A stretch of 33,152 nt of DNA, filler included, from Fonticula-like sp. SCN 57-25 (lineage: Eukaryota): the NCBI GenBank assembly GCA_001724245.1. It is 3 parts of 3 records of this genome, joined end to end, with 100 filler letters (N's around TTAATTAATTAA, not from the genome) between each part and the next. Parts side by side here need not be neighbours in the genome. Positions count along the whole stretch, not along the records: positions 1 to 18,483 come from MEDX01000746.1; 2 more parts are not named here. One strand, written 5' to 3'. The notes under the pieces are model-generated. The model had not been told where the DNA came from. It did no database searches and saw only the letters and a list, made by a program, of their open reading frames with translations. The translations under genes were made by a program, and so were the position numbers. Positions 1 through 33,152 of the stretch are shown here, one piece after another. How positions within the stretch are numbered: position 1 is the first letter of the stretch; every line of letters starts with the position of its first letter.

Positions 1-2062
1 ACCGACTCTTCCGTCTACCTCGCCGAAGCCACCGGCAACGAGTTCAGCTCCTTTAGCGAACGCTCATTGGCTCCCATAATCCCAACAACGCTTCCCTATT
101 CGCTGCGCCTATCGAGCGTCTCATTGGCTGATGACGGTGCGCTGTTGCCGCTTGCTATAAATAGCGGGTCGATGGCGCTGTTTGATGCGGGGATTCCGGG
201 GGTGGATAGGCCGGTGGCGGCGGTGAATGTGGGTGTGGTGGGGGGGGTGAAGGAGGGGGAGGAGACGGTGTTTTTGCATGACTTGTCGGTACGAGATAGA
301 AGTTAAATAGGGGTTATTGTGGCATGAATGCGTGGTTAATGGTGATGATATTGGGTATTAGTGTTATTTGAGTGTGTATTTTGAATGGATTGTCATGTTT
401 ATGAGGCATATATACTTGTATCATTCATGGTTATTGTGTGTTTCAGCTCTTGTTAATGTGTGTTTATGATTGTATATTGCTCATGTTTGCTTTGTATGAC
501 TTCTTATCTCCATATCTATCTTTCACTTTTGTCATATATCTCTCTGATTATTCCTCTGAAACTGACACTTTTTAATAGTTGCTTGAAAGTGCCCATTCGC
601 CCATCCGCATGACACTTGCCGGCACTCCCTATGGCCTTACCTCAATCCAGATGGACGCCAAACTGCCAAACGCAGCCGCAAGCATCGCAGACATCAAAAA
701 GGGTACGTTTAATGGTTTGGCCACGTGGTGTGCTGACATGTGGACAGCATTGCGGCAGGCGTGTGAGAAGCTGCAGGGGACGATGGGCGAGATGGCGGAC
801 GTGATGTCGACGCCGCGCGTGGGTCTCAAACCGACTGCGCCCGTATTTGGTGCGTGAATGTTAAATTGCAAACTGCAAACTGATGAGTCACGTGATGTAG
901 CTGAGGTTGGGATTGAAAAGGGGCGCGCGCGGCAGTTGGTGGGAATTGGCGGGAAGACGATCAAGGCGCTGCAGGCGTCGCACCGTACGTGGCGGGAAAA
1001 GATTTGGCGGAAAATGAATTTTTGTGGGCCAGAAGAACAATTTGGGTCATTTTGGGTCATTTTGGTGTATTTTTGGGGTGTGTTTTTTGTGTCATTATAA
1101 TGTATTTTTGATGTGTTTTGTGTCATTTTAGCATCTTTTTCTGGTTATTCATGTCACTTTTGGATGTTTTTCCCATGTTTCTCCTCTATTTTTCCTTCTC
1201 TTTCCCCCTTTTCCCCCCTTTTCTCACCTTTTTTTCTCCTTCAGCTGGCGCCCGCCTCGACGTTGACGAAGACGCCGAAGTCGTGCGCGTCTTTGCGCGC
1301 TCTTCCACTCAACTCAAAGCCATCCGCGAGTCCATCCTTTCCCTCGCCGGCCGCCTCGAGCGCGGCTCCGTCCACCAAGTCCGCGTGAAAACGGTCGTCG
1401 ACACGGCCGGATGCGGCGTCGAATTCGTGGAAATGCCCGGCAGGGGCGAAGGTTGGATTCATATTAGCGAGCTGTCGGCCACGTGGCTCTCGAGCGCGAG
1501 CGAGGCGGTCAAGGTCGGGGACGTGTTTGAGGCGGCAATTAAGGGGTTCGATAAGGGAAGGCCGCAAATGTCGAGGAAGGACGTCGGGAAGGACCACGTG
1601 GGTGTTGTGACGTCAGAAGAAGAAGACAACGGTGAAGTGGTGGCGTCGGTGACGTCATCGGTGACGTCATCTGTTACGACGTCGTCAGTGTCGGTGTCGT
1701 ACAGGGAGAGGCCGGAAAAGACGGCGGAAAAGTACGAAAAGACGGAAAAGTATGAAAGGAGGGGAGTGACGTCACAGCGTCCTGCGCGTCCCATTGGTGG
1801 CGGTGATCGTCCACGTGGTCCTAGGGGCAAGCATTTGGACGACATTATCGCGGCGCACACGGGCGACGGCGCTGGCCGCGGCGAAAAGCACAGGAGCCAT
1901 GGTCACGTGGGGAAGAGTCACGTGACAAAGGGTCACGTGAAGGGGAAGGTGAGTGCGGTTGGCGCTGCGGCGGCGGAGGCGGCGGCGGTCGTTGAGTCGT
2001 CGGGAAATCCGGCGTGGGACCAGCTGTTTGAGGACCTCGTCAAGAGCAAGGAGGAAAAGTAA
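1..2062 (+). CDS. PNPase-like protein (RNase PH2-KH-S1), 5'-truncated by the window, catalytic residues degenerate
   Basis: Exons 1-288, 579-702, 748-849, 901-984, 1245-2062 join in frame via GT-AG introns. Motifs: PYSLRL..SMALFDAGIP, LAGT..GLTSIQMD, KH 'LVGIGGKTIKALQ', S1 'EGWIHISEL..VKVGDVFEAAI'. Confidence 0.85.
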
Positions 2063-2313
2063 TGTACAGAAATCTATTCAGTTTTGGCGCTTTCTTGTAT
2101 AAATATAATACGAAATGAATTGCATGAATACTGTACGGATACACCAGAATCATTGTATAAAGTATACTTGTCGTATACAGTATAGGATGTTGTCAGCAAA
2201 CAACATATCGGTCTGTCGGATTCAAGCAAAAACATAATTATTCATGCCTATGGACGCACTTCAAGTGTGCATAAAAAAGGCTTTCAGATAGAGATAAAAG
2301 CAAAAAAAATATT

Positions 2314-2399
2314 GCCTGCAGCATCGAGTATTCCGGCGTGGTCACCCTCCGCTGTACTGACTCGACCAGCACGCGCTTGATTTTCGTGAGCGAGACGGG
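2314..2399 (-). pseudogene. 5S rRNA copy lacking the normal 5' third
   Basis: 86 nt identical to the 3' part of the copy at 2705-2811 (CCCGTC...AGTCAGTAC..GGTGACC..GGAATAC..GCTGCAGGC), followed by a T8 run. Upstream sequence does not match the 5S 5' end. Confidence 0.8.
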
Positions 2400-2704
2400 T
2401 TTACACATTGGGATTTTCACCTACAATGATGAGGTATATCTACAAAGGTGTACTTCATAAACGCCACGAGATGAACAACTGTGAAAAATGTATTGCTTTT
2501 GTGAACCCTCAAACTACGAAACTTTCCTTTGCTGCATGCAGTATCCTTCAAAATGTAAAATTGGCGGGAACGCATATCGGCTGCTAAAACTTGGCCAAAT
2601 CAAATCCGAATAACACTGCAAGTCAAAATAATACCATGTCAAACATTACTCTATCATAAAGGACTAGCTTGCGTCGTGTGCAAACAAAGCAAAAAAAAAT
2701 GATT

Positions 2705-2811
2705 GCCTGCAGCATCGAGTATTCCGGCGTGGTCACCCTCCGCTGTACTGACTCGACCAGCACGCGCTTGATTTTCGTGAGCGAGACGGGCACGTGTGTA
2801 TGGCCGCAGAC
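2705..2811 (-). rRNA. 5S: 5S rRNA gene or variant with an ~11-12 nt internal deletion
   Basis: Starts GTCTGCGGCCATAC and ends GCTGCAGGC plus a T9 run. Helix I pairs, and helix II pairs fully (CACACGTG with CGCGTG-C-TG). Length 107 nt versus ~119; the 5' side of loop B and helix III is missing. Confidence 0.8.
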
Positions 2812-2989
2812 ATACAAAGATGAATCAAATCTCCTTTTATACACATCACATTTATGACGAATATCAAACTGAATGACACGATACCAAAGAAGAGGCTTTC
2901 GTATTGATGCAAAGACATGCCATATGAGATATGTGCAGAGTCAAATTCCATAATGAATATATTCGTGTTGATTATGATACATGCATCTT

Positions 2990-5396
2990 CTACTCGTCCT
3001 CCTTGTACTTTTCGATTGCGTCCTTGAGCTCCTGCGCCGTCTTCTCGCTCGTCGTCCTAAACATGAACGTCTTCATCTCGGTTTCGTCCGAGCCCTCCTT
3101 CTTCATGACAACATTGAAAGTAACATCCTTCTTTTGCACGCCCGCCTTGACGAGCGGGAAGAGCGGCGCGTTCAGGAGCAGCTTGCCGCTCGTCTCGTTA
3201 CGCGAAACAACGCGGCGCTTCTTGGTCGTGTCGTGGCGGTAAAGCCGGAGATTCGACACGCCGAGGACAGTCCAGGCGCCAGCGACAAGCTCGTACAGCT
3301 TGAGGCGGTCAACCTCAAACAGGCACGTCTCGGCTTTTTCCTCTAATTGGACATGGGCATGTGAGTTATTGATTTCATGAGCGGGAAGGGGAAAGCAACA
3401 CAAAAAAAATGAAATCCACACATAAAAATGCACTTTGCGTGTCAATACCGTAACATTACCACATCAATACCGTATCAATACACCATACACAAACACTTTT
3501 TCCTTTCACAAATTCCTTTCCCTTCCATTTTCACTTTCATGTTCCCTTTTCGCACCTTCACTCTTCTTTCCGCCGAGCGCCGCGACCTCACCCGCCGTAA
3601 TCGTCTCATCCTCACCATCATCGCCGTCGTCACCTTCCGCATCGCCGCCGCCCACCTTGAGCCCGAGGGCGCCGCCCCCGATGCTCGGCGTCTGACCGGG
3701 CAGGAACGCGGGCGCGCCGCCGCCAAAACCGCCAAACAGCGGCGCGGCCGCCTTGCCAGCGCCGCCGCCGAACGAGAAGGGCGTCGAAGCGCCGCCGCCA
3801 AACGAGAAAGGCGCCGCCGTGCTGCTGCCGCTGCTGCCGCCAAAGGAGAGCGGCGCACCTGCGCCAAAGGACGCGGGCGGGCCACCAAACGAGAACAGCG
3901 ACGGCGCGGGCGCAGCCTTTTCATCCTTGGTCTCCTTGGCCTTCTCCTCCTTGGCATCCTTTTCCTTCTTGGCGGGCTCAGCGTCATCGCCATTGCCATC
4001 TTCGCCTTCATCTCCTTCACCCTCACCATCATCATCATCATCATCAAGGCCTTCAAGGTCCTCGTCATCATCCTCTTCGTCATCCTCACCGTCCTCTTCG
4101 TTCCAGTCCTTGTCGCCATCATCACCATCATCTCCAGCATCGCCATCATCACCATCATCATCACCGTCATCATCGACATCGACCACTTCGGCGGCGCCGC
4201 CCTGCATCAGCGAGCGCTTGCGAGGCCCAGCCTTGCCTGCAACGCGCGCGATCGACGGCGGCGCGGCCTTGGCGGCCTTGGACTCGGCGTCGTCCGTGGA
4301 CGTGATGCCCTCAAAGCTAAAGCTCGGCGGGACCGCCGACGCGGACAGAGGCTTGAACGAAAAGGACAGCGCGGGGGCCGCGGCCTTGGCGTCGGTCGCG
4401 GCAGGCTTGGAGTCGGCCGTGGGCGGAGCAAAGGCAAAGACGGGCGCAGCCTTGGCGTCGAACGCCGGCTTGGCCGGGGCAGCCGCCGCCGCGCCAAAGC
4501 CAGAAAAGGCGCTCGAGGCGCCGCTGCCGAGGGAGGCGAACGGGCTCGAGGTCGCGGCAGCAGGCTTGGACGCGCCAAAGTTGAAGACGGGCGCCGGGAG
4601 CGACGCCGGCGGAGCGGGCACGGCGGCCTTGGCGTCCGTCTCGGTCGGCTTCGGCATGGTTTCCGTCGGCTTTGTGGCAGTTTCGGTCGGCTTAGGGGAG
4701 GCGGCGGCGGGATCGTCCTTGGGGATCACGGCGGCGAAATCCTTAATGATGTCGTCGCGGAACCGCTTGTACTGCGCGATCGGGACGCTCAGGTCAGCAA
4801 AAGCGTTCTTGTCAACCGTCGACGTAAGGTGCTTCATGAAAGACACGTTGAGCGCGCGCAGCTCGCGGTAGTACCCCTCGGCCGTGATCGCCGACGAGCT
4901 GTACGGCTTGCCGGCAGGGGCGGCGGCGGGGGTGGGGGCGGCCGCCGGGGCGCTGCCAAACGCGCTCGCAAAGGGAGAGCTCGACTTGGCGGGGGGGGCG
5001 CCAGAGGAGGGCGCGAGGGCCGCAAAGGGATTGCTCGTCGCGATCGACGTCGTGCGGCGCGTGATCGTGGCGATCCTAAACAAGCAGGTGAGCAAAAGTT
5101 GAATGGAACAAGTAACAAAAGACACGAGAAAAGAAATTTAAAAAACACAAAAGTAGCGCATTGCGCATCAGATAGTAAAGAGCGACACGGAAACTTGTGC
5201 CAAAAGTGGCGCGTTTCGTACTTGCGGGTGGCGAGGACCTGCAACCCAGTTGGTTAGAGTCATTATACCCAAAAGAACCAAAACGTACAGATGAGCTAGC
5301 AATGGAGGGACCCTGGTCCGCAACAGTGTCATCATCGTCGTCGCTTACGTCCTCCCTCCGGCGGTGTTCGCCTTCAGTTTGGCGTTTTTTGCTCAT
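2990..5396 (-). CDS. NUP50: Nucleoporin Nup50/Nup2 (FxFG repeats, acidic tract, C-terminal Ran-binding domain)
   Basis: N-terminus MSKKR..EDVSDDDD..ASSSVLATRKI (includes a 17-nt exon, 5222-5238). Many FSFG/FNFG repeats. RanBD-like 'KLYEL..WTVLGVSNLRL..RNETSGKLLLNA'. Confidence 0.85.
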
Positions 5397-5529
5397 GGCG
5401 CGCGTAAGGCCTGCTGCCGTGCGATGAAAAACGGACTGGTCACGTGAAATGTTCATCACGTGATTTCGGCCACGTTTCTCGCGGCATCTCGGCGGAAAGA
5501 GTCTGCGATCAGCCGCCTTTGTAGCGCAC
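5397..5529. promoter_or_regulatory. Bidirectional promoter (Nup50/MRPL46) with two TCACGTGA E-boxes
   Basis: 133-bp gap between divergent ATGs; TCACGTGA at 5440-5447 and 5456-5463. Confidence 0.55.
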
Positions 5530-6592
5530 ATGTTTTCATTGCGTTCTGCGCCGCTTCGTGGCGCGCTGAGTGCGTTTTTTACTGTCCAATTGTGCGCATT
5601 ATGTTACTAAATACTCCTCTTTCTCTCCATCTTTCAGCGCGCGGGATGGCGACGTCGCCAAAGTACTGGGTGGGCGTGGTGCTGCAGCGTAATCCCGTCG
5701 TTCTTCCCGACCCGACGCCAGAGGAGGAGGCGTACAACGCGTACCAGCTGCAGATCGAGACGGAAAAGTCAAAGGCGTTCAATCCCAGCGTACGCACGCG
5801 GCATGCCCGCCGATTCCCGCTGAAGCTCACAGCCCAATCCCCGATCGTAGTTTTACTACAAGAAGAGCGACTCGAAGAGTATCGAGCAGATCCAGCAGCA
5901 GCAGGCCGCGCAGGAGCAGGAGCTCTTTACTGAGGGAGCGCGTGTCACCGAGGCCGACAAGACAAATGACCAGCACAGCCTCCAGAGGTGCGCCAAGCTG
6001 ATCCTGCGTGATCGGGCGACGATGGGGTCATTTTCCGCTGGTTTTTGTTATGTTTTGTGGATATTTTGTGCTGCTTTTTATTAGCAGTGTATTTTTTAAT
6101 GCTGGTTTTTGTTTTTTGCGGCACGGCGCTGCTTGTGTGAATTTTTCGCTTCCTTTAATCCACCTTTGGCTACTTTTTACCACTTTTTCCGCGTTGTTTT
6201 CGCGTTATTTACGTTATTTTTTGTTTAGGAAACTGTCTCGTACGTTGTACCTTTTGACGAAGGACGCGTCGTCTGGCCGCTGGCAGTTCCCGCTGATGCC
6301 CGCGCCCGCCGACCACGAGCTCAACCAGGCCGTCTCTAATCACGTGACGAGTACTTTGCTGACGCACCGTCCGCGCGTCTTTGTCCCCGGCAAGCTGCCG
6401 CAGGCGGCGCTCGAGCGGAGCGGCTCTCCGCCGACCTTCTTCTACTGCGCGCAGCTGCTGCACGGCCACGTGTCGCTCGAAAAGAGCGCGGGCATTGCGG
6501 ACTACAAGTGGGTCGACAAGCAGGAGGCGCTTGAGCTCATCAAGGACAATGGCGAGCTCGCAAAGGCCGTCGAGAGGATCATGTTTAATTAA
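5530..6592 (+). CDS. MRPL46: Mitochondrial ribosomal protein mL46
   Basis: Four exons. Presequence-like MFSLRSAPLRGALTRG; 'VLQRNPVV..PTPEEEAY'; 'RVTEADKTNDQHSLQRKLSRTLYLL..WQFP'; 'DYKWVDKQE'. Confidence 0.9.
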
Positions 6593-6802
6593 GGAAAATG
6601 TAAACAAAATTTAAATAACAACTTATCAACACTAGAATGATGTGGGCGCTTTTAGTTGCGTCCTGGTGCATGGACGTGCATGTACTGCAAGGACGGAATG
6701 TGCAATCAATATTGATTATTACTCTGCATTCATTACTCAAACATACTACTCGACCAGAGTGAAAAGCAGCCACAAAGAGCCAAGCGACAAAAGTAAAACT
6801 GA

Positions 6803-8601
6803 CTAGAACCCGCTGACTGATTTCGTGTCCGTCTTCTTGAGCTTGCCGCGCATCGCGTCCATGCCCGCGAGCATCGGATTGGCTGGCGCGGCCGCTTGCG
6901 GTGCCTTTGCACCACCATTTGCCGCGCCTCCACCGCCTCCACCGACTGCTGGTGATGACGAGTCGCGCGTCGTCGTCTTCTTGAGCTTGGCACCCTGCTG
7001 GATGCCCGCCAACAGCTGCGAGCGGTCGCCTCCAGAAGGCGGCCCACCAGCGGCGGGCGGCGGTGGCGGCGGAGGCGCAGACGGGGCCGGCGGCGGCGGT
7101 GGCGGCGCAGGGGCAGCAGCTGGCGGCGGCGGTGGGCCACCTGCAGCTGGAGAAACACTGCCTGCAGCTTGCGTCTCCTGGGCGCGGGCCTCTGCCTGGC
7201 GCTGCTTCTCCTCTGCAATCCGCGTGCGCTCCTCCGCCTCGCGGAGGCGCCGCTCCATGTCGGCACGGTCGCGCTCGGCGCGCTGCTCGGCGTCGCGGCG
7301 CGCGGCAGCCTCGGCTTCGGCGGCGGCCTTGGCGGCGGACAGCTCCGCGGCGGCAGCGGCGGCGGCGGCGTCGGACCGCGCAATGGCTGCCTTGGCCTCC
7401 TGCTCAATGCGGTCGCGCTCGGCGGCGGCAGCAGCAGCGGAGGCGGAGGCGGTGGCGGCCGCGGCAGAGGCGGCGGCTTCGCGCTCAATCGCCTTTGAGG
7501 CGAGTTGCTCGGCAGCGGCCTTGTCAGCGGCGGCCTTGGTGGCAGCTTCCTTGGCCTTGTCTGCTGCTAGTTTTTCGGCTGCTGCCTTATCTGCGGCTTC
7601 CTTGGCGGCCTTGTCGGCAGCCGCCTTGTCAGCAGCGGCCTTGTCTGCAGCTGCCTTGTCGGCCGCGGCCCTGTCTGCTGCTGCTTTGTCTGCAGCGGCT
7701 TTGTCTGCAGCGGCCTTGTCAGCCGCGGCTTTGTCTGCAGCGGCCTTGTCAGCAGCTGCTTTGTCCGCCGCGGCCTTGTCAGCGGCGGCTTTGTCGGCAG
7801 CGGCCTTGTCGGCGGCTTCTTTGGCAGCCTTTTCAGCAGCTGCTTTCTCGGCTGCTGCCTTGTCTGCCTCGGCCTTGTCCTGGGCCGACACTGATACGGC
7901 GGCCATGTCGGTAGGCCGCTTGAATGTGTTGGCCTTGAGAGCGACGCCGGCCGGCTCCTGCGGCTTCGGTGCGGCCGCCGGAGCCGGTGCAGCTGCGGCT
8001 CGCGTCGCAGGAACGGGTGCAGCGGCGGGAGCAGCGCTGCGAGTGGGTGCGGCTGGCGAAGGGGCACTGCGAATGGGTGCCGCTGGCGAAGGGGCACTGC
8101 GAATGGGCGCCGCTGGTGAAGCGGCGCTCCGATTGGGCGAGGCTGGCGAAGGAGAAGCGCGATTGAAAGTCGCTGCTGACGTGGCGACACGACTGGGCGA
8201 GGCGGGCGAGGGAGCGGCACGAGAGGGCAGCGCGGGTGACGGCGCCGGCTGTGCGGCGCGCGGCGCAGGGGCGGTGGCAGCCGGCCGTCCAGCGGTCGGT
8301 GCCGGCGCTGGCCGACCAGCGGCTGGCGCGGCGGCAGTGACATCGCGCATCGCCTTGAATGTGTCTGTTTTGCTGGTGAATTGCTTGACCGTTGGCCCGC
8401 TCGAAGACGCCTTGCTCACAACTCGCCTGTCACACGGTCAGCGCCACAGAGGGAAAGAGAGAGCGCGCACTTTGGCTGGACGTGGACATTGCCAGGGGTG
8501 CCAAACTGGGCTTGCGCACCGAGCATCGCTAGCCGAATCACGGCATTGATCTCCTCCTCGTTCTGCTCGGGAAGCGGAGCCTCGTCATCAGAGTCGGACA
8601 T
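6803..8601 (-). CDS. WH2-domain, polyproline, Ala-rich helical-repeat actin regulator (WIP/verprolin-like C-terminus)
   Basis: ATG at 8601 and one 44-nt intron join ORF 6803-8419. PPPPP tracts, WH2 '[18 protein letters not shown]', second WH2-like '[11 protein letters not shown]'. Confidence 0.8.
7520..7875 (-). repeat. Coding 15-bp tandem repeat, (D/E)KAAA x ~20
   Basis: Repeated GACAAGGCCGCNGCN units with synonymous variation. Confidence 0.9.
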
Positions 8602-9196
8602 TGTCAGAAAACGGGCTGGATAAAAGGTGAATCGACCGCCGGAACAGAGGTAAGCCGACGGACGATGTGTGTCCAGTGTTTGTTGTATGACGAATTCCTC
8701 GGGGAAGGGGCGGGCCAATCAGAAGCGAGGATTTCTGGATGACGAAGTGGTCTCTGGCATGTAGCAAAATGAACCACCATAAAGCTGGGACCATACAAGA
8801 AACAGGCAAAGGAAAGGTTTATTGGAAGCAATGAAGAGAAAAGTGGCGTTGCTAGTGCATCGTGTGCGGCGCCACTTTGGCCCTACTGGGCAGAAAAGTC
8901 TGTTTGCACTAGCAAATTATGGCCATATTGGCCCATCATCAAAGAGGAATGAGGGCAAATTGCCAGAATAATTATGGACAGCGATACTACATTGTCCGTA
9001 AACTGTATTTAAAGGATTGTAAACAAGTCTATGTGACGAACCAACGGCGCGCCACTCTTTAGCAAGCACAAAATGAATAGAGCGGGGATATACGAGAGGA
9101 AGAGAGGCTAGAAGAACCGAATGAAGGCGAGATCGCTTTCGCGACAAGAAGAGAAATAAATGACATCAAATGAATTGAATAGCATTTATGATCGAT

Positions 9197-10821
9197 CTAC
9201 GACGAGGCGGTGGCGACCGCGGGCGTGGCGCCAGCGGGCACCGGCGTGCTGCTGCTCAAGTACTCCCAGTTGCTGACCATGAACTTTTGGACGGCGATGA
9301 GCGCCTCGTATCTGACATTGTGGTCCTGGTCGTTCATGAGGTCCATGATGCGCGTCTTGGCGCCAATATCCGTGACGATCTTCTTGCCGCGCGGGTTGAC
9401 GCGGACGTACTCGCCAATGTCGTGGCAGGCGATGGCGAGGTGCAGCGGATTGGTCGAGTTGTTGAGGATCTTGGCGAGCAGGCGCAGGATCTCATAGTCA
9501 TTCTCATTCAAATTGGTCGCGTTGAGCTTCCAGAAAGAGTCCGAGCGGTGCACCGGCGACCACTCGAGGTTGCCCGACCGCACCTCCGACGCGTACTCGT
9601 CAAACGAGCTCAGCGTCTGCACGTTGCGCTGCAGCGCATGCAGCAAAAAGTCAACGTCGGCGGGGATGTCCTCGTCAGCAAACTTGCGGGCGGAGAGAAT
9701 GTTGCACAGCGGCAAAAGCTTGTTGTCGGCCATCGGGCCAAGATTAACCGTCGGCGCCTTCTCGAGCATGTTCTGCGCGCAAAAGAGTGAGCAACAGCGC
9801 ACTTTTGCAGCACGGTACGTACACGAAGGCAGGCGAGCGCGACGCGGATGACCTTCTCCTTGAGCGCGCCCTTGATGACGTCGACGAGGATGGGGATTGT
9901 GTTCCACTTGTTGAGCGACGCGGCGATGGGCGCCGAGAAGGACAGGAGCCAGAGGCAGAAGATGACCTGGTACTGTACCTGGAAGTTGTTGTGCTTGAGC
10001 TTGAGCACCTCAACAAGGCGGACCATGCCGTCGGGCGTCTCAAAGTACTTGACGCGGAAGCGCTCCTGCAGCAGGAGCGTCTGCAGCGCCTGCACGGCAG
10101 TCTCAATGTGGGCGTCCTTGACGGTGCGAAGGCGCTCGCTGATCCAGTTGAAGTAGCCATCAAGCTCGGCGGGCTTCATCGAGCCGCCGTGCGTAAGCAG
10201 GCAGGCCACAATCTTGCTCGCCTTTTGCGTGATGTAGTCGTCGTCCTTCTGGAGGCACCGCAAGAGGGGCGAGAAGGGGAGCGACTCGTCCGTGCGGCCA
10301 GCCTCAACAAGATGCTGCGCCTGCGTAGGCATCCCTGTAAAGCAAACAAAAATTAAAGGGAGAAAAAACGGTGCAAGAAGACGCCACAAGCAAAAGATTC
10401 ACAAAGACATGAAAATGGGCGCGGCACGAGGGAGAGGAACACGTACAGACAAGAATGTCGTCAATGACCGAGAGGAGGTAGCGGATGGGCTCGTCCTTGT
10501 TGATCTTGTTGACAACATTGAGGAAGCAAAGAAGGATCTGGCGACCGTTCTGCTCGAGCAGCTGGCCCGACATTACGCGATCGTGCTTGTTCACCTCGTA
10601 CGCATTGATGATGTCAAACTCGACCTGATCAATCAGCTGCGCGTGAAAGTATTGCTAAAAGGAGCGCGCAAAACGAGGCGTGAGCATAGGGAAAGATATA
10701 AATAAAAATGCATGAAAAGCAGACGTACATCCCACATGATGCGGTAGGTGCGGACGGAGGGGCTCTCCTGTTCCTCGAGCACCGTAGGCACCACCGAGAA
10801 AGAGATGGGCGCGACGCTCAT
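9197..10821 (-). CDS. ATP6V1H: V-type ATPase subunit H (Vma13)
   Basis: Four exons. 'QVQYQVIFCLWLLSF', 'KEKVIRV', 'LSSFDEYASEVRSGNLEWSPVHRSDSFW', 'ACHDIGEYVR', 'VRYEALIAVQK'. Confidence 0.97.
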
Positions 10822-11185
10822 GATGCTGCACAAATTAGGGCAAACAAGCGCGTCAGGTTAGCCACATAAATATTTATATAAATTTGCGCACATTCGATCT
10901 TCTGCTCGTGCCTGGAACTCTTGCGCGTTCTGCAATCTGCCAGGGATTTCGAGCACCCGGGTTGCCCGATCCTCTCTCTGAGCAAGAGCAAGAAAAAACA
11001 GGGTTCCCTATTCCGGAATCATTTCGATTCCAGTTCTGATTTGTTTGATTTGTCTGATCGGGTCAGAGGGGCCACAGTGCTGCGGCAGGCGTGTGCTCTT
11101 CCTCAGGCCACTCTCTCGGCCCACTTTTTGATAGTTTGTGTGTTGCTCTGAATCTCGCTCGCTGCGCGACCGACAGGAGAACACC

Positions 11186-11796
11186 ATGTTTCAGAGGATT
11201 GCGAGCCAGATGCGCTCGCCCGAGTTCCGCTCGTACTTGATGAGCACGGTACGCTTGCTTGGAGCGACTTGCTAGTTTTCTAACCTTGGGCATCACAGCA
11301 CTTTTGGGGACCAGGTACCAGACGTGTCACAAAGTGTTTCCCGCCTGTTCTAACGCTCGCTCGCTCTCTCGCTTTCTCTCTCGTCCTTCTCGTTGCTTTC
11401 CTTTTTTTCTTGCATAGTGGTTAATTGGACGCTGCCTATCGCGGCGATTGCTGACACCAAGAAGAGCCCAGAGTACATTAGCGGCAAGATGACCGTCGGT
11501 ATGTTTCCCTCCTTGCGAGGCGAGCCCCCTTTTACCGTAAGCTGACACACGCCGCCACAGCCCTGTCGCTGTACTCTCTTTTGTTTATGCGCTTTGCGTG
11601 GATGGTGAAGCCGCGCAACCTGCTCCTGCTCGCGTGCCACTTGACCAACGAGACGGCGCAGCTTGCTCAGGGGTACCGGTTCATCGACTGGCACTACAGG
11701 TACGCACGCCTGCGTGTCGTGGAACAGCGTGCTTAACGTCCGGCGTGTAGGGGTGGGAAGGAGCGTGGCTTTGTGCCGCCGGCCGCCAGCGCCTAG
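11186..11796 (+). CDS. MPC1: Mitochondrial pyruvate carrier 1
   Basis: Five exons give '[70 protein letters not shown]'. Includes a 16-nt exon at 11299-11314. Not captured by the ORF track. Confidence 0.95.
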
Positions 11797-12246
11797 GGTG
11801 AGTGACGGACCAGGTGACGAACCACATTGTACTCTATACTGATAATATTGACCGAGTGGATTTGCAATTACTGAAACGGTTAAGCGACCTTTGCGGCTTT
11901 GTGGACATTCCTTGCAAACGGTTTGTCATATTCGATTGCAAGTTGACTTGCACGGTATGAATTCAGACGATACACCGCGTCCTTAGTCTCGACACCTTTA
12001 AAAAGACGCGGGCAGCATACACAAAACAACAACGTGCGGGGCTCTCAGTAGATAATGCCCACGGCAAGTAATGTACCAAGTAGTCACGCTTCCTGCAAGC
12101 CCACGGCATGTTTGCACGCATGTGAGGCCTGCCTCTACCTCTGCCTGCCTCCACCAGCCACTGTGCCTCCCAGGTGCCTCCACCCGTAAAATGCACAGTC
12201 ATCGTTTACTCCTGCACGTGAAATCTGCTTTCGGGTGGTACAGGAG

Positions 12247-13283
12247 ATGCGTGTGACGGACGCGATCCAGACGTTCCTCGCGGGCCTTGTGCTCCTCTTT
12301 GACGGCTTTGTGACTCTGTGCGGGTCCCTTGTGGTCCTCTACAAGGCCCTCGTTGCCAAGGCGCCGAAGCGTGTCCCCAAGAGCATCCTCATCTCGGGTG
12401 CTTCCTCGGGCATTGGTGAGTCGCTCGCCGTCGAGTATGCCCGCTCCGGCGTGACCCTCGGCCTCATCGGCCGCAATAAGGGTATGCGCTCTTTTCTGCT
12501 CTTTCTCTGATGCAATATGTGCTGTGTGCGGGAATTAATTGCGGCCGCCATCCTAGAAAACCTTGACGCGATTGCCGAGCGCTGCCGCGCCAAGGGGGCC
12601 GTCGTCGAGGTGTTTGTGATGGACGTGCGCAAGGAGAAGGAGATCGCCGATATCGTGCTCGGCTTTGACACTCGCCACGTTGTTGACCTTGTTGTTGCTA
12701 ACGCGGGCATCAGCGCCGCCATGGTTGGTACGACGGACCCCGATCGCTGCCTCGCGTCCCTAACGCGTTTGTCGTAGAGGGCGAGCTTGATGTTCGTCTC
12801 CGCGCAGTGATGGACGTGAATGTGAATGGCGTGTTTAACACTGTTCTTCCCCTCATTGAGCGCTTCAAGAGCCGCCGCAACGGGCAGATCGCCGTCGTGA
12901 GCTCGATCAGCGGCATCGCCGACTACCCGCGCAGCCTCTCGTACAGCATGAGCAAGACCGCCCTCAACAACTTTTGCCGCGACCTTCGCGAGCTCCTCAG
13001 CCACTACAACGTTGCCGTCACGGCCATTTGCCCCGGCTTTGTGCAGACCGGCTTTACCAAGTACTCGATCATGCGCCGCGGCTCTGTCCCGCTCCTCATG
13101 GACGTTGCCACCGCGACCAAGATCATCGTCGACGGACTCGAGAAGAACGCCCCGATGATCACCTTCCCGACGCCGCTTTACTTGCTCGCGTTCGCCATGC
13201 GTGCGCTCCCGGCCACCATGCTCGACCTCATCGTGCCCCTGATCGCTTCCAGCAAGAAGCAGAGCTGGGATCACATCGGCTAA
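12247..13283 (+). CDS. Short-chain dehydrogenase/reductase with N-terminal hydrophobic segment
   Basis: Three exons. SGASSGIG, ANAG, VNVNG, SS, catalytic YSMSK, PGFVQT. Confidence 0.92.
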
Positions 13284-13431
13284 GCGTGTTTGTGATTGCC
13301 TGTCGCCTCAATAACACATAATCATATCAATATGTCGTCTATTCAGATACTGCGAGTTGGGAAACAGAATTCGCATATAAACTATCATACAGCTGCGACT
13401 GAAAGTATGTTACACATGAAACAAAATGAGC

Positions 13432-14109
13432 CTACTTTTTCTTCTTGGATGGCGTGTTTGACTTTTCTCCGGCGGACGAGCCGGCCTCCCTTGCTCCGAG
13501 CACCGCGGCCATGTCCCAATCCAAAAGCTGCTTCTGGATGCCTCGTACCGTCGGCGCAGTGAGATGCTTGGCCCCGCGCGACCCGAACGTAAAGGGGTCG
13601 CACGCCATGTACGCTTGAAACTCGTCGACATGGTGGTCGCAGTGGTATCTCCTGTTAATAAGCTCCGCCGTGATAAGCCGCTGTTCCGCCTCGGTCAGCT
13701 TGTTCCACAGAACGTCCGATTGCTTGCGGTACATCGGGTCGTAGTGGTACAAGATGTGACGCTTCTCGTGCGCCAGTGTCTCGTGATCCCCTTTGAGGTA
13801 CGCGATCACGTACGGGCGCGTGTCCTTTCGAGCATGCTTGCTCAGCAAGGCGTCTAGTAATGAACGCTCCTCGGCGCTCACGTCGGTCCCGGCAAGCTGG
13901 CTCCAGGATACCAGCGTCGACAGGGGAGCATTGAACCCGGTGTGCTTGGGGAGGGTCTTGCTCGTCGTCTCCCACTCGGCAAGCGAGATGTACTTGTCGC
14001 GGTGCAACACATTCTCGTAATAAGTGGCAATGCGGGAAAGAGCCTTGTTCAGCGCATCTTTGTCCACAAACACCAGCGACGTATACCGCACGTCGTGGGA
14101 GATTTCCAT
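13432..14109 (-). CDS. Hypothetical 225-aa protein with HExxH motif
   Basis: Intronless ORF with globular composition; 'TLAHEKRHILY' and downstream 'DEFQAY'; ends KKKK. Confidence 0.7.
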   Translation of the reverse strand: MEISHDVRYTSLVFVDKDALNKALSRIATYYENVLHRDKYISLAEWETTSKTLPKHTGFNAPLSTLVSWSQLAGTDVSAEERSLLDALLSKHARKDTRPYVIAYLKGDHETLAHEKRHILYHYDPMYRKQSDVLWNKLTEAEQRLITAELINRRYHCDHHVDEFQAYMACDPFTFGSRGAKHLTAPTVRGIQKQLLDWDMAAVLGAREAGSSAGEKSNTPSKKKK

Positions 14110-14206
14110 TCGCGCGTCAGACGGTAGCGTGCGATGCTGCGTGTCACAGAGCTCCCGCCATCAACCAGTTTGCAGTTTGCATCGATCCACCTGGCCCGTA
14201 CCCATC

Positions 14207-14700
14207 ATGGCGTCGTCCGACTTGTCACACATTCCTTGTGAGGACTACGCCTTTTTCAAGCGCGCGCTTCAGCAGCACCGCAAGGGCAACGACAATATTA
14301 CGCACAAGCTCAATACAATCGATGTAGAGGACCCGCAGTCTTGCAGCACTCTTCTGGCGCACTTCCGTGCTGGCCGTGATGAGCGCATCCGCAACATCAA
14401 CCGCTGCGTCAAGGTTCAGGAGGAGGCGACGGAGTCGCTCAAGGCGCAAGTAGCCGAGGCCACGCCCGAGACGCGGACGAGTTTGTCCGCCGCTCTGAAT
14501 ACACAGGCAACCAAGGTGCGATATGCTTACAAATACCCTTCTGTACGTCTTACCAACACCCTCGCTTCTCTCTGCAGCTCCGACTGTACCGCTTCGAGCT
14601 GGACCAGGAGGCAGTCACGGAGGAATTTACAATGGCAAAGTTCCGCGAGCGTTGCCGCGTGCTCGAGATCAGCGGAGCGATTCAGACGCCGTCGAATTAG
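14207..14700 (+). CDS. MIX23: MIX23/CCDC58 (Cid2 family) intermembrane-space protein
   Basis: Two exons. 'CEDYAFFKRALQQHRKGNDNITHKLNT..C..RDERIRNINRCV..ELDQEAVTEEFTMAKFRERC'. Confidence 0.88.
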
Positions 14701-14878
14701 AGCCCTTGCTCGGACATATAAAGCCCCGCCCCGGACCAGGCCTACCATATGGATTCACACTGCTGTTTTGATATTCCCCTTTTCCTTGTTGACAGAAAAA
14801 GCAAATTTTTCATCCAATGATACATTTTATATACATATTTGGCCAACTATTGTTACACGTGTCGACCACATATCGGGT

Positions 14879-15529
14879 CTACGTCTTGGCGACGACGACA
14901 CCGTCGTCAATAACGACGGGCCACGCGCGTTTCTTCCCTTCGCCGTGGGGCACAATTCGCTGCGCAATTGAAACACGAGGCAGCTGCTTCCTCGCAGCAT
15001 CATTCAGCATGAACGACTCTGTTGAGATGGTTGGCGGAGCCTCATCATCGGAAGTAGATTTTCCGACGACAAGATGCACCAGCATGAGTGGAAGCCGGGA
15101 CTCGCGGAAATGCTGCTGCGCGGCGGGTGAGAACCCCCGCTCGCTCACAAAGATGCCGACCACGGAAGGCGACTCGCGGAGCAACGCGCTTTCGAACCCG
15201 CGCACATCAGCACTGCTGGTCTTTTTAATCTGCGCCTTGCACTGCCCCACAACCGCGACACGTCTAATGGATCCATTGTGTTAGAAAAGACTACTCAAAG
15301 TGACTGGGGTGAGGTACCCGCTAGACGGTAGGTGCCAATGACCTCGAAAATCGACGCCACCGTCATGCGCCGCTCCACACACTCGAACATCAAAAAGAAG
15401 CAACGATAGTACGTTGACGGTGTCGTGCTCGAACGCTTGCCCTTTGCGATACCGTTCAGCCTGTACCGTTAGGCACCGTCGACTGGGCGCTCCGAGTCGC
15501 AGAGCGGTACCCACCACCGTCCAGCGCAT
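14879..15529 (-). CDS. RRG7/DUF2034-like mitochondrial protein with PD-(D/E)XK-type fold
   Basis: Two exons. 'KGQAFE..VCGAAHDGGVDFRGHWHLP..VVGQCKA..VRGFE..GFS'; presequence-like start. Confidence 0.75.
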
Positions 15530-15619
15530 CGTTTCGTCGTGGTGGCGGGAAACCTGCCCAAAAAGCACTCCTGATTCTGCCCCTGATTCACTTTTGGCGC
15601 ACTTTTGCCGGCGACGATC

Positions 15620-17222
15620 ATGAGCTTTGGGGAGGTGCGAAGAACGGCGTATACTGCTCTGCCTCACCGTATTCTTACTGTTTTGTTTGCTGCAGTACAC
15701 GGCGGACGACCGGTTTTTGGTGATTGATGGAGGTGGGTATGCGACAAAGGCGGGCTTCGCGGATCCGCTGCGACTGCCATCCCTCGAGATGTCCTCTGGC
15801 GTGAGTTTGTCGCGCAAGACTGGGCACTACCACGTCGGCTATGTGCGCGACCAGGCGTCCGAGGAAGTCAAGGCGGAGCTTGTGGACCTTGGCTCGCCTT
15901 ACAAGAATGGCGAGATCGTCAATTGGGATGCTGCTGAGGCCCTTTGGAAGTTTGTTGTTGAGAGCGAGGCAGAGACGAGGGACGTCCCCGTCCTGCTTTG
16001 CGAGAGTGTCCACACCTCGCGGAGCGACAGAGAACGCATTGCCCAGGTGCGGTCATTTGCGGCGCTCTGTCGATTATTGACGTTCTCTAGACTTTTTTCG
16101 AGGGGATCGGGTCGCCTGCGCTGTACAGTGCTCCTCGCCCGCTCATGGCCCTGTACGGATGCGGAGCCACGTCGGGCTTTGTCATTGACATTGGCCACGA
16201 GGCGACCGGTACATAATGGTGCTTTGTGCGTTTTGTTGCTAATAGGCCTGGTTAGATATCGTGCCAATCATTGATTCTGAGGTTCAGCAGTATGCTGTGG
16301 TTAGCTACGATGTTGCTGGCGCGGACCTCGACGACTATCTTTATAAAGTGCGTGTTGTTTACTACTTTGCTGATGTGCCTAACACGACAAAGCTTTTGGC
16401 CGCGGAGAAAGGAATGGCCGGTCTGACGACGGCTCATGCGCGCCGGATCAAGGAGACGATGGGTCAGGTGGGCATGCACGCCAAGGGAGGCAACGTCGCT
16501 CGCCTCTCTGATGAGAAATTTGAGCAGGACGGACTGGTGCGCTTTTGCATGCTGGCTTTCTTTGAATGACTGTGCTGATTGTTGAGGACGCTGCAGTCCT
16601 TTACGGTGGGCACCCAGCGGCAGAGGTTTTCAGAGGCGCTGTTTGCGCCCTCGATGGTTGGAAAGTGCGTCCCTTTCCTTTTCGTTTACCCTCGTCTAAC
16701 AGCTCCAAAGGTCGAGCAGTCTTACACTTGCGGATGCCGTTGAGCTCGCCTTGTCAAAAGTTTCGACGGATGTGCGCAGCGCTGCTGCTGATGCGCTCGT
16801 CGTCGCGGGAGGCCATGCCCAGATGCGAGGTGCGATATGATCTGTAGCGGTGCTTCCTATACTCATTGGTTTTTGCAGGGCTGGCGGATCGACTTGTGCA
16901 GGACCTGAAGCGCGTGCGCACCGCAGTGACGCGCGATGACCGGGCCGTCGAGCTGAAGGTGCGCCTGTGACCGGGGCTGACGCTGGTGCTAATGTTTTCC
17001 GATAGGCCCTTTCGATGGGCAAGTATCTGACGGCGACACACACGCGGCCAGACTGCGCGAGCTGGGTGGGCGCTTCCGTTGCCGCCAAGGTGCGTTAAAC
17101 ACTTGCTTTGTGTTTGGGTTCCTCATGCGTTTGGTTAGCACGTATTCCCGAGTCAGATGCATGTTAGCAGGGCAGCATACAATGAGTACGGTCCGGGAGT
17201 TATGCACAGGAAAGAGTTGTAA
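15620..17222 (+). CDS. Divergent actin-related protein (Arp9-like)
   Basis: About 10 exons join in frame: VIDGGGYATKAGFA, IVNWDAAEALW, MALYGCGATSGFVIDIGH, AGADLDDYL, SWVGASVAAK, YNEYGP. Confidence 0.85.
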
Positions 17223-17809
17223 TGCATTATATGAATCCATGCTATATAAACGTTGCTTGTTTCTATTCGCTGGTTTTGCTTAAGCACTGTCAGAGGCCAA
17301 TAATGCCTGTGAAGGAGCGGTTTCTATACAGCGATGCAGCAGCGTAAAGGGCGATGCGTGTACACTCTCTTCTCAGAGTATTTTTGCAAAATACGCCTCC
17401 GCTGTAATGGCGCACTTGCCGTTGAACCCTCGTCAAACGACTCATGGGCGCCTCGTGCTGCATTGTTTTGCACCTGTTGCTGCAGTTTCATACAGATAGC
17501 TTCCTGGCTTTGTCACCGACTGTCAAATTGCAGCAATTGTGCTCTTTGTGCTCGTAAATTGCTGAGCTGGCCTTTGGCGTATGATTCTGCATCCCGTTCT
17601 CCATTGCTATCTGACAATGTCAATATGCATGCACAATGCGTTGTTCGAACGGTATAAAATCAGCCCTGGATTCCACCCTGCGAAACAAACACTTTCCAGC
17701 GACAGGATCCGGGCTCACCGATGACCGTTCCTCGAGGCATTATGTACCCTGTGTAGTGTGGACGTCGACGACTATGGCCATTCCGAGTTCCCAGTGAGAA
17801 GCGCTAACG

Positions 17810-18483
17810 CTTTTGGGCGTACTTGACTTTTATTTATGTCTACGACGTCATAACGGACTCGGTGAGCGGTATCTTCGACCTTGCGACCAGAAGAAACTGC
17901 GCCTTGTCGGCTCCGCCGAAAAAGACTCCCTTGCTGTGCAGCAGCGCGCTGGCTTGAGAACGTGATCCGGGCGTACCTCACGTTTTGCATGTCGGCTCCA
18001 AACATTATTGCCTCGGTCAAGGGAGTCCTCTTCGACCTTGCGACTTGAAAGAAGTGCTCCTTGTCTGCACCGCCGAAGAAGGCTCCCTTGCTGTGCAGCA
18101 GCGCGCTGGCTTGAGAATGTGATCCGGGCGTTCCTCACGTTCTGCATGTCGGCTCCAAACATGATGGCCTCGGTCAAGGGAGTCCTCTTCGACCTTGCGA
18201 CATCAAAAAAGTGAGCCTTGTCTGCATTGCCGAAGAAGGCTCCCTTGCTGTGCAGCAGCGCGCTGCGCCACCGCTTGAGGACGTGAGGGACGTCCTCGCA
18301 CATGAAAGTGCCGTTGTCGTCCGCCTTGAACCATTCGCCACCAGGAAAGCCGTCGTCGGCGGCGGCGTCGCGACAGGCCAACAACAACAGGAGGCCACGC
18401 TGCTCTGATACGGGAGCGTTGTCGGGCACAACTTGTCCGCGCGCTACAAGCTCCGAGAGTACCTCCGCCGGGCCCTTCTTGGC
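17810..18483 (-). mobile_element. Degenerate P-element/THAP9-like transposase fragment with a ~3x 157-bp internal array
   Basis: 'EDVPHVLKRWRS' resembles the D-x-x-H-L-L-K-x-x-R motif, and 'ADMQNVRNARITFS' resembles D-x-M-x-V-x-x-A-x-x-F-S. The anchor TTCGACCTTGCGAC recurs at 17874, 18031 and 18188. The frame breaks at each unit and the sequence runs into the gap. Confidence 0.55.
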
Positions 18484-18583
18484 NNNNNNNNNNNNNNNNN
18501 NNNNNNNNNNNNNNNNNNNNNNNNNNNTTAATTAATTAANNNNNNNNNNNNNNNNNNNNNNNNNNNNNNNNNNNNNNNNNNNN
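18484..18583. other. Assembly spacer N44-TTAATTAATTAA-N44
   Basis: Artificial all-frame-stop linker; linkage across it is unproven. Confidence 0.98.
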
Positions 18584-18828
18584 CCTCGGCACTACGCACA
18601 TCACCCTTTGCATCACTCGACTCGCCTCGTCACGAGCTCTCGAACGCACGTTAAATCATCGCTCTACGACAAGTATTCGCGAAGATACGAGCACCGCTGT
18701 ACGCGATCAATCAGGAATCGCCGACCGATCCTTCACGGTCGACCATCAGTTCATTCGACGCACCTTGATCGAGTCAACAACACCTTCGCTCACCCACACG
18801 CGCGCACACACGTGCTGCGCGTACTTTA

Positions 18829-18888
18829 ATAATGTTCACACGCAGGACCAACAGCGTGCACTGATAACGTTCACACGCAGGACCAACA
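18829..18888 (+). repeat. 25-bp direct repeat, period 35
   Basis: ATAAYGTTCACACGCAGGACCAACA at 18829 and 18864 (24/25 identical). Confidence 0.85.
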
Positions 18889-19195
18889 AAGTCCTCTGCA
18901 GATGGCTGGCCGGACGCCCACCTCAATATATAGGATTGTCAACACGCCTCCTGGCACAGCTTATCTGCGACTGGTTGAGTCTTTTGTAATAGTAGAGAGT
19001 GGAATTTGCCTTGTGGCATTGTACTTTCGTGTTCTTTCCATTTGTGGTACAATACAAGGTACACTGCTAGAAAACGATAGGCCATGCACGACATATGAAT
19101 AGCGTTGATTAAGGTAGTATTCACAGACGTTAGTAGTCCGTTACTTCACTGATACAACATTCGTATTCAATGCAAGATATCGAGCCTCAACGCCT

Positions 19196-20735
19196 CTACA
19201 ACTTGGACTTTACATCGCGAACATGCGTCGAATCCTTAACTACAAATGGACACTTGACGCCGATTGCCTCTGCGACCTTGAGCCCCGACGTGAGCCCGTC
19301 TTCATGGAAGCCATAATTGCTCCATGCACCACAGAACCAAGTATTGTTCTTGCCTTGGATAGTAGCGAGCTCTGACTGTGCGGCAATCAACTAACAGAAG
19401 AAAGAAAAACACGTTAGCATGAAAGCCACAGCGAGCAAGAGAGAGCGTGGCGCACGTCGCCTGTGTAAACCGGGTGCTCATACTCGTAGCTCGCAACAAC
19501 CAGGTGCGACTTGGGTTGGTTGAGAGGGTTCAGCGTGACAAACAGATCGCGCTCTTTACCATGACCGATAAACGGCTGCAAGCGGTTCATCCAGTATGTC
19601 AAAGAAATCTCGCGCTGACCACTGTCTCCCATTGCCACATAGTTCCAGGACGACCAGCAGTTGCGTCTCCTCGGCATAAACTACACATGACGCGTGTCAA
19701 CAACCAATGACGACCGAAAGCTACATACCGAGGGATCGCGATGAACAACGGCCACATTTTTCTTATACTGAATCTTGCCCAACACGGTCCTCTCCTCATC
19801 TGTAGGGTCCTGGAGGAGGGCAAGCACTTGGTCACCGTGGCAAGCAAAGACGACTTCGTCGTAGATCTCTTGCCTGCCAGTAATATCGGTCACAATCGAC
19901 CGACCTCCATCGATACGACGAACGCTCTTGACAGCGCAACTGACCCGAACGTCGGGGAGCCCTGCGGTAACCTTTCGGACGTATTCACGAGAACCGTTCG
20001 TGACGGTAAGCCACTGAGGGCGGCCACTGAGGTTCGTAAAACCATGGTTATGATAAAATCGGAGCAGAGTGACGGCCGGGAAAGCCAGCATGCCAACGGC
20101 AGGTGTCGACCAAATAGCCGCCGTCATGGGCAGCAGATAGAGATCCCGGAAACTTTGCGAGTACCCGCCCCTCTCGAGAAATTCGCCAATAGTAAGCTTT
20201 GACGAAGCGTTGTCCACGCGTGCGAGGAACTCCACTGCTTCCGCGTTAAAGCGGCGCACGTCCCAGAGCATGCGCAAGAACGACGGGCTGAGCAAGTTGC
20301 TGCGCTGTGCAAATACAGTCGAAAGACTGTCACCAGCCCACTCCATCTGGCCGCCGTTCAGGGTCACAGCAAAGGACATGTCGCTGTCTTGGTACTAGTG
20401 TTAAAGCGTGAGTATGACAGAACAGCCAAGCGGCCAGTGCCCGCACCTGAACGCCAAGAGCGCTGAAAAAATTCAGCATGTTCGGGTATGTCTCCCGGTT
20501 GAAAACGATGAAGCCAGTGTCCACGGGGGTCGTCTCTTTCGAATTCTCAGTGCGCGGCACGTCGATCGTGTGAGTGTGCCCGCCGACATAGTCCCCCTTC
20601 TCGTAAACAGTCACATGGTGCTCGCGGTTGAGCACCCACGCGGCGCCAAGGCCCGAGATCCCGCTCCCTACAACCGCGATCTGTAACTCGTTAGATTCAG
20701 GGGTTCAGTCGCCCGTCGCGTACCTTTTTCGGCAT
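19196..20735 (-). CDS. FAD-dependent oxidoreductase, COG2907/amine-oxidase-like (UfaD-type), with C-terminal PTS1 -SKL
   Basis: Five exons. MPKK|IAVVGSGISGL, GGHTHT, VDTGFIVFNRETYPN, SDMSF, PMTAAIWS, SSWNY, TYWMNRLQ, YEHP, WFCGAWSNYGFHEDGL; ends KSKL*. Confidence 0.93.
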
Positions 20736-20986
20736 CGCAGAGCTACTATCAGTGCCAAAGCCTACACAACAAATACGATCACGCAAGCCGCTGTTCCAAC
20801 ACAGTCGCAGCTCTTGTAGTTGTAGAAGCAGCTCAGAATGCAGTTGCCACGCCGAGGTTGTGTTGCAGAGCTTTTTCCTCCAACGCAACCTTTCAATAAT
20901 CAGCTGAACAGAATCAGTCGATTGTGAAAGCGTGTGTCACCTTTCGTCTCCGCACACTGACAGGCAGTGTACGCAACCGTCGGGAG

Positions 20987-23317
20987 ATGGCCTTCACGTG
21001 GGCGTTGTTGCTCTACGCAGTAGCGCTGCTAGCGGCAGCTCTCTTGGTAGCATCGCTAGTCTCCGTCTGGGTGTTTCGCCGCAAGGGAGGACGGTCGTTT
21101 AACTCGCGTGTGTTCCTCGGCCAAACGCGTCATGCTCGCCTCAAGCCCGTCGTCAACCAGTTCGCTTACTCCGTCAACTACTTTTGCTTTGACGTCGAGG
21201 AACTGCCTACGTTGATGTCGTACATGCCGTTTCTTTTTGGCCACAACCGGTTTGCAGTGTTTTCACTGTACGACAGAGACTACCTCTCCGGCGATCGCTC
21301 TGGAACTCCGCTCATCGACCTTGTACGTCAACATCTGACGTCACGCGTATCCCAGGCGGCAGCAGACAAGACTGCACGCGTTGAGCTGATTACCGTCCCG
21401 CGCTACCTTGGCTATGCATTCAACCCTGCGAGTTTTTTTTACTGCTACGATTCGCATGATGTTCTTGTGTCCGTTATTGTCGAGGTGAACAATACGTTTG
21501 GCGAGCGGCATACGTACGTGATGGCACATGAGTACGGCAGCAATGCGAGGTCAGCGGGCGACCACACCACTCAACGCGCTCGTATGAGCTATACTCACAG
21601 CTTCTTTGATGTTCCGCGCATGCTCCATGTCTCGCCCTTTAACGACCGAAGGGGCGCCTACGAAATGCACTGCGTGAGCGATGCTAGCAAATTGGACATT
21701 TACTTTGTGATGCGCGACAACAAGGGGCGCAAGCACCTCACCGCTCGCTTGGTCGGCAACGCCGTGCAGTTCACGCCAAACACGCTGATGATGCTCGTGG
21801 TGATGTTTCCCATTACGATGTTTGCGACAGTTCCGCGCATTCTGTGGGAGGCAGGAAAGATTGCCTTCCGCCACCTGCTACCAGTTTACGCCAAGCCCAA
21901 CCCCCACCCGATATCGCTCAAGGTGAATTTGCCTACGTCAAAGGAAAAGGCAGCTGCAAAGCAGTTCGTTGAAGTGATCCGCGCGACACTCAAGGAGCAG
22001 GGCACCGAGGCGATCATTCACATGCCCGTCGGATGGGCACATGTTTCGGGCGATGCCACCAGCAAACCTGAGGGTGGTCAAACGAGCGTTGACAAGACTG
22101 CCGATTCTTCTAGCAAGGATCTGTCTGCGAGCTCGTCATTGTCCAAGGATGCGCTCCAAATCCCGCGTAGGCCCAATTCGCCGCTTGCAATGTCCAGCGA
22201 CCCAGGGCCCTCCGCCGATTCCGATCAACTCAACATTACTTTTTCAAACTACACGCCTTTTACAGTAGACAAGCTCGAGGGGCTACTTGACCAATACGCC
22301 GACGGAAACTGGCAGGCCGAGCCACTGTCGCAGATGATGCCCCTGCTCGGTGACGCCAAAAATGGCATCGCACACATCCATCCCGACACGTATCCCACTG
22401 GCGAAAGCCTGGCAAGGCTCGGTGTCACCGAGGCGCGAGGAACGTACAGCGCGGCGAGATCTGTTTTGAATGGCATTGTAGATGAGGCGTGGCATCGAGA
22501 ATGGGTTGCATCTACGTGGTGGGCAACCGTGCAATCTGCGTTGCCAACCGAAGGTCGTCACGGAGGCGCGCCCAAGATCCTGCTCATTGGCACCAAGGCT
22601 CATTGCGACGACATTGCCCCTCGGCTTCTTGCGAGGAAGGTCACATTGACGGTCGTCCACGTCCCACGCCACCTCCTTGAGGATACGGTCTTCCCCGAGA
22701 TTCCTCAAAGCGAGAGCGAGGTTTTCGATGCCAATCTTTTGTTGGACGTCGAGCCTAACCAGAATTTTATCATGTTGCTTCATCGCCTCGGACGGCGCAC
22801 GATCAGAGTTGCGCTCGTCACGGACGACGCGGCTGAGCACGGGGTGAACATGATGAGCGAAATGGCCGCACCGTTGGTGGGAACAGCAGCGCCCAAGCCA
22901 AGCATCCTTGAACGGATCGGTGAGTGGGGCATGCGCTCTGTGGCGACGTTTGTTCGTTCGCCTTATACGCTGCCTTACCGAGTGCAGATGTACGCAGAGG
23001 TCTTTCAGAATAGCCTGTTTCAGTCGATGGGGTGCACGATATCGTCCGTGGCTCTCCTTCCTCCTACAGTGTCCGAGTTCACCAGCGCTTCGATCTCCGA
23101 GTCTCAGCATTCCCACCTTTATGTCGAGGCGTTCCGCAGAGCTGCAGAGCATGCAAAGGGGCTCTTCGATGAGACTGACCAGGCGTCGTATGATACGGAG
23201 GCCGCCCGAACATTCTACTTTTTGAGCGAGTGGGCAGCCTTCCGCATAGAGCAAGGAAATTGGAAAGTGGTTCTCATCAATGCCGCGGCTCCTACAATCT
23301 TTAAATTTATGGACTAG
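20987..23317 (+). CDS. DUF1365 (UfaO-type) protein with N-terminal TM helix, fused to a degenerate cyclopropane-fatty-acyl-synthase-like domain
   Basis: Intronless. 'GQTRHARLKP..FAY', 'PRYLGYAFNPASFFYCYD', 'VEVNNTFGERHTY', 'HVSPFN', 'PRILWEA'. The C-terminal half has CMAS-like remnants. Confidence 0.9.
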   Translation: MAFTWALLLYAVALLAAALLVASLVSVWVFRRKGGRSFNSRVFLGQTRHARLKPVVNQFAYSVNYFCFDVEELPTLMSYMPFLFGHNRFAVFSLYDRDYLSGDRSGTPLIDLVRQHLTSRVSQAAADKTARVELITVPRYLGYAFNPASFFYCYDSHDVLVSVIVEVNNTFGERHTYVMAHEYGSNARSAGDHTTQRARMSYTHSFFDVPRMLHVSPFNDRRGAYEMHCVSDASKLDIYFVMRDNKGRKHLTARLVGNAVQFTPNTLMMLVVMFPITMFATVPRILWEAGKIAFRHLLPVYAKPNPHPISLKVNLPTSKEKAAAKQFVEVIRATLKEQGTEAIIHMPVGWAHVSGDATSKPEGGQTSVDKTADSSSKDLSASSSLSKDALQIPRRPNSPLAMSSDPGPSADSDQLNITFSNYTPFTVDKLEGLLDQYADGNWQAEPLSQMMPLLGDAKNGIAHIHPDTYPTGESLARLGVTEARGTYSAARSVLNGIVDEAWHREWVASTWWATVQSALPTEGRHGGAPKILLIGTKAHCDDIAPRLLARKVTLTVVHVPRHLLEDTVFPEIPQSESEVFDANLLLDVEPNQNFIMLLHRLGRRTIRVALVTDDAAEHGVNMMSEMAAPLVGTAAPKPSILERIGEWGMRSVATFVRSPYTLPYRVQMYAEVFQNSLFQSMGCTISSVALLPPTVSEFTSASISESQHSHLYVEAFRRAAEHAKGLFDETDQASYDTEAARTFYFLSEWAAFRIEQGNWKVVLINAAAPTIFKFMD

Positions 23318-23478
23318 GATAATTGTTTGCATTTAGATCGCCGGATCGCAGTCCGGATTCCATTTTATGTGCATGCTGCATTCTGCTTGTTATATTCATG
23401 TCTTATTGTTCAATACAATTAATTATTTCACAATACCTGATAATATGCCAACAGGAAAAAGCCACATACCGCAACCAT

Positions 23479-25953
23479 TTAACGCTTCTTTGACCTCATA
23501 CCACCGCCCTTCTTCTTCTGCGCGTTAATCTGCCTCCTCTCCCGCATGAACTTTTGCTTCTTCTCCTTAATCTTGCGCTCCTTACGAATGCGGTCTGCGG
23601 GCTTCAGCTCGCTCTTTGCCTTACTGCCGTCCGTGCGCTGGCGCTTGGCCGGGGACTGTCCGCCCTGCGAAGCTCCCGCACGCTTTCCGTTCTTCCCTTG
23701 CGGCTCGGCATGGGCGGCCTCATCATCGAAGCGGCCCTTACCTCCCTTGCCACCAGCCAGCACGCGGCGACCGTCCTTGCGCTTCACAAACTTGAGCTTG
23801 CTCTCGTCCTGTCCAACGCGCATGGTTCCAGTGCCGTGACGCTTTTGCCACTCCTGGAACGCGTCCGTCTTGTAGCTGGCGGGGATAAGGGCGCCAGATT
23901 CGGTCCGGATCATCTTTTCACCCTTGGCACCGCCGTCCATGCCGCCAGTGCGCACGTACTTCTTCTTCTTGCGGTCCCACTGAAGACGACTGCGATCGCG
24001 CTGAAGGCCAGAGGTGTCATCGGCCGTCAGATCAAACACGGCATCGCGCGCTGCTTCAGAGAAGCTCCTGGCTGCCGGGTCCTTCATGGAATACCCAGCC
24101 TCTGTGTAGCGATCCGACTTTTGATACGACATATAATGTTCCTCGTCCCGGAACGAAGTGCGCTTGCCTACCTTGGTCTTGGAGTCCGCCGAGGCGGAAG
24201 GCCGCCGCTTGTTTCCGGAAATCGGGAGGAAGCCATCATCATCGTCGCCCTCAACCTCGAGGAATGCGCTATCGTCGTTTTCCTCCTCCTCAGTCTGTTC
24301 GTCCCCAGAGTCCATCTCTTCATCATCAGGCTCTGACGAGGCGGGCAGCGGACGCTTGCGCTTGTTATCGCGCACAAACTCGTGCGACAAGTCGACCTCG
24401 TCGTCATCGTCATCATCGGGCTCTAAAGCCGCACGAGACGAATCTGCGTTGCCGGTCGGGCGGAAGGTCTTGAGCTGGTCGAGAAGCGAGGTGCGAACAA
24501 GATCTTCCGTACCCAACTTGGCAGCCAGAAGCGGATGCGGGCCAAAGATCTGGGTAGCGGCCATCTCCTTGGCGCGTGCATGTGATTCTGCAGAAGCCGC
24601 AGGGCGAGAGCGCAGATACATCTTAAAGGCATTTGAGGCGACGTGACGCATATTGAACAGTTCGACACTGTCAGAGTGGCACTTTGCAACCTGCTCGCGC
24701 TCAATGTCGATCGTCGTCGGCGGAACGAGGCCATAGACAACAGTATTGGCATCAGCAGGAGGCTGATTCGAACCCGCCGGCGGCGCCAGCGCAAACGGCC
24801 GACCAAGGAAAAGCGACAAGTCCACTACAAAGGGGAGCTCATCCGGTGTAATGAACGAGTAGGCGGTACCCGCGCGGCCAGCACGGGCGACACGACCGGT
24901 GCGGTGAATGAAGACCTTGGGGCGGGGGGGAAAGTCGTAGTTGATCACATTGTCGAGGAGCGGAATATCGATACCGCGAGACGCGACATCAGTCACAAGA
25001 AGCACGTTAAGGCTGTTGTTGCGGAAACGAGCGAGAGCGATTTTGCGCGCTGTAGCGTCCATTGCACCATAAATGCATCGCGACTCGATGCCGACGAGGT
25101 CCAACAGCCGTTGCAAGTGCTCAGCATGATGGCGCGTTGAAACAAAAACAAGGGTCTGTTGCCCAGTAGGAATTACCTCGCGAAGCATGTAAACCAGCAG
25201 TGCCGAGCGGTCCTCTGGACGGGTGCCAAAGAAGTGGAGCTTGAGGTCAGAGCTCAGCTTGGCATCAGTATCCAACCGAACAAGGACGGGCTCATTCAAG
25301 CCGGCCTTGGCAAAGTCAACGAGCAAGCGAGGCAGCGTCGCCGAAAAGAGAAGCGTAGTCCGGGTCGAGGGAAGACGGTTGAGAATTTCACGCAGCTGTT
25401 CAGCGAAACCCATCTCAAACAAGCGGTCCGCCTCGTCAAAGACAATATACTCTACGCTGTGCAGTTTCAGGTCCATCTCGACTAGCAAATGCAGCAAGCG
25501 ACCGGGCGTAGCAATAAGAATATCAGGGTTGCCAGCCATAGCCGAGAACTGGTCGTCGAGACTGTCACCACCCACAAGCAGGGCGCTGCGGAGATCCTGG
25601 AATCGACCGAGCTCAGTGACAACCTTGAGCGTCTGCATGGCAAGTTCGCGCGAAGGCGACAAAATGATTCCACGTGCGCCAAACTTGGCAGAGTGGCCGC
25701 GCAGGCGCTCAAGCATGGGAATAACAAAAGCAGCAGTTTTTCCTGAACCAGTACGCGCCATGCCGACGACATCCTTGCCGTCCAAAATGAGAGGAATGCA
25801 TCGGCGCTGGATGGGAGTTGGCACTTTGTAGCCTTTACGAAGCACACTTCGCAACAAGCTTGCGCTCAGTCCCATGGACTGGAAGCCTCCAGACCCAGAC
25901 GACTTGACCTTGGTGCTAAGGAACGCATCATCATCGGCGTCGTGGTCGGCCAT
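23479..25953 (-). CDS. DDX54: DEAD-box RNA helicase DDX54/Dbp10
   Basis: GGFQSMGL, PTPIQR, ARTGSGKT, DEAD, SAT, HRTGRVARAGR, Dbp10 C-terminal 'WDRKKKKY..IRTESG'. Confidence 0.97.
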   Translation of the reverse strand: MADHDADDDAFLSTKVKSSGSGGFQSMGLSASLLRSVLRKGYKVPTPIQRRCIPLILDGKDVVGMARTGSGKTAAFVIPMLERLRGHSAKFGARGIILSPSRELAMQTLKVVTELGRFQDLRSALLVGGDSLDDQFSAMAGNPDILIATPGRLLHLLVEMDLKLHSVEYIVFDEADRLFEMGFAEQLREILNRLPSTRTTLLFSATLPRLLVDFAKAGLNEPVLVRLDTDAKLSSDLKLHFFGTRPEDRSALLVYMLREVIPTGQQTLVFVSTRHHAEHLQRLLDLVGIESRCIYGAMDATARKIALARFRNNSLNVLLVTDVASRGIDIPLLDNVINYDFPPRPKVFIHRTGRVARAGRAGTAYSFITPDELPFVVDLSLFLGRPFALAPPAGSNQPPADANTVVYGLVPPTTIDIEREQVAKCHSDSVELFNMRHVASNAFKMYLRSRPAASAESHARAKEMAATQIFGPHPLLAAKLGTEDLVRTSLLDQLKTFRPTGNADSSRAALEPDDDDDDEVDLSHEFVRDNKRKRPLPASSEPDDEEMDSGDEQTEEEENDDSAFLEVEGDDDDGFLPISGNKRRPSASADSKTKVGKRTSFRDEEHYMSYQKSDRYTEAGYSMKDPAARSFSEAARDAVFDLTADDTSGLQRDRSRLQWDRKKKKYVRTGGMDGGAKGEKMIRTESGALIPASYKTDAFQEWQKRHGTGTMRVGQDESKLKFVKRKDGRRVLAGGKGGKGRFDDEAAHAEPQGKNGKRAGASQGGQSPAKRQRTDGSKAKSELKPADRIRKERKIKEKKQKFMRERRQINAQKKKGGGMRSKKR

Positions 25954-26291
25954 CCTCGTGGCACAAGTTGGATGACAGTCGAGGATTGCAAACTGCAAAC
26001 TGATGTACTGATGTAGGATTGAGGATTGATCGAGCTGCACAGGAGCTGGAACAGCGGCAGGCTAGTTGAGGAAATGAATCAGTGAATGACAAAAGACCCA
26101 AACAAGTAAGACGGCACGAAAGAAGCGGCATCCACTGTATCGTCCTTTATTTTTACATATTTACAATCCATAGTCTTTTATATCATCCCATGTAGCCTAT
26201 ACAAATTGCCCGATATTGCAGGCAGTATGCAGTATTTGAGTTTAAGCAATGCACACAGCGCTTCAAATAAGATAGAAATACACAGCCGTCA

Positions 26292-27059
26292 TTATGTAGA
26301 GGTTTGCTTACTGCTGCCGCGTGTATAAATGTCTGCGGGTTTTAGGTCCTCTTTTAATACCAGCAGAACGTGAGCGCTGCTCGCGCTCAAGCACTCCTTG
26401 ATGAATGACCTAGCTGCTTGCTCAGTAGGCAACAACTGCGGCTCTGAAAGTTTTGAATCCAAATTAAAGTACGTTCCATCGACTTTCCGAATAGTAAACC
26501 AGTGCTTGCCAAGCCACCCCTGCCTATTCACAATGATGCCTTCGCACTTGCTCATCTCCACCACGTCAAAATCTGAGGTTCAAAGGAGGCAATACAAAAA
26601 GGGACATGAGTAAAGCAAAAGAGGGAGAAGCAAACGCAAACCTAACCGACGATCAAACCAGATGCAGTGGTATCCGTGTAGATGGAGTGCGCTCAGGATG
26701 ACGTTTACGTCATAGTTCCCAAGACCACTATGAGGCGGCCGGTCAGCAGAACAATCTGGGAGCATATAAGCACAAGAAACGTACAACATGCTGGAGTGGG
26801 GGTTGAGAATATATGAGCGGCCGCCTTGCCCGGCAAGATTTGCGGCAATCTCATCGAGCGACCCTTTCGTAAACTCCTTTCGCTGCATCTGTTTGCGGTC
26901 AGGTTAATCAATCACAAACGTACATTGTAAAAAGTGTACCAGTGCGTTTAACGCATGCTGCAACACAACAGCCAGTTAGCAAGCGAGCCTGCATGCGAGT
27001 TGAAGGCGCACCTTGCCGCACAGCTGTAGATGCTGCCGCTCATGATAAACAGGCGTCAT
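26292..27059 (-). CDS. Josephin-domain deubiquitinase (JOSD1/2-like)
   Basis: Five exons. 'VYHERQHLQLCGK|HALNAL', 'NPHSSM..GLGNYDVNV', 'WFDRR', 'KHWFTIR', 'YFNLDSKL'. Cys-His-Asp triad intact. Confidence 0.93.
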
Positions 27060-27120
27060 GATTGCAAGATGACTAGTAAGATTGTATCCCACAATTTCTT
27101 AGATCACCTTGATTGAGCCG

Positions 27121-27128
27121 TATAAATA
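27121..27128 (+). promoter_or_regulatory. TATA box of the U6 gene
   Basis: TATAAATA about 31 nt upstream of the inferred U6 start G. Confidence 0.7.
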
Positions 27129-27151
27129 CGGGAATCGATCAATTCATTGTT

Positions 27152-27180
27152 GTCGTGCTGCTTGCAGCCTCCGACATATA

Positions 27181-27212
<32 letters not shown>

Positions 27213-27262
27213 GGCCGCCTGCGCAAGGATGACACGCTTATCGAGAAAGCAAAACCCTTTTT
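27152..27262 (+). ncRNA. U6: U6 spliceosomal snRNA
   Basis: 5' hairpin GTCG..CGAC, then AAAATTGGAACGATACAGAGAAGATTAGCATGG..CTGCGCAAGGATGACACGC, then a T10 terminator. Confidence 0.96.
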
Positions 27263-27300
27263 TTTTTGTTTTTGAACCTTTGGTTCACCACTTGGTCATA

Positions 27301-27400
27301 NNNNNNNNNNNNNNNNNNNNNNNNNNNNNNNNNNNNNNNNNNNNTTAATTAATTAANNNNNNNNNNNNNNNNNNNNNNNNNNNNNNNNNNNNNNNNNNNN
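27301..27400. other. Assembly spacer N44-TTAATTAATTAA-N44
   Basis: Same artificial linker as at 18484. Confidence 0.98.
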
Positions 27401-29177
27401 TCCAGGGCAACTTCAGTGGCGCGCTCGGCGCAGTACAGGATGACGCCCGCGCAGTCCTTGTTGGAGATTTCCTTGCGGTCGCAGGCGCGCGCGACGGCGT
27501 AGAGGTACGAGCGGGAGGCCATGAGCTTGGTGTACATGTCGGCGAGCTTGCCTTGCATGAGCTCGAATTCGGCGATGGATTGGCCGAATTGCTTGCGGTC
27601 GTGGACGTAGGGGAGCACAATGTCCATCGCGGACTGCATAAGACTGAAAAGGGGGCGAGAAAGGTGAGGAAATGATGGAAAATGATGCACAAATGTATCA
27701 TTACAAGTATAAAAAGTATCATTATATGTATAAAAAGTATCATTACAAGTATCAATATAGGAATCACAGTATCATTTCATGTATCATTTCATGTATCATT
27801 ACGAGTATCACAAGTATCATTACAAGTATCACAAGTATCACACTCGTATACCATACCATATACACAATCAATATCACCCTTATCTACCCATCCAACCATT
27901 GAGCCAATCAAGGCGTACCCGATGGGACCGCCGGTGAGGACGACGCGCTCATAGTCGAGGCCGCTCATGAGGACGTACACGCCCTTGCCGACCTGGCCGA
28001 GAATGTTCTCCTCTGAGGAAATTATCAGTAAAACAGCGAAAAAGTGGCACAAAAAGGCACAAAAAGCATCAAAATGGTACCAAAAAGACACTCAAATATT
28101 ATCAAAATGATACTAAAATGGTACTAAAAGTATCAAAACGATATCAAATGGTACCCAATGCACCAAAAAGCACGTCCACATCAACCCAATACCCTTATCT
28201 TCATGTTCACTTTCGCACCCGGCACCTCGCAGTTCTCAAAGACGAGCTCGCACGTGTTCGACCCGCGCATACCCAACTTGTCGAGCTTGGGCGACGTCGA
28301 AAAGCCCTTCATGGTCTTCTCGACGAGGAAGGCGGTGATGCCCTGCGGGCCCGCCTTGGCGTCCGTCTTGGCGTACACGACGAGCACGTCGGCGTCGGGG
28401 CCGTTCGTGATCCAAAACTTGTTGCCGTTGAGCACGTAGCGATCGCCGCGCTTCTCGGCGTTGAGGCGCATCGACACGACGTCCGAGCCGGAGCCGGGCT
28501 CGCTCATCGCAAGAGCGCCGACATACTCACCGCTGATCAGCTGCAAAGGGCAAAAAGGAGGAAAAAGGGGCGCAAAAGTGGGTTAAAACCGGTTTTTTTC
28601 TTGTCATCATGCCGCAATGCGCACCTTGGGGAGGTACTTGGCCTTCTGCTCCTCGTTGCCGTTGCGGACGATCTGGTTGACGCAGAGGTTCGAGTGCGCG
28701 CCGTAGCTGAGGCCGACCGAGCCAGAGGCGCGGCTGATCTCCTCCATGACGATGCAGTGAGCGAGGTAGCCCATGTTGAGGCCGCCATACTGCTCGGGGG
28801 CGGTCACGCCGAGGACGCCGAGATCGCCAAGCTTGCGCCACATGGGCATCGGGAACTCATTGTCCTTGTCGATCTTCTTGGCGAGGGGGGCGAGCTCGGT
28901 CTGGCAAAACTTTTGCACGTTGTGGCGGAGCTGAAAGGGGAAAAAGTATTAATAAAAGTGATCGACATGGGCGGGCATGCGCGGGCATGGCAAAAGCACG
29001 TGCGCACCTCCATGACATCCTCGCTCAGGTTGGCGACCATGTCGTAGCTGCGGTCCATCACAGCGGCAGAGAGACCGCGGGTGCCCTGGACAAGGGGTCA
29101 GTGCCGTTAAAAGAGAACGCGCAGAGAGCGGGGCGTACAGTGGCACGGGCGGCGCGGGCGGCAACACGCAGCATCAT
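27401..29177 (-). CDS. IVD: Isovaleryl-CoA dehydrogenase, mitochondrial, 3'-truncated at the gap
   Basis: '[26 protein letters not shown]', '[17 protein letters not shown]', '[16 protein letters not shown]', '[12 protein letters not shown]', '[15 protein letters not shown]'. Confidence 0.97.
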
Positions 29178-29339
29178 GGCGACGTCGGGTTGGGGCGATG
29201 TCAGAATGGTAAATTTGTGCTCATCGCTGATTGGTTGAAAATGAGGAAAGACGTTACTGATTGGTCAGAAACGCAGAATAAAAAGAGAGGAAAATCACGT
29301 GACATATGTGATTGTGCCCCTCTCCACGGCTGTGTTGAC
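29178..29339. promoter_or_regulatory. Bidirectional promoter (IVD/thiolase-like) with two CCAAT boxes and an E-box
   Basis: CTGATTGGT at 29227 and 29257; TCACGTGA at 29295. Confidence 0.55.
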
Positions 29340-31474
29340 ATGGGCGGCGATGCTGCAGTGATCGCGGGCGTTGCCCAGGTGACCCACCGCGACGGCAACA
29401 CTCCTCTTGACCCGCTGAGCCTTATGGTGCAAGCCGGCGAGCTCGTTCTCAACGACGCGTGCGACGGGGACGCTAAAATCCGCGCCAAACTTGCGCGCAT
29501 CCTCGATGGCGTCTGCGTCGTCAATGTCACCTCATGGCAATACCCCGGCGGCAATGAGCGCCTCCCGCACGCCGTCGCCGAACGCCTCGGCCTCGGCCCG
29601 CGCATCACCGAGTACACCTCTGCGAGCGGCGACTCTCCCCAGCGCCTCGTGAACGATGCCGCTGCGCAGATCGAGCGCGGCGGCGCCCGCGCCTTCCTTT
29701 TACTGGGCGGCGAAGGCGCGCGATCCGCCTCCCGCATCGCCGCAGGCACCATCCCCAAACCTTCCACATGGCCCGAAATGGGCGATGGCGTTCTCCGCCA
29801 CGCCTTTCCTCGCAGCCGCCTCGGCGCCGCGTACGGCATCCTGCGCCCCACCGAAGTCTACCCCTTCTTTGAGACTGCGCTGCGCGCCACCACCGGCCGC
29901 GCGCCGCACGACCACGCGCTCCACATGGGCCGCCTCTTCAGCGGCTTTTCCGCCGTGGCGGCTTCAAACCCCTTTGCGTGGTTCAACACTGCGCATCAGT
30001 CGGCCGATCAGATCGCCAGCGTGTCAAAGGGCAATAGGATGATCGTGTACCCGTACACCAAGCGGATGAATGCGTTCCCGACGGTGGACATGGCGGCTGG
30101 CGTGCTTGTGATTGGCGAGGCAGAGGCGCGCAGGCTGGGCATCAAGGCGGGCAAGTTCGTGCACGTGATGGGCGGCGCGGGCATGACGGATCTGGAGGAT
30201 CATTTCGAGAGGAGGTACCTGTACGAGTCGCCGTCAATGAGACTGTACGAAAAACGAACGGAAAAGGAAAGGAAAGGAAAGGGAAAAGAAAGGGAAGGTG
30301 AAGATAATGGTAAATGTAAGGGGAAAGTGTCAAAATTGTCACTAAAATGTCATGAATGTGTCATGAAAGTGTCATTATTATCATGAAATTGTCATCTTTT
30401 CATCCATATTTCCATCCTCACTCACCTTCTCCCAGTGCCACTGGCGTCGCCCTCCGCCAAGCCGGCCTTTCCCTCCCCCAAATCGACCTCCTCGACCTCT
30501 ACTCCTGCTTCCCCTCCGCCGTCCAAGTCGCCCAGCGCGAGCTCGGCCTCTCCCAAGACGACCCGCGGCCGCTCACCGTCACTGGCGGACTTCCCTTTAA
30601 CGGCGGCCCTTTCAACAACTATGTCATGCACGCCATCGCAACAGGTACACCTTCCCCGCCAATCACCGTTTTATATTTCATGTTTTAACGCATGTGATTG
30701 GTCAGTTGTGACGAGGCTGCGCGGTGATTCGTCAGTTAACACTGCATTGGTACTCGCCAATGGCGGGTATCTTACCAAGCACGCTGTCGGTGTTTATGGC
30801 CGTAAAAGGGGGCGCGGGTCGTGGCGGGAAGCGGCGGGAGAAGCGGCGAAATTGCAGCAACAAATAGACGTACGAATCATAGAGATATCAACGGTCAATC
30901 TCAAGAGTATTTTTCTTACTTTATACATGTTGAATAGGATGCGCCGCGGTTTGTGCAGGTGGACTCGTTTGAAGGCGCGGGTGTTGTTGATGCGTATTGT
31001 GTGCGGTATGGGCATGAGGGCGTGCCAGAGGACGCGCTTGTGGTGGTGAGGAAGGCGGGGACGCAGGACCTCGTGCGCACTCTTGCCTATGTCGACTTGC
31101 CTGGTACGGAAAATGGGAAATATGGGGGAAGAAAGGGTAGATATGAGTATAGATAGAGTGTAGATGGGTAGATATATTCGTAGATATCAGTGTTGATTTG
31201 TAGATATATTATTGTAGATATATTTGTAGATATATTATAGATATCTGTGTGTGTAGATGTAATGTAGATAAATTATATTATTGTTTGTAGATATAATTGT
31301 AGATATCAGTATAGGTGTTATTGTCTCTCTATTAGACTTGCCACTGACATGTCACGTGCAGCCTCCAAGTTGCATGATATTGAAAAGCGCGAGCTTGTTG
31401 GACAAGTCGGCACGCTGACATTCGACAAGGACACGAAAACAAACCGATTCCAGTTTGATCTCTCTCGTCTCTAA
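29340..31474 (+). CDS. Non-canonical thiolase-like protein (YSCF type) with C-terminal PTS1 -SRL
   Basis: Five exons. 'SGDSPQ', 'YPFFETA', 'NRMIVYPYTKRMNAFPTVDMAAG', 'DLYSCFPSAV', 'LTVTGGLPFNGGPFNNY', 'ANGGYLTKHA'; ends DLSRL*. Confidence 0.88.
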
Positions 31475-31575
31475 TATCAAATTGAATATCAAAATGAATA
31501 TACTTTATTATATCTGACCATTCCGTTCATATCTACAATATCGCCTATGTGAATTGGCCTCAACTTGTGCGCGTT

Positions 31576-33152
31576 CTAGACGGGCAAAGGAACGCGGCGG
31601 CGGTAACGAATGCGCTCCTTGTGCGGCATGACAACAAGCGAAGACTATTATAGTGTTAGACACGCAGAAATGCATAGAGAGATTATGTCCATAAAACATC
31701 AAATTACGACCATAAAACAAACTATGAAATGTCACAAAACGACCACAAAATTACACATTTCGACCCATTTAACCACATTTTCAACCACAAAAACAATACT
31801 TTTAACCCCAATTCCGCTCACTTCCACCCAAATTACGTACGAAATCCGCATTGGGCACCGGCCCATCCGCCTCAAACTCAAAGTCCCTCACGAGCGTCGC
31901 CCACACCGCCTTCAGCTGCAAGTACGCAAACGGCTCACCAATACAGCGGTGCCTTCCCGCGCCAAACGGCACATAACTAAAGCGCCCCTCTGGCGTCGCA
32001 TCTTCAGCGCGCCCTTCCTCATAGCGCGCCGGGTCAAACTTGAGCGCGCCCTCAAAGACGCTTTCCTGGCGCTGCGAGACGGTCGGCGAGGCGGCCACGT
32101 ACACGCCGGCGGGGATGGAAAAGCCGTCAATGGTCGTGTCGACCATGACCTTGCGCATGACTTGAAAGATGGGCGGGTGCAGGCGAAGCACTTCCTTGAT
32201 GAGGTTGTCCATAAAGGTGAACTGCTTGACGTGGTTGTAGGTCAAATGGTCAAGATCGTCGCCGCAAACGTCCTTCATCTCGGCGAGAATGCGCTTCTGG
32301 TACTCGGGGTAGCGGCTGATGTAGTGGCCCATCCAGGTGCCAGTTGTCGATGACGTGTGCTGGCCGGCCATGAGAAGGGCGATCAAAAGGTGAGCCACTT
32401 CGTTCTCGCCGAGCTTGTAGCCGTTCTTGTACGACGCATTCAGGAGCGTCTGAAGCATATCAGTGTGCTCCTAAAAGACAAAAAAACGTCGTTAAAACAC
32501 ACTTAAAAGGCATAAATTGCATGAAAATGCACAAAATTGCGTACCGCGTTGCTGTCAGAGAGGCGCTGGCGGATGACGCCGACGAAAATGTCGCGCATCT
32601 TGGTGTGCGCAGCGTCGCGGCGGCGGTTGGCGGGAAGCGGCAGGCCGGGGAACAAAAAGTTGACGGGCGTGAAGCCGCCGTCAAGGTCCTTGTACAGGTC
32701 GGCCACTGCGCGAGCACGGCGTCAGCAGGCGCGGCTAAAAACTTTGTACACGTACCCTTCTCGTCGAGGACGCTGCGGATCTCCTCGCCCATGAGGCAGC
32801 GGCTGGCCGTCATGATCGTCACCTCAGAAATGGTCTGCAAGAGGTCGGCCTCGCCCTCGTTGCCCCAGCGCTTAAAGTAGTGCTCGACCTCCTCGACCAT
32901 CAGCGGCACGTACGAGTTGAACACTTCGGTCGTGAGGCCGCCCTTGATCATCTTTTTCTGCTCGACGAGGACAGAGTTGGGCACGTCGTACACGACGCCT
33001 TCGCCGAATACGGGGACGGTAAGGGAGGCGTAGGCGTTCTGCGCGCTGAAATCCTCTTCGCGCGCATTGAAAAAGATCTCGTTGGCGCGGGAGCCCATCA
33101 CGTAAACAACCTTGCGGCCAAACATGTGCAGCATGAAAATGTTGCCCAGCTA
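31576..33152 (-). CDS. CYP51: Sterol 14-alpha-demethylase, 5'-truncated by the window
   Basis: 'YASLTVPVFGEGVVYD', 'LDGGFTPVNF', 'LLMAGQHTS', 'KEVLRLHPP', heme motif 'FGAGRHRCIG'; last exon SSLVVMPH..V*. Confidence 0.97.

Follow-up and report, generated by a model that had tools for sequence, protein, structure and literature searches.

A PNPase-like gene with a lost PH2 active site in Fonticula-like sp. SCN 57-25

The window analysed here, a stretch of 33,152 nucleotides from the assembly of Fonticula-like sp. SCN 57-25, opens inside a gene whose product is a PNPase by descent and fails all three catalytic features tested, these being the RBRII motif, the phosphate site and the metal site. 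Known here from the PH2 domain onward, the gene appears to encode a PNPase with a dead PH2 active site that keeps its KH and S1 domains. Against a profile built from 71 intact PNPases, the spliced product reaches 161 bits (E 2e-49).

Gene structure and domain content

The window joins three contigs through N spacers (18484-18583 and 27301-27400); contig C746 accounts for positions 1-18483 only, so the neighbourhood past 18483 represents no real linkage. Base 1 is the start of C746 and lies within the PNPase-like gene, five exons of which are present (Table 1). Joined, these give a single open frame of 471 codons, in keeping with the claim of the first-pass annotation that frame is kept across all four introns. 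The gene end which it placed at 1590 was not borne out, as the open frame continues to a stop codon at 2060-2062 and includes a low-complexity tail. All introns are GT-AG and each has a branch-like CTRAY/CTCAC word 14-34 nt 5′ of its acceptor. The domain order read from the spliced product is PH2-KH-S1 in a single chain, then the tail. GC skew changes sign at the two long introns, from +0.57 (145-288) to -0.26 (579-702) around intron 1 and from +0.37 to -0.20 (1245-1400) around intron 4, and this flip may have shaped the residues replacing the G-rich metal motif.

Table 1. Features of the PNPase-like gene and its neighbours on contig C746 (window positions)
Feature	Position	Strand	Evidence or remark
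First visible exon, N-terminal two thirds of PH2	1..288	+	Pfam RNase_PH E 5.7e-7
Place of the lost RRExGH (RBRII), reads ATGNEF	28..45	+	Profile alignment with L059 extension; register uncertain by ~2 residues
Remodelled phosphate loop ADDGALL at the position of ESNGSSS	127..147	+	
Intron 1 (290 nt), splits the metal-binding motif, phase 0	289..578	+	Sole other AG within 500-640 is at 589
Exon with dead metal site S100, R106, T108, then conserved AGT, QMD-K	579..702	+	
Intron 2 (45 nt)	703..747	+	
Exon, last PH2 helix and PH2-KH linker	748..849	+	
Intron 3 (51 nt)	850..900	+	
Exon, KH first half, GIGG at 942-953	901..984	+	Pfam KH_1 E 0.068
Intron 4 (260 nt)	985..1244	+	
Last exon (1245-2062), part one: KH end and S1, IHISEL at 1457-1474	1245..1582	+	Pfam S1 E 1.6e-4
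Last exon, part two: low-complexity tail of ~160 residues and stop	1583..2062	+	No family match
5S rRNA copy	2313..2424	-	32.7 bits; 5′ end replaced
5S rRNA copy	2704..2811	-	54.8 bits, above Rfam cut-off
Putative Ran-binding nucleoporin-like gene	2990..5137	-	
V-ATPase subunit H	5448..6589	+	Putative
MRP-L46	6806..8437	-	
WH2 protein with alanine-lysine repeats	9200..10700	-	
Short-chain dehydrogenase	12702..13280	+	
Actin-related protein	15624..16271	+	

The sequence L059 extends the gene 147 bases upstream of base 1, with an AG acceptor ~35 nt before base 1 followed by FYFHVEVPQFATD, which matches FFLHYEFPPYATN of the intact PNPase P0019. The longest upstream extension found is 165 nt, mostly intron. 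No further 5′ half was detected in the assembly by DNA search with L059:1-147 or by searches with PF01138, PF03725, PF03726, TIGR03591 and the intact relative P0120, and a metagenome scan of 598 stretches gave three loci, one of them this same gene, and nothing more of the 5′ half. The N-terminal PH1 and helical domains expected of a PNPase (with R93, R97 and R100), trimer contacts and any targeting peptide would lie in this unassembled part.

The best PDB matches of exon 1 are to the PH2 domain of human PNPT1 (E 1e-11), the best exosome-type chain reaching 0.005, while the last exon aligns over its residues 1-113 with residues 591-699 of PNPase 4am3 (E 4e-8). The KH GxxG and S1 IHISEL motifs are retained, as first read; by Pfam the S1 domain is above cut-off and KH_1 is below it. 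The PH2 domain scores 75 bits with a PH2 profile and 37 with a PH1 profile, which lends no support to a PH1 domain joined to KH-S1 or to a PH1/PH2 chimera. The predicted fold of exon 1 alone has a pLDDT of 53, gave no Foldseek match and is uninformative.

Two 5S rRNA copies, each followed by a T run, lie in the interval that separates the PNPase-like gene from its first neighbour; the upper-scoring copy has a loop shortened near model positions 33-44, and the other looks like a partial duplicate. The remaining neighbours are ordinary genes without a functional link to the dead PNPase.

Loss of the active site and selection on the frame

The positions of E. coli D486, D492 and K494 hold S100 (588-590), R106 (606-608) and T108 (612-614), and the profile alignment is gapless across the exon 1/2 joint, as the first-pass annotation had described. 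The phosphate site S437-S438-S439 has become A-L-L, the remodelled loop being seen in both the PDB-match and profile alignments. RBRII (R398, R399, H403) is also absent, which upholds the earlier reading: L059 supplies the start of exon 1 and so puts that stretch inside one exon, in an interval that has no Arg or His, and the possibility that RRExGH lies upstream of the window is thereby rejected. None of the nine site residues (R398, R399, H403, S437-439, D486, D492, K494), as defined in the accessible part of PMC5416783, is kept. They are 79-100% conserved among 168 intact PNPases, a set chosen for having both aspartates, so that the conservation of these two holds by construction. According to the same portion of that source, a survey covering 3509 PNPases from prokaryotes and 252 from eukaryotes described 8 of 10 residues of the active site as absolutely conserved (PMC5416783).

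As intron 1 interrupts the metal motif, a hidden exon or alternative splice site was looked for. In no frame does intron 1 or intron 4 contain the motif, and the alignment runs through the joint without interruption; mis-splicing and a hidden exon were therefore rejected. Sequencing error at the metal site was likewise rejected, with X2, X4 and L059 all giving the same letters.

The loss appears to be concentrated on the active site rather than spread over the protein. At positions at least 90% conserved, residues are kept at 2/19 in the site loops, 23/36 in the rest of PH2 and 10/11 in KH/S1 (Fisher p 1.7e-4 for loss by region). In E. coli, going by the text available of PMC2723993, D492G abolishes both phosphorolysis and polymerisation and H403A lowers both activities tenfold. 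From the site loss and such mutants, the protein is almost certainly catalytically inactive. Acidic residues do persist at the positions of E. coli D480 and E485, and the phosphate loop has gained the aspartates D44 and D45, as might be expected of an enzyme with a rebuilt active site; with three PH2 sub-sites lost together, an arginine at D492 and single changes there abolishing or cutting activity (PMC2723993 and PMC8836086, as far as their accessible text goes), an enzyme of that kind is hardly credible.

With the PH2 profile this PH2 domain has the lowest score of all, 82 bits, where 185 intact domains reach at least 221. It reaches 42 bits with the PH1 profile, as only 2 of the 185 do, its phosphate loop and following helix having drifted toward the motif of inactive PH domains. 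Atlas neighbours are Rrp41-like clusters at 0.90, which is a lead only. This drift, together with an N-terminus that lies outside the assembly, would suit a cytosolic or nuclear protein with a new role, for example an exosome-like RNA adaptor acting through the long tail. Such a role is very improbable, as the PH2 profile still scores twice the PH1 profile and the genome encodes ordinary exosome subunits and Dis3.

The dead motif was found again in other assemblies. Run X4 is identical to the window over 1-391 and 381-716, and a piece of run X2 (503-640) has four differences, all intronic; run X1 is identical too, but may be the source of the window. L059 is identical over window 1-897 save at base 851, with GG for GT at the intron 3 donor, which is taken as an error since X1 and X2 both have GT and the depth of L059 is 3.5-fold. 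In the folded part, 6 of the 7 listed exonic differences to X2 are synonymous (p 0.0014, with 25% synonymous sites), and with five more in the tail the count becomes 11 of 12 among those listed. This count leaves out a cluster at 1720-1735 between two compensating indels and 17 further differences and the 7 in the piece 611-722. As it is limited to listed differences and comes from contigs of low depth (3-5), it is read as support rather than proof. The listed indels are intronic, save one frame-keeping pair in the tail. The reading frame thus appears intact and selected.

These data bear on whether the gene is a decaying relic with little remaining function, its activity having become superfluous when a Dss1-type nuclease took over. 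The low PH2 score would fit decay, as would a branch that is the longest or near-longest in the trees (1.28-1.75) and the distance of relatives: a search of 1.84 billion representatives gave 139 matches, the first being the gene itself and the others 29-47% identical. Decay is nonetheless improbable, given that the losses cluster at the active site, the five exons are open with canonical splice sites, the strains show a synonymous excess among listed differences, and the listed indels spare the coding frame.

Related dead PNPases, host and candidate partners

The gene is not a singular case, as was first supposed, similar dead PNPases being present in several other lineages. Among 233 aligned sequences, with merely truncated rows set aside, a set with a complete PH2 domain misses one or both metal aspartates. 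These come from the trebouxiophytes Nannochloris desiccata (P0158, P0155 cluster) and Auxenochlorella protothecoides (P0023, RMZ53248.1), the choanoflagellate Stephanoeca diplocostata (P0024), an MMETSP sequence (P0133) and metagenomes (P0060, P0066), and there are two full-length, bacterial-looking proteins (P0007, P0069) without RRExGH and with one or both of the metal aspartates missing. Common to them are the replacement of D486 and/or D492 and of K494 and an altered RRExGH, and most have F at the first position of LAERAL. They keep 2-4 of the nine site residues, in contrast to none in the SCN 57-25 protein. Among the papers listed for the literature searched, with subscription journals largely outside it, there was no account of natural inactive PNPases.

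The algal dead PNPases form a separate clade inside the chlorophyte PNPases (99.9), beside intact Chlorella and Micractinium genes. Its members (P0003, P0023, P0154-P0162, P0167, P0168, P0170, P0176, P0247) are of mitochondrial type, come from cultured algae and are annotated as ordinary PNPase. Most PH1 arginines are still present in P0003 and P0023, as would suit a ring that binds RNA. The SCN 57-25 protein groups with P0024, P0060, P0066 and P0133 in a long-branch cluster, with support of 0.98 in FastTree and 82 and 11 in SH-aLRT, and mixed once the site columns are removed. Placed alone among intact sequences it falls weakly (62.6) inside the eukaryotic PNPase group, and with other long branches included it falls outside the mitochondrial PNPase (PNPT1) group. 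Given this mixed tree support, a single clade of dead PNPases is not established. With the algal clade apart from the long-branch cluster, there have apparently been at least two losses of PNPase activity in eukaryotes. A homologue search with five diverged sequences returned, besides two query members and P0276, bacterial-named or nameless proteins. In the PNPase-like proteins P0024 and P0092 (Amoebophrya), additional KH repeats appear to stand where S1 is expected.

The assembly has 9.5 Mb in 749 contigs and is mixed and incomplete. A composition comparison of 20 regions gave a main group including C746, C63, which carries EF-1alpha, C64 and C66; C305, C514 and C652 (GC 45-46%) stand apart and C215 and C463 are intermediate. 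The assembly holds a second eukaryote of ~45% GC, represented by C305, C514 and C652, which brings duplicate exosome subunits. The EF-1alpha of C63 has an insertion, absent from the plants in the alignment, that we take to be an opisthokont marker. A tree of 111 EF-1alpha sequences places it, weakly supported (0.79), among environmental sequences that lie outside the named fungi and Holozoa; chitin synthase PF03142 gave no match in the incomplete genome. The host, an uncultured single-celled protist, is thus read as an opisthokont related to animals and fungi, and the EF-1alpha data fit a relative of Fonticula without showing one. The fungal frame in which the first-pass annotation had set the gene is not supported for a host weakly placed outside named fungi, and the contrast with fungi lacking PNPase is accordingly weaker.

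Searches of the assembly with PF01138, PF03725, PF03726, TIGR03591 and P0120 found no second PNPase in what is an incomplete genome, although two PNPase-specific searches did pick up this diverged gene. Judged from their translations, the other seven RNase PH loci encode exosome subunits, MTR3 being the best eukaryotic match in the PDB for two of them. The main organism can be assigned no more than 4 of the 6 PH subunits of the exosome, and the incomplete assembly yielded no Suv3; for these reasons the absence of an active paralogue is weak evidence.

If the assembly lacks an active PNPase paralogue, the present protein could be its inactive partner or its regulator in a mixed trimer, comparable to Rrp42 beside Rrp41 in the exosome of archaea. 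Counted by exosome subunits the assembly is about two thirds complete, and no Suv3 was found in it, which leaves room for such a paralogue; the 23 of 36 non-catalytic PH2 positions that are kept fit preserved interfaces. Profile and protein searches nevertheless gave no other PNPase trace, and the dead and intact trebouxiophyte genes are in different species, with no species having both kinds among the 120 matches listed, a list so insensitive that P0023, itself part of the query, is absent from it. A mixed trimer is therefore possible, if doubtful. Of the original proposal, the dead, selected PNPase with KH and S1 domains is supported by alignment and strains, whereas its heterotrimer found no partner in the incomplete assembly.

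There are four RNB loci in the assembly. The RNB protein on C64, in the same composition group as C746 (r 0.85-0.90), lacks Dis3-type PIN and cold-shock domains and keeps the DDxxxxExDD motif. Its best match is RNase II, and it aligns with Dss1 (6f3h) over residues 200-579 (E 5e-12). It is a putative RNase II/Dss1-type nuclease, and its Arg-rich N-terminus suggests that it may be mitochondrial. The check for Suv3 and Dss1 proposed with the first-pass annotation thus yielded an enzyme of the second kind and, in the incomplete assembly, no Suv3. Yeasts, other fungi and trypanosomes use Dss1, and in yeasts and trypanosomes mitochondrial PNPase is described as entirely absent in the accessible portions of PMC9014873 and PMC9181182, which make no mention of nucleariids. 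Plants carry RNR1 as well as active PNPase (PMC9181182, same portion), so an RNase II-type enzyme by itself implies no takeover.

Proposed role and comparison with known systems

On balance we favour an inactive ring that stands alone, binds RNA and is probably located in the mitochondrion, while a hydrolytic nuclease does the cutting. By analogy with known PNPase structures, the protein would form the usual ring and its KH and S1 domains would bind single-stranded RNA. Phosphate and Mg2+ presumably could not be placed in the dead site, so that RNA would be neither degraded nor polymerised. The protein may, more tentatively, act in the mitochondrion as the sole PNPase of the organism, although an active paralogue may simply be missing from the incomplete assembly. 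The ring might channel RNA, hold or protect RNA 3′ ends, or offer its S1 domains as a dock for the Suv3 helicase; the cutting would fall to a hydrolytic enzyme of RNase II type (Dss1/RNR1-like). There is precedent for non-cutting use of KH/S1 in an RNA carrier complex of E. coli (PMC8294330), and the S1 domain of human PNPase is reported as a platform for SUV3 (bioRxiv 10.64898/2026.09.06.749684), while RNA import by PNPase is disputed (PMC3790967), each as given in the part of the source available.

The protein resembles mitochondrial PNPase (human PNPT1; PDB 5zf6, 3u1k, 9njb) and bacterial PNPase (E. coli 3gcm; TIGR03591) in its PH2-KH-S1 order, PH2 fold residues, KH GxxG and S1 core; it differs from both in having lost RRExGH, S-S-S and D486/D492/K494 and in its added tail. 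Its mode of action would be like that of the inactive core of the eukaryotic exosome, in which a dead PH ring and an RNA-binding cap are combined with an RNase II-family cutter (PMC8836086 and PMC5416783, in their accessible sections). However, the exosome core has nine separate subunits, and its PH subunits (Rrp41, Rrp46, Mtr3) have a single PH domain without KH or S1, whereas here PH, KH and S1 are in frame in one chain of PNPase descent. The nuclease of the exosome is Dis3/Rrp44, while in SCN 57-25 the link to a nuclease is a putative one, proposed from genes in the same assembly. As with the fungal mtEXO (Dss1-Suv3; PDB 6f3h), there is a gene for an enzyme of Dss1/RNase II type here; unlike in yeasts and trypanosomes, a PNPase gene is present, and Suv3 was not found in the incomplete assembly.

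A broader reading, which we regard as speculative and unlikely, is that organellar PNPase has repeatedly become a pseudo-enzyme and that the ring is here coupled to a Dss1-type nuclease, replaying in the mitochondrion the exosome's loss of phosphorolysis, as a living intermediate between the PNPase-Suv3 of animals and the Dss1-Suv3 of fungi.

A selected PNPase without its PH2 site residues, together with dead algal and choanoflagellate copies, would mean that the ring does something besides cutting RNA. The carrier, RNA-import and helicase-platform roles proposed for PNPase are disputed, since it is difficult to tell them apart from RNA decay, and naturally dead PNPases would make that separation. 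The hosts of the algal dead PNPases are cultured and sequenced, so that these could be tested now, and the finding bears on the exchange of PNPase for Dss1 in the fungal line.

Follow-up and report, generated by a model that had tools for sequence, protein, structure and literature searches.

Does a pair of head-to-head eukaryotic genes that resembles the bacterial furan-fatty-acid module still work as such a module, and how far has its architecture been altered? The question is raised by two adjacent genes in a window of 33,152 nucleotides (the whole stretch of DNA analyzed, filler included). Our reading, to which we assign a probability of roughly 0.55, is that they form a fungal-type UfaD/UfaO module of divergent genes which, by analogy with the bacterial enzymes, would carry out furan-type lipid modification, with a possible additional role for a long C-terminal extension of the DUF1365 protein. 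The features of the locus, with the evidence used to place them, are as follows.

19196-20735, minus strand: UfaD-like (COG2907) FAD-dependent oxidoreductase gene, 443 aa, five exons (splice model, Pfam, tblastn, variants)
20735-20724, 20680-20447, 20394-19729, 19680-19456 and 19390-19196, minus strand: exons of the UfaD-like gene (sequence)
20681-20723, minus strand: intron 1, 43 nt, GT-AG, between the 4-codon exon 1 and exon 2, which opens with GxGxxG
20736-20986, no strand: spacer between the start codons, presumed bidirectional promoter (coordinates)
20987-23317, plus strand: DUF1365/UfaO-like gene, intronless, 776 aa plus stop (ORF; PF07103, E 2e-62; variants)
20990-21076, plus strand: N-terminal hydrophobic helix, residues ~2-30, presumed membrane anchor (Kyte-Doolittle, model)
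21113-21904, plus strand: DUF1365 domain (Pfam, invariant columns, AlphaFold2 model)
21941-23314, plus strand: C-terminal extension, ~450-455 aa, without recognized family (database searches, variants)
~22040-22230, plus strand: Ser/Asp/Pro-rich low-complexity stretch in the extension (sequence)

The original prediction described an intron-containing COG2907 oxidoreductase and a DUF1365 gene diverging from 251 bp, and the splice model and Pfam matches bear this out. The two ATGs are separated by positions 20736-20986 (251 bp), and the pair lies on N-free sequence flanked by N runs at 18484-18583 and 27301-27400. The coding sequence of the minus-strand gene (1332 nt, 443 aa) is interrupted by four introns of 43, 52, 48 and 65 nt, every one of them GT-AG. 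Exon 2 opens with GSGISG, the dinucleotide-binding GxGxxG motif of the UfaD type, and has no in-frame start codon before it, an ORF beginning there only at GTG 20635. On its own, exon 2 matches PF13450 (NAD_binding_8, E 1.5e-7) and PF01593 (Amino_oxidase, E 1.7e-6). In NCBIfam its only matches were to generic flavoprotein N termini and fell short of the cut-offs, and exons 3-5 gave no family.

The plus-strand gene runs from its first ATG at 20987 to a stop codon at 23315-23317. It matches PF07103 (DUF1365) over profile positions 2-235 of 235 with 211.2 bits, the cut-off being 25; the domain occupies only residues ~43-306 of the 776-aa protein. NCBIfam gave no family for DUF1365. In alignment A1 (20 sequences) the window protein matches 24/24 invariant and 10/10 nearly invariant columns. 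The domain was modeled by AlphaFold2 at a mean pLDDT of 82.8 with a closed beta-barrel as its core. The best structural neighbors are nitrobindin-type barrels (Z about 6, a score that according to the tool may reflect a common arrangement), and the modeled barrel resembles barrels that bind hydrophobic ligands. Over 19-residue stretches beginning at residues 1-13 the Kyte-Doolittle mean is 2.1-2.7, which, together with a helix modeled at alignment residues 2-33, suggests a membrane anchor. Such a helix is also present in the chytrid protein P0046 and is missing from the 18 other rows of A1.

Natural variants came from four other metagenome runs, and all counts given here refer to the 40 of 65 variants listed. 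Among these, 20 of 23 in the DUF1365 gene and all nine exonic variants in the UfaD-like gene are synonymous. Four more fall within the predicted introns of the latter, two of them (20684 and 20695) in intron 1, and the spacer carries a substitution at 20834 and a 1-nt insertion behind 20756. Because 29 of 32 listed exonic variants of the two genes together are synonymous, both genes are under purifying selection.

The metagenomic origin of the sequence and the N runs in the window could point to bacterial contamination or a chimeric assembly. We consider this vanishingly improbable, given that the flavoprotein frame requires four spliceosomal introns, that the nearby genes are eukaryotic (a DBP10 helicase with its NUC160 domain, U6 snRNA and 5S rRNA), that the best bacterial identity is only 50% for the flavoprotein and 40% for the DUF1365 protein, and that contigs from three other studies match the pair piecewise at 95-99% identity. 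The two are genuine nuclear genes under selection, and the microbial eukaryote that carries them is most probably a fungus of an early-diverging lineage.

Bacterial relatives were compared at 80 loci. A ufaD-like gene lies directly upstream of DUF1365 on the same strand in 78 of them, a CFA-synthase-like methylase gene (CMAS) directly downstream in 71, and all three are present in this order in 69; the adjacency that had been claimed for the two families, usually with a CMAS-like methyltransferase, is therefore general among these loci (78/80 and 71/80). The spliced flavoprotein gave 75 near-full-length tblastn matches (32.8-50.2% identity) to bacterial COG2907-type genes and is homologous to them end to end, and its bacterial matches stand directly upstream of a DUF1365 gene in 78 of 78 cases. 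The DUF1365 domain is 28-40% identical to its counterparts over the 80 loci. Protein searches returned no relative of the flavoprotein above 55% identity and none of the DUF1365 protein above 41%; among 14 control genomes, DUF1365 was found in Caulobacter only.

The roles assigned beforehand to UfaD, UfaO and UfaM in Rhodobacter sphaeroides agree with PMC7380195, in which UfaD is RSP1091, UfaO is RSP1090, a DUF1365 protein that depends on O2, and the substrates are phospholipid-bound. Both families adjoin in Rhodobacter (Cereibacter) sphaeroides (RSP1091/RSP1090) and in Rhodopseudomonas palustris (RPA2571-RPA2570-RPA2569) (PMC7380195), and the window proteins carry what is expected of these families, namely the invariant DUF1365 residues and the GxGxxG flavoprotein motif. 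The bacterial genes differ in forming a co-directional, intronless operon encoding about 430 and 250 aa, with neither membrane anchor nor C-terminal extension. The expectation that operon-like linkage had been retained thus holds for the adjacency itself but is too simple as to its form: the genes are divergent here and co-directional in bacteria, so the linkage must have been rearranged by at least one inversion or by a re-assembly.

This orientation, unlike that of the bacterial operon, would also suit a merely incidental adjacency, with independent regulation and a spacer made up of two unrelated promoters. The host genome is compact, only 161 bp separating the DUF1365 stop from that of DBP10, and divergent neighbors are therefore common; moreover, no conserved or striking motif was seen in the 251-bp spacer, whose short direct and inverted repeats (8-16 nt) may be due to chance. 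For two specific genes among thousands, however, the chance of adjoining is about 2/N, and the same two families adjoin in 78 of the 80 bacterial loci. We therefore hold coincidence to be very unlikely. The spacer is presumed to be a bidirectional promoter common to both genes, shared regulation being an assumption because the genes lie head-to-head, unlike their co-directional bacterial counterparts.

Phylogenies of both proteins were inferred with alphaproteobacterial sequences other than the characterized RSP1091/RSP1090 and RPA2571/RPA2570, and clade comparisons refer to these. The alphaproteobacterial proxy loci L031 and L033 are about 45% identical to the flavoprotein and 31-34% identical to the DUF1365 domain. 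The flavoprotein clusters with proteins of Basidiobolus and Calcarisporiella (SH-like 99) and, in FastTree, falls inside a Proteobacteria-dominated set of 67 rows (SH-like 96) that also contains alphaproteobacterial operon genes. The DUF1365 protein pairs with the chytrid protein (support 92 in one tree and 74 in another) within a 19-row non-proteobacterial set (97 SH-aLRT); forcing it with Proteobacteria cost 24.5 lnL units, a placement that the AU test did not reject (p 0.12). Different donors for the two genes, at which the free trees hint, were not supported by that test (p 0.12).

Taken as eukaryotic versions of the bacterial ufaD-ufaO module, transcribed divergently from the 251-bp spacer, the two genes would work as follows. 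The 443-aa flavoprotein, by homology with the Rhodobacter and Rhodopseudomonas enzymes, would dehydrogenate an acyl chain that is already bound as an ester within a lipid of a membrane or lipid droplet, yielding a conjugated diene. The DUF1365 protein would be held on the surface of the ER or lipid droplets by its N-terminal helix, take the acyl chain into the pocket of its beta-barrel and, with O2, form a ring of the furan type that contains oxygen. The methyl branch would come from a CFA-synthase-type methylase encoded elsewhere; alternatively, the pair may use unmethylated dienes. The ~450-aa extension is a translated, conserved domain. The functions of both proteins are assigned here by analogy and are to be read as probable ones.

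Several observations count against this scheme. The methylase is absent from the window, whereas the substrate of R. sphaeroides UfaD is a methylated chain (PMC7380195). In addition, both characterized enzymes are alphaproteobacterial, whereas the window DUF1365 protein falls among non-proteobacterial rows, although grouping it with Proteobacteria is not rejected (AU p 0.12). The head-to-head orientation and the Z of only about 6 for the barrel matches weigh in the same direction.

When three bacterial CMAS sequences were run against the window by tblastn, nothing beyond noise appeared at E<=10, and no methyltransferase domain was found in ten large ORFs, whereas a UfaM methylase is known in the Rhodobacter and Rhodopseudomonas genomes. 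This lack of a methylase bears on another reading, in which the pair modifies lipids without making furan fatty acids, acting on other substrates, such as unmethylated polyunsaturated chains or sterol or polyketide-like lipids, to give a different oxidized or desaturated product. The solved structure closest to the flavoprotein is that of LkcE (E 3.6e-12), an amine oxidase from the lankacidin pathway, the DUF1365 protein lies outside the proteobacterial part of its tree, and RSP1089, a CMAS-like gene within the R. sphaeroides operon, is dispensable for furan fatty acids (PMC7380195), so that the product does not follow from which genes an operon contains. Against a non-furan product, both families are single and tightly linked across bacteria (78/80 loci), the only members tested, from two species, make furan fatty acids (PMC7380195), and the window protein matches every invariant DUF1365 column of A1. 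A different product is possible but doubtful, and furan-type modification remains the reading that we prefer.

What sets the DUF1365 protein apart is its extension. Among the variants listed, 12 of 13 in this region are synonymous third-position changes in the plus frame, so the extension is clearly coding; in an antisense ORF at 22283-23332, six of the seven synonymous extension variants located there would be non-synonymous. Against Pfam, CMAS and methyltransferase profiles included, the extension gave no match at E<=10. Among the families named in the original prediction, Amino_oxidase was found on exon 2 and DUF1365 at 211 bits, whereas CMAS did not match the extension. A word-indexed search of 5.8 billion clustered proteins returned only the query itself, and a feature-based search of the ESM Atlas returned no usable match. 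When 1.84 billion representatives were scanned in full with HMMER, only P0242 and P0243 came up besides the query; these are repeat proteins (PA28_N/UBA-like repeats, cadherin) matching through many short stretches and were judged spurious. BLASTP of the whole 776-aa protein against P0046 and P0048, two long DUF1365 proteins of the eukaryote type, showed similarity that stopped at the end of DUF1365, running about 30 residues beyond the domain for P0048. Because it is under purifying selection, yet no relative of it could be detected even in databases of very large size, the extension is an unexplained item in its own right.

Bacteria do provide a precedent for such an architecture, since some fusions place DUF1365 at the N terminus and follow it with sequence that replaces the downstream operon gene. 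In P0011, DUF1365 is joined to PF02353 at E 4e-41, and CMAS N-terminal segments follow DUF1365 in P0013 (E 3e-42), P0003 (6e-8) and the 462-aa P0058 (1e-4). The added part there is a clear PF02353 domain or its N-terminal segment, whereas the window extension has no significant match. Could it nevertheless be a functional, extremely diverged CFA-synthase-type methylase, so that the plus gene would be a UfaO-UfaM fusion and the locus self-sufficient? Besides these precedents, its length without the low-complexity insert (~390 aa) is CMAS-like; the best local hhalign match to CMAS (E 0.09, 28 columns) is to the most conserved N-domain motif at a colinear position; the real sequence ranked 2nd of 501 against shuffles in hmmsearch (3.5 bits); and alternating strand-helix elements appear in a low-confidence model. 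The same comparisons speak against it, no significant CMAS profile match having been obtained by Pfam, hhalign, hmmsearch or profile Smith-Waterman alignment: the hhalign probability is 0.6%, profile Smith-Waterman z values of 0.3-1.9 (400 shuffles per setting) were not significant, and the best counterpart found by eye to the glycine-rich SAM loop of the CMAS consensus retains one glycine only. The AlphaFold2 single-sequence model of the extension alone reached a pLDDT of 37, so no fold is called. We regard a working methylase here as unlikely.

The extension may possibly derive from a degenerate CFA synthase, an origin to which these statistics lend no support. Our best guess is that a downstream CFA-synthase-like gene became fused to DUF1365 and that the extension is what is left of it, no longer catalytic and now serving in targeting or scaffolding. 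Were UfaO instead fused to a cryptic, extremely diverged CFA-synthase-derived domain that is still active, either in methylation or in presenting the substrate, which we think improbable, the locus would be a self-contained, bidirectional two-gene module for furan-type fatty acids in an early-diverging fungus and an independent eukaryotic architecture beside the oxidase-methylase fusion of plants.

That homologues are annotated in other eukaryotes is correct, as shown by Arabidopsis UFAM1/UFAD1 (AT3G23510) and UFAO1 (AT1G30130), which occur at lipid droplets and the ER (PMC10940516, PMC12712439, PMC13247531), and by a Chlamydomonas DUF1365 protein; further homologue lists are in ref. 24 of PMC7380195, where fungal entries may be included. 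The Arabidopsis genes belong to the same families as those of the window. They are intron-containing nuclear genes for which a furan-fatty-acid role has been proposed, and their products associate with membranes or lipid droplets. There, however, the oxidase is fused to a CFA-synthase-type methylase and the two genes lie on separate chromosomes, whereas the window has an unfused oxidase, an extra domain on the DUF1365 protein and a spacer common to both genes. The literature already covers the families, their occurrence in eukaryotes and the role they probably have; the new points are the N-terminal membrane anchor presumed for the DUF1365 protein and its ~450-aa extension without detectable homologue. 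An unfused oxidase beside a DUF1365 protein with a presumed anchor and an orphan 450-aa domain, unlike the plant type, shows that repackaging of the module happened on more than one occasion. In the published plant and algal work, furan-fatty-acid synthesis by UfaD, UfaO and UfaM homologues is only hypothesized, and in the plant, algal and bacterial work compared here eukaryotic members of both families have no demonstrated activity. With the eukaryotic route to furan fatty acids still unproven, a compact divergent two-gene locus has the merit that all of it could easily be moved into yeast or R. sphaeroides mutants for expression.

In Chlamydomonas, the DUF1365 gene Cre06.g269300 and CFA1/CFA2 are co-induced by singlet oxygen (PMC4067076), which parallels the sigmaE regulon of R. 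sphaeroides. The co-regulation acts in trans through SAK1, adjacency not being described in the available portion of PMC4067076. Singlet-oxygen induction in both organisms suggests a conserved stress role.

The gene pair lies on record MEDX01000748.1, in uninterrupted sequence between the N runs at 18484-18583 and 27301-27400. These runs show the same pattern twice (44 N, 12 bases, 44 N) and from the letters alone may be read as scaffold gaps or masked stretches; they are filler between records. The original prediction described an intron-containing COG2907 oxidoreductase and a DUF1365 gene diverging from a 251-bp intergenic region, an arrangement borne out by a splice model and by Pfam matches, with the intergenic coordinates matched exactly. 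Features of the pair and its surroundings are as follows.

20635-20330, 20379-19681, 19677-19414, 19390-19196, minus strand: ORF segments of the flavoprotein gene (ORF listing)
20735-20724, 20680-20447, 20394-19729, 19680-19456, 19390-19196, minus strand: exons of the flavoprotein gene (splice model from sequence)
20736-20986: ATG-to-ATG spacer, 251 bp
20987 (first ATG) to 23317, plus strand: DUF1365/UfaO-like gene, single open frame, 776 aa
23479-26040, minus strand: DBP10-type DEAD-box helicase with DEAD, Helicase_C and DBP10CT/NUC160 domains, intronless 853-aa frame
27152-27264, plus strand: U6 spliceosomal snRNA gene (full-length match to Rfam RF00026, 79 bits), shortly before the N runs at 27301-27400
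2704-2811, minus strand: 5S rRNA gene (RF00001, 54.8 bits)

Removal of four GT...AG introns (43, 52, 48 and 65 nt) from the minus-strand gene gave one joined frame, a CDS of 1332 nt encoding 443 aa. Exon 1 contributes only four residues, but without it the gene would have no in-frame start codon ahead of GSGISG (GxGxxG) at the start of exon 2; exon 2 alone matched NAD_binding_8 and Amino_oxidase. On the plus strand, PF07103 (DUF1365) scored 211 bits (cut-off 25), covering profile positions 2-235 of 235. This domain accounts for residues ~43-306 only, and ~450 residues more lie behind it. Note that most references to the plus-strand gene, including the domain query for FastTree and the bacterial locus comparison, begin at 20984 and so carry one extra residue. 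Within the spacer, contigs from two other runs have a 1-base insertion (extra A) at 20756.

Bacterial loci were collected by scanning a DUF1365 alignment over one genome per prokaryote species, which yielded 80 loci. At 78 of these, the spliced flavoprotein as query found a homologue directly upstream of DUF1365 and in the same orientation; 75 of the 78 matches were near full length (32.8-50.2% identity). One of the two exceptions (L003) is truncated where its contig ends; the other (L001) gave no match at E<=1e-10. A CFA-synthase-like methylase (CMAS, PF02353) was present in 75/80 loci and followed DUF1365 directly in the same direction in 71/80, and all three genes stood in order in 69/80. 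The adjacency of these families in bacterial operons, usually with a CMAS-like methyltransferase, is thus as had been stated. At two loci another gene follows the ufaD-DUF1365 pair in place of the usual CMAS: a DNA photolyase in Phyllobacterium (L064, 5720-7273) and a GGDEF-EAL protein in Rhodobiaceae (L018, 5892-8063). The roles assigned beforehand to the Rhodobacter sphaeroides enzymes agree with the portions of PMC7380195 available, in which UfaD is RSP1091, UfaO is RSP1090 (with DUF1365) and the methylase UfaM is encoded by a separate gene, RSP2144. According to the same portions, UfaO incorporates O2 to give the furan fatty acid, substrate acyl chains are phospholipid-bound and 11Me-12t-18:1 is a proposed intermediate; RPA2571-2569 of R. 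palustris suffice for the pathway, and the remaining operon genes RSP1087-1089 are dispensable.

The pair departs from this module in several respects. Bacterial ufaD and DUF1365 genes are co-directional, whereas those described here are head-to-head. The proposal of a kept operon-like linkage oversimplifies this: the linkage was rearranged or re-assembled, not simply retained. Three CMAS queries gave only noise by tblastn in the window at E<=10, and no methyltransferase domain was found in its ten largest other ORFs. At its N-terminus the DUF1365 protein has a strongly hydrophobic helix (Kyte-Doolittle means of 2.1-2.7), a presumed membrane anchor, which is also present in the chytrid protein P0046 and absent from the 18 other rows of the 20-sequence DUF1365 alignment. 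The ~450-residue C-terminal extension is a further departure.

Homologues had been described beforehand as annotated in other eukaryotes, and the literature supplies cases from Arabidopsis and Chlamydomonas. In the portions of PMC10940516, PMC12712439 and PMC13247531 available, AT3G23510 combines UfaM and UfaD in one protein and AT1G30130 corresponds to UfaO; both are located at lipid droplets or the ER, and a furan-fatty-acid role is proposed without demonstration. Singlet oxygen induces the Chlamydomonas DUF1365 gene (Cre06.g269300) together with CFA1/CFA2 in a SAK1-dependent manner (PMC4067076, in the part available). Neither a fungal pair nor a head-to-head arrangement was found in the main-text portions covered of the literature on UfaD/UfaO, DUF1365 and fungal furan fatty acids. 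In the reading that we consider most likely (roughly 55%), the two genes specify a UfaD-type desaturase of acyl chains and a UfaO-type, O2-dependent ring-forming enzyme that act at a membrane or lipid droplet of a eukaryote; a methylated furan as the product is held with less confidence than this general mechanism. The original interpretation is supported in part, in its family assignments and bacterial linkage but not in simple retention of that linkage; co-regulation and a furan product are putative. What is new here is that the two genes are packaged divergently, that the oxidase is unfused, and that the DUF1365 protein carries a presumed membrane anchor and a constrained orphan extension.

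Natural variants were taken from contigs of four other runs over 19000-23500, and 40 of 65 variant rows were classified.

Variants by region, among 40 of 65 variants listed
Minus-strand gene, exons: 9 variants, 9 synonymous third-position changes
Minus-strand gene, predicted introns: 4 variants, not coding
Plus-strand gene: 23 variants, 20 synonymous
Spacer: 1 variant, not coding
Past the 3' end of the minus-strand gene: 3 variants, not coding

This pattern supports the splice model and shows that both genes are under purifying selection. Among the same 40 of 65 variants, 12 of the 13 in the extension fall at third codon positions of the DUF1365 frame and are synonymous (binomial chance of at least 12/13 at third positions ~2e-5, by our own arithmetic), and 6 of the 7 overlapping a long antisense ORF at 22283-23332 would alter its protein. 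These counts show that the extension is translated and under constraint.

Relatives of the extension were sought by several routes. Pfam gave no match at E<=10, word-indexed searching across 5.8 billion clustered proteins returned only the extension itself, and a feature-based search of the ESM Atlas found no look-alike. HMMER, run in full over 1.84 billion representatives, gained only two repeat proteins, judged spurious. Because DUF1365-CMAS fusions are known (database protein P0011, with partial forms P0013, P0003 and P0058), a degenerate CFA synthase was tested as its origin. Using hhalign against 67 CMAS proteins, one local match, colinear in position, was obtained at the conserved N-domain motif (E 0.09, probability 0.6%), and by hmmsearch the real extension ranked 2nd of 501 against 500 shuffles, at 3.5 bits. 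Profile Smith-Waterman comparison with CMAS was not significant (z 0.3-1.9), and the single-sequence AlphaFold2 model was unusable (pLDDT 37). We treat this origin as a minority hypothesis.

The DUF1365 domain itself, modelled by AlphaFold2 with the 20-sequence alignment (mean pLDDT 82.8, pTM 0.82), is predicted to have a beta-rich core, with a helix at the N-terminus and a long one at the C-terminus. No solved structure matched it by sequence, and Foldseek gave no match at E<=0.001. The best VIA-align rows, with Z of 5.5-6.2, were closed barrels of the nitrobindin and Rv2717c types, the OlmO spirocyclase and a phycobiliprotein lyase; at this level a match may mean only a common arrangement. 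The model fits a hydrophobic-ligand barrel, which is no proof of function. Among solved structures, the amine oxidase LkcE is the flavoprotein's nearest relative (E 3.6e-12).

All trees were built without the characterised Rhodobacter and Rhodopseudomonas proteins. In a FastTree analysis of 107 proteins, the flavoprotein grouped with Basidiobolus, two Calcarisporiella proteins and database protein P0122 (SH-like 99), and this clade was nested in a Proteobacteria-dominated set. The DUF1365 domain paired with a chytrid (Phlyctochytrium) protein with support of 92 in FastTree and 74 in IQ-TREE, inside a 19-row set of non-proteobacterial and unlabelled sequences (support 97, IQ-TREE). Forcing this pair with Proteobacteria was not rejected (AU p 0.12), and the two genes may thus share an operon origin. 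For the smaller DUF1365 tree, 18 redundant or long-branch loci were left out. The highest identities found were ~55% for the flavoprotein (P0122) and 41% for DUF1365, and the lineage is poorly sampled.

The DBP10-type helicase and the DUF1365 gene converge tail-to-tail, their stop codons 161 bp apart. Given the eukaryotic character of this helicase and of the U6 gene on the same record, and the 5S rRNA gene on MEDX01000746.1 (not necessarily a neighbour in the genome), contamination or chimeric assembly is very unlikely. The best-matching runs were from bioreactor, wastewater, aquatic and "fungus metagenome" samples, none of them RNA. Fungal affinities, short introns of the minus-strand gene with CTAAC-like branch sites (identified by eye) and the "fungus metagenome" runs point to an early-diverging fungus as the probable host.

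The 5S rRNA gene is apparently a dispersed single copy outside any rDNA unit within the window. A tandem repeat at 17872-18265 comprises 2.5 copies of a 157-nt unit (90% matches); it overlaps repeated ORF segments and lies close to the two N runs 18484-18527 and 18540-18583. The 1-kb block at 7001-8000 has 72% G+C and a strong AT skew (-0.42), and both of its strands are covered by long, overlapping ORFs without a Pfam match.
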